From a virus (taxonomy: Duplodnaviria; Heunggongvirae; Uroviricota; Caudoviricetes): a stretch of 15,937 nt of DNA. How positions within the stretch are numbered: the first letter of the stretch is position 1; every line of letters starts with the position of its first letter. The notes beneath the pieces are model-generated. The model was given only the letters and a program-made list of their open reading frames with translations, searched no databases and had not been told where the DNA came from. The stretch is taken from the IMG/VR virus record IMGVR_UViG_2529292909_000010; one strand, given 5' to 3'. Below, piece after piece: positions 1 through 15,937 of this stretch. Position numbers and translations under genes: made by a program.

Positions 1-1119
1 TTAAATAACCAACTTAACCCATTCCTGACCTCGGGTATCGTTATAGCGATCGGTGGTAGCCTGGACTTTATGTCCCAGTAATGTTTTTGTATCGACACCC
101 TGTGCGCGGTACAACCGTTCTGACAGGGAGCGTTGTTCATGAAATGTTGGCGGTGTTTTTCCTGCTGGTGGAATTATTCCAGCCAGATCTCGCGCTTTGG
201 CGAAGTAATCGCTCAGGTTGTCTTTACTCATCGGTTTTGGTTGTTTCTGGTGCCTACTATGGATTAGATATGGACTTAATATTCTGTCTCGGCACCCATC
301 AATAACTTCTTTTAACGTTATCCCAATGGCATCACAGCGTAGTGTAAGCGGTAACGCCAGGCGCATTCCGGTTTTTCCTTGGGTGATATGCAAGTGTTCG
401 TTCCACACATCTGAAAAACGCATGTGGCAAATGTCATCACGGCGCTGACCAGTAACAATCGCAAGAAGCATTGCGTTACGGATAAAGTGTTTTTCAGGCG
501 TTGCGTTGTAAATTTTTTGCCAGTCTTCCAGGGTGAGTCTGGCTCTGGTTACTTTAGGGATCGGTTTACGGGTAGCCTCCGGAGGATTCCATCCAGGAGG
601 AACTTCTCCTGCATGCTGTGCTTCTTTATAAATATCAACCCATAATCCACGATTTACTCTCGCTGTGCTGACCATGTCTTTATCCAGCCAATCATCCAGT
701 ATTAATGCAAAGTCTCTTACTTCCAGTTCTTTCAATGGATGGTTTCCCAGACGGGAAACCAGGTATGCAGCCATTCGGGCTTTTTCTTTGTGAGTTGTAG
801 CTGCAATATCTCCATTTTTCAGTCGCGTGTCCTGTATTTTCAGATATCGATCAACCCATGCCTTTAATCTGATACCCCGACGTTTTGTTGCTGACGGACT
901 TTCATCAATTTTGCGCATGAAATATTCAGCTTCTGCTGCAGCTATTCGCTGATTGGCTGTGGAAGCGATTTTTTCTGCCTTACCTTTGTCTGTTCCGAGT
1001 CCGTGAAATTTTCCAGTCACAGGATTTTTATACTGGTAGTAAACTCTGCCAGTTCTGCGATCAAACTTTTCGTAAAGACCGGCTACGTCAGTGCTGTTTT
1101 TTCGTGGCCTCGGTGACAT
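1..1119 (-). CDS. int: Phage integrase, lambda-type tyrosine recombinase (372 aa)
   Basis: Full ORF with stop at 1-3; AAGGAG Shine-Dalgarno about 10 nt upstream of the ATG at 1119; C-terminal LGHKVQATTDRY resembles the His...Tyr catalytic region of tyrosine recombinases; sits next to an excisionase-like gene at the prophage edge. Confidence 0.9.
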   Translation of the reverse strand: MSPRPRKNSTDVAGLYEKFDRRTGRVYYQYKNPVTGKFHGLGTDKGKAEKIASTANQRIAAAEAEYFMRKIDESPSATKRRGIRLKAWVDRYLKIQDTRLKNGDIAATTHKEKARMAAYLVSRLGNHPLKELEVRDFALILDDWLDKDMVSTARVNRGLWVDIYKEAQHAGEVPPGWNPPEATRKPIPKVTRARLTLEDWQKIYNATPEKHFIRNAMLLAIVTGQRRDDICHMRFSDVWNEHLHITQGKTGMRLALPLTLRCDAIGITLKEVIDGCRDRILSPYLIHSRHQKQPKPMSKDNLSDYFAKARDLAGIIPPAGKTPPTFHEQRSLSERLYRAQGVDTKTLLGHKVQATTDRYNDTRGQEWVKLVI

Positions 1120-1357
1120 GAGTTAAAATCTCCTTCAGTGCATCATCATCGCCAGTATGAATTTCCGGCGCAATTCCCGTTTCACCAGGCCCAACAAATA
1201 CTGCTCGGCGATCTATCAGCCAACGCCCACGAATTTTTTGTGGCCTTGGAACGATGTATCCTAGTTTTCCGTATTTCACCAGGGTAGTGTTTGTTATTGG
1301 GAGACTGAACCGTTTTGGTTTCCACTCGTCGAGCGTTATCAGGTACTGTTCGCTCAT
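1088..1357 (-). CDS. xis: Excisionase (Xis-like), about 89 aa from the ATG at 1357
   Basis: Small ORF immediately upstream of int, overlapping its start by about 30 bp; remembered lambda Xis-like pattern (YLITLDEW...VPRPQKIRGRW); GGAG Shine-Dalgarno before the ATG at 1357; the ORF track begins at a GTG at 1366. Confidence 0.7.
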   Translation of the reverse strand: MSEQYLITLDEWKPKRFSLPITNTTLVKYGKLGYIVPRPQKIRGRWLIDRRAVFVGPGETGIAPEIHTGDDDALKEILTHVTEATKKQH

Positions 1358-1418
1358 GGCTATCACTCCGGAACGCGCCAGTTGCAGAATATCAACGACA
1401 ACTGGCGACGGTTGAACA

Positions 1419-3338
1419 TTAAAAATCAGCCTGACTCGGGATCAGTTTTTGCCAGATAACTGAAACGTATTTTGCCTGGTAACGGGCGTCATCAAGTGCA
1501 TTATGGCGCTCACCTTCGAATGGAATAGCCGTTCTGGCATCGAAGTCTATGGCTTTCCCCAGCTCAACGATTGTGCGTACATCGCGATCGTTGTAGTAAC
1601 GCCACGGGCAGGGGATCCCCTGCCGTTCGTATGAACGGCGCAAAATCGTGTTGTCGAAGTTGGCTCCATTTCCCCAGACCTGAACAAAAAATTCACCGGA
1701 GTTTTCGTCGATAAATTCCCGCAATTGTAACAGTGCATCATCTAACGGGATTTCATCGGTCATAATGGCAGATTGCGCTTCGCGTGATTGCTTAAGCCAC
1801 CATTTAATGGTGTCCCGATCAATGACTCCGCCAGCAGTTTCCAGATCGATAGTCTTACTAAATTCCGGTCCCATATCTCCGGTTTGCGGATCGAAAAATA
1901 TTGCACCTATTGAGATGATCGGGGCATCAGGATTTTTTCCCATGGTTTCAAGGTCGATCATTAGATGGTCACACGTCCTGCTGGTGGATGTGATTTCTTG
2001 ATGACCGTTCACCTTAATTGAGTGATCTGCCGTCTCGCCAGTTTCATTATCGCTATCGTGATGCTGATTGCCGCCAGTGTTCTCTTTGTGTGGATGTTCA
2101 GCGCCTTCCATTTCCTCCGGATCATCTTCCTGAACTTCAACCTGATACTCTTCATCGAATGTTTCCTGGTATGTTGCGTCGCCCATCACCGCGCCACAAT
2201 CAGGGCAGTTGCCGCCGCCGGTCTGACCGCAGGCGGTGCAGATCTTTTCCGGTTCCTGTTGCACTACTGGTTCAGGTTGTTTCGTTTCTGGCTCGTTTTG
2301 TTGCGTACTTGGGCTGTTTTGTTCCGCTTTCTGGTCGTTCTGTTCCGTTTCTTGCTGGTTCTGGTTCACAGAATCGCGGGTCTGGATCCCATTAACCCAT
2401 TTCGGATCATTCGGGTCGCTAATCCCTTCAACAAATTCACCACGTGATACTGCAAGCAGTTCATCGGCGTCAGGCTGGCTGATATTGGCTGCCTGCATAA
2501 TTTTGTTTACTTCGTCAGCGGTAACTTTTACTGACCCTGGTTGTGCGGTCGTGTCAGATGCACCAGTATTTTGTTGTGAACCTGAGTATGTACCGTTTTT
2601 GCGGGCGAAATATTCTTCTTTCGTGATTTCAGTAGCCCCAGCAGACAGCGCCTTATCCAGACCAGAAAGTTTGTTTGCGCGACCGTATTTTTCGCCATCC
2701 TTGTCGGTGAAGAGGAAGTAGAACGGCCCCTCACGTTCTACAGATGGTTCGACTTCCACTTTGCATTCGGTTTTTTCGTTGTCTGGAATTGCCGTTTCCA
2801 CTGCATCAGTTTCTGGTACTGGCGACGAGAGAGTATCAGTTGCGCTCTGATTTGTTCCTTCATCTTCAAACACGCCCTTTGTAGTCAGGTATTCAGTAAT
2901 GTATTTGTTCAGTGCCACAGGGTCTTTGTGAATGTCGATCGGACGTTCACGGACAAGGCCAAAAATAGTCTGGCGGTCGTAGCGAAGGGCATCAGGCTGT
3001 TTGCGCATTGATGCCGAGATACGCTTCCAGTCTTCGCGGTCGTTGTCGATAACTTCATTTTTTGCCCAGCGATGGATGCTGCCGTCAATGTTTCCGGCAT
3101 CCACATCACCAGGCCAGAGAGCGTAGGCCAGTTCGTCATCTAGTGTTTTCCATGTCTGCTTGTATTCGCGATGAATGGCAGCAATGACCGGGTTGATTTT
3201 TCCTGTTGAATTTTCAGTGTGCTGTTGATTGGCTCTGGCGCGGGCGAGATCAACAACAGACGTGTATTTTCCGGCTTCCTTGCGTTCACCTTCGCGACGT
3301 TTTTCCAGATGCGCATCTCTGCCTGAATTTCGGGCCAT
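1419..3338 (-). CDS. Phage exonuclease with C-terminal DEDDh 3'-5' exonuclease domain (639-aa ORF; true N-terminus uncertain)
   Basis: C-terminal about 180 aa carry DEDDh-like motifs (MIDLETMG; WGNGANFD; HNALDDARYQAKY). The centre is an acidic/Gln-rich low-complexity linker containing a CxxC...CxxC zinc-ribbon-like element (CTACGQTGGGNCPDCG). No clear Shine-Dalgarno before the ATG at 3338, and the first about 200 bp overlap the upstream ORF out of frame. Confidence 0.7.
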   Translation of the reverse strand: MARNSGRDAHLEKRREGERKEAGKYTSVVDLARARANQQHTENSTGKINPVIAAIHREYKQTWKTLDDELAYALWPGDVDAGNIDGSIHRWAKNEVIDNDREDWKRISASMRKQPDALRYDRQTIFGLVRERPIDIHKDPVALNKYITEYLTTKGVFEDEGTNQSATDTLSSPVPETDAVETAIPDNEKTECKVEVEPSVEREGPFYFLFTDKDGEKYGRANKLSGLDKALSAGATEITKEEYFARKNGTYSGSQQNTGASDTTAQPGSVKVTADEVNKIMQAANISQPDADELLAVSRGEFVEGISDPNDPKWVNGIQTRDSVNQNQQETEQNDQKAEQNSPSTQQNEPETKQPEPVVQQEPEKICTACGQTGGGNCPDCGAVMGDATYQETFDEEYQVEVQEDDPEEMEGAEHPHKENTGGNQHHDSDNETGETADHSIKVNGHQEITSTSRTCDHLMIDLETMGKNPDAPIISIGAIFFDPQTGDMGPEFSKTIDLETAGGVIDRDTIKWWLKQSREAQSAIMTDEIPLDDALLQLREFIDENSGEFFVQVWGNGANFDNTILRRSYERQGIPCPWRYYNDRDVRTIVELGKAIDFDARTAIPFEGERHNALDDARYQAKYVSVIWQKLIPSQADF

Positions 3339-3889
3339 TTGGCACCAGGCTTACATTTATGCTTAACCCACCCGATGGCATGCAGCTTAAGCTCCGGATA
3401 CATAGCGTTAACTTCTGGCATTTTCATCAACGCTTCAACGATATGGCCGTCGAATGTTGCCATGTCTTCCTGCAACAATTCCTGTGCGCTAATCACCATA
3501 TCAACAGTGATGTTTTCACATGTGTCGAACTTAACCATGAGAGCGTTCTGTACTTCAGGGGCCAGCTTGTCAAAAGTGACGTTCATCAGATCGGATTCAG
3601 TCTCAACCGGGACAAAAGAAGCAGAATCCTCATCCCAGCGGTTTTCCTGCATATATTCAGCATCCCATGAATCGAGGGCAGGGCGGGGTATGCCAGGTTT
3701 ATCCTCGCAGATAATAAATTTATAAGCGCAGTCCTGAGCAGCCGGATAATGTTCCAGGAACTGCCAGTGAAATTTTGCTCGAGCACGGCGTTCGTCGCCA
3801 GCTTCAATGGCTGTGGCTACAGCCACAGCGCCTTCTTCCCTTGTTGCCAGTTCGTCAGGAATGGCGGCGCAAATAAAGACTTTACTCAT
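3140..3889 (-). CDS. Hypothetical early-left operon protein (249-aa ORF; C-terminal about 50 aa doubtful, possibly the N-terminal part of a frameshifted fusion with the exonuclease)
   Basis: Long ORF with a GAGG Shine-Dalgarno before the ATG at 3889; protein-like composition for roughly the first 195 residues; the 3' end overlaps the 639-aa ORF by 199 bp in another frame, with an A5/T5 homopolymer at 3300-3304 in the overlap. Confidence 0.55.
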   Translation of the reverse strand: MSKVFICAAIPDELATREEGAVAVATAIEAGDERRARAKFHWQFLEHYPAAQDCAYKFIICEDKPGIPRPALDSWDAEYMQENRWDEDSASFVPVETESDLMNVTFDKLAPEVQNALMVKFDTCENITVDMVISAQELLQEDMATFDGHIVEALMKMPEVNAMYPELKLHAIGWVKHKCKPGAKWPEIQAEMRIWKNVAKVNARKPENTRLLLISPAPEPINSTLKIQQEKSTRSLLPFIANTSRHGKH

Positions 3890-3982
3890 TTTGTTTTAAC
3901 CTCATGACAGATTTAAGGATGAACAAATCCCTGCCATTGCTGGCATATAAGAATGAAACCGGATATTTATTACGGAACTGTT

Positions 3983-4174
3983 TTAAAGACCTGCCGGGAT
4001 TTCGATATTATCCTGGTGAATAACTTTATCGACCGGGTAACAGTTACCGGGAATTTTCTGTTCGGTTGCTGCAGTCATACACTCCTGCATTGTCCTGTGA
4101 ACACTGACTGCAATATCAACTGGCTCTCCGGAAACAAGAAAAACTGTCAGAACAAGTGCAAATGCTGTATTCAT
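3983..4174 (-). CDS. Small hypothetical protein with N-terminal signal-peptide-like segment (about 63 aa from the internal Met)
   Basis: From MNTAFALVLTVFLVSGEPVD: hydrophobic N-terminal stretch followed by a polar region; its ATG (4174-4172) overlaps the stop of the upstream ORF in an ATGA arrangement, suggesting translational coupling. Confidence 0.35.
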   Translation of the reverse strand: MNTAFALVLTVFLVSGEPVDIAVSVHRTMQECMTAATEQKIPGNCYPVDKVIHQDNIEIPAGL

Positions 4175-4359
4175 TGCCAGCATCCTTTTTGTATCGGACG
4201 TAAACGGGCCAACATTGAAAGAATGCATATTTTATTTAATAGCTCCCGTTCGTGTTTTCTCTTGTTAATGGCATCTTCAGTAAATACAGGGTTACTGATA
4301 GTGACACCAATTTCAAAACAACCTTCAGACGTATTAACGTTTGGTAATAACGTTTTCAT
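4171..4359 (-). CDS. Small hypothetical early protein (about 62 aa from the internal Met)
   Basis: ORF in the leftward early operon; TGAGGG Shine-Dalgarno about 9 nt upstream of the ATG at 4359; stop overlaps the start of the next small ORF. Confidence 0.35.
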   Translation of the reverse strand: MKTLLPNVNTSEGCFEIGVTISNPVFTEDAINKRKHERELLNKICILSMLARLRPIQKGCWQ

Positions 4360-4848
4360 TATCGCGCCCTCAACAATGAGTTTTGTGATGCGGTGCCTGG
4401 TGCCTCCAGGTGACGTTAACCAGTTAACAATTAACGCCGGATACAGAGAATCCAACCATAACACTGTTTTTGGTTTTAACTGTTCCGCGTGCGCTTAGCC
4501 GCATTCACCGCATCACAAAATTCACTTTAAAAAGGGCGGCAGAGCAGTCACGGAGTAAAACTGATACCGCCAAACGTCACCAGAAAATTGATAACAGAGG
4601 GCGTTGCAGCGGGGTTGTCACTTAAGCGTATGGTCAACCTGACAACCCGGTGTCCTCAACGGGGGAAGGAATAACCCCGCCATACTTACCGCCGCGCCAT
4701 TTCGCGGATTGCCACAACCAGAAGCGCACGGTCGAAGAAATTTAACGACAAGACTTATATGCAAAGGGATCTCGCCGTGCGCTTTCGTGTTATGCCCTGA
4801 CTTTTCAGGGTAAATTAACCTGTGGAAACCTGTTTTTACTGGCGCTAA

Positions 4849-5088
4849 TCAGTTAGCGTTTCTGGCTAACCAGCGATGCGCGGCAGCTTCGGTTTTAAAC
4901 GTTTTACTTTTGGTATACGTCATCGCGGTAAACGTGCCGTCCTGATTGGGAAACACGCCACATACCAGAGATTCGTTGTTGCCAAGCTCGATAGTATCCA
5001 TGCTGACCTCATTTCCCCTTAACGCTGGGGTAGCGGAACTAAAAACCTGCTGCGCTGTTATACAAAGTGTTCCCGCCGTCATGTTCAT
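4849..5088 (-). CDS. Small hypothetical protein, first gene of the leftward early transcript (possibly YdaF-like; start may be the internal ATG at 5001, giving about 50 aa)
   Basis: ORF directly downstream of the PL-like promoter; GAGG Shine-Dalgarno before the internal ATG at 5001; the YdaF resemblance is an unverified recollection. Confidence 0.45.
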   Translation of the reverse strand: MNMTAGTLCITAQQVFSSATPALRGNEVSMDTIELGNNESLVCGVFPNQDGTFTAMTYTKSKTFKTEAAAHRWLARNAN

Positions 5089-5182
5089 ACGCCTCGGGCT
5101 GGCTACTTAATCCCTGACCACTGCCGGGTAACTCTAGGTATTGCCCTGTATTGTGTGGGACGGGATGGGTTGGTATGGGAAA

Positions 5183-5250
5183 ACTATAGGAAATGCCTAA
5201 TTGCTTGTCAATAGGCTATGCCTAATGATTTGGGTGCGACCTAATAGGTG
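5183..5250 (-). promoter_or_regulatory. Leftward early promoter (PL-like) with OL-like operator repeats
   Basis: Minus strand reads TTGACA (5211-5206), 17-nt spacer, TATAGT (5188-5183). Overlapping near-palindromes carry the TAGGC/GCCTAA half-site (aTAGGCtatGCCTAA 5211-5225; GCCTAA 5195-5200; aCCTAAtAGGt 5239-5249). Confidence 0.6.
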
Positions 5251-5319
5251 ATGGTTTGTGGGAGAGGTAGTAGGAGTTAACTAACGGGAACTAGGAATTT
5301 CCCGTCGGACCATATAAGT

Positions 5320-5796
5320 TTAAGTTCCTGTCTTGGTGATGTTCTGGCTTTTCCGTTTTGATTCTTGATTTTTCAGATAGTTAGCTACCTTCATTTCCAT
5401 TGCGGCAATGTAGGCGCGAACGTCATGATCAACCCAACTAGGCTCCGTAGCATTTCCAGATAAGAGGAAAGCCACAATTGCTCTTTTTTCATCAGAGGCG
5501 GCTTGATAAAGGCTGTTTATGTCTAAAAGTTCACTTTTTGTATCTGAAGTGGATGGGGTTGGTATGGGGTATTCGTTAAGCCCCCAATGCTCTGGACCAA
5601 CCACATCAGAAAAGAAACGCCATAGTTCTGGAAGTTTGTCTTTACTTATCGAACCTTTCTTAATCCAGTCATGGATTGATGGTGGTTGGACTTTGAAATG
5701 ACGTGCGATTTCCGCCTTTGATTTGACGGCTCCTGATGCAATTTTTTTGTTGATGGCCTGCTCTATCGCTCGGCCTAAGTCTTTACCACTAAGCAT
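5320..5796 (-). CDS. Prophage repressor, RacR/CI-like HTH protein (158 aa)
   Basis: Divergent from the cro-like gene and sited between two operator clusters; HTH-like segment (AEIARHFKVQPPSIHDWIKKG); AGGAGA Shine-Dalgarno 8 nt upstream; same length and position as RacR in Rac-type immunity regions (recollection). Confidence 0.75.
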   Translation of the reverse strand: MLSGKDLGRAIEQAINKKIASGAVKSKAEIARHFKVQPPSIHDWIKKGSISKDKLPELWRFFSDVVGPEHWGLNEYPIPTPSTSDTKSELLDINSLYQAASDEKRAIVAFLLSGNATEPSWVDHDVRAYIAAMEMKVANYLKNQESKRKSQNITKTGT

Positions 5797-5824
5797 TGCT
5801 TAATAGTCTCCTATGCGCATCGCG

Positions 5825-5893
5825 TTAGGCAATCCCTACTCTCGAAGCGTTAGGCATAGCCTATTGACAATCGCATTAGGCTAAGCCTAATAT
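5825..5893 (+). promoter_or_regulatory. Rightward early promoter (PR-like) with three OR-like operators
   Basis: TTGACA (5864-5869), 18-nt spacer, TAATAT (5888-5893). Operators at about 25-bp spacing: TTAGGCaatcCCTAc (5825-5839), TTAGGCataGCCTAt (5850-5864, touching the -35) and the near-perfect palindrome TTAGGCtaaGCCTAA (5876-5890, overlapping the -10). Confidence 0.6.
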
Positions 5894-5920
5894 TATTGTG
5901 TGTTTTTTGGAGTTCATTCG

Positions 5921-6244
5921 ATGAAAAAAGATAACTATTCATTCAAACGAGCTTGTGCTGTTGTCGGTGGGCAATCAGCAATGGCTAGGCTTTTAGGTGT
6001 ATCTCCTCCAAGCGTAAATCAATGGATCAAAGGTGTACGTCAGTTGCCTGCTGAGAGATGTCCTGCGATTGAACGAGCAACAAAAGGTGGTGTCCTGTGT
6101 GAAGAACTTCGTCCTGATGTTGATTGGACATACTTACGACGCTCGTCATGTTATTCGCAGAATATGTCGATGAAGCAACCAAATGACGAAAACGATCATA
6201 CCCGAAGCATCAAGAGGCAAATGATTCATGAAAATCAAACATGA
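5921..6244 (+). CDS. Cro-like HTH regulator (YdaS-like, about 107 aa)
   Basis: First gene after the PR-like promoter; GGAG Shine-Dalgarno before the ATG at 5921; HTH-like segment (QSAMARLLGVSPPSVNQWIKG) resembling Rac YdaS (recollection). Confidence 0.7.
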   Translation: MKKDNYSFKRACAVVGGQSAMARLLGVSPPSVNQWIKGVRQLPAERCPAIERATKGGVLCEELRPDVDWTYLRRSSCYSQNMSMKQPNDENDHTRSIKRQMIHENQT

Positions 6245-6653
6245 GCACATCCGCATGGCGATGAATGCCTGGGCATATCCTGATGGTGAGAAAGTTCCAG
6301 CAGCTGGAATAACCCAGGCTTATTTTGAGTTGGGTATGACGTTCCCAGAACTGTATGACGACAGCCATCCGGAAGCCCTGGCTCGCAATACCCAGAAAAT
6401 TTTCCGCTGGGTAGAGAAAGACACCCCTGATGCAGTTGAAAAAATTCAGGCGTTGTTACCAGCGATCGAAAAGGCAATGCCACCTTTGCTGGTGGCCAGA
6501 ATGCGCAGCCACAGTTCAGCTTATTTTCGGGAGCTGGTGGAGACGCGGGAACGACTGGTGAGAGACGCTGATGATTTTGTCGCAGTGGCGATCGCTGGTT
6601 TCAACCAGATGAATCGTGGTGGCCCTGCAGGAAATATTGTGGCTGTGCATTGA
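6228..6653 (+). CDS. YdaT-like protein (141 aa), second gene of the rightward early operon
   Basis: Start overlaps the cro-like stop by 17 nt with an AAGAGG Shine-Dalgarno; size and position match YdaT of Rac-type prophages (recollection). Confidence 0.6.
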   Translation: MKIKHEHIRMAMNAWAYPDGEKVPAAGITQAYFELGMTFPELYDDSHPEALARNTQKIFRWVEKDTPDAVEKIQALLPAIEKAMPPLLVARMRSHSSAYFRELVETRERLVRDADDFVAVAIAGFNQMNRGGPAGNIVAVH

Positions 6654-6724
6654 CTCGCAATATTCATACCGGATCACTTCCGGCAATTTGTGAGTAAAAA
6701 GATTCGGTATCAAAAGAGGTGAGT

Positions 6725-7795
6725 ATGGCTAACGCCTGGCTCAGATTATGGCATGACATGCCAAATGACCCTAAGTGGCGAACAATTGCCAGGGTGTCAG
6801 GGCAGCCAATTGCAACAGTGATGGCAGTGTATATCCACCTCCTGGTGAGCGCGTCACGAAATGTCACGCGAGGTCACATTGATGTCACGACAGAAGATTT
6901 GGCAAGTGCGCTCGACGTGACAGAAGAGGTAATTGATTCAATTTTGCAGACGATGCAGGGGCGGGTACTTGATGGTGATTTAATCACTGGATGGGAAAAA
7001 CGCCAGGTGCTTAAAGAGGACAACGGCAATATTTCGCAAACCGCAAAATCTCCTGCAGAGCGCAAGAGGGCGCAGCGAGAGAGGGAAAGAAAGCGGGAAC
7101 AAAATGGCGATTGTCACGGCGCGTCACGAAATGTCACGCACATGTCACGACGAGTCACGACAGATAAAGATACAGATAAAGATACAGATCAAGAAGATCA
7201 AAACACTATGGTCCATGGCGTAAAAAACGCCACGAACCAGGCAGGGGATGTTCAGACCGTCAATCTTGGTCAGCCAGCAGGCACGACACCGGAAGCCGAT
7301 TCAGCGTATGCGCTGAAAGCCGATTCGGGCGCTGTGCAGCAGGTGATGACCGCAAGGCCGGAGCAATCACACCAACTGCAGCAGCCCGAAGCCGATTCTG
7401 CCATTCAGCGGGAAGCCGATCGGGTAGTCCCGGAAAACACCGGGCAGTCTGTGGGACGAGTGGATTATCCGGATGTGTTCGAACAGGTCTGGCGGGAGTA
7501 CCCGTTGCGTGCTGGGGCAAACCCGAAGAAATCCGCTTTCAGTGCCTGGAAGGCCAGATTACGCGAGGGGGTGCCACCAGAGGCCATGCTGGATGGCGTG
7601 AGGCGTTACGCAAGATACTTGGCGGCTACCGGGAAAACGGGAACGGAATTTGTTCAGCGAGCGACGACGTTTTTTGGACCGGACCGGAATTTTGAAAACC
7701 CCTGGTTGCTCCCGGTAAGCGGCACGAACAACCAGCGTTGTGTTAATCATATTTCTGAACCGGACACCGAAATTCCGCCGGGATTCAGAGGGTAA
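6725..7795 (+). CDS. Replication initiator (YdaU/O-like) with embedded iteron origin
   Basis: ATG at 6725 with AAGAGGTGAG Shine-Dalgarno (ORF track starts at a GTG at 6719); N-terminal region resembles YdaU-type phage replication proteins (recollection); two GTCACG iteron clusters and an AT-rich repeat lie inside the gene, as in lambda O. Confidence 0.65.
   Translation: MANAWLRLWHDMPNDPKWRTIARVSGQPIATVMAVYIHLLVSASRNVTRGHIDVTTEDLASALDVTEEVIDSILQTMQGRVLDGDLITGWEKRQVLKEDNGNISQTAKSPAERKRAQRERERKREQNGDCHGASRNVTHMSRRVTTDKDTDKDTDQEDQNTMVHGVKNATNQAGDVQTVNLGQPAGTTPEADSAYALKADSGAVQQVMTARPEQSHQLQQPEADSAIQREADRVVPENTGQSVGRVDYPDVFEQVWREYPLRAGANPKKSAFSAWKARLREGVPPEAMLDGVRRYARYLAATGKTGTEFVQRATTFFGPDRNFENPWLLPVSGTNNQRCVNHISEPDTEIPPGFRG
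6851..6890. repeat. Iteron cluster 1: four GTCAC(G/A) repeats at about 10-bp phasing
   Basis: GTCACG at 6853, 6863 and 6884, GTCACA at 6873; the 19-bp string gcgtcacgaaatgtcacgc is identical to 7121-7139. Confidence 0.6.
7111..7210. repeat. Iteron cluster 2 (five GTCACG at 10-11-bp phasing) plus adjacent AT-rich tandem repeat; putative replication origin
   Basis: GTCACG at 7113, 7123, 7133, 7144 and 7154, followed by cagataaagatacagataaagatacagatcaagaagatc (12-bp unit repeated twice, AT-rich). Confidence 0.6.
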
Positions 7796-7832
7796 CAGAT
7801 TTCAGGTCATGGGGTAATTTTCAGGAGGGCTT

Positions 7833-8255
7833 GTGGCAAAAGTTTTTACACAAGAAGAGCGGGAAAAAATTAAAGGGCAGGTTGTTGAACTCGTACGCCA
7901 GAGTGGGCGCGAGACGTTACGACAACTGGAAACTAAAACTGGGGCAACAAGATATCTGATGAGCGTTCTGGCCAGAGAGCTGGTTGCCAGTGGCGATGTA
8001 TACAATTCTGGCTACGGGTTATTCCCGTCTGAACAGGCTCGTAAAGACTGGCAAAATGCCCGCAAAAAACTCTCAAGGGCAAAGCTGAAGAAACCATCTG
8101 CGGTTGATCCGGACCTTATCTGGTCATTACCAGATGGCGAAATACGCCGCTACGACAGGCGTCTGAACATAATCTGTCTCGAGTGCCGGAAGAGCGAAGT
8201 TATGCAGCGCGTACTGGCGTTTTATCAGGGGAATTTTGAGGAGGTGGTGCGGTGA
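7833..8255 (+). CDS. Hypothetical protein (140 aa), replication-module associated
   Basis: GTG start with strong CAGGAGGG Shine-Dalgarno; lies where a helicase loader would be expected but is too small and shows no Walker motifs. Confidence 0.55.
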   Translation: MAKVFTQEEREKIKGQVVELVRQSGRETLRQLETKTGATRYLMSVLARELVASGDVYNSGYGLFPSEQARKDWQNARKKLSRAKLKKPSAVDPDLIWSLPDGEIRRYDRRLNIICLECRKSEVMQRVLAFYQGNFEEVVR

Positions 8256-8506
8256 GTGAATCAAAATGCCAGGTTAATGGCAACAAGATAGAACCATGTG
8301 CAGCACTGGTAAAGTCCCTTGAGCATGATGCTGAATACACGATGCGAAAAGGTCTGCTGATATACAAAATCTGGAATGAGAGTTTAACTCGCGGTCCTGA
8401 TTTTGTGATGTTGCGTTCCGGTGAATTTTCTAAATTACCAGTTCGGGTTTCATTTTGTCCGTTCTGTGGTGAAAGTCTGAAAACGTGGGAGAACAGAAAT
8501 GAATGA
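8252..8506 (+). CDS. Hypothetical small protein with Cys cluster (84 aa)
   Basis: GTG start overlapping the previous stop (GTGA); C-terminal CPFCGES motif plus upstream cysteines suggest a zinc-ribbon. Confidence 0.45.
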   Translation: MSESKCQVNGNKIEPCAALVKSLEHDAEYTMRKGLLIYKIWNESLTRGPDFVMLRSGEFSKLPVRVSFCPFCGESLKTWENRNE

Positions 8507-8810
8507 AATTAAAGAAATACCAGTAGTACGTGATGAATATGGCTGCTGGACGCATCCTGAATATGAAAAATTCTGTGACGGTCGGGAATATATTTCAACG
8601 GAAGAGTTTAACGCCTGGATGGAGGAAAATAATCTTCAATACGTCCTCTGCTTCAGAGATGAAGGATGTGCTGACCTTGATGCGTGTGATGCTGATATTT
8701 CTGCATGGGAACCGGAACGACCAGAGGGCAATGGATGGTTTATTGGTTCAATACATGACACCGAAGATGGCCCGGTTTGTGTATGGCTGAGAAATAAGGC
8801 CGAAGCATAA
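8499..8810 (+). CDS. Hypothetical acidic protein (103 aa)
   Basis: ATG overlaps the previous stop (translational coupling); protein-like composition. Confidence 0.5.
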   Translation: MNEIKEIPVVRDEYGCWTHPEYEKFCDGREYISTEEFNAWMEENNLQYVLCFRDEGCADLDACDADISAWEPERPEGNGWFIGSIHDTEDGPVCVWLRNKAEA

Positions 8811-9115
8811 AGGCTATAAACCGACTAACAACTAAATACTGAAGATTTAAATCAGAAACGATTTTTATTAAATCCTTAACCGGAGGGATTCTGCACCCTC
8901 AGAACATCAGGAGGCCGTCTGAAAGGGCGGAACAGATAATGCTTACGTTGAAACATTTTATCGACATACCAACATGGTTAGCCGTCATTGCTTTTGTTAA
9001 AATACACATCCACTTTTCTGTGCAATGTTTAACCACTGGTCATATCAAATGGCATTCATGCGAACCATGATATAGAATCATGGCTTGAGAGAGTCGATGA
9101 AAGCGCAACTATGGT

Positions 9116-9694
9116 ATGAGAGACATTGATGTAAGAAAGGCTGTGCATGCCAAGATTCTGAGAGATCATCATAAAGATCCTGACACCCTAATCATTGATG
9201 AGTTTACGATGAATCTAGGGGCTAGCAGAGCTGATATAGCAGTGATCAATGGGCTTATACATGGTTATGAGTTGAAGAGCAAGAGTGATAACTTGCTCAG
9301 ATTACCAGCGCAGGTGCAACATTACTCATCAGTGATGGATAAAGTAACTTTGGTTGTCTCTGATTGCCATCTTTATGATGCTTTAAGCATAGTTCCATCA
9401 TGGTGGGGGATAAAGCAAGTTACGCAAGGTGCACGGCAAGGTATCCATTTAAAAACAATTCGAACTAGCAAGTTGAATCCACAAGTGGACAAACTTTCCT
9501 TAACAATGCTTCTTTGGAAAGATGAATTGCTTTCCCTATTAAGTGATGTAGGGGAGCTACAGAATTTGAAAAATAAACCTAAACGCGTCTTATGGTCAAA
9601 ACTCGCCAATAGTATGGATGTTGGCGAGCTTCGTGAAGCTGTTCGAGTTAAACTTAAAGCCCGTAAAGAGTGGCGAGTTGCTCAACAACCTTAG
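9116..9694 (+). CDS. Putative PD-(D/E)xK-fold nuclease-like protein (192 aa), accessory cargo gene
   Basis: AT-rich ORF; motif arrangement E(IIDEF)...D(RADIAV)...E-x-K(GYELKS) fits a restriction-endonuclease-like active site; may belong to the family usually annotated 'sce7726 family' (unverified recollection). Confidence 0.6.
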   Translation: MRDIDVRKAVHAKILRDHHKDPDTLIIDEFTMNLGASRADIAVINGLIHGYELKSKSDNLLRLPAQVQHYSSVMDKVTLVVSDCHLYDALSIVPSWWGIKQVTQGARQGIHLKTIRTSKLNPQVDKLSLTMLLWKDELLSLLSDVGELQNLKNKPKRVLWSKLANSMDVGELREAVRVKLKARKEWRVAQQP

Positions 9695-10751
9695 TTATGT
9701 GATGGTTTTGCCCAATCCTACGCCATACCTCTGGGCTACCAAATTTATAGTTACCAGAGGGATTGGCTTTGTAGGCTTGATACTCGTTTGCATAATATTC
9801 TATGTCTCTATCTCCCGCACAGAATGTAGGCCCTGAATATTCTCGATGAGCAAGAATATCCTCACTATGTTTACCATATTGTTCATAACCAAAGCGATTA
9901 GCTACTCTTCCTCGAAATACCCAAAAGTCATTATCTCCAGAGTATCTGACGCTGGCAGATACGCTAGGGAATCGCGTCGAAAGCCTATTAAAGTCGGGGT
10001 GCTGTACTCCATAATCACTATAAATCACATTTCTGGCAAGTTCTTTTCTATTCATTAAACTCTGCCATAAAATCCACTCGATTCGAGGTTGAGAATATAG
10101 ACCAACAGAAATATCACTGAGATCTGTAGGAAATGAACCCCCAGAAAGAATCACTTTTCTGTATTCATTGAGGTGCGCCAGATTGTTTATCAATCCCATT
10201 GCCAAAGTATATAGTTCGCCGGAATTAATTTTATCCTCGGTTAACTCATCTCTTAAGTCAATAATTATATCAATATTTGATAAAGGAATTCCCAGATGAT
10301 TAATGTAATGCGTTATTAATTGTGGGTTAACCAGATCTAACGTGGTTAATCTCAAGCATATTTCATTCTGCATTAATTCATCAATCGCTCTTTTATAGTT
10401 AGATGGGCGAGTTGGTGAACTGACAGGAATAACTCTTATCCCCATATCTCTAACTTGATTAACCGCATTTATTATAGGGTAATGATCTTCAGGAGAAATA
10501 AAATGCTCTTCAATTAATAATCCATCAATATAAACACCTTGCATATCTGAGCAAGATTTTGAGACTTTCTTTCCGAACTCTATAAGAGTCTCGTTATAAC
10601 TCTTTAAGGCAATACCTGAATCAGGGTCAATTGGCACTGGTTCAATTTCGAGTAATGGCAAAATTTTTGATTTCTTTTCAATGGATAGCTGCGATAAAGC
10701 TGATAACTCAGAACGTTTCGCTTTCAGAATAGGAATATATGAAATTGTCAT
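9654..10751 (-). CDS. Large uncharacterised partner protein (365 aa), possibly P4 'beta'-family-like
   Basis: AT-rich ORF convergent with the 192-aa gene, 3' ends overlapping by 41 bp; no motif I can assign; the family assignment is an unverified recollection. Confidence 0.6.
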   Translation of the reverse strand: MTISYIPILKAKRSELSALSQLSIEKKSKILPLLEIEPVPIDPDSGIALKSYNETLIEFGKKVSKSCSDMQGVYIDGLLIEEHFISPEDHYPIINAVNQVRDMGIRVIPVSSPTRPSNYKRAIDELMQNEICLRLTTLDLVNPQLITHYINHLGIPLSNIDIIIDLRDELTEDKINSGELYTLAMGLINNLAHLNEYRKVILSGGSFPTDLSDISVGLYSQPRIEWILWQSLMNRKELARNVIYSDYGVQHPDFNRLSTRFPSVSASVRYSGDNDFWVFRGRVANRFGYEQYGKHSEDILAHREYSGPTFCAGDRDIEYYANEYQAYKANPSGNYKFGSPEVWRRIGQNHHITKVVEQLATLYGL

Positions 10752-11103
10752 GTTAATACCTTATACAGAATCAATTAACAATTAATGGTTCTTCGGACAT
10801 TGAAATTTATATCGCAAAAATTGGCAAACTCTCCTCGACTACTCACTTGTGGGTATCCTGGCGTAAAAGGAATGACTTGGCAATACCCGGTGTGATCATA
10901 AGTCATTGAAAATGATCATTTTTATCAGTCTTTCTTCCATGATGAATGCTAATGCCATTTGATTTGTTGAGGTGAAAACTGTTAAAAATCAAAACGATGT
11001 AATTGAAATGAACGTTCGGTAGCATTCACGCTTTAAATGTTTCTTTTGTGCTGATTGGATGAATTTGGGTCACTTCTGATGAGAGATGTTGCAGGAAAAG
11101 AAG

Positions 11104-11132
11104 TTGGCATTGATCTATTGGATAGTTAGAAT
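11104..11132 (+). promoter_or_regulatory. Putative hok mRNA promoter
   Basis: TTGGCA (11104-11109), 17-nt spacer, TAGAAT (11127-11132), just upstream of a leader (gcgggtgcttgaggctatctgcctcaggc) that resembles the remembered 5' end of plasmid R1 hok mRNA. Confidence 0.4.
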
Positions 11133-11308
11133 TGCTGCGGGTGCTTGAGGCTATCTGCCTCAGGCATGAACACCAAAAGGCAGATAGAGAAAAGCCCCAG
11201 TTAACATTACGCGTCCGGCAAGACGCTTAACATTAATCTGAGGCCAATTTCATGCTTTGCACATGTAGGTTAGCCTCTTACGTGCCGAAAGGCAAGGAGA
11301 AGCAGGCT

Positions 11309-11464
11309 ATGAAGCAGCAAAAGGCGATGTTAATCGCCCTGATCGTCATCTGTTTAACCGTCATAGTGACGGCACTGGTAACGAGGAAAGACCTCTGCGA
11401 GGTACGAATCCGAACCGGCCAGACGGAGGTCGCTGTCTTCACAGCTTACGAACCTGAGGAGTAA
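11309..11464 (+). CDS. hokD: Hok/Gef-family type I toxin (51 aa)
   Basis: MKQQKAMLIALIVICLTVIVTALVTRKDLCEVRIRTGQTEVAVFTAYEPEE: single transmembrane helix plus conserved C-terminal region typical of Hok/Gef; AGGAG Shine-Dalgarno before the ATG at 11309; the upstream leader resembles the R1 hok leader. The hokD symbol is from memory of the K-12 sequence and could be another hok paralogue. Confidence 0.85.
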   Translation: MKQQKAMLIALIVICLTVIVTALVTRKDLCEVRIRTGQTEVAVFTAYEPEE

Positions 11465-11476
11465 GAGACCAGGCGG

Positions 11477-11486
11477 GGGAGAATCC
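11477..11486. repeat. Target-site duplication, left copy (GGGAGAATCC)
   Basis: The identical 10-mer directly abuts both ends of the IS element. Confidence 0.55.
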
Positions 11487-12826
11487 CATAAGCGCTAACT
11501 TAAGGGTTGTGGTATTACGCCTGATATGATTTAACGTGCCGATGAATTACTCTCACGATAACTGGTCAGCAATTCTGGCCCATATTGGTAAGCCCGAAGA
11601 ACTGGATACTTCGGCACGTAATGCCGGGGCTCTAACCCGCCGCCGCGAAATTCGTGATGCTGCAACTCTGCTACGTCTGGGGCTGGCTTACGGCCCCGGG
11701 GGAGTGTCATTACGTGAAGTCACTGCATGGGCGTCAGCTCCATGACGTTGCAACATTATCTGACGTGGCTCTCCTGAAGCGGCTGCGGAATGCCGCCGAC
11801 TGGTTTGGCATACTTGCCGCACAAACACTTGCTGTACGCGCCGCAGTTACGGGTTGTACAAGCGGAAAGAGATTGCGTCTTGTCGATGGAACAGCAATCA
11901 GTGCGCCCGGGGGCGGCAGCGCTGAATGGCGACTACATATGGGATATGATCCTCATACCTGTCAGTTCACTGATTTTGAGCTAACCGACAGCAGAGACGC
12001 TGAACGGCTGGACCGATTTGCGCAAACGGCAGACGAGATACGCATTGCTGACCGGGGATTCGGTTCGCGTCCCGAATGTATCCGCTCACTTGCTTTTGGA
12101 GAAGCTGATTATATCGTCCGGGTTCACTGGCGAGGATTGCGCTGGTTAACTGCAGAAGGAATGCGCTTTGACATGATGGGTTTTCTGCGCGGGCTGGATT
12201 GCGGTAAGAACGGTGAAACCACTGTAATGATAGGCAATTCAGGTAATAAAAAAGCCGGAGCTCCCTTTCCGGCACGTCTCATTGCCGTATCACTTCCTCC
12301 CGAAAAAGCATTAATCAGTAAAACCCGACTGCTCAGCGAGAATCGTCGAAAAGGACGAGTAGTTCAGGCGGAAACGCTGGAAGCAGCGGGCCATGTGCTA
12401 TTGCTAACATCATTACCGGAAGATGAATATTCAGCAGAGCAAGTGGCTGATTGTTACCGTCTGCGATGGCAAATTGAACTGGCTTTTAAGCGGCTCAAAA
12501 GTTTGCTGCACCTGGATGCTTTGCGTGCAAAGGAACCTGAACTCGCGAAAGCGTGGATATTTGCTAATCTACTCGCCGCATTTTTAATTGACGACATAAT
12601 CCAGCCATCGCTGGATTTCCCCCCCAGAAGTGCCGGATCCGAAAAGAAGAACTAACTCGTTGTGGAGAATAACAAAAATGGTCATCTGGAGCTTACAGGT
12701 GGCCATTCGTGGGACAGTATCCCTGACAGCCTACAAAACGCAATTGAAGAACGCGAGGCATCGTCTTAACGAGGCACCGAGGCGTCGCATTCTTCAGATG
12801 GTTCAACCCTTAAGTTAGCGCTTATG
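11487..12826 (+). mobile_element. IS186-like insertion sequence (IS4 family), about 1340 bp
   Basis: Terminal inverted repeats cataagcgctaacttaagggttg (11487-11509) and its reverse complement (12804-12826); internal transposase matches the IS186 InsL sequence as I remember it; flanked by a 10-bp direct repeat in GC-rich target DNA. Confidence 0.8.
11542..12655 (+). pseudogene. IS186 transposase, apparently frameshifted (N-terminal about 67 aa in one frame, remaining about 330 aa in another)
   Basis: ORF 11536..11745 encodes the canonical N-terminus (MNYSHDNWSAILAHIGKPEEL...) then terminates; ORF 11654..12655 continues the protein (...QLHDVATLSDVALLKRL...) in a different frame; the junction is near gggcgtcagctcc (about 11731-11743), where one extra base relative to the remembered sequence would account for the shift. 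Confidence 0.5.
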
Positions 12827-12836
12827 GGGAGAATCC
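12827..12836. repeat. Target-site duplication, right copy (GGGAGAATCC)
   Basis: Identical to 11477-11486. Confidence 0.55.
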
Positions 12837-12883
12837 CTCGCCACCTCTGATGTGTCAGGCATCCTCAACGCACCCGCACTTAA

Positions 12884-12908
12884 CCCGCTTCGGCGGGTTT
12901 TGTTTTTT
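12884..12908 (+). terminator. Rho-independent terminator, probably the original hok transcript terminator displaced by the IS186 insertion
   Basis: GC-rich hairpin cccgc-ttcg-gcggg followed by ttttgtttttt. Confidence 0.6.
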
Positions 12909-12980
12909 CCTAGCATTCTGGTTTACAATTCGCACGCCAGCCTGAACAACTGGCACCTGCTGCGCCAGCAGAGACAACCG

Positions 12981-13259
12981 ATGGCGCACGATACCAAATT
13001 ACACAATTCTGATGATTCTGCCGTCTTTGCCAGCAGGCACGGGCGGCGTTCCCGCACTTTCAAATCTGACTGGTTCCAGCATCCCCCATGCACTGAAGAA
13101 CAGGCCGAGTGGCTAATTCAGTGCTACCGCAGACACGGATACGAGATTAAGAAAGCCCTCAGCCTCGATTATCGTCACTGGATAATCTCCGTCAGGCTTC
13201 CTTACTCCGAGCGCCCACCGCGTCCGTCCCGCACATTCCAGCAACGCATCTGGAGGTAA
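12981..13259 (+). CDS. Hypothetical small protein (about 92 aa from the ATG at 12981)
   Basis: The ORF extends upstream to 12852 but would then span the terminator; the ATG at 12981 is the first plausible start; sits where rem lies in Qin-type prophages (recollection). Confidence 0.4.
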   Translation: MAHDTKLHNSDDSAVFASRHGRRSRTFKSDWFQHPPCTEEQAEWLIQCYRRHGYEIKKALSLDYRHWIISVRLPYSERPPRPSRTFQQRIWR

Positions 13260-13260
13260 C

Positions 13261-14310
13261 GTGCGGGTATTACTTCGACCTGTTCTGGTACCGGAACTCG
13301 GGCTGGTGATCGTTAAGCCGGGCCGTGAATCCATGCCGGTATTCCACAATACCCGGGTACTGGTGGAGCCGGAACCGAAAAGCATGCGTAATCTGCCGTC
13401 CGGGGTTGTTCCTGCCGTTCACCAGCCGCTAGTGGAAGACAAAACATTGCTGCCGTTTTTCAGTAACGCACGGGTGATTAGTGCTGCTGGTGGTGCTGGT
13501 GCATTGTCTGACTGGCTGTTGCGCCATATTAAATCCTGCCAGTGGCCACACGGCGATTATCATCACAGCGAAACCGTCATTCACCGTTATGGTACCGGCG
13601 CAATGGTGTTGTGCTGGCACTGCGACAACCAGCTGCGTGACCAGACATCCGAATCACTCGAGCAACTTGCTTATCAAAACCTGTCAGCATGGATGATTGA
13701 CGTCATCGGTCACGCAATAAGCGGTACGCAGGAGCGTGAATTATCTTTGGCTGAATTATCCTGGTGGGCGGTCCGCAATCAGGTGGCGGACGCGCTACCG
13801 GAAGCGGTATTACGTCGTTCGCTGGGGTTGCGTGCGGAAAAAATCCGCTCAATGTACCGTGAAAGCGACATCGTACCGGGAGAGCAGACCGCCACCAGCA
13901 TACTGAAACAGCGCACAAAAAATCTTGCGCCGCTGCCTCACGCCCACCAGCAACAGAACCCACCACAGGAAAAGACGGTGGTCAGCATTGCCGTTGATCC
14001 TGAGTCTCCGGAATCTTTCATGAAACGACCTAAACGTCGCCGCTGGGTTAACGAGAAATACACACGCTGGGTGAAGACACAGCCGTGTGCGTGTTGTAGT
14101 AAGCCAGCCGACGATCCCCATCACCTGATTGGTCATGGTCAGGGCGGAATGGGAACAAAATCCCACGATATTTTCACGCTACCGCTGTGTCGGGAGCATC
14201 ACAACGAGCTTCATGCGGATCCGCTGGCGTTCGAAGAAAAGCATGGTTCTCAGGTTGATTTAATTTTTCGTTTTCTTGATCACGCCTTTGCAACTGGCGT
14301 GCTTGGGTAA
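13261..14310 (+). CDS. DUF968/YdfU-like protein with C-terminal Cys/His (HNH-like) cluster (349 aa)
   Basis: GTG start with GGAGG Shine-Dalgarno; C-terminal motif QPCACCSKPADDPHHLIGHG...LPLCREHHNELH; resembles Qin YdfU (recollection). Confidence 0.65.
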   Translation: MRVLLRPVLVPELGLVIVKPGRESMPVFHNTRVLVEPEPKSMRNLPSGVVPAVHQPLVEDKTLLPFFSNARVISAAGGAGALSDWLLRHIKSCQWPHGDYHHSETVIHRYGTGAMVLCWHCDNQLRDQTSESLEQLAYQNLSAWMIDVIGHAISGTQERELSLAELSWWAVRNQVADALPEAVLRRSLGLRAEKIRSMYRESDIVPGEQTATSILKQRTKNLAPLPHAHQQQNPPQEKTVVSIAVDPESPESFMKRPKRRRWVNEKYTRWVKTQPCACCSKPADDPHHLIGHGQGGMGTKSHDIFTLPLCREHHNELHADPLAFEEKHGSQVDLIFRFLDHAFATGVLG

Positions 14311-14322
14311 AAGAGGTGACTG

Positions 14323-14697
14323 ATGCTCATAGATTTGGTTTTACCTTACCCGCCGACGGTGAACACTTACTGGCGACGCCGTGGCAGCACATATTTTATC
14401 TCGGAGGAGGGAAAGCGTTATCGCCGGGCTGTGGCGCTTATTGTTCGCCAGCAGCGGCTGAAATTAAGCCTGTCCGGAAGGCTGGCGATAAAGGTGATTG
14501 CAGAGCCACCGGATAAGCGTCGTCGCGACCTGGACAATATCCTGAAAGCACCGCTGGATGCGCTGACGCACGCGGGGTTGTTAATGGACGATGAGCAGTT
14601 TGATGAAATCAATATTGTACGTGGAAAGCCAGTATCTGGTGGACGTCTGGGGGTGAAGATTTACCCCATAATGCTTGAAGGGCAGGTCAAAAAATGA
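14323..14697 (+). CDS. rusA: RusA-family Holliday junction resolvase (124 aa)
   Basis: Conserved-looking PDKRRRDLDNILKAPLDALT segment and overall length typical of RusA; AAGAGGTGA Shine-Dalgarno; stop overlaps the start of the antiterminator gene (ATGA). Confidence 0.85.
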   Translation: MLIDLVLPYPPTVNTYWRRRGSTYFISEEGKRYRRAVALIVRQQRLKLSLSGRLAIKVIAEPPDKRRRDLDNILKAPLDALTHAGLLMDDEQFDEINIVRGKPVSGGRLGVKIYPIMLEGQVKK

Positions 14698-15497
14698 AAC
14701 TGGAAGATTTACCGAAATACTACTCCCCAAAATCCCCTGGCCTGACCGATGCATCGGCCTCAACGTCAAAAGATGCGCTGAGTATCACTGATGTGATGGC
14801 CGCGCAGGGCATGACACAGAATCGGGCTGAGATGGGGTTTTCTGCGTTCCTTGGGAAAATGGGCATTAGTATGAATGACAGAGAGCGGGCAACAGAATTG
14901 CTGACAGAATATGCACTCAGTCGGTGTGATCGCGTGGCGGCGTTAAGAAAACTCCCGGCAGAAATAAAACCGGCAGTAATGCGTATTATGGCTTCGTATG
15001 CGTTTGAAGATTATGCCCGTAGCGCGGCGAGCAAAAAACAGTGCCCCTGCTGTCACGGAAAAAAATTTATTGAAAGCGAGGTTTTTACAAACAAGATCCA
15101 GTATCCGGATGGTAAGCCGCCAGTGTGGGCAAAGTGCACAAAAGGCGTGTATCCGTCTTACTGGGAGGAATGGAAAAAAGTCAGGGAGGTGGTAAAAGTT
15201 GCCTGTCCGGAGTGTGGAGGGAAGGGAGAGGTATCCACTGCCTGTAAAGATTGTCGTGGGCGCGGTGTTGCCATTCATCGTGAAGAGTCGGAAAAACAGG
15301 GTGTGCCGGTTTTCAGAAACTGTCAGCGTTGTGGTGGGCGTGGCTATGAAAGATTACCTTCAACGGAGGCATTTAATGCCATATGTAATGTAACCGATGC
15401 CATATCTCTTGATACATGGAAAAAACAGTTAAACGTTTTTACGATACGCTGGTGGTGCAGTTTGATATTGAAGAAGCATGGGCAGAACAACAACTGA
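14694..15497 (+). CDS. Late-gene antiterminator, Q-like (QuuQ-type, 267 aa)
   Basis: Several CxxC pairs (CPCCHGKK; CPECGGKG; CKDCRGRG; CQRCGGRG); position immediately after rusA and before a promoter/terminator-like intergenic region; resembles Qin QuuQ (recollection). Confidence 0.65.
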   Translation: MKLEDLPKYYSPKSPGLTDASASTSKDALSITDVMAAQGMTQNRAEMGFSAFLGKMGISMNDRERATELLTEYALSRCDRVAALRKLPAEIKPAVMRIMASYAFEDYARSAASKKQCPCCHGKKFIESEVFTNKIQYPDGKPPVWAKCTKGVYPSYWEEWKKVREVVKVACPECGGKGEVSTACKDCRGRGVAIHREESEKQGVPVFRNCQRCGGRGYERLPSTEAFNAICNVTDAISLDTWKKQLNVFTIRWWCSLILKKHGQNNN

Positions 15498-15519
15498 AAA
15501 AGGTGACCAGATAGCTTTG

Positions 15520-15618
15520 TTGATTTTTCCCGAATCTGTGGTAAATTTGCCCTAACGATGGGCGTTTTATGCCTGACGTTAGAAGATTTTTACACCCGTC
15601 GCCAGGCGGGTTTTTTTA
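15520..15618 (+). promoter_or_regulatory. Putative late promoter (PR'-like) with downstream intrinsic terminator (tR'-like)
   Basis: TTGATT (15520-15525), 16-nt spacer, TAAATT (15542-15547); downstream hairpin cccgtc-gcca-ggcggg (15595-15610) followed by a T7 run (15611-15617). Confidence 0.3.
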
Positions 15619-15739
15619 TGACTGAAATCACGCCAGTACAGTAAACGCGCTGGTGGCGGTGAATACCGGTCTTTCAGCTTGCTGGCTTTTTTGACAAGAG
15701 TTATTGGTGTGTCACGTTAACCGGAAAAGGGAAAAAGAC

Positions 15740-15937
15740 ATGCTGAAACAGCAGGATATGACCGAAACCGCCAGAGTGGTGTTTAATGAATTAAGTGCCA
15801 CCGCACCGGCGACAGTCGGGGAGATTGCACAGAATACTTACCTCTCACGCGAACGCTGCCAGTTAATACTGACCCAGCTTGTTATGGCGGGTCTGGCAGA
15901 CTATCAGTGCGGTTGTTACAGACGCCTTCAGTCCTGA
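15740..15937 (+). CDS. Hypothetical small protein (about 65 aa from the ATG at 15740)
   Basis: ORF ends at the window edge with TGA; the ORF-track start at 15704 is a TTG; the ATG at 15740 is preceded by a purine-rich stretch. Confidence 0.35.
   Translation: MLKQQDMTETARVVFNELSATAPATVGEIAQNTYLSRERCQLILTQLVMAGLADYQCGCYRRLQS

Follow-up and report, generated by a model that had tools for sequence, protein, structure and literature searches.

Two overlapping reading frames of a prophage exonuclease gene in the draft genome of Escherichia coli DEC6D are probably produced by a homopolymer miscall

Results

Two long reading frames overlap at a run of five A residues

The window analyzed here, that is the whole stretch of 15,937 nucleotides, represents bases 3349-19285 of the draft contig AIFY01000028.1 (19,297 bp; GCA_000249655.2) of Escherichia coli DEC6D, to which it is identical over the 13,889 bases compared. 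In the gene neighbourhood between xis and the ydfD, DUF1482 and kil genes, two long open reading frames are found (Table 1). According to the ORF list, the 249-aa and the 639-aa ORF are in different frames and overlap from position 3140 to 3338, i.e. by the 199 bp which the original prediction had given for them. On the gene strand the junction reads atctggaaaaacgtc, and the five A residues at 3304..3300 correspond to T5 on the plus strand; the A5/T5 run pointed out earlier could be seen again on this strand. The gene-strand codons at the site are gag atg cgc atc tgg aaa aac gtc. About 15 billion proteins contain a single exact match to the 249-aa product, EHV74581.1 ('exonuclease family protein [Escherichia coli DEC6D]'). 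In the GenBank gene call on AIFY01000028.1 the downstream piece starts from a GTG at 3104 and comprises 561 aa.

Residues 1-196 of the 249-aa ORF are the authentic N-terminus of the protein. The translations diverge from those of the homologues after ...EMRIWK, and residues 197-249 form an out-of-frame tail, terminated by the TAG at 3142-3140. Conversely, the 639-aa ORF is open over 3300-3338 by accident. The 199-bp overlap is not a product of chance, it is the direct outcome of a one-base frameshift inside a long ORF, because the old frame continues for 53 codons before it stops at 3140, and the new one happens to be open back to 3338. The ORF tool by convention takes as start the first in-frame start codon after a stop, and the ATG at 3338 was chosen in this way. 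The absence of a Shine-Dalgarno sequence at this ATG had been described correctly, but it is uninformative, since the ATG is located inside the true CDS and was set by the convention of the tool.

Table 1. Positions of the features discussed in the text, in coordinates of the window
Feature	Position	Strand	Remark
Upstream ORF	3140..3889	(-)	249 aa; ORF list
Downstream ORF	1419..3338	(-)	639 aa; ORF list
Whole frameshifted gene	1419..3889	(-)	2471 nt as compared to 2472 nt of the intact gene; alignment
A5 homopolymer, one A missing	3300..3304	(-)	A6 in 7/7 homologues fetched
Remainder of the true gene	1419..3299	(-)	in the -1 frame with respect to the N-terminal part; codes for intact-protein residues 198-823
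Rv2179c-like 3'-5' exonuclease domain (PF16473)	1452..1967	(-)	residues 458-629 of the 639-aa ORF
Second contraction in the window, antiterminator Q gene	15420..15425	(+)	A6 as compared to A7 in ST866 and 2013C-4974

Homologues contain a single gene with one additional A

A megablast search with positions 1300-4000 against phage records found 30 records, three of which were fetched. In mEp460_ev081, which is 96.5% identical to the window, one CDS of 2472 bp lies between the excisionase gene and a small hypothetical gene, and in phage Evi one CDS of 2481 bp is present at the exonuclease position. The PPompW phages carry an annotated single pseudogene at this place ('putative exonuclease ... frameshifted by deletion'); their run consists of six A residues, and the annotated lesion is a separate 4-base deletion at the window equivalent of 2493-2496. 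Prophage genes thus also decay by real frameshifts, here in the very same gene, which has to be kept in mind as a counterpoint when a lesion of this kind is ascribed to a miscall. The four-way alignment of the window with mEp460_ev081, Evi and PPompW directly shows that the window is short of exactly one A and that this A is missing from the run, which reads ctgg-aaaaaa-cgt in the homologues and ctgg-aaaaa-cgt in the window.

The same was observed for complete E. coli chromosomes. ST866, 25-07338, CAU16175 and 2013C-4974 each contain one 2472-bp gene annotated as '3'-5' exonuclease' or 'exonuclease', and all four have the extra base, the site in CAU16175 lying within the single gap of its alignment and having no separate listing. 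Between the window and the intact homologues the DNA identity amounts to 96-97%, with a single 1-base gap over the whole gene. Seven relatives were fetched, and the six of them without another lesion all encode the protein in one ORF (2472-2481 bp, 823-826 aa). Whether the homologues are single ORFs had been put forward as the decisive check, and for these six relatives the answer is yes; homologues organized as two overlapping genes with the same boundaries, the arrangement named beforehand as contrary to the prediction, were looked for and not encountered. When the A is restored, the protein reads ...EMRIWKKRREGERKEAGKYTSVV...; it runs through residues 1-196 of the 249-aa ORF and continues in the 639-aa ORF from residue 14. 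The resulting length of 823 aa agrees with the roughly 820 aa that had been anticipated for a fusion of the two ORFs by a one-base indel at 3300-3304.

The gene encodes a protein with YdfE-like and Rv2179c-like exonuclease domains

The exonuclease domain of the 639-aa ORF (PF16473) was detected with an E value of 1.8e-67 and 226.9 bits, as compared to a Pfam gathering threshold of 27; we take this Rv2179c-like domain to be of the DEDD type. YdfE_N and YdfE_C domains are located in the N-terminal 250 residues according to the precomputed Pfam annotation. The intact 96.5%-identical homologue belongs to PHROG 2082 'exonuclease', whose profile it covers from position 1 to 822 of 823 (1855 bits), and the window gene aligns with this homologue from end to end with one 1-base gap. 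A gene of PHROG 2082 is expected to consist of a single uninterrupted frame. In the window copy (2471 nt; 249 + 639 aa) this frame is interrupted; it differs from the PHROG 2082 gene by the loss of one A of the A6 at 3300-3304, so that two ORFs result. VUF53467.1 (mEp460_ev081) and WP_194874625.1 (ST866), with 96-97% identity at the DNA level, are encoded at the same position and have the same domain order, i.e. YdfE_N/YdfE_C followed by the Rv2179c-like domain. PHROG 2082-type genes are often annotated as 'exodeoxyribonuclease encoded by cryptic prophage CP-933P'.

Many records call the protein 'exonuclease VIII' because of its likeness to recE. This likeness to RecE, exodeoxyribonuclease VIII of the Rac prophage, concerns the central region of the protein. 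Residues 245-626 match only profile positions 270-603 of the 877 positions of the NCBIfam RecE equivalog NF007259, which is the non-catalytic middle, and the score of 274.6 bits falls short of the curated cut-off of 1269. At the DNA level, about 400 bp are 86% identical to recE of phage Rac-SA53, which indicates a mosaic ancestry of the gene. RecE possesses a C-terminal nuclease domain of its own, whereas the protein of the window has the DEDD-type Rv2179c-like 3'-5' exonuclease domain instead. The label 'exonuclease VIII' is unjustified and a misnomer for this protein.

The A5 allele is absent from the complete genomes searched

The frequency of both alleles was determined with a 47-mer for A5 and a 48-mer for A6, each having 21 bases on either side of the run, which forces any 28-base megablast seed across it. 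None of the 5,426 complete E. coli genomes contained the A5 47-mer. The A6 48-mer was present in 3,853 of the same 5,426 genomes, with 6,057 occurrences in total, and at least 3,528 records match it with 100% identity. The gene is very common, and a single genome holds as many as 6 copies. Among the GTDB species-representative genomes, the exact 28-base A5 pattern did not occur either. The two-frame layout is found in no complete genome searched and is not a conserved design. We also considered a phase-variable locus. Phase-variable homopolymer tracts typically comprise 8 bases or more. The tract here has a length of only 5-6 bases, and with identical flanks A6 is represented by those at least 3,528 complete-genome records and A5 by none, which led us to discard this possibility.

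The contig contains further contractions of A/T runs

Additional indels of the same kind break potD and the antiterminator Q gene in this assembly. The potD gene, a conserved flanking chromosomal gene on the same contig, shows an isolated single-base gap relative to ST866 at contig positions of about 1790-1794 (GAGCTG-AAAAA-CTGATG as compared to GAGCTG-AAAAAA-CTGATG), and in DEC6D it is called as two products of 201 + 146 aa, as compared to 348 aa in ST866. The potD A5 allele occurs in 0 of the 5,426 complete genomes, the A6 allele in 4,495. In the Q gene (14694-15497), the shortening of A7 to A6 replaces the last 30 residues by an out-of-frame tail. This Q-gene A6 allele is present in only 2 of the 5,426 complete genomes. 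As it does occur in two complete genomes, such differences need not all be errors.

A homopolymer census was carried out in which all runs of the contig with clean flanks were compared with six relatives. None of the 47 runs having five bases in the relatives differs in DEC6D, as compared to two of the 27 runs of six bases and one of the four runs of seven bases. Thus, 3 of the 31 runs of at least 6 bases are shortened, and all three changes are one-base A/T contractions. Other isolated indels on the contig that are absent from all relatives were found neither by alignment nor in the census. This length-dependent and one-directional pattern of contraction is typical of homopolymer undercalling and unlike natural mutation plus selection; the conserved potD gene is struck as readily as the prophage genes.

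Three further candidates were considered on the contig. The G4/G5 run at 4661, which is the one further difference in run length, might have been a homopolymer expansion; G5 is found in 3 of the 6 relatives too, which makes it a natural polymorphism. The short call for the sce7726-family gene was regarded as a possible lesion, but the ORF is intact and the protein identical to that of ST866, so that this is a gene-calling omission only. The IS421 insertion at about 11488-12825 has the same length in its best complete-genome matches, with 99.7% identity, and is uninformative on errors.

Truncated and contracted copies in other assemblies

The 90% cluster around the 249-aa product comprises 84 members, all of them truncated, and a look-up by exact protein necessarily picks out copies with this lesion. 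Three other drafts of the DEC project (DEC3E, DEC9E and DEC1D) carry truncated versions of the exonuclease gene which, to judge from the protein sequences only, appear to be caused by single-A contractions. In DEC3E the frame would change at the same A6 run (...RIWKNVAKV...), in DEC9E and DEC1D at an A4 run located 30 nt further downstream (...RKETGNTRLLL... as compared to ...RKETGKYTSVV... in the intact protein). The DEC genomes were reportedly sequenced by 454 pyrosequencing.

At the DNA level, A5 at the same run was also found in AP027446.1, JBRXBX01, JBRXBT01 and the Logan run ERR1739590, which the A5 query had missed because these assemblies are outside the RefSeq complete-genome set. They show A6->A5 or T6->T5 changes at gene positions 586, 828, 1115, 1953 and 2200. 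The subset of contracted runs varies between assemblies of the same allele, with up to five other runs being affected, which points to noise and not to inheritance. The recurrent A5 was also considered as an inherited natural allele; this was rejected, as the variable subsets of contracted runs mark these assemblies as error-prone.

Discussion

A homopolymer-length miscall best explains the split gene

The split exonuclease gene is most likely an assembly artefact, i.e. a homopolymer miscall in the draft which is not present in the DNA of the strain. The DEC6D draft would have recorded an A6 run as A5, and from this one-base error in homopolymer length the 249-aa ORF, the 639-aa ORF and their 199-bp overlap would follow mechanically. 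In the real strain the gene would be intact and would be translated as one protein of 823 aa without any frameshifting. It would then be an ordinary prophage gene of the lambdoid/Rac type, its product having YdfE-like N-terminal domains, a RecE-like non-catalytic middle and a C-terminal Rv2179c-like exonuclease domain. That an error and not a mutation caused the difference is most probably the case in view of the pattern of errors in the same contig and in the sister assemblies. The indel is located within a homopolymer, and its allele is without occurrence in the complete and GTDB genomes searched. With homopolymer errors in draft or long-read-only assemblies it has in common that one base is lost from an A/T run of at least 6 bases and that the resulting allele is absent from the complete genomes searched, and further that additional contractions, including the one in potD, are present on one contig and that variable subsets of A6->A5 changes appear elsewhere. 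The original prediction had left three causes open, namely a sequencing error, a pseudogenising frameshift and programmed frameshifting; of these, we now rank the sequencing error first and the pseudogenising deletion second, and programmed frameshifting is effectively excluded.

If the miscall is accepted, contig AIFY01000028.1 would contain at least three homopolymer-length errors within its 19 kb, including the one in potD, and the value of the observation would be one of quality control only. The 'overlapping ORFs', 'split genes' and short 'exonuclease family protein' entries of DEC6D and its sister assemblies should then not be taken as biology.

A real deletion in DEC6D is unlikely

A strain-private deletion of 1 bp, arisen by replication slippage in the A6 run and pseudogenising the exonuclease of DEC6D, is the most serious competitor, but we regard it as unlikely. 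Such a deletion would leave 196 N-terminal residues followed by a nonsense tail of 53 aa, with the exonuclease domain being lost or weakly expressed from the GTG at 3104. Slippage has natural hotspots in homopolymer runs, and inactivation is frequent among the accessory genes of prophages, as seen in the PPompW phages, where the 4-base deletion at 2493-2496 is a different annotated frameshift in the same gene; moreover, the deposited sequence does read A5. However, an A5 allele that is missing from 5,426 complete genomes with 6,057 copies of A6 argues against a real deletion, as does the finding that the same contig carries a change of the same kind in potD, again with an allele that none of the 5,426 genomes contains, and another one in Q. 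Three independent gene-breaking contractions of A runs in 19 kb, together with no other private isolated indel, would constitute an implausibly high and one-sided mutational load, and the gene appears to carry lesions of this type in the sister DEC drafts as well. Should the deletion nevertheless be real, DEC6D would harbor a further prophage gene in decay, a frequent and unremarkable situation.

Recoding at the A run is highly improbable

We also examined whether the A5 sequence might be recoded, either by a programmed -1 frameshift on G AAA AAC or by transcriptional slippage on the A run, which would give a short and a fused product. This is highly improbable, and programmed frameshifting is effectively excluded. 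The shift that restores the protein is indeed -1, and the near-slippery sequence TGG AAA AAC would allow the A-site AAC to re-pair on AAA. Programmed -1 sites of E. coli are known from dnaX (A AAA AAG) and from the IS1/IS3 transposases, and the window resembles these in having an A-rich run at the junction of overlapping frames and in needing a -1 shift. In contrast to them, its heptamer is imperfect, since G AAA AAC breaks the X XXY YYZ rule at the first position, a stimulatory structure is absent and homologues do not share the frameshifted layout. For the 113-nt stretch starting at the site (3312-3200 (-)), the MFE is -24.3 kcal/mol as compared to a shuffle mean of -24.7 (z = 0.12), and 110 of 200 shuffles fold at least as well, i.e. 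no stimulatory RNA structure was found downstream of the site. Relatives with the same flanks have A6 and are in frame in 3,853 genomes, and A5 is found in none. A run of five A residues is also too short for appreciable slippage of RNA polymerase. Finally, the contractions in potD and Q are equivalent to the one in the exonuclease gene, yet potD has A6 and one ORF in 4,495 genomes and Q is intact in ST866. In neighbouring genomes, the transposases of IS1 and IS3 are annotated with 'programmed frameshift'.

A combination, in which A5 is real in DEC6D and low-level accidental -1 frameshifting at G AAA AAC leads to a truncated YdfE-like protein plus a little full-length exonuclease, has an equally slight chance of being correct. 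If it were true, recoding at the DEC6D site would be accidental and of new origin, not evolved, and it would have no evolutionary meaning.

Two separate genes are refuted by the comparison with homologues

Two genuine, separately translated overlapping genes, one for a YdfE-like protein and one for the exonuclease, are the least probable explanation of all, and within the limits of annotation they are refuted by the comparison with homologues: PHROG 5943 and PHROG 20376 do cover residues 1-257 and 295-822 separately, but both map onto the contiguous 823 positions of PHROG 2082, the six fetched relatives free of another lesion have one ORF, and with one A inserted the overlap translates in a single frame as the protein of the intact homologues. 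PHROG 5943, 20376 and 14078 as well as the truncated 'exonuclease family protein' cluster would rather derive at least partly from broken copies of the 823-aa gene.

Homopolymer-run contractions on the same contig and in other assemblies

On contig AIFY01000028.1, a contraction from A6 to A5 splits potD, which lies beside the window, into open reading frames of 201 and 146 aa. The A5 allele of potD was present in none of the 5,426 complete E. coli genomes. Furthermore, the A-run of the antiterminator Q gene comprises six residues in the window as compared to seven in the close relatives ST866 and 2013C-4974, and an out-of-frame tail replaces the last 30 residues of the gene product. This A6 allele was found in only two of the 5,426 complete genomes (MBT-5 and DEC9B).

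In four other assemblies that share the A5 call in the exonuclease gene (AP027446.1, JBRXBX010000001.1, ERR1739590_36 and JBRXBT010000001.1), many A6/T6 runs of this gene are one base short, the subset of contracted runs varies from one assembly to another, and the integrase genes are broken up as well. Taken together, the number of contracted runs, their differing subsets and the fragmented integrase genes suggest that these contractions are uncorrected homopolymer errors. If so, the resulting truncated products now populate protein databases.

Features in and beside the window
Feature	Position	Strand	Remarks
Exonuclease gene	1419-3889	-	
G-run	4661-4665		Between dicB and ydfC; G5 in window and three relatives, G4 in three others
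'sce7726 family protein' gene	9116-9694	+	Prophage early region
'beta family protein' gene (PF14350)	9654-10751	-	Prophage early region
IS4-like IS421 (IS186-type) element, 1.3 kb	about 11488-12825		Adjoins hokD; extra relative to ST866 and others
Antiterminator Q gene	14694-15497	+	Frameshift close to 3' end, A-run 15420-15425
potD	L004 (stretch of AIFY01000028.1) 14847-15892; contig about 1346-2391		Outside window, same contig; conserved chromosomal gene

Annotation of the exonuclease gene and further features

In many public records the exonuclease gene is labelled 'exodeoxyribonuclease VIII'. Its match to the RecE equivalog reaches only 274.6 bits, far under the cut-off of 1269, and the product instead contains a DEDD-type Rv2179c-like catalytic domain. 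PHROGs 5943, 20376 and 14078 correspond to pieces of this one 823-aa protein.

The sce7726 and beta family genes form a convergent, overlapping pair, which may constitute a cargo module of accessory or defence type. In the window, the reading frame of the sce7726 gene is unbroken; the contig's own gene calls give only a 42-aa fragment.

The length difference of the G-run is a natural polymorphism; an assembly error is ruled out by the occurrence of G5 in three of the relatives. Several complete genomes, e.g. PSS-08-1 and APEC-O117H42, also carry the IS421 insertion context, with an identity of 99.7%.

Follow-up and report, generated by a model that had tools for sequence, protein, structure and literature searches.

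A split prophage exonuclease gene whose acidic tether is common to Rac RecE

An open reading frame at 1419..3338 on the minus strand of the window (here the whole 15,937-nucleotide stretch of Caudoviricetes DNA, IMG/VR record IMGVR_UViG_2529292909_000010) encodes a DEDDh exonuclease domain behind a long acidic, glutamine-rich segment with paired cysteines. The locus raises the question of what such a segment is, where it came from, and what a nuclease attached in this way might do when no annealase gene accompanies it.

Extent of the gene and its operon setting

The initial annotation treated the ORF at 1419..3338 (-), 639 aa, as a complete protein. The ORF is present in the window as listed, but it covers only the 3' three-quarters of a gene that spans 1419..3889 (-), an intact-type homologue of the K-12 pseudogene ydfE; the N-terminal piece of the split gene lies in a second ORF at 3140-3889. 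Relatives have a single CDS of 2472 nt encoding 823 aa, and a global alignment of the window with one annotated “exonuclease” CDS (L001:9001-11472) contains 27 mismatches and one gap. At 3300..3304 (-), the coding strand reads A5 where relatives read A6 (ATC TGG AAA AAA CGT), i.e., T5 vs. T6 on the plus strand, a 1-nt homopolymer deletion. Translation after repair of the frameshift gives 823 aa with no internal stops. Taken together, the relatives' CDS and the deletion in the window place the real gene at 1419-3889. The 5' boundary of the 639-aa ORF is an artefact of the frameshift, and the ORF reads its first 12 codons (MARNSGRDAHLE) in the wrong frame.

The A5 deletion was found in 0 of 3853 E. 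coli records holding the 61-mer, where the best match was 98.4%, equivalent to one gap. Programmed frameshifting was considered and rejected, as TGG AAA AAC does not fit the canonical X XXY YYZ heptamer and all other copies carry an intact A6. A cluster of five member sequences (P0002) reads A7 in the same run, which marks the A run at 3300-3304 as indel-prone. The window copy has either been inactivated by the A-run deletion or contains a homopolymer sequencing error. Below, catalytic and Cys residues are numbered on the 639-aa ORF and domain ranges on the 823-aa protein.

The gene lies at the distal end of a lambdoid prophage's repressed leftward early operon, between ydfD/dicB and xis/int (gene order: int, xis, exo, ydfD, dicB, DUF1391, racR). 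It occupies the exo/bet or recET slot, which is not a typical moron position. An excisionase gene (1088..1366 (-); Pfam Exc, E = 7.8e-5; annotated “excisionase” in the related locus L002) lies directly downstream, in the position that recT holds after recE in Rac. As the initial annotation had stated, a search of the window ORFs turned up no RecT/Bet/Erf-like annealase. On the opposite strand, the ORF at 3953-4498 (+) runs antisense to ydfD/dicB and matches no family, and we do not count it as a gene.

The exonuclease gene is a commonplace E. coli prophage gene that databases already list. It is intact in 4770 of 5426 complete E. coli genomes, where it is annotated “exonuclease,” and phrog_2082 (“exonuclease”) matches it end to end; the NCBI name is often “3'-5' exoribonuclease.” The representative P0001 and the window ORF are 96% identical, and aa 1-255 of P0001 are 99% identical to K-12 YdfE, so that the ydfE pseudogene corresponds to the gene's first 255 codons. 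Both domains of the YdfE family, YdfE_N (PF27430) and YdfE_C (PF27432), occur on P0001, as precomputed matches on that protein. No functional study of this protein was found in the literature searched on ydfE, on RecE with DEDDh, and on Rv2179c with phage; a paper on Gifsy-1 and RtcR proved unrelated.

Scaffold, tether, and nuclease

The product has four folded units: a scaffold of YdfE_N, YdfE_C, and a small beta/alpha domain, followed by an acidic tether of ~200 aa that is predicted to be disordered, and then the DEDDh exonuclease. The N-terminal alpha/beta domain (aa 1-205; 3276..3889 (-)) is YdfE_N. The helical middle domain (aa 241-344; 2859..3170 (-); pLDDT 88-93) is YdfE_C; no other scaffold part is as widely conserved, with almost every one of the 171 representative clusters having it, and it is distantly related to RecE aa ~278-390 (25% identity, E = 2e-5 by BLASTP). 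The small beta-hairpin/helix domain (aa 385-437; 2580..2738 (-); GPFYF...GRANK...EITKEEYxARK; pLDDT 88-94) falls in an alignment gap in RecE, where it is missing, and is kept in scaffold proteins with a YdfE_N-type N-terminus. Nothing in the PDB matched the scaffold or tether: a sequence search of the 823-aa protein gave only T4 DexA, and a Foldseek search of the full model matched only the DEDDh domain, leaving the scaffold domains without informative structural neighbors.

The assignment of a DEDDh domain to the C-terminus stands. This domain (1419..1967 (-)) is of the DexA/Rv2179c 3'-5' exonuclease type and matches the Rv2179c-like family PF16473 over aa 458-629 of the 639-aa ORF (E = 1.8e-67; 226.9 bits vs. 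a cut-off of 27; profile positions 2-177 of 177). The DEDD catalytic residues, whose absence on alignment was to have counted against the assignment, are present: D462 and E464 (MIDLET), D562 (NFDN), and H612...D617 (HNALDD) follow the pattern of Exo I (D-x-E), Exo II (D), and Exo III (H-x4-D), and they align with DexA D7, E9, D119, H186, and D191 in columns kept in divergent homologues. Judged from this alignment, the catalytic residues are intact. T4 DexA (8KEL) was recovered by the PDB sequence search at E = 1.4e-6, and the AlphaFold model has an RNase T/DnaQ-like fold by Foldseek, with RNase T ranking first (3v9x; E = 7.9e-5, TMt 0.61) and oligoribonuclease and REXO2 following. Membership in this family suggests metal-dependent 3'-to-5' exonuclease activity; substrate (DNA or RNA), polarity, and role, where they are assigned below, are predictions on that same basis.

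The tether (aa 438-637; 1980..2579 (-)) has pLDDT values of 25-50. It had been described as a linker of about 150 acidic, Q/E/P-rich residues, and this holds for composition, but not for length, as low AlphaFold confidence spans ~200 residues of the 823-aa protein. Residues 300-457 of the 639-aa ORF have a net charge of -28 and are rich in E (14.6%), Q (11.4%), D (8.2%), N (7.6%), and P (6.3%). A degenerate tandem repeat of four 21-bp units (2277..2360 (-); TRF score 80, 71% matches) encodes a Q/E-rich heptad tract. The variation in linker length that had been anticipated is seen here when homologues are compared: among E. coli homologues (822-831 aa) the Q-rich tract varies by one 7-aa unit, of which P0023 and P0111 have a second copy, and RecE has 14 aa fewer in this repeat. 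The linker is no assembly artefact, as the segment is colinear with thousands of genomes.

The tether also carries a putative zinc knuckle, CxxC-x7-CxxC (2196..2240 (-); CTACGQTGGGNCPDC), formed by C367, C370, C378, and C381. The two CxxC pairs are real, and a two-CxxC motif arose in 13 of 200000 trials in which seven Cys were randomly placed; the spacing is seven residues, however, and not nine as first reported. All four Cys are invariant between the window protein and RecE and are kept in the divergent representatives P0143, P0194, and P0211. Pfam DZR matches the motif below threshold (E = 0.12), and the model has pLDDT <50 there. What was called a zinc ribbon is a four-Cys motif that is optional for the family, occurring in only 7 of 67 long representatives. 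A short tether motif, G-x-G-x-F-S-[IV]-[DE]-x-L as read from the sequences, is widely conserved (here SRGEFVEGISD) and could serve for docking.

A DNA block common to recE and the exchange of nuclease modules

Much of the tether is encoded by a ~450-bp block (2016..2471 (-)) that is also found in Rac recE. At the protein level, aa 474-625 correspond to RecE aa 454-591 with 68% identity including a 14-aa gap (E = 4e-67), and at the DNA level the block is 78.6% identical by blastn over 443 columns, of which 42 are gap columns. Third-codon-position identity with recE is 71-93% inside the block vs. ~25% in the flanks, with sharp borders. The conservation of synonymous sites points to recently exchanged DNA, and selection could account for part of the high identity besides exchange. 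The linker had been taken for low-complexity sequence particular to this gene; it is instead a segment held in common with Rac RecE, synonymous sites included.

Natural hybrids join the two types of protein. P0124 combines RecE 1-592 (88%) with window-type exonuclease 474-823 (91%), thereby linking the RecE N-terminal part to a DEDDh nuclease, and P0144, P0216, and P0228 combine YdfE_N with a PD-(D/E)XK nuclease. Among the 67 long representatives, every combination of N-terminal type and C-terminal nuclease was found. The mosaic character proposed for the protein is supported, and the block common to recE and the hybrids extend it beyond what had been recognized. A third C-terminal module weakly resembles Rad52-type annealases, although its profile had no PDB sequence match and all Rad52_Rad22 matches were sub-threshold; this weak likeness, together with its location between Gam-like genes, ties the scaffold to recombination functions.

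Gene neighborhoods differ with the nuclease, in a comparison of three PD-(D/E)XK-type and five DEDDh-type loci only. A RecT-like gene comes next in the former (K-12 Rac, L033, L035), whereas the latter (the window, L001, L002, L032, L036/L037) lead straight into xis/int without an annealase. These sequence comparisons identify the block as the apparent crossover site, or recombination joint, between alternative nuclease modules. Homologous recombination within the recE-common segment would swap the downstream cassette, which may be either a PD-(D/E)XK 5'-to-3' nuclease plus recT or a DEDDh nuclease alone. In the window, the ORF is one piece of a frameshifted gene, and its “linker” is presumably such a joint, not a unique feature.

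Candidate functions and closest known systems

The reading that we favor, and consider reasonably probable, is that of a ydfE-type early-operon exonuclease whose tether is encoded by the block common to recE and which would work on 3' ends with no annealase from the phage. Upon prophage induction, the scaffold would bring its tethered nuclease to the ends of linear DNA, a role modelled on what the RecE N-terminal region supposedly does. The nuclease would then trim DNA 3'-to-5' during lytic growth, for end processing or recombination. Counting against this, a 3'-to-5' nuclease without an annealase is, to our knowledge, not an established phage recombination system.

DEDDh nucleases of two other kinds are reported to protect bacteria, and the protein could in principle be an anti-phage nuclease, acting like EcD (“HREX”) on the 5hmC DNA of T-even phages or like the ISG20-like “TONDO” type against RNA phages. 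EcD, a stand-alone E. coli DexA homologue, guards against T4, digests T4 DNA, and is reported to degrade 5hmC-modified T-even DNA (PMC12153337). An EcD-like protein of 189 aa, recovered via a primer sequence from that paper, is 39.5% identical to the window domain, and the two are closer to each other than either is to DexA. Prophage-borne DEDDh nucleases that carry auxiliary domains protect cells from RNA phages (PMC13344964), and a gene resembling PD-Lambda-2 is present in the window's own prophage. The residues that distinguish HREX/EcD, however, are a Trp at DexA W152, an acidic residue at D169, and loss of the tetramer-forming Asp D90, which is Ala78 in EcD (PMC12153337). The proposed 5hmC-recognition residues are not kept in the window domain: W152 is replaced by Tyr (Y582), which some E. 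coli alleles exchange for Cys or Thr, and D169 by Lys (K595, three-way alignment) or Ala (larger alignment), the loop alignment being uncertain, while the D90 equivalent is retained as Asp (D534). The TONDO set consists of ISG20-like proteins of <500 aa from another DEDDh clade, P0001 has no PADLOC match, and the gene's place at the distal end of the operon is that of exo/bet or recET. On this evidence, we regard a defence function as improbable.

Nor do we expect the protein to be a host-takeover or nucleotide-scavenging nuclease, or an RNA 3'-end nuclease, unrelated to recombination. T4 DexA does scavenge host DNA (PMC12153337), the Pfam family is named after an RNA-trimming 3'-5' exoribonuclease (M. 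tuberculosis Rv2179c), the NCBI label frequently follows that name, and RNase T, oligoribonuclease, and REXO2 are among the Foldseek neighbors. Here, however, the nuclease is fused to a scaffold and tether that elsewhere carry the RecE nuclease or an annealase-like module, and its gene sits in the operon's recombination slot. We also know of no dependence of temperate lambdoid phages on host DNA scavenging.

The initial reading, of a complete 639-aa protein whose own zinc-ribbon linker binds an unknown recombination partner, now seems very improbable: the ORF, DEDDh domain, acidic tract, and four-Cys motif are real, and the conserved tether motif may be a docking site, but the Cys spacing, 5' boundary, and tether length were wrong, the start was created by a frameshift, the linker is a module common with RecE, and the knuckle is missing in 60 of 67 long relatives.

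Returning to the favored reading of an end-trimming exonuclease, the gene is among the most widespread E. coli prophage genes and has a scaffold and tether in common with RecE; if the module swap is true, comparing RecE-type, DEDDh-type, and annealase-like versions would offer a way into scaffold function. The N-terminal two-thirds of RecE improve the direct-cloning (linear-linear) reaction of recombineering. A broader and rather speculative extension, to which we attach low confidence, is that the YdfE/RecE scaffold and tether form a general phage DNA-end hub with interchangeable effectors, that the DEDDh version provides an annealase-free route of recombination or end processing in most E. 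coli, and that the tether motif and zinc knuckle recruit a host partner which underlies the linear-linear boost of full-length RecE. The effectors of such a hub would be a 5'-to-3' nuclease with RecT, a lone 3'-to-5' DEDDh nuclease, and a fused Rad52-like annealase.

Among known systems, RecE (exonuclease VIII of Rac) shares the operon slot between kil/dicB-type genes and xis/int, a long N-terminal region, the central region (window aa 262-626 vs. RecE 278-592, E = 7e-63), and a tether with the putative zinc knuckle that is almost the same in DNA sequence, and hybrids such as P0124 join both proteins. The predicted nuclease differs, being DEDDh (3'-to-5') in the window and PD-(D/E)XK (5'-to-3') in RecE. 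RecE itself matches PF12684 (4.1e-28) and Exonuc_VIII (PF06630, 6.1e-98); the 823-aa window protein matches neither, having YdfE_N and the extra domain at aa 385-437, and its gene adjoins xis and not recT. Against NCBIfam ExoVIII (NF007259), the window protein scored 285.3 bits, well under the cut-off of 1269, with only aa 238-626 matching.

T4 DexA (PDB 8KEL) and EcD have the same Pfam family, fold, and catalytic D-E-D-H-D set, but are stand-alone proteins of ~190-230 aa, whereas the window domain forms the C-terminal end of a scaffold protein of 823 aa. Lambda Red (Exo/Bet/Gam) offers an analogous leftward early operon position in a lambdoid phage and a DNA-end nuclease function; it has no sequence relationship to the window gene and the opposite nuclease polarity, and the window has neither annealase nor Gam. 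K-12 ydfE in Qin corresponds to the start of this gene and likewise follows ydfD/dicB; that copy is truncated by IS2E and has lost tether and nuclease, whereas the window copy is full length with a 1-nt frameshift.

Gene boundaries and frameshift

The ORF at 1419-3338 (minus strand, 639 aa), taken in the initial annotation for a complete gene, is present in the window but proves to be a fragment. A sequence search with the gene DNA matched 4770 of 5426 complete E. coli genomes, and the CDS annotated beneath the matches is 2472 nt long (823 aa), labeled "exonuclease" or "3'-5' exonuclease". Global alignment of window positions 1419-3889 with this CDS gave 27 mismatches and one gap, at 3300-3304, where one base is missing from a homopolymer (A5 on the coding strand, A6 in relatives); restoring it yields the 823-aa reading frame. 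Because of this one-base deletion, the 639-aa ORF begins with 12 out-of-frame codons, and the ORF at 3140-3889 is the N-terminal piece of the split gene. None of 3853 E. coli records containing the surrounding 61-mer carries the deletion, and the complete genomes checked all have A6. In the contigs that encode P0002, the representative of a small protein cluster, the same run seems to be A7; with A5 in the window and A6 in genomes, this indicates that the run is prone to indels, be their source biological or sequencing-related. The A5 is either a real mutation or a homopolymer sequencing error, and the feature is a frameshifted copy of an already catalogued, ubiquitous prophage gene. Another relative, P0018 (645 aa), is a window-type exonuclease from which an in-frame deletion has removed about aa 25-203.

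Nuclease domain and acidic tether

The C-terminal DEDDh exonuclease domain described initially was confirmed as a Pfam Rv2179c-like domain (aa 458-629 of the 639-aa ORF, E = 1.8e-67). When the domain was aligned with T4 DexA and with divergent homologues, a check named beforehand, residues D462, E464, D562, H612, and D617 (ORF numbering) occupy all five DexA catalytic positions, published as D7, E12, D119, H186, and D191 (PMC12153337); the paper's E12 corresponds to E9 in our alignment. A 2025 study reports that EcD, a DexA homologue of E. coli, degrades 5hmC DNA and confers protection against T4 (PMC12153337). An EcD-like 189-aa protein found via the published primer carries the stated A78, W132, and E145, and the window domain is 39.5% identical to it. 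Compared with DexA, the window domain has Tyr in place of W152, has Lys or Ala in place of D169, and retains the Asp of D90; by the criteria of that study, this places it outside the 5hmC-specific (EcD) type. Stand-alone 189-aa DexA-like exonucleases with the published EcD features occur at six IMG/VR loci (L008, L013, L023, L024, L026, and L029), relative to which the published EcD reverse primer has one extra A.

We infer that the protein is a tethered 3'-to-5' nuclease acting at DNA ends during lytic growth. A role in defense is possible; PADLOC returned no match for P0001, an intact relative 96% identical to the window protein. Action on RNA is also possible. No functional study of the exonuclease gene was found in the searched literature.

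The tract preceding the nuclease is acidic and Q/E/P-rich, as first noted: residues 300-457 of the 639-aa ORF have a net charge of -28, with E, Q, D, N, and P abundant. Its Q/E-rich portion is encoded by a degenerate tandem repeat (21 bp x4, 2277-2360, minus-strand gene). The length variation anticipated for such a linker is supported on a modest scale, as E. coli homologues (822-831 aa) differ by one 7-aa unit within the Q/E-rich tract, RecE has 14 aa fewer there, and one allele is without one Gly in the Cys loop. The four clustered Cys of the proposed zinc ribbon are real, but their spacing is CxxC-x7-CxxC (CTACGQTGGGNCPDC) rather than x9; when the seven Cys of the 639-aa ORF were randomly placed, such a motif arose in 13 of 200000 trials. 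All four are identical in the window protein and RecE and are retained in three divergent proteins. Since the motif, a putative zinc knuckle, is missing in 60 of 67 long relatives, it is an optional insert. The tether motif G-x-G-x-F-S-[IV]-[DE]-x-L (SRGEFVEGISD in the window, ~2420-2452) is kept more widely and is a candidate docking motif. It recurs just after the folded scaffold (N-terminal, middle, and small hairpin/helix domains), even in divergent relatives without the rest of the RecE-shared block.

An AlphaFold model of P0001, built from a 39-sequence alignment, has confident alpha/beta (aa 1-205), helical (aa 241-344), small hairpin/helix (aa 385-437), and DEDDh (aa 640-823) domains; the region including the Cys motif (aa 438-637) is of low confidence (pLDDT 25-50). 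The N-terminal parts of the 823-aa protein fall under two newer Pfam families, YdfE_N and YdfE_C.

A block shared with recE

BLASTP aligned aa 262-626 of the 823-aa protein with K-12 RecE 278-592 (E = 7e-63). Identity is 68% between window aa 474-625 and RecE 454-591, including a 14-aa gap (E = 4e-67), and only 25% upstream of aa 474. The linker is thus not gene-specific: the corresponding DNA (2016-2471) is 78.6% identical to recE over 443 columns, 42 of them gap columns. Third-codon-position identity is 71-93% within the block and about 25% on both sides, dropping within one or two 30-codon windows; synonymous sites conserved with such sharp borders point to a recent exchange of DNA, and not just to constraint at the protein level. 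The crystallized RecE nuclease starts at residue 606. A RecE review gives the nuclease domain as 564-866 and the N-terminal region as functionally unknown (PMC11611040). By these boundaries, the shared block stops where the nuclease domains start. Of the new findings, the most useful is that the "linker" is, judging from sequence, a recombination joint in common with recE; the initial observation is partly confirmed and its interpretation partly supported.

Searching the full library of 1.84 billion proteins with the middle region (aa 60-455, 639-aa ORF numbering) yielded only 171 representative clusters. Mapping of reference segments to the 67 representatives that are 400 aa or longer revealed all combinations of N-terminal type (YdfE_N or RecE Exonuc_VIII) and C-terminal nuclease (DEDDh or PD-(D/E)XK), bearing out the proposed mosaic. 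The hybrid P0124 (805 aa) joins RecE 1-592 (88% identity) to window-type exonuclease 474-823 (91% identity), the two matches overlapping inside the shared block. A RecT-like gene follows PD-(D/E)XK-type genes (K-12 Rac and loci L033 and L035), whereas DEDDh-type genes directly adjoin xis/int (the window, L001, L002, L032 with P0124, and L036/L037). From these neighbors, in a small sample of three versus five loci, the swapped cassette appears to be "nuclease domain plus recT" versus "DEDDh domain alone". P0164 (703 aa) is an in-frame fusion of RecE aa 1-527 and RecT sequence.

A third C-terminal module of ~260 aa (phrog_7838), in which no nuclease motif was found, occurs on the same YdfE/RecE scaffold in P0176, P0188, P0192, P0200, P0201, P0215, P0225, and P0232, and at locus L034:5001-7337, where its neighbors are a lambda-Gam-like gene on one side and a Mu-Gam-like gene on the other. 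Six of eight members have weak, sub-threshold Rad52_Rad22 matches at KKSLTDAxKKALSxLGFSADV, and this class may be a scaffold-annealase fusion. The joint ties the DEDDh protein to RecE, and to this third class with its weak resemblance to an annealase, through a single scaffold.

Prophage setting and known systems

The window is the early region of a lambdoid prophage, and the integration site of its nearest relative in the collection adjoins potC. The minus-strand order is int (1-1119), xis (1088-1366), exonuclease, ydfD, dicB, DUF1391, and racR, followed on the plus strand by cro-like, ydaT-like, replication, RusA, and Q genes. A plus-strand ORF at 3953-4498 (181 aa) has no match in Pfam or PHROG, overlaps ydfD/dicB in antisense according to the annotation of 99.9%-identical genomes, and is probably not a gene. 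A convergent pair, 9116-9694 (+) and 9654-10751 (-), annotated 'sce7726 family' and 'beta family protein', matches PADLOC 'cll' (2.4e-28) and PD-Lambda-2_C (1.8e-41) and is probably an anti-phage defense moron within the prophage.

In K-12 Qin, ydfE is a pseudogene cut by IS2E that equals aa 1-255 of the 823-aa protein (99% identity). The exonuclease is the final gene of the leftward early operon, a slot held by exo/bet/gam in lambda and by recE-recT in Rac.

Follow-up and report, generated by a model that had tools for sequence, protein, structure and literature searches.

The 15,937-nucleotide stretch of DNA analysed here (the window) belongs to a Rac-like lambdoid prophage of Escherichia coli and contains its immunity (on/off control) region, in which the repressor RacR very probably silences two outward promoters, PR and PL, by occupying related dyads on either side of its own gene. 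The initial annotation had read positions 5183-5893 as such a switch, with OL/PL and OR/PR around the repressor, and had suggested a comparison with the racR-ydaS region of the Rac prophage. The reading is supported by a family-level match of the repressor to RacR and by orthology with Rac of E. coli K-12, and the comparison is borne out by 86.6% identity over window positions 5014-6251, with dyads and promoter in corresponding places. BLAST aligns this interval with K-12 Rac as one shared module, which identifies the immunity module as Rac-type within a mosaic prophage. The architecture is lambdoid: the repressor gene diverges from cro-like and cII-like genes, and the predicted OL/PL lies on its far side.

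Over the 1.2 kb around the switch, identity is 99.9% to prophages of E. coli O103 and further complete genomes, where the genes are annotated as racR, a helix-turn-helix (HTH) protein and a YdaT-family protein. The prophage adjoins potC/potD and is not at the K-12 Rac site; an O157:H7 genome has a matching arrangement at potC/potD, with a left cassette 99.0% identical to that of the window, and an O157:H7 allele leaves all five dyads of at most 2 mismatches, and the two promoter matches, unchanged. About 20% of complete E. coli genomes (1086 of 5426) carry the module, Shiga toxin-producing O157:H7 and O103 strains among them; in all 1086 the left operator and promoter are unannotated in RefSeq. 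The features of the region are as follows.

4849..5001, minus strand: first gene of the leftward operon, encoding a DUF1391 protein (YdaF/YdfA-like)
5002..5176, minus strand: predicted PL leader, C-rich, conserved with K-12 Rac down to 5014
5183..5188, minus strand: predicted PL -10, TATAGT, 17-bp spacer; 11 of 12 consensus matches for PL
5186..5200: OL1, dyad ATAGGAAATGCCTAA, 2 mismatches; covers PL spacer and 3 bp of the -10
5206..5211, minus strand: predicted PL -35, TTGACA; TTGAC invariant in 7 loci
5211..5225: OL2, dyad ATAGGCTATGCCTAA (TTAGGCATAGCCTAT in the PL sense), fused to the predicted PL -35
5230..5244: possible OL3, TTGGGTGCGACCTAA, 3 mismatches; 19 bp from OL2
5283..5306, minus strand: hairpin just past the racR stop, 8-bp stem
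5320..5796, minus strand: racR, 158-aa prophage repressor, functional analogue of CI
5789..5803: weak dyad over the racR start codon, CTAAGCATTGCTTAA, 3 mismatches; "O3" of PMC9638921
5825..5839: OR3, dyad TTAGGCAATCCCTAC, 2 mismatches; region of the K-12 racR promoters
5850..5864: OR2, dyad TTAGGCATAGCCTAT, its last T being the first T of the PR -35; identical to OL2 here
5864..5869, plus strand: PR (PydaST) -35, TTGACA, 18-bp spacer
5876..5890: OR1, perfect dyad TTAGGCTAAGCCTAA; covers PR spacer and first 3 bp of the -10
5888..5893, plus strand: PR (PydaST) -10, TAATAT; 10 of 12 consensus matches for PR
5921..6244, plus strand: ydaS, Cro-like, first gene of the rightward operon
6228..6653, plus strand: ydaT, CII-like regulator

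Analysis of the repressor places it firmly in the RacR family: it matches the NCBIfam equivalog NF049929 with 246.8 bits (E = 8.8e-74; cutoff 200) and is 92% identical to K-12 RacR. Pfam recognizes no family in it, and in particular no Peptidase_S24 domain of the CI/LexA type, whereas homologues in Achromobacter and Aeromonas with a related N-terminal domain carry Peptidase_S24 (E = 6e-15 to 2e-14). RacR is thus a functional counterpart of CI outside the CI/LexA family, and its induction must take a route other than RecA-stimulated self-cleavage. The homologues from Mixta, Proteus, a Pseudomonadota metagenome-assembled genome (MAG) and Achromobacter are 58-64% identical to it overall and 77-78% identical over the first 77 residues; residues 1-77 show high conservation in nine relatives, and TTAGGC/GCCTAA dyads are retained in seven of the nine, whereas the Aeromonas relative (L014) has none and a different operator sequence. 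The Achromobacter relatives have these operators on either side of the repressor gene, and the occurrence of such operators beside S24-type relatives indicates that RacR is a DNA-binding module of the CI type in which an SOS-cleavable domain was lost or never existed. Its HTH fold is asserted in PMC5700373 and PMC9638921; Pfam matches of RacR homologues to YdaS_toxin or HTH_17 are all below threshold, a sequence search of the PDB with RacR returned only a chance match, and a single-sequence AlphaFold2 model of low confidence (mean pLDDT 49.9) contains helices at residues 27-33 and 40-46.

The block TTAGGCATAGCCTATTGACAA occurs exactly twice in the window, at 5205-5225 on the minus strand and at 5850-5870 on the plus strand, flanking the repressor gene; chance would give no copy, not even at a tolerance of 3 mismatches. 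The inverted placement described in the initial annotation therefore stands, but the exact identity extends over 21 bp rather than the approximately 22 bp given there; at 92% identity the inverted repeat reaches 26 nt. Every one of the seven exact TTAGGC hexamers of the 15.9-kb window falls inside 5195-5890, a clustering whose probability is about 5e-8 when n·f^(n-1) is used as an approximation, with n = 7 and f = 4.4% of the window. The dyad TTAGGCNNNGCCTAA (TTAGGC-N3-GCCTAA) is found with at most 2 mismatches at five sites, starting at 5186, 5211, 5825, 5850 and 5876, against an expectation of 0.41 (none of 200 shuffled sequences reaches five), and weaker dyads with 3 mismatches start at 5230, 5764 and 5789. 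All five good dyads lie in the two flanks of the gene, as expected from the earlier proposal that left and right operator sets share this half-site, and the proposal that the best palindrome overlaps the PR -10 was likewise accurate, in that the perfect dyad at 5876-5890 covers 3 bp of that hexamer. OR1 is conserved in all homologue loci compared, and its K-12 equivalent is protected at the lowest RacR concentration (PMC9638921). A terminator-like match at 5875-5891 was rejected as the OR1 palindrome followed by Ts.

The two flanks differ in their additional sites. Loci outside Escherichia carry, on the right, two dyads and the dyad at the racR ATG, the latter better conserved in other genera, as TTAGGCAATGCTTAG; Escherichia has one more 25-bp unit, with a dyad equal to OL2, and OR3 is the counterpart of the promoter-proximal dyad in the shorter loci. 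This extra unit may have arisen by duplication or by copying of OL. On the left, the OL1-OL2 distance is always 25 bp, and the candidate OL3 is doubtful as an operator: its distal half-site alone is conserved, within Escherichia only, and it is absent from distant loci.

A consensus scan of 4800-6300 finds exactly two sigma-70-like promoters, both outward, each with the TTGACA -35 that a copy of the block had been proposed to supply. The right one is predicted to be PydaST, given its TTGACA, 18-bp spacer, TAATAT and overlap with the best operator: the TAATAT hexamer of K-12 PydaST was mapped by primer extension and -10 mutagenesis (PMC9638921), and PMC9638921 and PMC11879457 agree with the window on TTGACA and the 18-bp spacing. 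Among the K-12 racR promoters, the -10 elements of PracR2 and PracR3 are changed here (GAGAAT to GAGACT; AGTAAG not conserved). The dyads of Rac-type operators, with their consensus, are found at 5876, 5850, 5825 and 5789, the last across the racR ATG.

K-12 likewise has the left cassette, and the alignment of left with right cassette extends over about 75 bp; the homology of the cassettes is indicated by a BLAST match of the window OR to the inverted K-12 OL, and an alignment of four cassettes agrees. We followed the left cassette through seven loci: the window, K-12, Mixta, Proteus, a Pseudomonadota MAG and two of Achromobacter. Downstream of the repressor gene these share the arrangement TTAGGCnnnGCCTAT-TGACA-(10 nt)-TTAGGCnnnnCCTAA/T-(rest of the TAnnAT hexamer), with a dyad spacing that is always 25 bp and a promoter spacer that is always 17 bp, the spacer and the TAnnAT hexamer being kept in all seven. 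Invariant columns make up 68% of the dyads and hexamers, versus 1% of 67 flanking columns. The mismatch in the distal dyad (GCCTAT, not GCCTAA) is conserved because its last base is the first T of the -35, and the end of the proximal dyad, TAA or TAT, is the start of the -10; as far as sequence can tell, the promoter is built into the operator pair. Transcription from PL would be expected to start near 5176, about 7 nt past TATAGT, and in K-12 near NC_000913.3 position 1,419,620 on the minus strand. The OL pair is absent within the 2.5-kb flank in Klebsiella (L010), a Nitrosomonas MAG (L012) and the Aeromonas relative (L014), which may be decayed remnants or may have OL farther away.

Published expression data from K-12 support a function for the left cassette. 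Lowering of racR expression by the C protein brings a rise of more than 70-fold in kilR, ydaC and ralA, a rise of about 40-fold in ydaF, ydaG, ydaE and racC, and a drop in the racR transcript itself (PMC6765115). These leftward genes are likewise induced by CRISPRi of racR, in which transcription across racR is blocked as well (bioRxiv 10.64898/2026.09.06.749655). Their rise as racR falls speaks for a RacR-repressed promoter of their own downstream of racR, and against read-through. Together, conservation and this derepression suggest that the left cassette is a RacR-repressed PL. No description of a Rac OL/PL, or of operators downstream of racR, was found in the searchable literature outside subscription-only papers; the RacR regulon is stated to be uncharacterized, with ydaFG listed as a racR-proximal operon of unknown function (PMC11014345), and knowledge of zygotic induction of the Rac recombination genes goes back to the 1970s (cited in PMC5917428).

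Several other explanations of the left cassette and the repeats were weighed. If leftward genes were expressed by read-through from racR, the left TTGACA/TATAGT would have no function, having been left behind when the right cassette was duplicated. The two units are codirectional, the hairpin past racR is weak, and read-through from racR to kil is under Rho control in K-12 (PMC4150792); however, contrary to the prediction of read-through, leftward genes rise 40-70-fold when the C protein lowers racR transcription or dCas9 blocks it (PMC6765115; bioRxiv 10.64898/2026.09.06.749655). The hexamers, which match the consensus at 11 of 12 positions, and their spacer are moreover conserved across bacterial classes amid flanks that are 1% invariant, and this explanation is very unlikely. 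Less credible still is that the 26-nt repeats, 92% identical around a single gene, are the terminal inverted repeats of a small mobile racR cassette. The arms consist of operator and promoter elements, and the arrangement also surrounds genes whose products share no more than 58-64% identity, as well as much longer forms fused to S24 and accompanied by up to 1.4 kb of additional genes; a mobile element with terminal inverted repeats was rejected, as there is no target-site duplication beside the arms and no transposase.

Somewhat unlikely, although far less so than these two, is that the left cassette serves chiefly as an accessory operator, rather than as a promoter, and pairs with OR across about 640-690 bp and loops out racR, with tighter repression of PR and autoregulation of PRM as with lambda CI octamers, and perhaps with a roadblock to read-through from racR. 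Dyad pairs with equal 25-bp geometry on both sides fit such a role, looping by the analogous repressors PaaR2 and CI has been discussed (PMC8630535), and a roadblock would suit codirectional units about 100 bp apart in a prophage type in which silencing of kil needs Rho (PMC4150792). An operator alone, however, needs no promoter, whereas a -35, a 17-bp spacer and a -10 are conserved with the dyads in every locus. The OL-OR distance is also not constant in phase over its range of 664-2627 bp (664-692 bp in the enterobacterial and Pseudomonadota-MAG loci; 1942 and 2627 bp in Achromobacter), but helical phasing of these distances says nothing for or against looping. Looping is compatible with a RacR-repressed PL and does not exclude it.

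The RacR-repressed PL and PR can be combined in a mechanism. RacR dimers would bind 15-17-bp dyads, (A/G)TTAGGC-N3-GCCTAA(T), spaced 25-26 bp apart; this spacing is near that of lambda, which makes cooperative binding of neighbours plausible. On each side of racR, two dyads would bracket a strong outward sigma-70 promoter, and since one dyad (O2) ends in the first T of the -35 and the other (O1) in the first three bases of the -10, their occupation would exclude RNA polymerase. On the right, silencing of PR (PydaST) would keep ydaS (cro-like), ydaT (cII-like) and the replication genes off; on the left, silencing of the predicted PL would keep off the operon of the DUF1391 gene, dicF, dicB, exonuclease, xis and int. 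OR3 and the dyad at the racR ATG lie over the stretch that holds the repressor's own promoters and would mediate autoregulation, which has been shown in K-12. Binding to the right dyads, mapping of the ydaST promoter, repression of ydaS and racR and derepression of leftward genes are findings made in the K-12 orthologue only; for the window, the identity of the left cassette as a RacR-repressed PL, the start of PL, the promoters of racR, any cooperativity and OL-OR looping are inferred. Because racR and the PL operon are codirectional, with only 75-94 nt between the racR stop and the dyads, read-through must be stopped, and in K-12 racR transcripts undergo Rho-dependent termination that is needed to keep kil silent (PMC4150792).

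Comparison of E. coli alleles supports contacts of the protein with the half-sites: the dyads vary freely in their central triplets (ATA, GTA, GCA, ACA, GAC) while the half-sites and the -35 do not vary, the pattern expected of such contacts. In an O157:H7 allele that encodes an identical RacR protein, the two copies of the block differ in the central triplet; the exact 21-bp identity is thus specific to the allele, and gene conversion does not maintain it. That OL2 and OR2 evolve in concert was rejected as a general rule, their triplets being different in K-12, an O157:H7 allele and strain HY220605.

The genes on either side fit a lambdoid prophage. From 5001 down to int, all genes are on the minus strand, and the leftward operon comprises DUF1391, the DicF RNA (Rfam, 76.7 bits), dicB, ydfD, a frameshifted exonuclease gene, xis and int; Rfam finds no RNA family at gathering thresholds inside 5183-5893. 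The PL leader is less structured than shuffled sequences (folding z = +1.66), and no put- or nut-like RNA structure is therefore claimed for it. To the right, YdaS matches Pfam YdaS_toxin (PF15943; 3.8e-30, 103.9 bits) and P22_Cro (1e-8, 35.3 bits), both above gathering thresholds, and is 85% identical to K-12 YdaS; YdaT matches YdaT_toxin (PF06254; 7.5e-10, 39.6 bits versus a cutoff of 21) and is only 33% identical to K-12 YdaT.

Between the racR stop (5320) and the left dyads there is no ORF of at least 40 aa; the stop is 75 nt from the weak site at 5230-5244 and 94 nt from the dyad at 5211-5225. The initial annotation was thus right that no rex-like genes separate the repressor from PL, yet this is unremarkable: Escherichia, Mixta and Proteus have nothing in this slot, Achromobacter has 0.76-1.4 kb of extra ORFs there, and in CP-933P it is occupied, which indicates a variable cargo slot rather than a distinctive trait. 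The hairpin past the racR stop, which has an equivalent in K-12, is a weak candidate for an insulator of PL genes from racR read-through; the folded 81-nt region is no better than shuffled sequence (z = -0.4).

The right half of the switch is established, not new, because the right cassette has been published for the K-12 orthologue, and the system as a whole is an allele of the RacR/YdaS switch already known, with its general lambdoid design. The sole increment is an explicit, conservation-backed definition of a Rac-type OL/PL, which was to be expected and whose relevance beyond annotation is small. The predicted OL/PL is the likely control point of toxic leftward genes (kilR in K-12, dicF/dicB in the window) and would also control recombination and excision genes; naming it would explain published transcriptomes in which these genes jump 40-70-fold when RacR falls. 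More tentatively, and with less than even confidence in the combination, the RacR domain and its hard-wired cassette could be an old portable module, with operators near unchanged from Enterobacterales to Burkholderiales and a C-terminus that is either short and non-peptidase (Escherichia, Mixta, Proteus) or S24 (Achromobacter). In Escherichia, OR would have gained a 25-bp unit resembling OL2, its dyad and -35 being copies of those of OL2, so that a two-dyad right operator became a three-dyad one; in addition, OL and OR might be paired by RacR, with the 0.65-kb racR as the loop.

The closest known system is K-12 Rac itself. Its 123-bp racR-ydaS intergenic region contains three variant GCCTAA/TTAGGC repeats, is bound by RacR in vitro (three complexes in EMSA) and in vivo (ChIP), and includes the ydaS promoter, which RacR represses (PMC5700373). 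DNase I footprints defined a monomer motif, ATTAGGC, and an operator consensus, (T/A)TAGGC-n3-GCCTA(T/A), with the site at the ydaST promoter occupied first and another operator spanning the racR ATG; PydaST and three racR promoters (PracR1-3) were mapped by primer extension and -10 mutants, and YdaS was reported not to repress racR (PMC9638921). A later paper describes four operators and an 18-bp spacer (PMC11879457). The window shares with K-12 Rac the orthologous module, the dyad consensus, the PydaST hexamers with their 18-bp spacing, the dyad at the racR ATG and the left cassette; it differs in the central triplets of the dyads, in the altered -10 elements of PracR2 and PracR3 and in its leftward genes, which are DUF1391, dicF, dicB and ydfD rather than ydaG, ydaF, sieB and kilR.

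Prophage CP-933P of E. coli O157:H7, with PaaR2, YdaS and YdaT, has a layout in common with the window, cro-like and cII-like genes diverging from the repressor and PL lying beyond the repressor operon (PMC8630535, PMC9986795), and in reporters this PL is repressed about 100-fold by the repressor and the Cro-like protein (PMC8630535, PMC9986795). The YdaT box at the ydaS/ydaT junction of CP-933P has its counterpart at 6221-6238 in the window. CP-933P differs in its repressor, PaaR2, in its 18-bp palindromic operators with the consensus GTTTAGTAA, and in having the toxin-antitoxin pair paaA2-parE2 in the slot between repressor and PL (PMC8630535), which is empty in the window.

Mirror-image cassettes are a known lambdoid design. 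As in lambda, the repressor gene of the window lies between outward early promoters, each overlapped by several related dyad operators, and extra operators over the repressor's own promoter provide for autoregulation. The centre-to-centre spacing of lambda operators is approximately 23-24 bp, compared to 25-26 bp in the window. Lambda differs in having rexAB between repressor and PL, where the window has no such genes, and in the autocleavage domain (S24) that RacR does not possess; and unlike those of lambda, the operators of the window consist of half-sites of 6-7 bp set 3 bp apart.

The right operator of the immunity switch is longer in Escherichia than elsewhere: comparison of window positions 5825-5870 with the upstream regions of six loci encoding RacR relatives (L011 and L013 from Achromobacter, L012 from a Nitrosomonas MAG, and L007, L008 and L009 from other genera) indicates that Escherichia right operators possess one additional 25-bp unit, comprising a dyad and a spacer, relative to all other genera compared. 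In both its dyad and its -35, the added unit is identical to OL2, the dyad fused to the -35 of the predicted leftward promoter PL. On this alignment, OR3 would be the former promoter-proximal dyad of an ancestral right operator. In three relatives the N-terminal domain is RacR-type and is followed by a C-terminal Peptidase_S24 domain (LexA/CI-like):

L011, 2501-3601: Achromobacter
L013, 2501-3589: Achromobacter
L014, 2501-3178: Aeromonas

Both Achromobacter loci retain TTAGGC-N3-GCCTAA dyads at OR and OL alike; the Aeromonas locus has a different operator sequence, with no such dyads at the locus.

Homology of the immunity module to the K-12 Rac prophage ends on the left at 5014, 13 nt upstream of the start codon of the first PL gene (5001), and on the right at 6251, shortly inside ydaT, mosaic edges that are consistent with cassette-wise swapping of the immunity region. 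The predicted PL leader (5002-5176, minus strand) matches K-12 Rac as far as 5014, despite a different first downstream gene. The leader is rich in C and has less structure than shuffles of its sequence (z = +1.66). It looks like a rut-type region, in agreement with the Rho silencing already known for Rac genes. A 13-nt sequence, GGGTTGGTATGGG, is repeated exactly and in direct orientation at 5167-5179, the very beginning of the predicted PL transcript, and at 5556-5568 within racR, where it encodes the PIPTP linker; with one indel allowed, the repeat grows to about 19 nt. On the transcribed strand both copies are rich in C, and K-12 retains a similar pair; the repeats may serve as a common Rho-loading element or be a relic of duplication.

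The leftward operon carries the following genes:

4534-4585, minus strand: DicF small RNA (Rfam RF00039, 76.7 bits)
about 4171-4359, minus strand: dicB, downstream of DicF
about 3983-4174, minus strand: ydfD, after dicB
1419-3889, minus strand: exonuclease gene, as two overlapping ORFs

The succession of DicF, dicB and ydfD places a Qin-type cell-division-inhibition module under a Rac-type immunity region, at the position held in K-12 Rac by sieB, kilR and kilS. A 181-aa plus-strand ORF (3953-4498) antisense to these genes is probably spurious. The split exonuclease gene carries a frameshift annotation in the 99.9%-identical genome, suggesting that the prophage is at least partly defective. 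In the late-early region, one further RNA was detected:

11139-11314, plus strand: sok antisense RNA (Rfam RF01794, 119.8 bits)

The sok RNA is accompanied by a Hok/Gef family gene, annotated in the near-identical genome, and the two constitute a type I toxin-antitoxin locus.

At the ydaS/ydaT junction, 6221-6238 (ATGATTCATGAAAATCAA) agrees with the YdaT box TTGATT-N6-AATCAA at all positions but one, a match that is statistically weak by itself (1.4 expected at <=2 mismatches). This candidate box covers the end of ydaS and the ydaT start codon, the same position as the primary YdaT site of the O157:H7 prophage CP-933P (PMC9986795), and it also corresponds to the K-12 reference repeat ATGATT-n6-AATCAA (PMC11879457).

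Follow-up and report, generated by a model that had tools for sequence, protein, structure and literature searches.

The placement of a replication origin inside the gene of its own initiator is known from several phages. In lambda and the Stx phages, the middle of the initiator gene contains the origin, with iterons followed by an AT-rich tract (PMC7466680). In TP901-1 and Tuc2009, repeats within the organizer gene are bound by the organizer and function as the origin (PMC8965321). In SPP1, direct repeats together with an AT-rich unwinding element within gene 38 are bound by the initiator and constitute oriL, and a second region, oriR, with its own unwinding element, is located approximately 13 kb from oriL (PMC6316719). 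A related arrangement can be read directly from the r1t sequence, where ORF11 carries 4 copies of GGAACC at 11-nt spacing, followed 2 nt later by 3 copies of AGATAAGAATAGATT. The same layout is found in 5 more organizer genes of Gram-positive phages, namely, those of SPP1, ul36, Lj771, Javan274, and a Latilactobacillus phage. Here, we analyzed a 15,937-nt stretch of DNA (hereafter, the window) from a lambdoid Escherichia coli prophage, in which the gene for a replisome organizer displays the same grammar as r1t ORF11. Judging from the sequence, positions 7113-7205 are very probably the replication origin of this prophage, inside the gene of its initiator, and among the known families, the replisome-organizer type comes nearest. 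The in-gene layout, known from other phages, seems to be undescribed for this very common family; searches of the literature found neither iterons of the GTCACG type nor a description of an origin in this organizer family.

The initiator gene comes after cI, cro (YdaS-like) and a YdaT-like gene, as in Tritos, a 96%-identical phage with a complete genome of 46 kb. It is followed by a gene for a DUF977/"Ren-like" protein (7833-8255). The features of the locus, in window coordinates, are as follows.

5864-5893, plus strand: site resembling a promoter (TTGACA, 18 nt, TAATAT) and preceding the cro-like gene, from a consensus scan only.
6725-7795, plus strand: initiator gene, 356-aa "phage replisome organizer" (ATG at 6725, stop codon ending at 7795).
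6725-7024, plus strand: part encoding aa 1-100, the N-terminal winged-helix domain.
6853-6889, plus strand: repeat cluster 1, encoding the end of helix 3 and a surface loop, aa 43-55.
6916-6921, minus strand: inverted copy of the hexamer; the codon for V65 is GTG in 18 of the 18 homologues with Val at this position.
7052-7102, plus strand: basic helix aa 110-126 (PAERKRAQRERERKRE), a predicted helix and proposed reader of the hexamer.
7113-7159, plus strand: repeat cluster 2, 5 copies of GTCACG, coding for a disordered linker.
7160-7205, no strand assigned: AT-rich tract, purine-rich on the top strand, 2.9 copies of ACAGATAAAGAT and then GATCAAGAAGATCAAAAC; proposed unwinding element.
7209-7239, no strand assigned: imperfect palindrome with 13-bp arms, TGGTCCATGGCGT-aaaaa-ACGCCACGAACCA, directly past the AT-rich tract.
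7457-7792, plus strand: C-terminal domain, aa 245-356 (pLDDT > 85), presumed to recruit the helicase or helicase loader.

The promoter-like site at 5864-5893 is likely to be the early rightward promoter, from which transcription would proceed through the initiator gene; a consensus scan for internal promoters yielded none above the chance level. Near-matches to DnaA boxes were as frequent as expected (14 vs 14.2), with none within 6850-7240. The sequence ATATCCACC, just 5' of cluster 1, was considered as a DnaA box and rejected as a product of Ile-His codons that is not conserved elsewhere.

The 356-aa protein carries the NCBI name "phage replisome organizer" and matches phrog_3729 ("replication initiation protein") with an E-value of 7e-258. 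At the default threshold, Pfam assigns it to no family, and a Pfam search for a C-terminal DnaD-like/Phg_2220_C domain gave no match. Two organizer profiles match below their cut-offs (PF09681, 16.6 vs 23.3 bits; TIGR01714, 15.4 vs 49.8 bits), and this sub-threshold similarity runs from end to end (aa 5-123 vs profile positions 1-119). The r1t ORF11 and SPP1 gp38 proteins themselves have no PF09681 match, and a distant organizer-like gene with the same GTCACG array passes this profile at 28.3 bits. In the C-terminal part, the region of the ARxxEG motif aligns with r1t ORF11 and SPP1 gp38, with profile probabilities of 14% and 0.3%, respectively; sequence homology to the Gram-positive organizers is thus weak, and that to gp38 not significant. 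The profile phrog_1701 ("DnaD-like helicase loader") matches aa 122-356 with an E-value of 3e-63. The last 24 residues resemble the tail of DnaT, and a 20-residue DnaT-like tail was the sole match in a sequence search of the PDB.

The N-terminal domain has a winged-helix fold in the structural model, the nearest folds being the N-terminal domain of DnaD and a RepA_N plasmid initiator. The basic helix, with invariant residues R113, R118, and R120, is modeled with moderate confidence (pLDDT 51-72), and the linker encoded by cluster 2 has pLDDT values below 50. The loop encoded by cluster 1, a hot spot for indels, is likewise of lower pLDDT. We considered whether cluster 1 corresponds to the wing and rejected this, as in the model it corresponds to the end of helix 3 and the loop at aa 46-55, before the helix-turn-helix. 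According to the model, the DNA elements are thus placed in segments where the protein is permissive, a surface loop for cluster 1 and a disordered linker for cluster 2.

The two repeat clusters had been noticed in a sequence-only reading of the window, which placed 4 copies of GTCACG at 6853-6889 and 5 at 7113-7159, at approximately 10-bp phasing. The locations and phasing hold for both. Cluster 2 contains the 5 copies, at 7113, 7123, 7133, 7144, and 7154 (steps of 10, 10, 11, and 10 nt). Cluster 1 has 3 exact copies, at 6853, 6863, and 6884, its remaining member being a one-mismatch variant, GTCACA, at 6873 (steps of 10, 10, and 11 nt). The word common to the 2 clusters, given earlier as an identical 19-bp core, measures 21 nt (GCGCGTCACGAAATGTCACGC at 6849-6869 and 7119-7139), and an inverted hexamer located 27 nt past cluster 1, CGTGAC on the top strand at 6916-6921, had escaped attention. 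The AT-rich repeat reported to follow cluster 2 is present, in 2.9 copies rather than two. Chance can be excluded for the clusters, as the hexamer counts far exceed expectation: GTCACG occurs 14 times in the window vs 5.9 expected, a number reached in none of 200 shuffles, and a 310-bp segment contains 10 copies vs 0.115 expected (Poisson P ~1e-16).

The ACAGATAAAGAT repeat spans 7160-7194, and the low-GC tract continues to approximately 7205. The tract is 72% A+T (vs 46% for the whole gene) and 74% purine on the top strand and includes 2 GATC sites (7187-7190 and 7196-7199). Unwinding prediction, proposed alongside the sequence-only reading, showed that, among duplex stretches of 30-40 bp, none in the gene is less stable; the tract adjoins cluster 2 and ranks within the top 0.5% of the window, whereas no low-stability tract adjoins cluster 1. 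The window has several intergenic stretches of lower stability than this one. The palindrome at 7209-7239 resembles a terminator on the minus strand and is also found in 3 full-length relatives (L129, L131, and L132), the proteins of which are only 47-52% identical.

The likeness to r1t, Tuc2009, and TP901-1 includes the position of the origin, here a putative one, between the N-terminal DNA-binding and the C-terminal parts of the organizer gene. The core differs (GGAACC in r1t vs GTCACG here), as do the hosts, which here are Proteobacteria. Furthermore, r1t has no second cluster and no inverted copy inside the sequence encoding the N-terminal domain, and on sequence grounds the extra upstream cluster sets the putative origin apart among the in-gene origins of replisome-organizer type. 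In r1t, a DnaC-like loader gene comes next, as in relatives of the window gene (in L129, L131, and L132 the loader gene overlaps the organizer stop codon), whereas no helicase-loader gene, either P-type or DnaC/DnaI-like, was found next to the initiator gene in the window. In SPP1, similarly, the repeats of gene 38 are phased at 11 nt and precede a C-poor GATAAC-type tract, and a single initiator has 2 separate binding regions, oriL and oriR; here, however, the second region is 260 bp away, in the same gene, and lacks an unwinding element.

The sequence-only reading had invoked a lambda-O-type architecture. The layout agrees with this description: iterons (7113-7159) and an AT-rich tract (7160-7205) lie within the initiator gene (6725-7795). 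As in lambda, a single exchangeable module comprises the origin and the N-terminal specificity domain, additional iterons show as additional amino acids, and the context is lambdoid (cI, cro, initiator). The protein, however, is not a homologue of lambda O: PF04492 gave no match to it even at E = 10, whereas lambda O itself matched with E = 6e-36, and profile comparison of the 2 proteins returned a probability of 0.1%. The repeats differ as well. Lambda iterons, annotated as 18 bp at 39034, 39054, 39078, and 39101 (spacing of 20-24 bp), are dyad-symmetric and bind O dimers, whereas the sites here are 6-bp asymmetric cores 10-11 bp apart. In addition, the window has no P gene, and lambda has no second iteron cluster in the domain-coding part; a palindrome past the AT-rich tract has been described for lambda, too. 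In satellite phage P4, with ori plus crr, the alpha protein is a primase-helicase and the second cluster is kilobases distant, and, apart from the fold match given above, the initiator proteins of P4 and of RepA_N plasmids are considered unrelated to that of the window.

A scan of viral contigs by protein alignment returned only near-identical E. coli loci, useless for comparison, and diverse homologues were obtained from a one-genome-per-species collection. In approximately 30 homologous genes from gamma- and betaproteobacteria, hexamers occur at the same positions. The equivalent of cluster 2 carries 3 to 5 of them in all typed homologues, and the positions of cluster 1 (nt 129, 139, 149, and 160 of the gene) are occupied in approximately 20 proteobacterial homologues. 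Some relatives apparently have no cluster 1, which would make this cluster accessory at most. Of 33 homologues, 20 have an AGATA[AC] tract that begins 2 nt past the last hexamer, and in 30 it begins no more than 15 nt past it; the tract is kept even in homologous genes of 59-68% G+C. An AGATAA/AGGTTA-type tract occurs in phages of both Proteobacteria and Firmicutes and may be a sequence-specific loading element rather than merely a segment that melts easily.

The strongest competitor of the origin reading is that the repeats bind the encoded protein or another regulator for the purpose of regulation, with the origin elsewhere; they might serve autoregulation, block transcription within the gene, or titrate the initiators of related phages that enter the cell. 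The lack of a low-stability tract next to cluster 1 fits this explanation, and in lactococcal phages, organizer origins that have been cloned protect cells by serving as decoys (PMC8965321). Cross-talk of this kind is plausible, given that an E. coli genome can hold up to 4 copies of the module. Nevertheless, cluster 2 is invariably fused to an AGATAA-type tract across approximately 30 loci, the Gram-positive organizer genes, a few with a mapped origin, show the same fusion, the complete genome of Tritos has no GTCACG clusters besides these two, and decoy or control effects are consequences of an origin rather than alternatives to it. We therefore regard regulation with an origin elsewhere as unlikely.

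The clusters change together. The type of hexamer agrees between them at every locus compared (GTCACG at 23 loci, GTAACG at 6, and CGAACG at 3-4, with no discordant case), and both clusters are passed on together with the N-terminal domain as a unit, with recombinant proteins breaking at aa 144-158, right past the putative origin. Among viral contigs with 3 phased copies of GTCACG, 90 of 120 have them in or beside a homologue of the N-terminal domain, and in approximately 12 further contigs they are located in the linker of other organizer-like genes. The position of the break, just past the AT-rich tract, is also what one would expect if the conserved DNA served mainly as a recombination junction for exchanging the halves of initiator genes. 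Indeed, an unrelated N-terminal domain is fused to the same C-terminal half at ...DKNTMVHGEKNA, and the palindrome at 7209-7239 is kept on the C-terminal side of the junction. A junction would, however, leave unexplained the helical phasing, the cluster within the N-terminal domain, the hexamer switches that involve both clusters, and the link to residues of the basic helix described below; as the main function of the conserved DNA, we consider it quite improbable. Lambdoid O genes have junctions at their origins as well, consistent with an origin at this site.

Selection on the DNA is also evident at synonymous sites. Across 18 homologues with 61-87% DNA identity, the third codon positions within hexamers had a synonymous-codon entropy of 0.12 bits; in a control set of 44 conserved codons elsewhere, it was 1.47 bits (Mann-Whitney p = 5.6e-6). 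The hexamer codons are invariant (Val = GTC, Thr = ACG, Gly = GGT, His = CAC), and conservation is limited to the 6-nt core, with variable spacers. Hexamers start in all 3 codon phases (63, 46, and 41 cases), and their density is 16.1 per kb in the region of the clusters vs 0.38 per kb in the flanks. The sequence-only reading had noted that the repeats translate into recurring SRNVT/VTT segments, and one may ask whether such peptides, as structural elements or a flexible linker, are what is conserved, with DNA repetition as a by-product. The 21-nt word does yield ASRNVT twice, and the acidic DKDT repeats look like low-complexity linkers. Yet, with a period of 10-11 nt, the hexamer passes through all 3 reading frames and is translated as CH, SR, or VT, the AGATAA-type tract is read in 2 different frames (as DKDK or QIREE), and the segments are predicted to be loops or disordered and are hot spots of indels. 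Frozen synonymous sites in the hexamers, next to spacers and a remaining gene that drift, argue for selection on the DNA and not on the peptide. A conserved peptide feature is very improbable, and by these codon patterns the peptide repetition merely follows from that of the DNA. We give next to no credence to a partition (centromere-like) site resembling parC of plasmid R1, which has 2 sets of five 11-bp repeats, since the likeness (2 clusters of 4-5 direct repeats, 10-11 bp apart) is superficial, no partition genes are present among the window genes examined or in the annotation of the related phage, the element is an integrating one (it encodes an integrase and an excisionase), and the repeats travel with the initiator domain in dozens of genomes, next to an unwinding-type tract.

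Synonymous conservation, co-changing clusters, the adjoining unstable tract, inheritance as a module, and the grammar shared with r1t all support the earlier proposal of an origin inside the initiator gene. From this anatomy, DNA-level selection, and co-variation, we infer how origin activity might be accomplished through binding, melting, looping, and helicase recruitment. The organizer would comprise a winged-helix domain, a basic helix, a disordered linker, and a C-terminal helicase-recruiting domain. The 5 copies of GTCACG in cluster 2 would be the sites for an oligomer of this protein, with the DnaD-like winged-helix domain probably as the oligomerizing scaffold; at one core per helical turn, all cores face the same side of the DNA. 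Once bound to the array, the protein would put strain on the neighboring AGATAA-type tract at 7160-7205 and open it, whereupon the C-terminal domain would recruit DnaB, presumably via the host DnaC, because a loader gene is missing downstream. Cluster 1 and the inverted copy, 260 bp upstream, would offer this protein further binding sites, and cluster 1 most likely would loop to cluster 2, either aiding assembly or limiting firing.

How the hexamer could be recognized is suggested by the basic helix. Residues 114 and 117 follow the type of hexamer, with K and Q accompanying GTCACG, A and W accompanying CGAACG, and V together with Y, H, or F accompanying GTAACG. This relationship was observed independently in sets comprising 41, 12, and 13 distinct domains, and seems to extend from E. 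coli prophages as far as organizer genes beyond the detection range of the N-domain profile. Given these sequence correlations, it may be the basic helix at aa 110-126, and not the winged-helix domain, that recognizes the hexamer, with K114 and Q117 probably reading its variable half. The independent lineages are few, and common descent or conversion of one cluster by the other could account for part of the co-variation of the clusters and helix residues. Since the codons of a loop of the N-terminal domain contain cluster 1, a switch of origin specificity would have to rewrite the protein and both DNA sites together. The combined scheme, in which the helix is a two-residue reader, the tract a loading element, and cluster 1 a site set within the initiator's own codons, is possible rather than probable.

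The module is present in 2,078 of 5,426 complete E. coli genomes, with a maximum of 4 copies per genome. Knowledge of the origin and its specificity classes would predict which co-resident prophages can fire or titrate each other's origins, offer a rational target against prophage replication, and provide compact origin-plus-initiator cassettes for vectors. The two-residue code of the basic helix and the conserved tract beside the binding sites might represent general ideas for initiators of replisome-organizer type. The genome count extends to variants whose sole annotation is "hypothetical protein" or "DnaT-like ssDNA-binding domain-containing protein", the latter being the NCBI name of O157 prophage proteins with the same N-terminal domain.

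The window belongs to a lambda-like E. coli prophage and is approximately 96% identical to induced phages, e.g., vB_EcoS-689R5 and Tritos, the latter with the gene order integrase, excisionase, exonuclease VIII, dicB/DicF, cI, cro, YdaT-like, initiator gene, DUF977. The initiator protein matches phrog_3729 ("replication initiation protein") of PHROGs with E = 7e-258 and is labeled "phage replisome organizer" by NCBI sources; a Pfam search at family thresholds returned no match. The gene contains two clusters of phased hexamers, the second of which is followed by an AT-rich tract and a palindrome.

Features of the initiator gene and of the putative origin within it (window coordinates)
6725-7795, + strand: initiator gene, 356 aa, the ORF containing both repeat clusters
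6853, 6863 and 6884 (GTCACG) and 6873 (GTCACA), + strand: cluster 1, spacings of 10 or 11 nt
6916-6921, - strand: inverted hexamer copy
7113, 7123, 7133, 7144 and 7154 (GTCACG), + strand: cluster 2, spacings of 10 or 11 nt
About 7155-7200 (aa 144-158): module junction right after the origin, seen in proteins P0032, P0041, P0047, P0057 and P0088
7187-7190 and 7196-7199: two GATC (Dam) sites within the proposed unwinding tract, at a distance of 9 nt
7209-7239: imperfect palindrome with 13-nt arms and a 5-nt loop, directly after the AT-rich tract

All five GTCACG copies described at 7113-7159 in the sequence-only reading were located, with 10-11-nt spacing; the four described at 6853-6889 are indeed phased, but only three are exact, the fourth (6873) being GTCACA. 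Similarly, the core shared by the two clusters exists but is 21 nt long (6849-6869 and 7119-7139) rather than 19, and the AT-rich tandem repeat following cluster 2, ACAGATAAAGAT, is present at 7160-7194 in 2.9 copies rather than two. The window contains 14 GTCACG versus 5.9 expected, and none of the shuffles attains 14. A stretch of 310 bp holds 10 of them, compared with an expectation of 0.115 (P about 1e-16). In the complete 46-kb Tritos genome, clusters 1 and 2 are the sole GTCACG clusters. A 21-nt tandem repeat of 4 copies (71% matches) at 2277-2360, within the long minus-strand ORF 1419-3338, presumably an exonuclease VIII-like gene, has no relation to the origin finding.

A scan of one genome per species yielded 44 loci, from hosts including Shigella, E. 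albertii, Serratia, Rahnella, Pantoea, Erwinia, Enterobacter, Pseudomonas, Marinobacter, Gilvimarinus, Aquitalea, Chromobacterium, Bordetella, Acidovorax, Castellaniella, Pseudothauera and others, in which the N-terminal 125 residues are 50-74% identical and the C-terminal halves are often dissimilar. Roughly 20 of the 44 carry GTCACG at gene positions 129, 139, 149 and 160, together with 3-5 further copies near positions 380-430. Across 18 GTCACG-type genes with DNA identity of 61-87%, codons with the third base in a hexamer are essentially restricted to a single synonymous codon (100% GTC for Val, ACG for Thr, GGT for Gly and CAC for His), whereas equally conserved residues outside the hexamers use four to six codons (synonymous-codon entropy of 0.12 bits in hexamers versus 1.47 bits elsewhere, p = 5.6e-6). 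The Val codon beneath the inverted copy is fixed too. Conservation is limited to the six core bases, with spacers varying freely, and hexamers start in all three codon phases (63/46/41), at a density of 16.1 per kb here, as opposed to 0.38 per kb across the 3 kb flanking it. Given the frozen synonymous codons, the use of three frames and the free spacers, the repeated peptides noted earlier, although encoded by the repeats, are a by-product of selection at the DNA level.

The two clusters also co-vary. Among homologous loci, GTAACG is found in both clusters of L102, L105, L112, L114, L129 and L132, and CGAACG in both clusters of L109, L111, L113 and, in degenerate form, L117; no discordance in hexamer type between clusters 1 and 2 was observed among typed loci. 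Loci L108, L110 and L115 seem to lack cluster 1 and have only one or two degenerate units beside the AT-rich tract. Where cluster 1 is expanded, it gains two repeats at a time (in E. albertii, 21 nt or 7 aa), and the distance between the clusters ranges from 250 to 350 bp among relatives, so strict helical phasing between them is not needed.

In 20 of 33 loci, an AGATA[AC] repeat starts exactly 2 nt past the last hexamer, and in 30 it starts at most 15 nt past it, with an A+T content of 62-78% even within genes of 59-68% G+C; it is translated in two frames, yielding DKDK in most loci and QIREE in some. Within the gene, no 30-40-bp duplex stretch is less stable than the AGATAA tract of the window, which also ranks among the top 0.5% window-wide. 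Where the window has its GATC sites, enterobacterial relatives have GATCTAAAAGAT. It is conceivable that firing is controlled through GATC methylation or SeqA. The palindrome resembles an intrinsic terminator on the minus strand and codes for a conserved peptide, VHG(E/V)KNA, within an otherwise disordered linker. Its recurrence in relatives of only 47-52% identity suggests that the DNA itself is conserved.

Based on a full-length AlphaFold model and an N-domain-only model (pLDDT 80), the N-domain is predicted to comprise helices 2-14, 16-25 and 29-45, a loop (46-55), helices 56-63 and 67-77 and then a hairpin, a winged-helix arrangement. Beyond it, the models place a disordered stretch, a basic helix (110-126), further disorder (129-244) and a confident C-terminal domain. 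Cluster 1 would code for the end of helix 3 together with the loop, a segment that is an indel hot spot in alignments. The segments coded by cluster 2, by the AT-rich tract and by the palindrome would all belong to the disordered linker. With repeat-encoded residues set aside, the best trackers of repeat type are positions 110, 114, 117 and 121, on one face of the basic helix. In independent test loci, gathered from viral contigs that contain three phased copies of a given hexamer, GTCACG is accompanied by K114 in 38 and Q117 in 37 of 41 distinct domains, CGAACG by A114 in 13/13 and W117 in 12/13, and GTAACG mostly by V114, with Y, H or F at 117; no variation is seen at R113, R118 and R120. 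The motif R-V-x-x-[H/Y]-R-E-K also precedes GTAACG arrays in 34 of 50 organizer-like genes missed by the domain profile. Several CGAACG-type proteins retain A/W though their loop is not repeat-encoded, and hence the link between residues and hexamer is no coding artefact. From these sequence correlations, and with the caveat of shared ancestry, we infer that the basic helix may be the hexamer reading head and the DnaD-like domain an oligomerizing scaffold. Phased CGAACG arrays also occur in the linkers of another putative phage initiator family (L380-L399 and others), with upstream motifs such as ...GW.H.R...E..K....; thus, once-per-helical-turn hexamer arrays in initiator genes seem widespread outside the present family too.

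Some database proteins match the window protein over aa 1-144 only, including a group, with NCBI names taken from E. coli O157 prophages, that carries the same N-terminal domain and origin on a different C-terminal half. Others match aa 158-356 only, with an unrelated N-terminal domain (MRDYAKVSPRFWLG...) joined on at ...DKNTMVHGEKNA. It follows that the N-terminal domain is inherited along with the basic helix and both clusters, with the break just past the origin. Among 120 viral contigs carrying three phased GTCACG copies, 90 have the array in or beside a homologue of this N-terminal domain. In about a dozen more, it lies within linkers of other organizer-like genes, where a purine-rich repeat again comes after it; one such gene scores above the threshold of Pfam PF09681 and also contains a DnaB_2 domain. 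Phased GTCACG was also seen in apparently non-coding DNA of other viral contigs (L164/L245, L203/L252 and L215), some with nearby inverted GTGACA; such arrays may be origins of elements with the initiator encoded elsewhere. The segment spanning the N-terminal domain and origin is present in 2078 of 5426 (38%) complete E. coli genomes, at up to 4 places per genome and at 6 places on plasmids, under the RefSeq names "hypothetical protein" or "DnaT-like ssDNA-binding domain-containing protein."

Further downstream, a 36-nt direct repeat (7289-7324 and 7385-7420, 96 nt apart) encodes the peptide PEADSA.... Variants P0004-P0012, of 324 aa, are missing precisely the 32 residues that separate its copies, as expected for deletion between the repeats. 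A natural 302-aa variant, P0020, lacks aa 135-188 (window 7127-7288) and thus most of cluster 2 and the entire AT-rich tract; prophages with this type of variant are predicted to have no working origin.

An origin within the initiator gene is an already known arrangement. In TP901-1 and Tuc2009, the replisome organizer binds direct repeats located within its own gene, and these repeats are the origin (PMC8965321); oriL of SPP1, in gene 38, consists of direct repeats together with an unwinding element rich in A+T, bound by gp38 (PMC6316719). The r1t organizer gene, read directly, has four GGAACC at 11-nt spacing, a 2 nt gap and three copies of AGATAAGAATAGATT, the same grammar of phased hexamers and then a repeat tract as in the window gene, and in five further Gram-positive phage genes a C-poor ACAGG(A/T)TAGG-type repeat comes after phased hexamers. 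This grammar is common to the window gene, r1t and organizer genes whose in-gene repeats are mapped origins. Homology of the window protein to TP901-1/Tuc2009/SPP1/r1t-type organizers is only marginal at the sequence level, which places the gene as a probable remote member of the replisome organizers. The lambda-O-type architecture proposed earlier holds for the layout only: annotated lambda iterons measure 18 bp and recur about every 20-24 bp, unlike the hexamers at 10-11 nt in the window, nor is the initiator protein homologous to lambda O. A literature search retrieved no description of an in-gene origin for this proteobacterial family or of GTCACG repeats. What is unusual is that a second, co-varying cluster lies within the domain-coding sequence, that two residues appear to form a recognition code, and that phages of different phyla share the conserved repeat tract.

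In the proposed mechanism, an organizer oligomer would assemble on the five cluster 2 hexamers, all on one helix face, and its binding would open the adjoining AGATAA tract, and the C-terminal domain would recruit the helicase. Cluster 1 and the inverted copy, 260 bp upstream, would be bound by the same protein and would probably loop to cluster 2. In three full-length relatives, a DnaC-like (IstB_IS21) helicase-loader gene overlaps or abuts the initiator stop codon.

DnaC-like loader genes adjoining the initiator gene (coordinates of each locus)
L129: 3987-4736
L131: 3951-4694
L132: 3972-4697

No loader gene was found 3' of the initiator gene in the window (7796-8255) or in close phage relatives, and the next gene in the window is DUF977 ("LygF"/"Ren-like"). 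Because DUF977 stands where the relatives have the DnaC-like gene, the window phage likely uses host DnaC; the close phage relatives without a loader are inducible and thus presumably rely on host DnaC.

Follow-up and report, generated by a model that had tools for sequence, protein, structure and literature searches.

Gene content of the block

The window (the whole 15,937-nt stretch of viral DNA analysed) carries a Rac/Qin-type lambdoid prophage. A reading made from the sequence alone had singled out a block of ~4 kb within it, at 8811-12838, as one compact island holding a convergent gene pair, a hok-type locus and an IS186 copy. All three are there (Table 1), and phage-type genes do resume at about 12981, where a 92-aa phage ORF begins.

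Table 1. Features in and around the 8811-12838 block.
Feature	Positions	Strand	Basis
Semi-conserved accessory sub-module: two small ORFs and 64-bp junction	8238-8930	+	Relatives, genome counts
Small ORF, 84 aa	8252-8506	+	In accessory sub-module
Small ORF, 103 aa	8499-8810	+	In accessory sub-module
64-bp junction, widespread in E. coli prophages	8867-8930	+	Present in >2000 genomes
Pair-specific cargo module: beta/cII-type two-gene cassette and flanking non-coding DNA	8931-11126		Genome counts, GC, breakpoint
sce7726-family / P4 cII-like protein, 192 aa, PD-(D/E)XK nuclease fold	9116-9694	+	
Beta-family protein, 365 aa, TIM-barrel-like, homologue of P4 beta and PD-lambda-2C	9654-10751	-	Pfam, PADLOC, P4 alignment, model
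Promoter-like site for hok mRNA, TTGGCA-17-TAGAAT	11104-11132	+	Best promoter-like match in region, 10/12
hok/sok cassette, 5' part	11127-11486	+	Rfam, Pfam, conservation in relatives
hok mRNA start, with tac element GGGUGCUUGAGG	~11139	+	
Sok antisense	~11185-11262	-	Homology: alignment to annotated K-12 sokC
mok	11252-11464	+	In frame with hok
hok, complete ORF	11309-11464	+	Hok/Gef Pfam (HOK_GEF) E=1.2e-23
Left IS186 target-site duplication copy GGGAGAATCC, 10 bp	11477-11486		Single copy in IS-free relative
IS186/IS421 copy, 1340 bp, transposase split	11487-12826	+	Inverted repeats, length, identity
Right IS186 target-site duplication copy GGGAGAATCC, 10 bp	12827-12836		
Displaced 3' end of hok mRNA	12837-12907	+	Conserved in all relatives
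fbi element CCUCAACGCACCC	~12864-12876	+	tac-fbi pairing in IS-free fold
Intrinsic terminator and T-run	12882-12899	+	Terminator scan

The genes of the pair are convergent and their 3' ends overlap by 41 bp. The cII-like protein scores 191 bits against the sce7726 NCBIfam model (cutoff 70), matches the PADLOC cll model (E=2.4e-28) and is 28% identical to P4 cII; its nuclease fold has the invariant (E-)D-ExK motif. Its partner matches Pfam PF14350 (E=3.8e-52), the PADLOC PD-Lambda-2_C model over its full length (E=1.8e-41) and the PADLOC 'beta' model (E=2e-4), and is 23% identical to P4 beta over the full length (E=2e-8). The structural model of this protein (pLDDT 93) has generic (beta/alpha)8 barrels as its Foldseek matches. 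The earlier description of a nuclease-like pair therefore fits only the cII-like member, the Beta-family protein being TIM-barrel-like, as modeled, and not evidently a nuclease. A tblastn search did not find gop here, and no conserved ORF of any kind lies upstream of beta. A third gene does occupy the place of gop in two distant beta/cII loci, so a cassette of two genes may be incomplete.

The pair-specific module has a GC content of 0.378 (38%), compared to ~0.515 for the backbone, and the GC3 of the pair is 0.30-0.36, compared to ~0.52. At full length and at least 99% identity it is present in 93 of 5426 complete E. coli genomes. The same two-gene cassette, again with overlapping 3' ends, occurs in a P2-like prophage of Dickeya, where it neighbours HicAB and lies between gpA and the portal gene, in Photorhabdus prophages between lysis and terminase genes, and in a Paenibacillus element; outside the two genes there is no similarity between the window cassette and any of these. 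Together these comparisons indicate that the cassette is a low-GC, horizontally mobile two-gene unit.

A variable slot upstream of hok

Alignment to related prophages, which the sequence-only reading had proposed as a check, showed that the backbone is kept and that the stretch with the gene pair is exchanged for other genes. The comparison set comprised nine divergent backbone relatives sampled from search listings, which have in common the order YdaT, replisome organizer, DUF977, slot, hokD, 92-aa ORF, DUF968, RusA and Q. On the left, similarity to the window is lost at 8230-8237 (at 7965 for relative L007), the end of the DUF977 gene, and homology restarts in all nine at exactly 11127, immediately after the cargo module. 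Based on these breakpoints, 8238-11126 is identified as a variable accessory slot of Rac/Qin-type lambdoid prophages, situated between the DUF977 gene and the hok promoter.

The left boundary is not at 8811, as had been supposed, and the two ORFs at 8252-8810, formerly assigned to the replication module, are accessory as well because they lie to the right of the breakpoint. Their GC3 is 0.34-0.38, they occur in 232 genomes, at times followed by different genes, and they have no match in Pfam, PADLOC or NCBIfam. The sub-module to which they belong is missing from the nine relatives, and at its end, at ~8930, is a second junction where the pair-specific DNA starts.

The slots of the relatives variously contain AbiH, KwaA and KwaB, PDC-M68B/ABC-3C, PDC-S33 RelA/SpoT, SMEK/Aga, PDC-S07 NUDIX, unknowns or nothing annotated. 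The replacement genes are mostly defence or candidate-defence genes (Kiwa, AbiH, PADLOC candidates), with no PADLOC match in two of the eight occupied slots sampled, and some slots also hold ordinary small phage ORFs. A comparable arrangement exists in the K-12 Qin prophage, which shares the backbone genes hokD, rem and ydfU (DUF968) and has toxin-antitoxin cargo, relBE, in the same slot directly upstream of hokD (relF) (PMC6379469). In Qin, however, the cargo insertion truncated the hok leader, and homology to the window begins only at about 11295, whereas in the window the leader, mok and Sok regions are whole and it is the 3' end that is damaged. The slot also resembles the P2/P4 and other prophage defence hotspots (Rousset 2022) in its conserved flanks and interchangeable cargo of one to four genes with many known or candidate defence systems, and the beta/cII cassette itself sits in such a P2 position in Dickeya. 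It differs in belonging to a Rac/Qin lambdoid phage, after the replication genes and before hok and nin-like genes; our literature search found no paper on this Rac/Qin slot.

The hok/sok locus and its IS186 insertion

The hok leader matches Rfam RF01794 (sok/hok-leader) at 11139-11314 with 119.8 bits, the promoter-like site aligns with the TATAAT upstream of K-12 hokC, and Hok has the sequence of WP_000813254 from the IS-free relative. The same Hok protein, leader and terminator recur in all relatives, and from exactly 11127 the segment is kept at 90-98% identity in the nine relatives, and the GC content of the cassette, 0.514, is backbone-like. Based on its occurrence in all nine with a sharp common boundary, we assign hok/sok (11127-11486 and 12837-12907) to the fixed backbone of this prophage lineage and not to its cargo. 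The sequence-only reading, which counted hok/sok as cargo, had itself named conserved backbone in related prophages as evidence against that view.

The inverted repeats of the IS are 23 bp long, CATAAGCGCTAACTTAAGGGTTG. The element shares 99.5% identity with K-12 IS186A and 99.8% with an IS421 copy on a plasmid (one 1-nt gap), and its GC content, 0.513, is backbone-like. Its transposase (DDE_Tnp_1, E=1.3e-26) is divided into ORFs 11536-11745 and 11654-12655 by a +1 frameshift, an extra G near 11733; this may be an assembly error, given that two other frameshifts in the window fall in homopolymer runs. None of the 5426 complete E. coli genomes has an IS at this prophage hokD-type site, and IS186 is a later, strain-specific secondary insertion.

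IS186 entered a GC-rich hairpin located 22 nt beyond the hok stop codon and now lies between the hok ORF and the fbi element with the terminator. The same hairpin of K-12 hokC and of two plasmid hok loci has been hit independently by IS186/IS421, with a different target duplication each time, and it is a recurrent IS186 target. An IS186 interruption of K-12 hokE has also been reported. A close parallel is K-12 hokC/gef, whose sequence between the -10 box and the IS junction is 76% identical to the window, and in which IS186 lies in the GC-rich hairpin ~20 nt past the hok stop codon, cuts off fbi and is considered to disrupt both fbi and mRNA processing (PMC3562002). The two are nevertheless independent events, since the target duplication is GGAGTGATCC in K-12 and GGGAGAATCC in the window, the IS orientations relative to hok are opposite, and the window IS is in a prophage hokD-type locus.

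In the established model of hok mRNA, pairing by fbi holds the stable full-length transcript inactive until its 3' end is processed. Folding an IS-free reconstruction, whose sequence is that of relative L001, gave a minimum-free-energy structure with nt 1-12 paired to nt 375-387, and this tac-fbi pairing was recovered only after removal of the IS in silico. With the IS in place, the stable, folded-back and translationally inert full-length mRNA would not form, and by that model the window hok copy is probably crippled as a delayed-killing device.

We consider it possible, but rather unlikely, that hok is still an active, Sok-controlled toxin despite IS186, which could aid lysis when the prophage is induced or kill when transcription stops. 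In its favour, the locus has kept its promoter, tac, mok, hok and Sok regions undamaged, and Hok is unchanged from that of IS-free relatives. In K-12, transcription of gef (hokC) still proceeds into IS186 and the mRNA remains under antisense regulation by sof (PMC3562002), so some hok activity may be kept here too, and a prophage hokW-sokW helps Sp5 phage release (PMC8621323). However, 1.3 kb now separates hok from the fbi element needed to hold the full-length mRNA inert, repeated IS insertions at this exact hairpin are conventionally taken as inactivating (PMC3562002), and even IS-free chromosomal hok loci gave no post-segregational killing or rifampicin activation (summarized in bioRxiv 10.1101/2025.08.07.668861). 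Exclusion or addiction mediated by this hok copy is doubtful, based on the loss of fbi and the terminator from its transcript.

Function of the beta/cII pair and origin of the block

Three known systems are related to the pair. The P4 gop-beta-cII system (DefenseFinder/PADLOC 'gop_beta_cll'; Ghisotti 1990 as cited in Rousset 2022, PMC9122126) has homologous beta (PF14350) and cII genes in the same convergent layout and likewise occupies a hotspot in a temperate mobile element. The window pair differs from it in lacking gop, in its shorter cII-like protein (192 versus 264 aa), in overlapping 3' ends where the P4 genes are separated by a terminator, and in very divergent sequences. The Beta-family protein fits the PD-lambda-2 (Vassallo et al. 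2022, PMC9519451) C-component models better than the P4 'beta' model, but in that system the beta-like protein works with a HigB-like protein and with a toxic fusion of HigA and a peptidase, for which the ORFs tested gave no PADLOC match, and it has no cII-like nuclease partner. In the sce7725/sce7726 cassette (NCBIfam/TIGRFAM naming), of whose second family the 192-aa protein is a clear member, every locus examined has the sce7726-type gene directly beside a Beta_protein-family gene that converges on it; the window Beta-family protein itself has no NCBIfam match, any sce7725 model included (E<=0.01).

The P4 system protects against lambda and P1 (PMC9122126), and the beta-like PD-lambda-2C is needed for defence (PMC9519451). 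A defence role for the window pair is plausible, based on the Kiwa, AbiH and PADLOC candidate-defence genes that other relatives carry in the same slot. From homology and slot context, its most likely function would be that of a gop-less abortive-infection or defence module, in which the cII-like nuclease would act as the effector and the Beta-family protein would sense infection or restrain the nuclease. Against this model, the known toxin of the P4 system is Gop, a membrane toxin neutralised by beta, and it is absent here.

It is improbable that the pair instead serves the biology of the prophage itself, in lysogeny regulation or as a recombination or DNA-processing nuclease in phage replication. 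It does lie between replication and nin/RusA recombination genes, in a slot that ordinary small phage ORFs can also fill, some databases call the cII-like protein a 'regulatory protein' or 'MmcB-like DNA repair protein', and the name cII derives from a P4 lysogeny phenotype. Against this, the cassette moves among unrelated positions in unrelated phages, a moron or defence-cargo pattern not typical of core functions; the pair is rare within its lineage (the 93 genomes above), and genuine defence systems, Kiwa and AbiH among them, take its place in relatives; and the P4 gop-beta-cII region is nonessential and confers phage resistance (PMC9122126).

Least probable is that the whole block is one cargo island in which the pair, hok/sok and IS186 act jointly in defence or addiction, with hok/sok excluding T4-like phages: the elements are adjacent, the pair is related to a defence system and plasmid R1 hok/sok was reported to exclude T4, but a 2026 re-test did not reproduce that protection (both in PMC13047441), hok loci show no genome-wide enrichment in the neighbourhood of defence systems (bioRxiv 10.1101/2025.08.07.668861), the strain-specific IS parts hok from its own 3' elements, and hok/sok stays in place whatever fills the slot. 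This single-island reading is not supported, and the comparison with relatives argues that it is largely refuted. The part that stands is that the stretch with the pair is exchanged, low in GC and related to a known defence system; the compositional shift is real for the pair, with the hok cassette and the IS at backbone GC. Most of the block is ordinary, and we are fairly confident that it is a mosaic of three layers differing in origin and age: swappable slot cargo, a fixed hok/sok backbone and a later IS186.

Comparison with related prophages

The window covers the early region of a lambdoid prophage of the Rac/Qin type; the table lists its features. Its closest relative without the insertion sequence is the prophage beside potC in E. 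coli ST866 (NZ_CP077646), with 98.8-99% identity over 6222-15892. A search with 6200-15900 identified many prophages that have the same flanking genes and different content in between. We sampled down the whole ranking of this search, retrieved nine relatives and aligned each to the window. Homology on the left ended at 8230-8237, the end of the DUF977 gene, in eight of the nine (at 7965 in the other, L007), and it resumed in every one exactly at 11127, in the -10 region of the hok promoter. From there it ran through hok to the IS junction at 11487 and again from 12827, over the hok 3' end (~12907) and DUF968-RusA-Q. These shared breakpoints define a variable slot at 8238-11126.

Features of the prophage early region (window coordinates)
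Feature	Position	Strand	Remarks
Integrase	1-1119	-
3'-5' exonuclease gene	1419-3338 and 3140-3889		After integrase; frameshift-split
DicF antisense sRNA	4534-4585	-	Full length; Rfam RF00039, 76.7 bits
Repressor/Cro-like genes, then YdaT			Between DicF and replisome organizer
Replisome organizer	6719-7795
DUF977	7833-8255
Two small ORFs	8252-8810
64-bp junction	8867-8930
Pair-specific DNA	8931-11126
192-aa cII-like gene	9116-9694	+	sce7726-family
365-aa beta gene	9654-10751	-	Convergent with cII-like gene
sok/hok leader	11139-11314		Rfam RF01794
mok	11252-11464
hok	11309-11464		In frame with mok, overlapping
IS186	11487-12826
Terminator	12882-12899		3' of fbi
Second variable site	12908-12963		Directly past hok terminator
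92-aa ORF	12981-13259		Right of 8811-12838
DUF968	13261-14310
RusA, then antiterminator Q			After DUF968

The sequence-only reading had treated 8811-12838 as one accessory island of cargo comprising a convergent gene pair, a hok-type locus and IS186. All of these elements exist (the pair, hok/mok, and IS186 with its inverted repeats and target duplication), but set against the relatives the single island resolves into three parts: an exchangeable slot, a toxin-antitoxin locus belonging to the backbone, and a late IS insertion. Insertion relative to the backbone holds for the slot but not for hok/sok, as hokD is present in all nine relatives, mostly as an identical protein, and hok/sok is therefore backbone of this prophage lineage. 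Base composition is 0.378 GC in the pair module (GC3 of 0.30-0.36), 0.433 in the small-ORF segment and 0.51-0.52 in the replication genes, hok cassette, IS and right-hand backbone; deviation from the backbone is thus found in the pair module, where it agrees with foreign origin, but not in the hok cassette or the IS.

The slot itself has sub-structure. The two small ORFs at its left end are present in 232 genomes, in some of which they precede a run of ordinary small phage ORFs, not the pair. The 64-bp junction, ~94% conserved, recurs in >2000 E. coli genomes and in several phages, Stx phages among them; outside the window it lies ahead of a DUF7167 gene, and here the pair-specific DNA starts directly after it. 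RNA structure within this junction was nothing notable (z = -0.87) and Rfam gave no match to it. The pair-specific DNA is present at full length in just 93 of 5426 complete genomes, near-identical in each, and one deposited phage, Rac-SA53, carries it with an IS1 interruption.

Several side observations concern the backbone. The DicF sRNA is expected for the immunity region of a Rac/Qin-type prophage. In relatives, the second, smaller variable site holds rem, or else an HTH gene together with a hypothetical gene, ahead of the 92-aa ORF. Relative to the closest relative there are 1-nt deletions at 3300 (homopolymer T5 vs. T6), which splits the 3'-5' exonuclease gene, and at 15420 (A6 vs. A7), which alters the C-terminus of antiterminator Q; these may represent prophage decay or assembly errors.

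The hok/sok locus and its IS186 insertion

The arrangement of hok and mok is that of the annotated K-12 mokC/hokC. The toxin matches Pfam PF01848 (Hok/Gef, E=1.2e-23) and the leader match is full-length, at 119.8 bits vs. a gathering score of 59. The IS186 copy (IS4 family) is 1340 bp, has 23-bp inverted repeats and 99.5% identity to K-12 IS186A, and is flanked by a 10-bp target duplication, GGGAGAATCC, which lies within the GC-rich GGCGGGGGAGAATCCCTCGCC and is single copy in the IS-free relative. Since GGCGGGGGAGAATCCCTCGCC is a hairpin 22 nt past the hok stop codon, the insertion leaves fbi and the terminator 1.3 kb from the hok ORF. The 370-aa DDE transposase is not intact, having a 1-nt insertion (an extra G) near 11733 that yields 69-aa and 333-aa pieces, a frameshift that could be a sequencing error.

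Removal in silico of the IS and one copy of the target duplication gave a 424-nt hok transcript identical to that of the IS-free relative. The minimum-free-energy structure of this transcript pairs nt 1-12 (GGGUGCUUGAGG) to nt 375-387 (CCUCAACGCACCC), the tac-fbi closure of the two mRNA ends that is typical for hok mRNAs. A contiguous tac-fbi pair and terminator exists in the IS-free reconstruction only; in the window, the element and one target-duplication copy separate fbi and the terminator from the hok ORF.

IS186 was found at this prophage site in none of the 5426 complete genomes. The homologous hairpin carries an IS186 or IS421 element at K-12 hokC and at two hok loci on plasmids, with target duplications that are all different. 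The post-hok hairpin is a recurrent IS186/IS421 hot spot, and the insertions do not reflect shared ancestry. The two plasmid copies, IS421 in L019 (pEC129_1) and L018 (pSF26_102-2), were chosen for IS similarity alone and proved to lie directly downstream of plasmid hok genes, which underlines how strongly these elements target this hairpin. The K-12 IS186 insertion is described as a presumed disruption of fbi and of mRNA processing, with the gef transcript still made and regulated (PMC3562002). In the window, IS186 is a late insertion that probably cripples hok, and this part of the locus repeats a pattern already known in K-12. A role for hok/sok in T4 exclusion, which had been proposed for this block, is doubtful: a recent re-test failed to reproduce the exclusion (PMC13047441), and the hok ORF here is cut off from its fbi and terminator. 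One prophage hok locus instead aids phage release (PMC8621323).

The beta/cII-like gene pair

The 3' ends of the pair overlap by 41 bp. The 192-aa protein belongs to the sce7726 family (NCBIfam NF033832, 191.1 bits vs. a cutoff of 70), matches the PADLOC cll model (E=2.4e-28) and is 28% identical to P4 cII by blastp (E=6e-17); its homologs bear a precomputed PF26915 assignment. It has the restriction-endonuclease-like alpha/beta core fold of the PD-(D/E)XK superfamily, and in an alignment of 39 homologs, down to 46% identity, residues E29, D40, E52 and K54 are invariant and form a canonical D...ExK motif. We therefore consider it a predicted PD-(D/E)XK nuclease, with the motif placed from the alignment. 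The 365-aa protein, named "beta family protein" in RefSeq, matches Pfam PF14350 (E=3.8e-52, 178 bits vs. a cutoff of 27) and the PADLOC PD-Lambda-2_C models over residues 4-362 (E=1.8e-41), the P4 "beta" model weakly, and P4 beta by blastp at 23% identity over its full length (E=2e-8). Its structural model (pLDDT 93) matches generic (beta/alpha)8 barrels, none of them specific, so a specific activity cannot be assigned. A PDB sequence search with either protein gave chance-level matches only. "Nuclease-like pair", as the two genes had been described, is therefore apt for the cII-like member but not for beta.

Three known systems resemble the pair. The first, gop-beta-cII of P4, has the same convergent arrangement of beta (651-1718, +) and cII (1746-2540, -), but its gop, co-directional with beta, is missing here. 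The best tblastn match of P4 Gop to the window had E=0.89, and neither a remnant of gop nor any conserved small ORF turned up in a search beside beta; the only ORFs upstream of beta are of 40-43 aa. The P4 system protects against lambda and P1, its Gop being toxic without beta, and the published resistance data are for the three-gene system only (PMC9122126); its trigger for killing is a phage accessory gene (bioRxiv 10.1101/2023.04.06.535777). The second, PD-lambda-2, shares its beta-like component C with the window, but components A (HigB-like) and B (a HigA-peptidase) are absent: of the PADLOC models for this system, only PD-Lambda-2_C was hit in a scan of seven ORFs in and around 8811-12838, and 8811-11126 contains no other ORF of a size fit for A or B. 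PD-lambda-2C is required for defense but not for toxin neutralization (PMC9519451). In the third, the sce7725/sce7726 cassette, the sce7726 member is matched but its partner is not, as an NCBIfam scan of the beta protein returned no family at E<=0.01.

Orthologs of the pair have 60-66% identity across Enterobacterales, with one in Paenibacillus at 36%. The Dickeya cassette lies beside HicAB in the gpA-portal interval of a P2-like prophage, that of Photorhabdus is between lysis genes and terminase, and that of Paenibacillus adjoins excisionase-like genes. All three consist of the same two genes, convergent and overlapping at their 3' ends, and nothing is conserved between them and the window in the DNA outside the two genes. 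Two more distant beta/cII loci (26-30% identity) have a gene for a ~200-aa protein in the gop position (L021 3395-3997 and L022 866-1477). These two proteins resemble each other and start with M(R/K)LLIDTDxFCK; by eye the N-terminal LLIDTD looks PIN-like, an assignment we rejected as Pfam gave no match. A literature search on PF14350 and PF26915 returned nothing relevant.

The DUF977-hok slot and its cargo

Conserved flanks with interchangeable content, as expected of a prophage defense hotspot, were seen in all nine relatives. Annotated cargo in one slot each was AbiH with an unknown protein; DUF5677; two unknowns; a four-gene ABC-three-component locus; QueH with KwaA/KwaB; a RelA/SpoT-domain protein; SMEK with a methyltransferase; and NUDIX with HAD; the ninth had nothing annotated. 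PADLOC models match six of the eight occupied slots (AbiH, PDC-M68B, complete Kiwa [KwaA+KwaB], PDC-S33, an Aga-type N-terminal domain and PDC-S07), four of these six by candidate (PDC) or partial domain models only. Defense genes are thus enriched in this small, non-random sample of eight, and on that sample we judge the slot to be a defense-rich hotspot. PADLOC had no match for the two hypothetical proteins (320 and 333 aa) at L006 2428-4407 or for the DUF5677 protein at L005 2468-3493, which could be candidate defense genes by position. In K-12 Qin, homology starts only at ~11295 because relBE fills the slot and the hok leader is truncated (PMC6379469). A literature search returned no relevant published description of this lambdoid slot.

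A separate observation concerns the right boundary. The relative L009 (NZ_CP092449) has kept 41 bp of a second hok 5' end as a relic (1621-1661), which matches window 11127-11167 at 90% identity and sits between the QueH and Kiwa genes, upstream of a complete hok cassette, which suggests that the hok 5' boundary has been reused during cargo exchange.

The proposal of defense cargo is thus sustained for the pair, which is genuine exchangeable cargo in a defense-rich slot, but not for hok/sok, a lineage backbone locus, or for the late IS; as a whole, the original observation is partly confirmed and its interpretation partly supported. The pair is a credible defense candidate. By analogy with the published function of its relatives, it is probably a gop-less defense module with the nuclease as effector. 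A wider reading, which we advance tentatively and consider somewhat doubtful, is that the pair, though lacking gop, forms a two-gene anti-phage system in its own right and that hok/sok is the fixed right anchor of a so far undescribed defense hotspot in Rac/Qin-type prophages. The PD-(D/E)XK nuclease would then be the effector, with beta as sensor or restraint, and beta/cII would be a conserved core to which lineages add Gop (P4), HigBA-like components (PD-lambda-2) or the ~200-aa protein (the distant loci). The hok 5' end would serve repeatedly as a recombination boundary in cargo exchange, with the 41-bp relic between two cargo units of L009 as a trace.

Every component of the block is of a known kind; some discovery value lies only in the slot and in the beta/cII cassette without gop. 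Comparing relatives is a way to tell co-location from function inside a prophage. The cassette is compact (~2.2 kb) and bears on whether the core of gop-beta-cII and PD-lambda-2 defends alone, with the nuclease as effector. The DUF977-hok slot lends itself to mining for further defense candidates in E. coli prophages. Genes of no known family make up the cargo of two of the eight occupied slots in the sample.

What the first reader, a model, noticed from the sequence alone, without database searches (positions are those of the whole stretch)
9116..10751. Convergent AT-rich gene pair (PD-(D/E)xK-like 192-aa protein plus 365-aa partner): candidate uncharacterised anti-phage module
Both ORFs are visibly more AT-rich than the flanking phage genes. 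They are convergent with 41 bp of 3' overlap and sit exactly between the replication and late-regulatory modules, a classic moron/defence slot in lambdoid prophages. The 192-aa protein shows an E...D...ExK arrangement consistent with a restriction-endonuclease-fold nuclease. From memory only, the pair may correspond to the 'sce7726'/'beta' family pairing related to satellite-phage P4 gop-beta-cII, which has been reported as a defence module in P4 hotspots. A lambdoid-prophage, convergent two-gene version without a cII-like third gene would be an undescribed variant.
Basis: partly seen in the sequence, partly recalled or inferred. Interest (0 to 1): 0.85.

Follow-up and report, generated by a model that had tools for sequence, protein, structure and literature searches.

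The report
Prophage Beta–cII nuclease gene pair
A Rac-like E. coli prophage carries, in a variable cargo slot, a tail-to-tail overlapping gene pair (a TIM-barrel 'Beta' protein and a restriction-endonuclease-fold 'cII/sce7726' nuclease). These two gene families also occur in two proven but mechanistically unexplained anti-phage systems, so this is a known kind of module in its simplest form, which has not been tested.

Summary
ORFs 9116-9694(+) and 9654-10751(-) are real, intact, convergent genes with a 41-bp 3' overlap. They lie in a 38% GC cassette between the replication genes and hok/sok and Q of a Rac-like prophage.

The pair is conserved in 77 of 80 genome loci across many phyla and in 77 of 80 viral contigs, and it is always convergent. 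In 67 of 79 loci, conserved codons of the two genes lie exactly 30 nt apart, so the antisense overlap is old and fixed.

The same pair, with extra genes, forms P4 gop-beta-cII. It also occurs in every PD-lambda-2-type locus I examined, where the nuclease gene is not among the listed components.

My best reading is a two-gene anti-phage or abortive-infection core, with the nuclease as effector and Beta as sensor or regulator. Neither the function nor the mechanism has been tested. I class it as a new variant of a known kind, of moderate interest.

The parts
9116..9694 (+). cII-like / sce7726-family PD-(D/E)xK nuclease gene (192 aa). Catalytic codons: E29 9200-9202, D40 9233-9235, E52 9269-9271, K54 9275-9277. 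The C-terminal part (residues ~126-181) is helical.
9654..10751 (-). Beta-family protein gene (365 aa), an orphan TIM barrel followed by C-terminal helices. The invariant polar residues D76, R115, R134, D165, R223, D246 and R269 sit at or just after the C-terminal ends of beta-strands.
9654..9694 (.). 41-bp antisense overlap of the two 3' ends. It encodes conserved C-terminal residues of both proteins: K181, R183 and W186 of the nuclease, and T353, V355, L359 and L362 of Beta. The conserved Trp codon is at 9671-9673 (+) and the conserved His351 codon at 9699-9701 (-).
   Evidence: An overlap is present in 75 of 77 genome loci, and its length is always 2 mod 3. The Trp-to-His codon distance is exactly 30 nt in 67 of 79 loci. 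No conserved RNA hairpin was found.
9068..9076 (+). Candidate extended -10 promoter element (TGaTATAGA) for the nuclease gene. It overlaps the palindrome CCATGAT-N5-ATCATGG at 9065-9083.
   Evidence: A TGnTATA block is conserved in the otherwise unalignable upstream regions of the related enterobacterial and Aeromonas loci. Palindrome found. The generic promoter scan was not above chance.
8811..11127 (.). The AT-rich cargo cassette that carries the pair. It lies between the last conserved early gene (ending at 8810) and the sok/hokD module.
   Evidence: GC 0.38 against 0.48-0.52 in the flanks. Homology to other Rac-like prophages stops before the cassette and resumes at about 11127, and other genomes hold different cargo there.

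Best explanation
This is the stand-alone two-gene core of the Beta-cII module family, the same pair found with extra genes in P4 gop-beta-cII and in PD-lambda-2-type loci. It is carried as prophage cargo, most likely to exclude other phages. Shown here: (1) the small protein is an intact PD-(D/E)xK nuclease; (2) the large protein is a TIM barrel with an enzyme-like conserved polar pocket; (3) the two genes are inherited together as a unit in a fixed convergent, overlapping arrangement; (4) they sit in cargo slots of prophages and satellites. Inferred: the nuclease is the effector that cuts DNA (phage DNA, or host DNA in abortive infection). Beta, which evolves faster, is the sensor or regulator that holds the nuclease in check until a phage factor is detected. 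Because the two transcripts must run into each other, expression of each gene limits the other, which would set the ratio of the two proteins.
For: Family membership is established. Beta is a TIM barrel with invariant Asp and Arg residues at strand ends. Pairing holds in 77 of 80 genome loci and 77 of 80 viral contigs, always convergent. The two proteins co-diverge (Mantel r 0.82, p 0.001), and Beta is less conserved than the nuclease (32% against 45% mean identity). The overlap has a fixed phase and a fixed 30-nt codon spacing. The contexts are cargo slots: the Rac slot, between lysis and terminase genes in E. coli and Klebsiella prophages, next to an integrase in a Vibrio prophage, a P4-like satellite cargo region beside Abi_2, Fic or HNH genes, and Gordonia phages. 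Related systems have been shown to defend: gop-beta-cII protects against lambda and P1 (PMC9122126) and is switched to cell killing by a phage accessory gene (bioRxiv 10.1101/2023.04.06.535777); PD-lambda-2 needs its Beta-like C component to defend against lambda vir (PMC9519451). From my memory of the abstract of Ghisotti et al. 1990 (the paper is not held), mutating the cII terminator in P4 gives a temperature-sensitive phenotype that the authors ascribed to reduced beta expression. That would be direct precedent for interference between the convergent genes.
Against: No experiment exists for the two-gene form, and neither PADLOC nor PHROGs assigns it a function. In P4 the known toxin is gop, which is absent here. 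The role of cII in P4 defence is undefined in the papers I could read. The coordinates in Vassallo et al. suggest that their PD-lambda-2 clone could not have held a full cII-like gene, so Beta may act without the nuclease. Beta's fold gives no specific activity. No complex prediction could be run. The promoter scan was not above chance, and no conserved promoter was seen upstream of Beta.
Confidence: 0.5

Rival explanations
1. The pair is an addiction (toxin-antitoxin-like) module. The nuclease is a toxin and Beta its antidote, or the reverse, and the module stabilises the prophage or cassette without any role in phage defence.
For: P4 beta was described as the antidote to a toxic partner (cited in PMC9122126). 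The pair sits next to another addiction module, hok/sok. It spreads as a compact mobile cassette in many kinds of element.
Against: Convergent genes with separate promoters are unlike classical type II toxin-antitoxin operons. Both related multi-gene systems gave phage-resistance phenotypes (PMC9122126, PMC9519451). Toxin-antitoxin behaviour and defence by abortive infection are not mutually exclusive.
Confidence: 0.15
2. The pair works like a restriction-modification system. Beta is a TIM-barrel enzyme that modifies host DNA or a nucleotide pool, as the TIM-barrel transglycosylases TGT and DpdA do, and the nuclease cuts unmodified incoming DNA.
Against: The TGT and DpdA matches score no better than dozens of unrelated TIM barrels. 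From general knowledge, TGT binds zinc through conserved Cys/His residues, and Beta has no invariant Cys. There is no methyltransferase or known modification gene. gop-beta-cII behaves as an abortive-infection system triggered by a phage protein (bioRxiv 10.1101/2023.04.06.535777).
Confidence: 0.1
3. The pair serves the phage itself, either as a nuclease for recombination or repair or in the lysogeny decision, and is not an exclusion function.
For: The closest structural match is an MmcB-like protein, a family annotated as DNA repair. From memory, P4 cII was named for a clear-plaque phenotype. The pair lies among early and recombination genes in the window and in the Gordonia phages.
Against: The pair is present in only 93 of 5426 E. 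coli genomes, although the flanking prophage backbone is very common. It occupies unrelated slots in different phages: early region, between lysis and terminase genes, next to an integrase, and satellite cargo. It also occurs outside phages, with HigB-M78 modules, in Patescibacteria and other phyla.
Confidence: 0.1

Closest known systems
P4 satellite gop-beta-cII (Rst_gop_beta_cII; Ghisotti 1990; Rousset 2022, PMC9122126)
   Same: It contains homologues of both proteins, Beta (PF14350) and cII (sce7726 family). Beta and cII are convergent there too. P4 cII keeps the D...ExK residues (sequence). It is cargo of a mobile element.
   Different: There is no gop here: no gop-sized ORF upstream of Beta and no homologue in any of 160 loci. 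The proteins are distant, with P4 Beta about 18% and P4 cII about 23% identical to this subfamily, and the PADLOC beta model barely matches (2e-4). P4 cII is 264 aa with an extra C-terminal region. In P4 the genes do not overlap and are separated by a terminator. The host element here is a lambdoid prophage, not a satellite.
PD-lambda-2 (Vassallo 2022, PMC9519451): HigB-like A, Xre-M78 peptidase B, Beta-like C
   Same: The Beta protein matches PD-Lambda-2_C at 1.8e-41, as strongly as the Beta of true PD-lambda-2-type loci does. All 13 PD-lambda-2-type loci that I examined also carry the convergent, overlapping cII-like nuclease gene.
   Different: Components A and B are absent from the window. 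The published system lists three genes and no nuclease.
NCBIfam sce7725/sce7726 neighbour pairs
   Same: The 192-aa protein is a full-length member of the sce7726 family. That family is reported next to a partner gene on mobile elements in Pseudomonas and Leptospira (PMC9394441, PMC12457778).
   Different: The partner here is Beta (PF14350). None of seven Beta proteins matched any NCBIfam model, so sce7725 appears to be a different or very distant partner family. I did not examine it.
MmcB-like, NucS and Can2-type PD-(D/E)xK nucleases
   Same: Same core fold and catalytic motif.
   Different: There is no sequence-level relationship. The C-terminal helical domain differs, and this family has an obligate TIM-barrel partner.

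Membership tests
P4 gop-beta-cII defence system | gop gene (133-aa toxic protein; its sequence looks like a small membrane protein) upstream of beta in the same operon | tested here: not met
   The 10752-11127 region holds only ORFs of 43 aa or fewer. A jackhmmer search with P4 gop found nothing in 80 genome loci or 80 viral loci.
P4 gop-beta-cII defence system | beta homologue | tested here: met
   Pfam Beta_protein 3.8e-52 over the full length. It is a distant subfamily: PADLOC beta scores only 2e-4.
P4 gop-beta-cII defence system | cII homologue convergent to beta | tested here: met
   PADLOC cll 2.4e-28. tblastn to P4 cII 9e-6. P4 cII scores 151 bits on sce7726_fam. The P4 gene layout is shown.
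P4 gop-beta-cII defence system | protection against phage (lambda, P1) or cell death on a phage trigger | not testable with these tools
   This needs cloning and phage challenge.
PD-lambda-2 | HigB-like component A and Xre-M78 peptidase component B upstream of Beta | tested here: not met
   There are no such ORFs in the window. The models do match true PD-lambda-2-type loci, e.g. L077 at 4e-34 and 2.8e-140.
PD-lambda-2 | Beta-like component C | tested here: met
   PDLC03983 1.8e-41 and PDLC03984 1.7e-38.
sce7726 family (NF033832) | score above the curated cut-off over the full model | tested here: met
   191 bits against a cut-off of 70, model positions 1-183 of 184.
PD-(D/E)xK nuclease superfamily | restriction-endonuclease-like fold with the D...(D/E)xK catalytic residues | tested here: met
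PD-(D/E)xK nuclease superfamily | metal-dependent nuclease activity | not testable with these tools
   This needs a biochemical assay.
Type II toxin-antitoxin system | co-transcribed adjacent toxin and antitoxin genes in which the antitoxin neutralises the toxin | tested here: not met
   The genes are convergent and so cannot be co-transcribed. Neutralisation cannot be tested here.
Restriction-modification system | a recognisable DNA-modifying enzyme (methyltransferase or similar) paired with the nuclease | tested here: inconclusive
   There is no methyltransferase. Beta is a TIM barrel of unknown activity, and its resemblance to TGT and DpdA is no stronger than to unrelated barrels.

The most novel reading that the evidence does not exclude
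Beta-cII is an ancient, self-sufficient two-gene immune core. A TIM-barrel enzyme of a new kind controls, or supplies a signal or substrate to, a PD-(D/E)xK nuclease. The fixed antisense overlap of the two genes is itself part of the switch, because convergent transcription sets the ratio of the two proteins. On this reading gop in P4 and HigB-M78 in PD-lambda-2 are interchangeable add-on effectors or regulators, so two 'unrelated' defence systems would be one family whose nuclease has been overlooked.
Probability: 0.25. Interest if true: 0.75.

Novelty: new variant of a known kind. Interest (0 to 1): 0.5.

Why it matters
gop-beta-cII and PD-lambda-2 are both experimentally validated anti-phage systems whose mechanisms are unknown, and the literature treats them as unrelated. 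A 2024 survey calls the gop-beta-cII genes 'unknown function' and restricts the system to Proteobacteria, and it files PD-lambda-2 under HigB and peptidase systems (10.1101/2024.10.26.620412).

This window shows the part they share in isolation: a TIM-barrel protein and a restriction-fold nuclease, locked tail to tail. The pair is widespread. The Beta family has 4324 clusters at 50% identity. Among the best 80 of 450 genome matches, 77 carry the pair, across many phyla. 184 viral contigs also encode a relative of the nuclease.

The two-gene form is the simplest construct for asking what Beta does and whether the nuclease is the effector. A coding overlap whose phase and spacing have stayed fixed across phyla is also unusual, and it offers a tractable case of gene regulation by convergent transcription.

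Tried and rejected
- **Solved structures by sequence:** profile searches for both proteins found nothing meaningful.
- **Fold searches for Beta:** these gave only generic TIM barrels, so I assign no specific enzyme family. The afdb50 library was unavailable.
- **RNA elements:** Rfam found only sok in 8500-11700. RNAalifold on the overlap region of 57 distinct loci found no conserved hairpin or bidirectional terminator.
- **Promoters and terminators:** the generic scan was at chance level. Alignment upstream of Beta showed no conserved element.
- **A third conserved gene:** clustering of all flanking ORFs found only lineage-specific neighbours, apart from the HigB and Xre-M78 pair in a subset of loci.
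- **gop homologues:** none anywhere.
- **Ghisotti 1990:** the paper is not held, so what I say about it rests on citations and on my memory of the abstract.
- **ECOR42 contig holding the original PD-lambda-2:** it could not be fetched. Protein searches of plasmids and phages with the M78 component did not find it.
- **Literature searches:** Pfam accessions and 'Gop_beta_cII' returned nothing useful.
- **Rejected readings:** the ORFs are not chance ORFs or pseudogenes, because they match their family models over the full length and are 99-100% conserved in 93 genomes. The pair is not a member of the gop-beta-cII system as defined, because gop is absent.

Full report
**Observation**

The two ORFs exist exactly as described: 9116-9694 on the + strand (192 aa) and 9654-10751 on the - strand (365 aa). 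They are convergent and share 41 bp at their 3' ends. GC is 0.41 and 0.37 for the two genes and 0.38 for the whole cassette 8811-11127. The flanks are at 0.476 (left) and 0.515 (right).

The window is a Rac-like lambdoid prophage of E. coli. The 2.5-kb region is 99.9-100% identical to the chromosomes of O111, O26 and other Shiga-toxin-producing strains and to phage Rac-SA53. The gene order is YdaS/Cro-like, YdaT, a replication gene, a DUF977/Ren-like gene, two small genes, the pair, sok/hokD, IS421, DUF968, RusA and antiterminator Q. So the pair does lie between the replication genes and Q.

The site is a variable cargo slot. Thousands of E. coli genomes match the flanks, but only 93 of 5426 carry the pair. 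Others carry DUF7167, a SAM methyltransferase, HNH or QueH genes at this position, and homology resumes at about 11127.

**What the two proteins are**

The 192-aa protein is a full-length member of the NCBIfam sce7726 family (191 bits, cut-off 70). It also matches the PADLOC model for cII of the P4 gop-beta-cII system (2.4e-28) and P4 cII itself by tblastn. P4 cII in turn scores 151 bits on the sce7726 model, so the two proteins belong to one family. The protein database labels these proteins PF26915, Phage_P4_cII.

The invariant polar residues D76, R115, R134, D165, R223, D246 and R269 lie at or just after the C-terminal ends of beta-strands. TIM-barrel enzymes have their active sites there (inference).

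**The pairing is conserved and the overlap is ancient**

A scan of one genome per species found 450 loci encoding a relative of the nuclease, and I analysed the best 80. They come from Proteobacteria, Acidobacteria, Firmicutes, Actinobacteria, Chloroflexi, Myxococcota, Patescibacteria and other groups.

In 77 of the 80, a Beta gene lies immediately downstream and convergent. Two of the exceptions are contig ends. In the third, Beta is replaced by a kinase fragment and a PP2C phosphatase.

The 3' ends overlap in 75 of the 77, by 11-167 nt (median 53), and the overlap length is always 2 mod 3. In 67 of 79 loci the conserved Trp codon of the nuclease (window 9671-9673) and the conserved His codon of Beta (window 9699-9701) are exactly 30 nt apart. 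The overlap is therefore positionally homologous across phyla.

No conserved RNA structure lies in the overlap. The two proteins co-diverge (Mantel r 0.82, p 0.001), and Beta is the less conserved of the two (32% against 45% mean identity).

In IMG/VR, 184 viral contigs encode a relative, and 77 of the best 80 have the convergent Beta. The Beta family is large, with 4324 clusters at 50% identity in 1.84 billion representatives.

**Relation to known systems**

In P4 the order is gop, then beta, then cII on the opposite strand, so beta and cII are convergent there too. The window has no gop. Only ORFs of 43 aa or fewer lie upstream of Beta, and no gop homologue exists in any of the 160 loci.

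Nine of the 77 genome loci carry, upstream of Beta, a HigB-like gene and an Xre-M78 peptidase gene. These match PADLOC PD-Lambda-2_A and PD-Lambda-2_B (4e-34 and 2.8e-140). Several more loci carry the peptidase gene alone.

I then looked up four further homologues of the peptidase. Every one had the layout HigB_toxin, Peptidase_M78, Beta_protein, then a convergent Phage_P4_cII gene with a 50-nt overlap. So PD-lambda-2-type loci contain a fourth gene, a nuclease, that is absent from the published three-gene description (PMC9519451) and from PADLOC. This sample is biased, because the loci were reached through the nuclease or through close relatives of one such locus.

HigB-M78 pairs also occur without Beta, so they are a separable module. 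None of the 80 viral contigs has gop, HigB or the peptidase. In phages the bare pair is the rule.

**Contexts**

Besides the Rac slot, the pair sits in these places:
- between the lysis and terminase genes in other E. coli and Klebsiella prophages;
- next to the integrase of a Vibrio prophage;
- in the cargo region of a P4-like satellite, beside Abi_2, Fic or HNH genes;
- in Gordonia phages.

This is the behaviour of mobile accessory cargo, not of a core phage function.

**Mechanism**

Published work shows three things. gop-beta-cII protects against lambda and P1 (PMC9122126). It is turned into a cell-killing system by a phage accessory gene, orf184 (10.1101/2023.04.06.535777). PD-lambda-2 needs its Beta-like component for defence, though not for neutralising its toxic component (PMC9519451).

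My best reading (confidence about 0.5) is that the pair is a self-contained exclusion or abortive-infection module. The nuclease would be the effector and Beta the sensor or regulator. The forced collision of the two transcripts would couple their expression.

Only the fold, the conserved residues, the linkage and the context are shown. The roles of the two proteins and the regulatory effect of the overlap are inferred.

One caution applies. The coordinates in Vassallo's Table S2 (genes at 229385-232009, clone at 228989-232396 on ECOR42 contig QOYB01000002) leave only 396 bp beyond the end of Beta. A cII-like gene there would be truncated in the clone, so Beta may act without the nuclease. I could not fetch the contig to check.

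The rivals are a pure addiction module, a restriction-modification-like pair in which Beta modifies DNA, and a phage-lifecycle nuclease. None is excluded.

**Novelty and verdict**

Both families are known and named, and RefSeq and the Rac-SA53 record already label these two genes. The two-gene form, however, is not a defined system in PADLOC, and I found no experimental test of it. I also found no paper noting that it is the common core of two validated systems, nor any noting the phase-locked overlap. The paper library is limited, so this absence is not proof.

I class it as a new variant of a known kind, with moderate interest (0.5).

Noticed in passing
L043 5890-9171; L077 3043-6291; L089-L094, L102-L105: PD-lambda-2-type loci (HigB-like, Xre-M78 peptidase, Beta) carry a fourth gene, a convergent cII/sce7726-like nuclease gene that overlaps Beta by about 50 nt. 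It is not part of the published or PADLOC three-gene definition. The coordinates in Vassallo's Table S2 suggest that the tested ECOR42 clone would have truncated such a gene.
   Followed up: partly
window 9671-9701 and the equivalent positions in L004-L083: The conserved Trp codon of the nuclease and the conserved His codon of Beta, on opposite strands, are exactly 30 nt apart in 67 of 79 loci from many phyla, and every overlap length is 2 mod 3. Why this antisense coding overlap is kept is unexplained. No RNA structure was found in it.
   Followed up: partly
window 11139-11464: A sok antisense RNA (Rfam RF01794, 5e-28) and a hokD/mok type I toxin-antitoxin module lie immediately downstream of the cassette. 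Homology to other Rac-like prophages resumes here.
   Followed up: partly
window ~11485-12800: An IS421 (IS4-family) element is inserted just after hokD. Its transposase reading frame appears split, into ORFs 11536-11745 and 11654-12655. Related genomes have IS1, IS3 or IS1203 at nearby but different sites, so the slot is also an insertion hot spot.
   Followed up: no
window 7833-8255: The DUF977 protein just upstream matches PHROG 142, 'Ren-like exclusion protein' (3.8e-47). It may be a second exclusion-type gene in the same region.
   Followed up: no
window 9065-9083: The perfect palindrome CCATGAT-N5-ATCATGG overlaps a TGnTATA extended -10 element. That element is conserved upstream of the nuclease gene in related enterobacterial loci, although the surrounding sequence is not alignable. 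The palindrome may be an operator.
   Followed up: partly
L012 6001-7810 (same contig as L143): In Xenorhabdus koppenhoeferi the nuclease gene is followed, on the same strand, by a Ser/Thr kinase fragment and a PP2C phosphatase instead of Beta. This was the only full-length locus among the 80 genome loci that lacked Beta.
   Followed up: partly
L096-L100 (context of P0034): A 64%-identical copy of the pair sits in the cargo region of a P4-like satellite or integrative element (primase with DUF927, AlpA). The neighbouring genes vary between copies (Abi_2, Fic, HNH). This is a gop-less two-gene version in the same type of element that carries gop-beta-cII.
   Followed up: partly
literature (PMC9394441, PMC12457778): sce7726-family genes are also reported next to 'sce7725 family' genes. 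None of seven Beta proteins matched any NCBIfam model, so sce7725 may be an alternative or very distant partner of the nuclease.
   Followed up: no
L087 3193-4721; L088 3201-4688: HigB plus Xre-M78 peptidase pairs closely related to PD-lambda-2 A and B occur on plasmids without Beta or the nuclease. They appear to be a separable module that attaches to different partner genes.
   Followed up: partly

Follow-up and report, generated by a model that had tools for sequence, protein, structure and literature searches.

Does the hok-type toxin gene in this virus record still belong to a locus able to store and release toxin mRNA, or has the locus lost the parts on which storage would depend? The window (the whole stretch of DNA analyzed here, 15,937 nucleotides) is a lambdoid prophage of Qin-like type that has DicF at 4534-4585 and genes for replication, DUF968/ydfU, RusA, and an antiterminator. 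None of 5426 complete E. coli genomes had its exact configuration; ST866 matched best (82% cover at 97.6%, no IS186). An earlier note, made from the letters alone, had proposed a hok-type type I toxin locus at 11104-11464 that keeps its 5' regulatory region, and we analyzed this locus from its promoter to its terminator. The toxin is encoded by the inner of two nested reading frames.

11252 to 11464, plus strand: mok ORF of 70 codons that shares the frame of hok and gives an N-terminally extended Hok (open reading frame list)
11309 to 11464, plus strand: hok (hokD-type) toxin ORF, 51 aa plus stop (Pfam, K-12 hokD identity, RefSeq)

The 51-aa protein translated from the internal ATG at 11309, MKQQKAMLIALIVICLTVIVTALVTRKDLCEVRIRTGQTEVAVFTAYEPEE, matched Pfam HOK_GEF (PF01848) at 82.9 bits (cutoff 22, E 1.2e-23), which identifies it as a Hok/Gef-family membrane toxin. 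The hok coding DNA at 11309-11464 shows no difference from K-12 hokD, and the identical sequence carries the hokD label in RefSeq (WP_000813254.1). Matches occurred in 4726 of the 5426 complete E. coli genomes. At uninterrupted hokD-type loci, RefSeq annotates the hokD CDS only, with neither mok nor sok features, and a literature search for sokD and mokD returned unrelated word matches and no description of either. The region upstream of the toxin ORF contains a full set of leader elements.

11104 to 11132, plus strand: hok promoter, with -35 TTGGCA at 11104-11109, a 17-nt spacer, and -10 TAGAAT at 11127-11132 (consensus scan, collinearity)
11139 to 11150, plus strand: predicted hok mRNA 5' end (+1 at ~11139/11140) and tac, GGGUGCUUGAGG (start of the Rfam match, R1 +1 alignment)
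11192 to 11198, plus strand: ucb (anti-SD) box, AAGCCCC (MFE folds, first helix of the Rfam consensus)
11240 to 11243, plus strand: mok Shine-Dalgarno, GAGG, which precedes the ATG in nearly all loci of the hokC/hokD clade
11294 to 11299, plus strand: hok Shine-Dalgarno, AAGGAG, read from the sequence and overlapping the sok -35 on the other strand

The hok promoter scores 10 of 12 consensus matches and is the sole sigma70-like site in 10950-13000. One such match per 2 kb does not exceed the number in shuffled sequences (mean 1.9), and the promoter is credible because its position is collinear with the -10 of relatives rather than because of the scan count. Its -10 aligns with TATAAT in hokC, TATGAT in R1-like loci, and TAGGAT in hokB, and the conserved 5' end GGGTGCTTGAGG follows after 6-8 nt. 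The R1 +1 that we used for alignment follows the numbering in PMC9841398. The Rfam model RF01794 ("sok") covers 11139-11314 at full length (119.8 bits, gathering 59, E 2.6e-27). The strand of this model is not that of Sok, as in K-12 it matches the hokC-sense strand and the annotated sokC lies on the opposite one; the match therefore marks the hok mRNA leader. These findings bear out much of what the earlier note had read in the letters: a plausible sigma70 promoter (as a prediction), a leader resembling the R1 hok mRNA 5' end, and, with the HOK_GEF score and K-12 hokD coding identity, a hok-type type I toxin locus whose coordinates are accurate from the -35 to the stop codon and whose features stand well above chance.

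Consistent with the leader assignment, the mok Shine-Dalgarno of R1 is also described as GAGG (PMC9841398), and the hok Shine-Dalgarno of the window sits in the invariant CAAGGAGAAG block of the family alignment. Predicted folds place ucb, whose pairing model is described in PMC9841398, with the mok Shine-Dalgarno region (GGC at 11242-11244) in a closed fold and with tac in an open fold; tac in turn has two predicted partners, the downstream fbi element in the reconstructed mRNA and ucb once the RNA is truncated. The window and K-12 hokD are homologous only from near 11294 on, ~15 nt before the hok ATG, and K-12 has relE upstream. The window therefore keeps the promoter, tac, ucb, mok start, and sok region that are absent from K-12 hokD, and the contrast that the earlier note had drawn with the truncated K-12 hokD/relF stands.

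A sok-like antisense RNA had been expected on the minus strand around 11200-11300, and we can place a candidate roughly there, running from 11260 to ~11184.

11184 to 11260, minus strand: predicted Sok RNA (~77 nt), collinear with annotated K-12 sokC, sokB, and sokE
11267 to 11295, minus strand: predicted sok promoter, with -35 TTGCCT (complement of 11290-11295), 17 nt, -10 TAACCT (complement of 11267-11272), and +1 G at 11260

The minus strand above 11260 reads CTCCTTGCCT, 17 nt, TAACCT, ACATGT, and then the G, collinear with the 5' flanks of sokC, sokB, and sokE, and this predicted promoter is conserved across the clade loci. The promoter hexamers are weak and fell below the threshold of our consensus scan; we placed the promoter by homology. 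The predicted 3' end at ~11184 aligns with that of sokC, and the predicted Sok is 18 nt longer than sokC because its hairpin has a self-complementary extension. At its 5' end, the RNA would be single-stranded and complementary to the mok start; a long terminator hairpin would follow, and then a U-rich tail. The 78-nt stretch at 11183-11260 folds at -30.2 kcal/mol (z = -4.9).

Downstream of the toxin ORF, the locus is interrupted by an insertion sequence.

11487 to 12826, plus strand: IS186/IS421 (IS4 family) element, 1340 bp, with its transposase in the direction of hok (inverted repeats, duplication)
11477 to 11486, no strand: left copy of the target-site duplication, GGGAGAATCC, 10 bp
12827 to 12836, no strand: right copy of the target-site duplication, GGGAGAATCC, 10 bp

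IS186 begins 22 nt past the hok stop and is bounded by perfect 23-bp terminal inverted repeats, CATAAGCGCTAACTTAAGGGTTG, at 11487-11509 and 12804-12826. The duplication lies within GGGGGAGAATCCC, a G-run/N/C-run target of the form that SaiSree et al. reportedly gave in 2001 as the IS186 target consensus. Three internal positions distinguish the element from K-12 IS186A, and its transposase gene is not intact, as an extra G at 11733 results in ORFs at 11536-11745 and 11654-12655. After deletion of IS186 and one copy of the duplication, the remaining sequence is 100% identical over 570 nt to the uninterrupted hokD-type prophage locus of E. coli ST866 (NZ_CP077646.1), which has the same flanking genes and differs in lacking IS186. 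IS186 thus arrived by a clean transposition. The end coordinate of the earlier note, 11464, stops 22 nt short of the element.

The insertion separates the toxin ORF from the elements that would form the 3' end of its mRNA.

11472 to 11486, plus strand: terminal stem-loop, 5' arm, loop, and first 3 nt of the 3' arm, cut by IS186 (reconstructed fold)
12837 to 12842, plus strand: remainder of the 3' arm of the terminal stem-loop, CTCGCC, displaced (reconstructed fold)
12863 to 12875, plus strand: fbi (fold-back inhibition) element, CCUCAACGCACCC, complementary to tac and 1.35 kb from the ORF
12882 to 12909, plus strand: original intrinsic terminator of the full-length hok mRNA, also in K-12 hokD (terminator scan)

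The terminator has a 7-bp stem (five G-C pairs) followed by a T-run, and the IS-free mRNA that we reconstructed ends there at a length of 421 nt. In this RNA, tac at 11139-11150 is predicted to pair with fbi at 12863-12875 in the MFE structure with P ~1, the mok Shine-Dalgarno region with 11194-11196 (ucb), and 11472-11486 together with 12837-12842 to form a 9-bp G+C-rich hairpin; structure prediction thus recovers the tac, ucb, and fbi pairings. Relatives support the tac-fbi pairing, as nearly all loci, across genera, have a tac-complementary segment 45-50 nt past the stop, and two tac positions show compensatory changes, U-A to C-G at 4 and G-C to A-U at 12. In the window, IS186 lies in the 3' arm of the terminal hairpin and has pushed fbi and the terminator to 1.35 kb downstream, so that the terminal hairpin, fbi, and terminator are not contiguous with the ORF in an mRNA of ~400 nt. 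The terminal hairpin region folds at -18.3 kcal/mol when intact, and its hok side at -8.4 kcal/mol with only a 4-bp hairpin remnant. Of four transcript ends tested, three (11486, 11560, and 11900) gave RNAs with a predicted open fold, in which the 5' end pairs with ucb at 11192-11198, and the fourth (11700) gave a predicted local 5' hairpin instead. The earlier picture of an intact locus is consequently not supported at the 3' side, where IS186 cuts the terminal hairpin 22 nt after the stop and leaves fbi and the terminator 1.35 kb off.

Taken together, these analyses suggest how the locus would have worked before the insertion and what would have changed. The promoter at 11104-11132 would produce an mRNA from ~11139 carrying tac, ucb, the Sok target, the mok start, and hok, and the sok promoter a ~77-nt minus-strand RNA overlapping the mok start. 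In an uninterrupted copy, end pairing of tac and fbi would lock the full-length mRNA in a stable, untranslatable, and Sok-resistant form, and slow 3' trimming to the terminal hairpin would allow tac-ucb pairing and free the mok Shine-Dalgarno. Translation would then become possible, as would Sok binding followed by RNase III cleavage. Transcripts of the interrupted copy that end within IS186 would have neither the closed fold nor the protective 3' hairpin; they would probably be open, short-lived, and continuously neutralized by Sok, and toxin mRNA would no longer be stored for delayed killing.

This scheme draws on R1, where the closed tac-fbi fold supplies a stable inert mRNA pool and the terminal stem protects the processed mRNA (PMC9841398). 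Toxicity was lost in R1 with 19 single substitutions, each breaking a C-G pair of the terminal stem, and both of these mutants that were examined, G345A and C358A, lacked the truncated mRNA (PMC9841398). By analogy with the fold-dependent pool and stem protection of R1, the IS copy would be unable to store toxin mRNA. The promoters, the RNA ends, and the site inside IS186 at which hok transcripts stop are predictions. With fairly high confidence, we regard the window as carrying a hokD-type hok/mok/sok type I TA locus of a Qin-like lambdoid prophage that is complete by descent, is split by IS186, and would no longer store toxin mRNA. The hok locus is thus probably crippled by IS186. Crippled is not the same as silent, since K-12 gef/hokC with a downstream IS186 reportedly continues to be transcribed and to be under Sof regulation. 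We would expect a functional likeness to the IS-inactivated hokC (gef/sof) and hokE of K-12. Uninterrupted chromosomal hok loci failed in tests of post-segregational killing (preprint 10.1101/2025.08.07.668861), and the ancestral function of the window copy is therefore uncertain.

The same K-12 precedent for transcription and Sof regulation despite IS186 is among the points that favor a reading in which the TA pair works despite the insertion, with a translatable mRNA under constant Sok repression and release of the toxin upon loss of Sok, for instance when phage shuts off transcription. The 5' elements are intact throughout, as are mok, hok, and the predicted sok promoter. The interrupted transcripts mostly take the open tac-ucb fold in our predictions, and overexpressed HokD has been reported to be toxic (preprint 10.1101/2025.08.07.668861). 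However, the protective terminal hairpin is destroyed, and in R1 single stem substitutions are sufficient to abolish active mRNA and toxicity (PMC9841398). Without a closed full-length fold, there would be no long-lived mRNA to outlast Sok, and rifampicin did not activate even intact chromosomal hok loci (preprint 10.1101/2025.08.07.668861). We consider a working pair possible but rather unlikely, and a split locus that would not store toxin mRNA remains our preferred reading.

The reading frame of mok raises a second alternative, in which the in-frame arrangement is functionally special and gives, as the 70-aa Mok-Hok fusion, a toxin isoform of its own with a role beyond that of a leader opening the hok start. 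As the earlier note had stated, the upstream ATG at 11252, that of mok, is in frame with hok; it lies exactly 57 nt (19 codons) before the hok ATG, its frame is open through hok, and the fusion contains the whole HOK_GEF domain. The note was also correct that mok of R1 is out of frame: typical R1-like loci (L010 and L011) have an offset of 58 nt and a 70-aa Mok in a frame other than that of hok, in agreement with PMC9841398, in which mok starts at 116-118 and the hok start codon lies at G176, and T315A is a stop in mok but Y48N in Hok. A plasmid locus (L004) whose Hok is 100% identical to that of R1 and whose mok is in frame (57 nt) was set aside as a representative of R1, being a rare variant with 6 records at an identity of at least 99%.

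The in-frame mok did not prove to be the oddity that the earlier note implied. The K-12 mokC shares its stop with hokC at the same 57-nt offset, the mokA pseudogene shares its end with hokA, and mokB is out of frame. We examined 42 distinct loci of the hokC/hokD clade, from Escherichia, Kluyvera, Photorhabdus, Pantoea, Citrobacter, and others (single-protein query). An ATG is present in frame at -57, preceded by GAGG, in 28 of these loci and out of frame at -58 in 8, including one (L014) that encodes an identical HokD; the remaining 6 loci have neither offset and include one K-12-like truncated copy. By sequence comparison, the mok-hok frame flips through a 1-nt indel while the toxin is unchanged. 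In R1, it is that mok is translated, and not the Mok product, that counts (PMC9841398), and a frame that varies between 57 and 58 nt even with identical toxins therefore fits this view. Retention of the in-frame -57 arrangement in 28 of 42 loci across Escherichia, Photorhabdus, Pantoea, and Citrobacter would be expected of a fusion isoform. Nevertheless, the 8 loci at -58, L014 with its identical HokD among them, argue that the extension is not kept as a protein; the residues conserved in the extension lie over the predicted sok promoter and the hok Shine-Dalgarno, which are nucleic-acid constraints, and the R1 result that the Mok product does not matter (PMC9841398) points the same way. We thus find a separate fusion isoform very unlikely and treat mok as part of the leader of the split hok/mok/sok locus.

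A third alternative is that transcription crosses all of IS186 to the original terminator and that the resulting 1.77-kb RNA folds back, so that regulation is essentially kept. Our terminator scan of the plus strand found no convincing intrinsic terminator inside IS186, leaving no strong barrier of this type to such a transcript, and in MFE and partition-function predictions for the 1771-nt read-through RNA, tac-fbi pairing is still favored with P ~1. However, a fold-back across 1.7 kb competes with cotranscriptional local folding, and ~1.1 kb of untranslated, frameshifted transposase sequence should favor Rho termination and endonucleolytic cleavage. Even in a full read-through RNA, 3' trimming could not halt beside hok because the terminal hairpin is split. 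Furthermore, the K-12 gef mRNA has been reported to end ~200 bp past the stop inside IS186, although the IS is in the opposite orientation there. Preserved regulation by read-through is accordingly highly improbable in our judgment. That the small ORF and its leader are a chance resemblance and no true gene is practically excluded by the Rfam (E 2.6e-27) and Pfam (E 1.2e-23) scores and by the 4726 complete E. coli genomes (of 5426) that have a match, with nothing but the small size of the ORF in favor of it.

We compared the split locus with known systems. The closest paralogue is K-12 hokC/mokC/sokC (gef/sof), with a Hok that is 82% identical and a leader that scores 118.3 bits with Rfam. Like the window, hokC has mok in frame at 57 nt, a collinear sok promoter and 5' end, and an IS186 (IS186A) ~19-22 nt past the stop in the same G-run/C-run hairpin, with a 10-bp duplication. 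In contrast, its IS186 points the other way relative to hok, its leader and Sok are 18 nt shorter than those of the window, and it is chromosomal, beside nhaA, rather than in a prophage. The K-12 hokE/sokE locus has IS186B ~18-21 nt past the stop at GGGGAGTAATCC in the same orientation as in the window, but HokE is only 36% identical, and the locus has no annotated mok and lies outside a prophage.

K-12 hokD (relF), in the Qin cryptic prophage, shares with the window an identical hok CDS, the 3' hairpin, fbi, the terminator, and the downstream prophage genes DUF968/ydfU. In K-12, however, everything above ~-15, including the promoter, tac, ucb, mok start, and sok, has been lost and replaced by relBE. 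The two copies thus carry complementary lesions, with K-12 hokD keeping its 3' end and the window keeping its 5' end, the 3' end having been displaced by IS186. R1 hok/mok/sok (parB) has the same tac, ucb, mok Shine-Dalgarno, Sok target, hok, terminal hairpin, and fbi, and RF01794 matches both loci. R1 differs in its out-of-frame mok (58 nt) and its Hok, which is 39% identical, and in being uninterrupted, plasmid-borne, and proven in post-segregational killing.

The insertion in the window is one of several at corresponding positions. The hokC, hokE, and hokD-type insertions all lie in a G-run/spacer/C-run hairpin (GGCGGGGAGTGATCC, TGCGGGGAGTAATCC, and GGCGGGGGAGAATCC), and strain PSS-08-1 has an independent IS186 insertion at the same hokD-type hairpin with an 11-bp duplication and a different leader allele. 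The original description of the IS-inactivated hok loci of K-12 is said to be that of Pedersen and Gerdes in Mol Microbiol in 1999. A query of the hok 3' end plus the IS186 left end, at a cover of at least 80%, gave hok-IS186 junctions in as many as 939 of the 5426 complete E. coli genomes, a count that is an upper estimate because nearby pieces were joined. The IS186 at hokC is presumed in PMC3562002 to interfere with fbi and with the processing of the mRNA. These observations raise the idea that the G+C-rich hok hairpin is a preferred landing site for IS186 and that IS186 recurrently, and perhaps under selection, switches off hok toxins on chromosomes and in prophages, which we regard as quite unlikely. 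If it were true, the hok promoter could feed transcription of the transposase in the orientation found here and at K-12 hokE.

The hok/mok/sok locus of the window is an already known kind of element in an already known kind of disrupted state, and enrichment of hok in prophages has already been reported (preprint 10.1101/2025.08.07.668861). Its significance is small beyond correct annotation. Because RefSeq marks only the hokD CDS, a copy such as this one can be mistaken for an intact TA system even though IS186 has removed its 3' regulatory module. Independent insertions cannot separate selection from simple target preference. The repeated hits on hok hairpins illustrate how the target preference of an insertion sequence can disable one gene family again and again.

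Relative to hokC and to the Rfam consensus, the Sok-target hairpin of the window's hok locus carries an 18-nt self-complementary extension, CGCGTCCGGCAAGACGCT, at 11208-11225 on the plus strand. With this extension, the hairpin of the leader is longer, and so is the terminator stem of Sok. Across the surveyed hokC/hokD-clade loci, leader length separates hokD-type loci (~170 nt) from those of the hokC type (~150 nt).

TACG is a TadA editing motif. The Tyr47 codon of the window's hok, TAC, is followed by G, forming TACG at 11447-11450 on the plus strand; taking this as the motif, this hok copy has sequence suited to TadA editing at Tyr47. For the mRNAs of hokC, hokD, and hokE, A-to-I editing by TadA is reported to lead to recoding to the conserved second cysteine (preprint, 10.1101/2025.08.07.668861).

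Features elsewhere in the window include:

4534-4585, minus strand: full-length DicF sRNA (Rfam RF00039, 76.7 bits)
9116-9694, plus strand, and 9654-10751, minus strand: convergent, overlapping genes 5' of hok

The presence of full-length DicF identifies the window as a Qin/dicB-type lambdoid prophage. The convergent pair is separated from the hok promoter by ~350 nt. One gene of the pair matched Pfam Beta_protein (178 bits) and PADLOC PD-Lambda-2_C (E 1.8e-41), while its partner matched PADLOC 'cll' (E 2.4e-28) and has relatives annotated as 'sce7726 family'. The pair may constitute a prophage-borne anti-phage defence cassette adjoining the hok locus.

On comparison with both K-12 IS186A and the copy in PSS-08-1, a strain with an independent IS186 insertion at the same hokD-type hairpin, the IS186 copy at 11487-12826 in the window was found to contain a 1-bp insertion, an extra G at 11733, that breaks the transposase into two ORFs (11536-11745 and 11654-12655). 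Sequence comparison also revealed AG in place of GA at 11703-11704, and this copy additionally carries an M-to-V substitution. Because the insertion splits the transposase, the element is probably immobile, barring complementation in trans; the alternative is a sequencing error at the extra G.

Among genome contig matches, another E. coli (L015) has a K-12-like truncated hokD with relE-side sequence where the leader would be, and a Kluyvera sp. contig (L036) has a diverged hok whose upstream sequence closely resembles this relE side. Near-identical hokD sequences were also present in a 275-bp contig of Acinetobacter idrijaensis (L026) and a 431-bp contig of Xanthomonas pisi (L031); these very short contigs from non-enterobacterial assemblies look like contamination with E. 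coli or phage DNA.

The relationship between the mok and hok frames was altered in one plasmid locus:

NZ_CP128973.1 (pMTY1886_IncFII), 544-759: L004, a rare R1-type plasmid hok allele

In L004, ATGTCTGACAAC replaces ATGTCTAGTCCAC after the mok ATG, thereby placing mok in frame with hok. Thus, the mok/hok frame relation can flip even inside the R1 lineage.

Follow-up and report, generated by a model that had tools for sequence, protein, structure and literature searches.

IS186 and the hok loci of Escherichia coli

The hok/sok locus of plasmid R1, whose architecture is said to have been described by Franch, Gultyaev and Gerdes in 1997, consists of a promoter, a leader with the tac and ucb elements, mok, hok, a GC hairpin, the fold-back inhibition element fbi and a terminator. 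In the R1 model, pairing of tac with ucb is the mark of the 3'-processed mRNA, which can be translated and bound by Sok. The same elements are found in the prophage locus described here, which lies in a window of 15,937 nucleotides (the whole stretch of DNA analysed; IMG/VR record IMGVR_UViG_2529292909_000010, Caudoviricetes). The closure of the R1 mRNA 5' end on its 3' end could be reproduced in silico for the window, and the R1 mechanism is applied to it by analogy rather than by sequence comparison. A difference from R1 is that mok is in frame with hok in the window.

In E. coli K-12, two hok loci carry IS186. At hokC (gef), the distance from the stop codon to IS186A is exactly 22 bp; the element displaces fbi and the 3' end, and its 10-bp duplication (GGAGTGATCC) lies within a GGGG-N6-CCCC hairpin. 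At hokE of strain MG1655, IS186B is co-directional with the toxin gene, starts 21 bp after its stop codon and is flanked by the 10-bp duplication GGAGTAATCC. Both genes are followed by the homologous hairpin GGCGGGG-N6-CCCCGCC with IS186 in the loop. A preference of IS186 for GGGG(N6/N7)CCCC targets is mentioned in a passage of PMC6925257 that cites saiSree 2001, and the IS-bearing K-12 loci are regarded as non-functional in a passage of PMC7232551 that cites Pedersen & Gerdes 1999. The gef/hokC mRNA is about 644 nt long and ends inside IS186, and fbi and processing are thought to be disrupted (PMC3562002). However, K-12 gef is still transcribed and antisense-regulated despite the IS (PMC3562002), so that the term 'inactive' may be too strong. 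An IS186 copy about 22 bp 3' of hok that uncouples the 3' regulatory end has thus been known from the literature since 1999, and the combination of the IS with hokD is already annotated in public genomes. What the window adds is a case in a prophage in which the transposase gene carries a private and probably inactivating frameshift. Its value lies mainly in annotation, as the hok/sok locus of this prophage is probably disabled in its delayed-killing regulation.

The likeness of the window to the IS-bearing K-12 loci, which had been pointed out in a first-pass annotation of the DNA, turned out to be exact, with the distance of hokC, a distance one base pair longer than in hokE and a homologous hairpin loop. 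A K-12 hokC locus rebuilt without the IS aligns with the window over its whole length, including tac, ucb, the hairpin and fbi, and its mRNA shows the same closure of tac on fbi. Unlike in the window, the IS in hokC has the opposite orientation; moreover, the junction is only about 91% identical, and hokC adjoins nhaA outside any prophage. The hokE locus shares the co-directional IS186 with the window, but it is a different, chromosomal paralogue that adjoins entD and does not belong to a prophage. Its transposase is intact, whereas that of the window is frameshifted. The closest K-12 gene by type is hokD (relF) of the Qin prophage, which has the same Hok type and 3' region (98.97%, the value for the hok region, and 96.4% identity) and occupies a similar prophage position upstream of a DUF968 gene, ydfU. 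However, it carries no IS, and the match begins only at position 11295 of the window because relBE lies upstream in place of the leader, mok and sok part. In the uninterrupted hokD-type loci of ST866, Stx phages, mEp460, Rac and VT2-Sakai (annotated as 'gef homolog'), no IS interrupts the sequence from hok through the hairpin and fbi to the terminator.

The prophage and its hok/mok/sok module

The window is, as judged from its gene content, the early (int-to-Q) region of a lambdoid prophage. It begins with a lambda-type integrase gene (1-1119, minus strand) and ends shortly after the gene of a Q antiterminator (14694-15497). Between both genes, an exonuclease, DicF, YdaS/YdaT-type regulators, replication genes, DUF977, the hok locus, DUF968 and RusA are encoded. 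The full-length gene of the antisense sRNA DicF (4534-4585, minus strand; Rfam RF00039, 76.7 bits), together with the integrase, YdaS/YdaT, RusA and Q, marks the window as such a region.

The toxin gene hok extends from 11309 to 11464 on the plus strand and is predicted to encode a HokD-type protein of 51 amino acids, the approximate size (about 50 aa) of a Hok/Gef toxin, with a Pfam HOK_GEF (PF01848) score of 82.9 bits against a cut-off of 22; its TAA stop codon ends at 11464. In close loci, the matching gene is annotated as HokD (WP_000813254.1), and the HokD coding sequence is reported to be toxic if overexpressed (10.1101/2025.08.07.668861). The mok ORF (11252-11464, plus strand; 70 aa) is in frame with hok and shares its stop codon, a layout that equals that of K-12 mokC/hokC, which are annotated with the same stop coordinate. 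A candidate hok/mok promoter (TTGGCA-17-TAGAAT; 11104-11132, plus strand) matches 10 of the 12 consensus positions. It is the sole promoter-like site between 11000 and 13100 and lies just 5' of the mRNA start implied by Rfam. The 5' leader of the hok mRNA (11139-11314, plus strand) was recognised over its full length by the Rfam model RF01794 (119.8 bits, gathering score 59). It contains tac (11139-11150) and a ucb-like element (11192-11198), both on the plus strand, as well as the Sok target region and the start of mok. By homology to the annotated K-12 sokC, a putative sok antisense RNA gene can be placed on the minus strand at 11184-11260, with approximate ends. In comparison with K-12 hokC/sokC, the leader/Sok region of the window has an insertion of 18 nt (11208-11225), so that Sok would be about 77 nt long here and not 59. 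The same insertion amounts to 16 nt in a hairpin loop in the Rfam alignment, and the uninterrupted ST866 locus shares it. These features make up a complete type I toxin-antitoxin module, hok/mok/sok of the hokD type, of which the promoter, the leader, mok and hok are all intact beside the IS.

The first-pass annotation had proposed a comparison with an uninterrupted homologous locus, and such a locus exists. Removal of the IS and of one repeat copy yields an empty site of 651 bp, all 651 bases of which are identical in the chromosomes of E. coli ST866 and ST865. The copy of ST866/ST865 resides within a related prophage whose flanks are 98.8-99% identical to the window, and the two alignments of the flanks of window and ST866 overlap by 12 nt of the duplication. 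The two prophages also have neighbouring genes in common, namely those for an sce7726-family protein and a Beta protein on the upstream side and, downstream, a small ORF, DUF968, RusA and the Q antiterminator. At a coverage of at least 80%, 2665 of the 5426 complete E. coli genomes contain an uninterrupted locus of the window type, and the uninterrupted locus is also found in about 100 sequenced lambdoid/Stx phages. One of the phages, vB_EcoS-689R5 (ON470583.1), differs at 14530-15669, where the hok flanks span 1140 bp compared with about 475 bp in its sister phages. The length of this span points to a different insertion, of about 0.7 kb, close to hok.

The IS186 copy and its target site

The element behind hok is a 1340-bp IS186 (11487-12826, plus strand), a member of the IS4 family that carries the RefSeq label 'IS421 family', and its transposase gene is co-directional with hok. 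The identification as IS186 in the first-pass annotation is borne out, since the window copy differs from K-12 IS186A and IS186B (1339 bp each) at three positions only: GA is changed to AG at 11703-11704, which replaces Met by Val, and an extra G is present at 11733. The terminal inverted repeats are perfect over 23 bp (CATAAGCGCTAACTTAAGGGTTG; 11487-11509, with the reverse complement at 12804-12826). The inverted-repeat arms of 25 nt given by the program result from two bases that are ambiguous with the target duplication. The distance of 22 bp between hok and the IS and the identical 10-bp repeats on both sides were also described correctly in that annotation. From the hok stop codon to the first IS base (11487) there are exactly 22 bp, made up of GAGACCAGGCGG and the 10-bp repeat, and the left copy of the target-site duplication (GGGAGAATCC; 11477-11486) is identical to the right copy (GGGAGAATCC; 12827-12836). 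Here, the program gives an identical repeat of 12 nt at a spacing of 1350 nt, because one base per side is ambiguous with the IS ends.

The insertion point is the loop of a GC-rich hairpin (GGCGGGGG-AGAAT-CCCUCGCC) directly 3' of the hok stop codon. With GC flanks on both sides, the target GGGGGAGAATCCCT deviates from GGGG(N6/7)CCCC by one mismatch. The reconstructed 14.6-kb segment contains no perfect GGGG(N6/7)CCCC site and three sites within one mismatch, one of which is the insertion site.

The transposase gene (11542-12655, plus strand; DDE_Tnp_1, 94.1 bits) is disrupted. The extra G at 11733 breaks the 370-aa reading frame after codon 63 and leads to a stop at 11745, which leaves pieces of 69 aa and 333 aa. 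The DDE domain is encoded only by the separate 333-aa ORF (11654-12655), and the window copy has no intact 370-aa DDE transposase. A 71-nt probe covering the changes in the window IS was compared with 8403 IS186 places in 2165 E. coli genomes and matched none of them exactly. The frameshift allele is therefore either private to the window copy or a sequencing error, and the frameshift and the GA to AG swap could both be errors of this kind. Unless this is the case, the window IS186 is a degenerate copy. Because of the frameshifted transposase, it looks immobile in cis and is probably non-autonomous.

Folding of the hok mRNA with and without IS186

The first-pass annotation rightly placed the IS between hok and its terminator, and all of its coordinates were confirmed. 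Both the fbi element (CCTCAACGCACCC; 12863-12875, plus strand), which is complementary to tac except for a single bulged C, and the intrinsic terminator of the original hok mRNA (12882-12908, plus strand) lie beyond the IS. The terminator consists of a 7-bp stem (12882-12899) with five GC pairs and a TTCG loop, followed by a T-run (TTGTTTTTT) to about 12908. Whereas tac, hok, fbi and terminator form one unit in the uninterrupted locus, the 1340-bp IS separates fbi and the terminator from hok in the window, and the insertion has pushed fbi and the terminator 1350 bp away from hok.

The uninterrupted mRNA was modelled as positions 11139-12908 minus the IS, which gives an RNA of 420 nt. In its minimum-energy fold, nucleotides 1-12 (GGGUGCUUGAGG, tac) pair with CCUCAACGCACCC (fbi, 12863-12875) just 5' of the terminator hairpin. 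The fbi element is conserved in K-12 hokC, for which the rebuilt mRNA shows this pairing as well. The minimum-energy fold of the rebuilt K-12 hokE mRNA had no tac-fbi closure, and no covariation is therefore claimed.

To represent transcripts that lack fbi, RNAs starting at 11139 and ending at 11486, 11560, 11700 or 11900 were folded. Three of these RNAs have their 5' end paired with nucleotides 54-60 (AAGCCCC, ucb-like), and in the RNA truncated at 11700 the 5' end lies in a local hairpin instead of a tac-ucb pairing. Since the fbi-less transcripts fold to the 'activated' tac-ucb form, the pool of stable inert mRNA should vanish. A substitute fbi within the IS was considered and rejected: inside the element, no fbi-like complement to tac was found at up to two mismatches with an ungapped pattern, which also misses the real, bulged fbi. 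Moreover, the plus strand of the IS contains no convincing intrinsic terminator, with a weak 5-bp candidate at 12543 only.

The 1770-nt read-through RNA (11139-12908) behaves differently from the truncated RNAs. Its minimum-energy fold keeps the tac-fbi pairing (-669.2 kcal/mol, compared with -656.8 kcal/mol if tac-ucb is forced) and is lower in energy by 12.4 kcal/mol than the best structure with tac-ucb pairing. Because the read-through RNA still closes tac on fbi, equilibrium thermodynamics alone predicts no loss of fold-back, and the idea that thermodynamics proves such a loss was rejected. Whether the locus is inactivated thus depends on the point at which transcription actually stops. 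The interpretation in the first-pass annotation is supported as a whole; its functional part, that the IS should disturb fold-back and processing of the mRNA 3' end, is plausible and in keeping with the K-12 literature (PMC7232551, PMC3562002), but the predicted pairing of tac with fbi survives in the read-through RNA.

Recurrence of IS186 behind hok genes

For a survey of the site, a junction probe of 400 nt (200 nt of hok and 200 nt of the IS) was compared with the 5426 complete E. coli genomes at a coverage of at least 80%. The junction is present in window orientation in 939 genomes and with inverted IS in 819, the latter including a hokD-type locus at 99.5% identity. As many genomes probably share inherited events, the two figures are not event counts. 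Among the records with window orientation, 47 are of the hokD type with at least 96% identity, and the rest are mostly mokC loci with about 91.5% identity. About 33 of these 47 records are plasmids of 90-216 kb, which indicates that the hot spot has been hit on plasmid-borne copies too. In the plasmid records H159-H191 (e.g. NZ_CP081721.1, 94.7 kb), a hokD-type gene and a co-oriented IS186/IS421 are found at 96.3-96.8% identity.

The best IS-bearing match to the window among the complete E. coli genomes has an identity of 99.1%. The closest chromosomal examples (L001) have an 11-bp duplication and other indels. In L001, the closest co-oriented hokD-IS186 locus, the transposase is also annotated as frameshifted, at a different position. 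Two IMG/VR records carry the IS at the same site in inverted orientation. One of them (L007, IMGVR_UViG_2534682157_000008) has the same 10-bp duplication, and both IS ends are present. The other one (L006, IMGVR_UViG_2606217106_000005) represents the same prophage as the window, with 99.86% identity over window positions 1-11509; the stretch concerned is 11644-11921 of this record, and the contig ends inside the element. The opposite orientation in both records could be due to an independent insertion or to an inversion of the IS.

IS186 thus recurs at several hok paralogues and in both orientations, on chromosomes, in prophages and on plasmids. The differences among these loci point to separate events, and several independent insertions at the one site are the simplest reading. 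IS186 has a strong hot spot in the GC hairpin 3' of hok genes; neither this recurrence nor the frameshift in the window copy was noted in the first-pass annotation. None of the approximately 100 sequenced phages with the locus has the IS-bearing version at a coverage of at least 80%.

Proposed consequence of the insertion and alternative explanations

We consider it probable that the insertion of IS186 into the hairpin target 3' of hok disabled the regulation of delayed killing in this prophage hok/mok/sok module. According to this model, IS186 transposed into a preferred GC-flanked target, which is the DNA encoding the hairpin loop 3' of hok. Transcripts from the hok promoter would run into the IS and may end there by Rho-dependent or fortuitous termination, and the long untranslated stretch behind the frameshift would make termination within the IS likelier. 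Alternatively, the transcripts would need about 1.35 kb more before reaching fbi. Without a timely fbi, tac would pair with ucb, and the RNA would adopt the conformation of the 3'-processed mRNA that is bound by Sok and can be translated. In this form, it would be cleared rapidly by Sok and RNase III, and the reservoir of stable, inert full-length mRNA behind delayed hok/sok killing would be lost. The locus would still be transcribed and controlled by Sok, yet it would be disabled as a post-segregational or abortive-infection killer, comparable to K-12 hokC and hokE. We infer the loss of fold-back from kinetics, from termination or decay within the IS and from the K-12 precedent; behind the frameshift, where the RNA is largely untranslated, decay or termination by Rho is probable.

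The main competitor of this model, to which we give a clearly smaller but appreciable chance, is a neutral hit of the hot spot, in which the IS would be present only because the DNA of the hairpin suits the target preference of IS186, and after which the hok locus works as well or as poorly with the IS as without it, either because read-through transcripts still fold onto fbi or because the locus was already silent. The tac-fbi pairing in the minimum-energy fold of the full read-through RNA and the lack of a strong plus-strand terminator within the IS both speak for a neutral hit. The two orientations are also similarly frequent, as a target preference without an orientation-dependent benefit predicts. 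Furthermore, IS-free chromosomal hok loci do not cause post-segregational killing either, according to a statement in bioRxiv 10.1101/2025.08.07.668861 that refers to its ref. 26, and the phenotypic effect of the IS may therefore be small. However, the 1350 nt that precede fbi in the read-through transcript delay its synthesis, at a time when the truncated RNAs are already in the tac-ucb form. The frameshift leaves about 900 nt largely untranslated, which would favour termination by Rho, and in the K-12 precedent the mRNA does end within the IS (PMC3562002). An artefact of assembly or sequencing, with the IS misplaced by repeat collapse, is so improbable that we have rejected it. IS186 is a multicopy element at which contigs often break, as in the contig of L006, and the private frameshift and the dinucleotide swap might be read errors. 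Against this, the duplication is perfect and lies at a consensus target, both junctions are contained in one continuous sequence, and the junction is found independently in many finished genomes and, with both IS ends, in L007.

It has also to be considered that the insertion was selected as an inactivation or domestication, the IS behind hok being enriched since it benefits the host to disable the toxin or to dampen the downstream genes for DUF968, RusA and Q. That the insertion recurs so very often, at several paralogues and on chromosomes, prophages and plasmids alike, agrees with such a benefit, and the absence of the IS version from the phages is compatible with tolerance mainly in resident prophages. 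Nevertheless, we regard selection as rather unlikely, as the near-perfect IS186 consensus site would alone be enough for the recurrence and many of the genomes with the junction probably share ancestral hokC insertions. Moreover, the set of phages is small, and the packaging limit would disfavour an extra 1.3 kb anyway. Still more doubtful is a broader idea, namely that the recurrence of IS186 behind hok exceeds what target preference explains, either because it is selected as a means by which hosts disarm the hok modules of prophages, plasmids and chromosomes or because the constitutive hok promoter drives the co-oriented transposase. If the promoter coupling were true, hok loci would be launch pads for IS186, and the frameshifted copies of the window and of L001 would be survivors of counter-selection. 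The wider question is whether recurrence at hok sites reflects selection against active loci or target preference, which a single locus cannot decide. For the window itself, the disabling of delayed killing by the insertion is the reading that we prefer.

Genes upstream of the hok locus

The genes upstream of the hok promoter encode the two proteins shared with the ST866 prophage. The sce7726-family protein of 192 aa (9116-9694, plus strand) is recognised by the PADLOC model 'cll' (E=2.4e-28), and the Beta protein of 365 aa (9654-10751, minus strand; PF14350) by the PADLOC model PD-Lambda-2_C (E=1.8e-41). Only one component of PD-Lambda-2 was recognised in the window. Both genes are convergent, overlap by 41 bp and lie about 0.35 kb 5' of the hok promoter. 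Judging from these similarities, the pair may be anti-phage cargo of the prophage.
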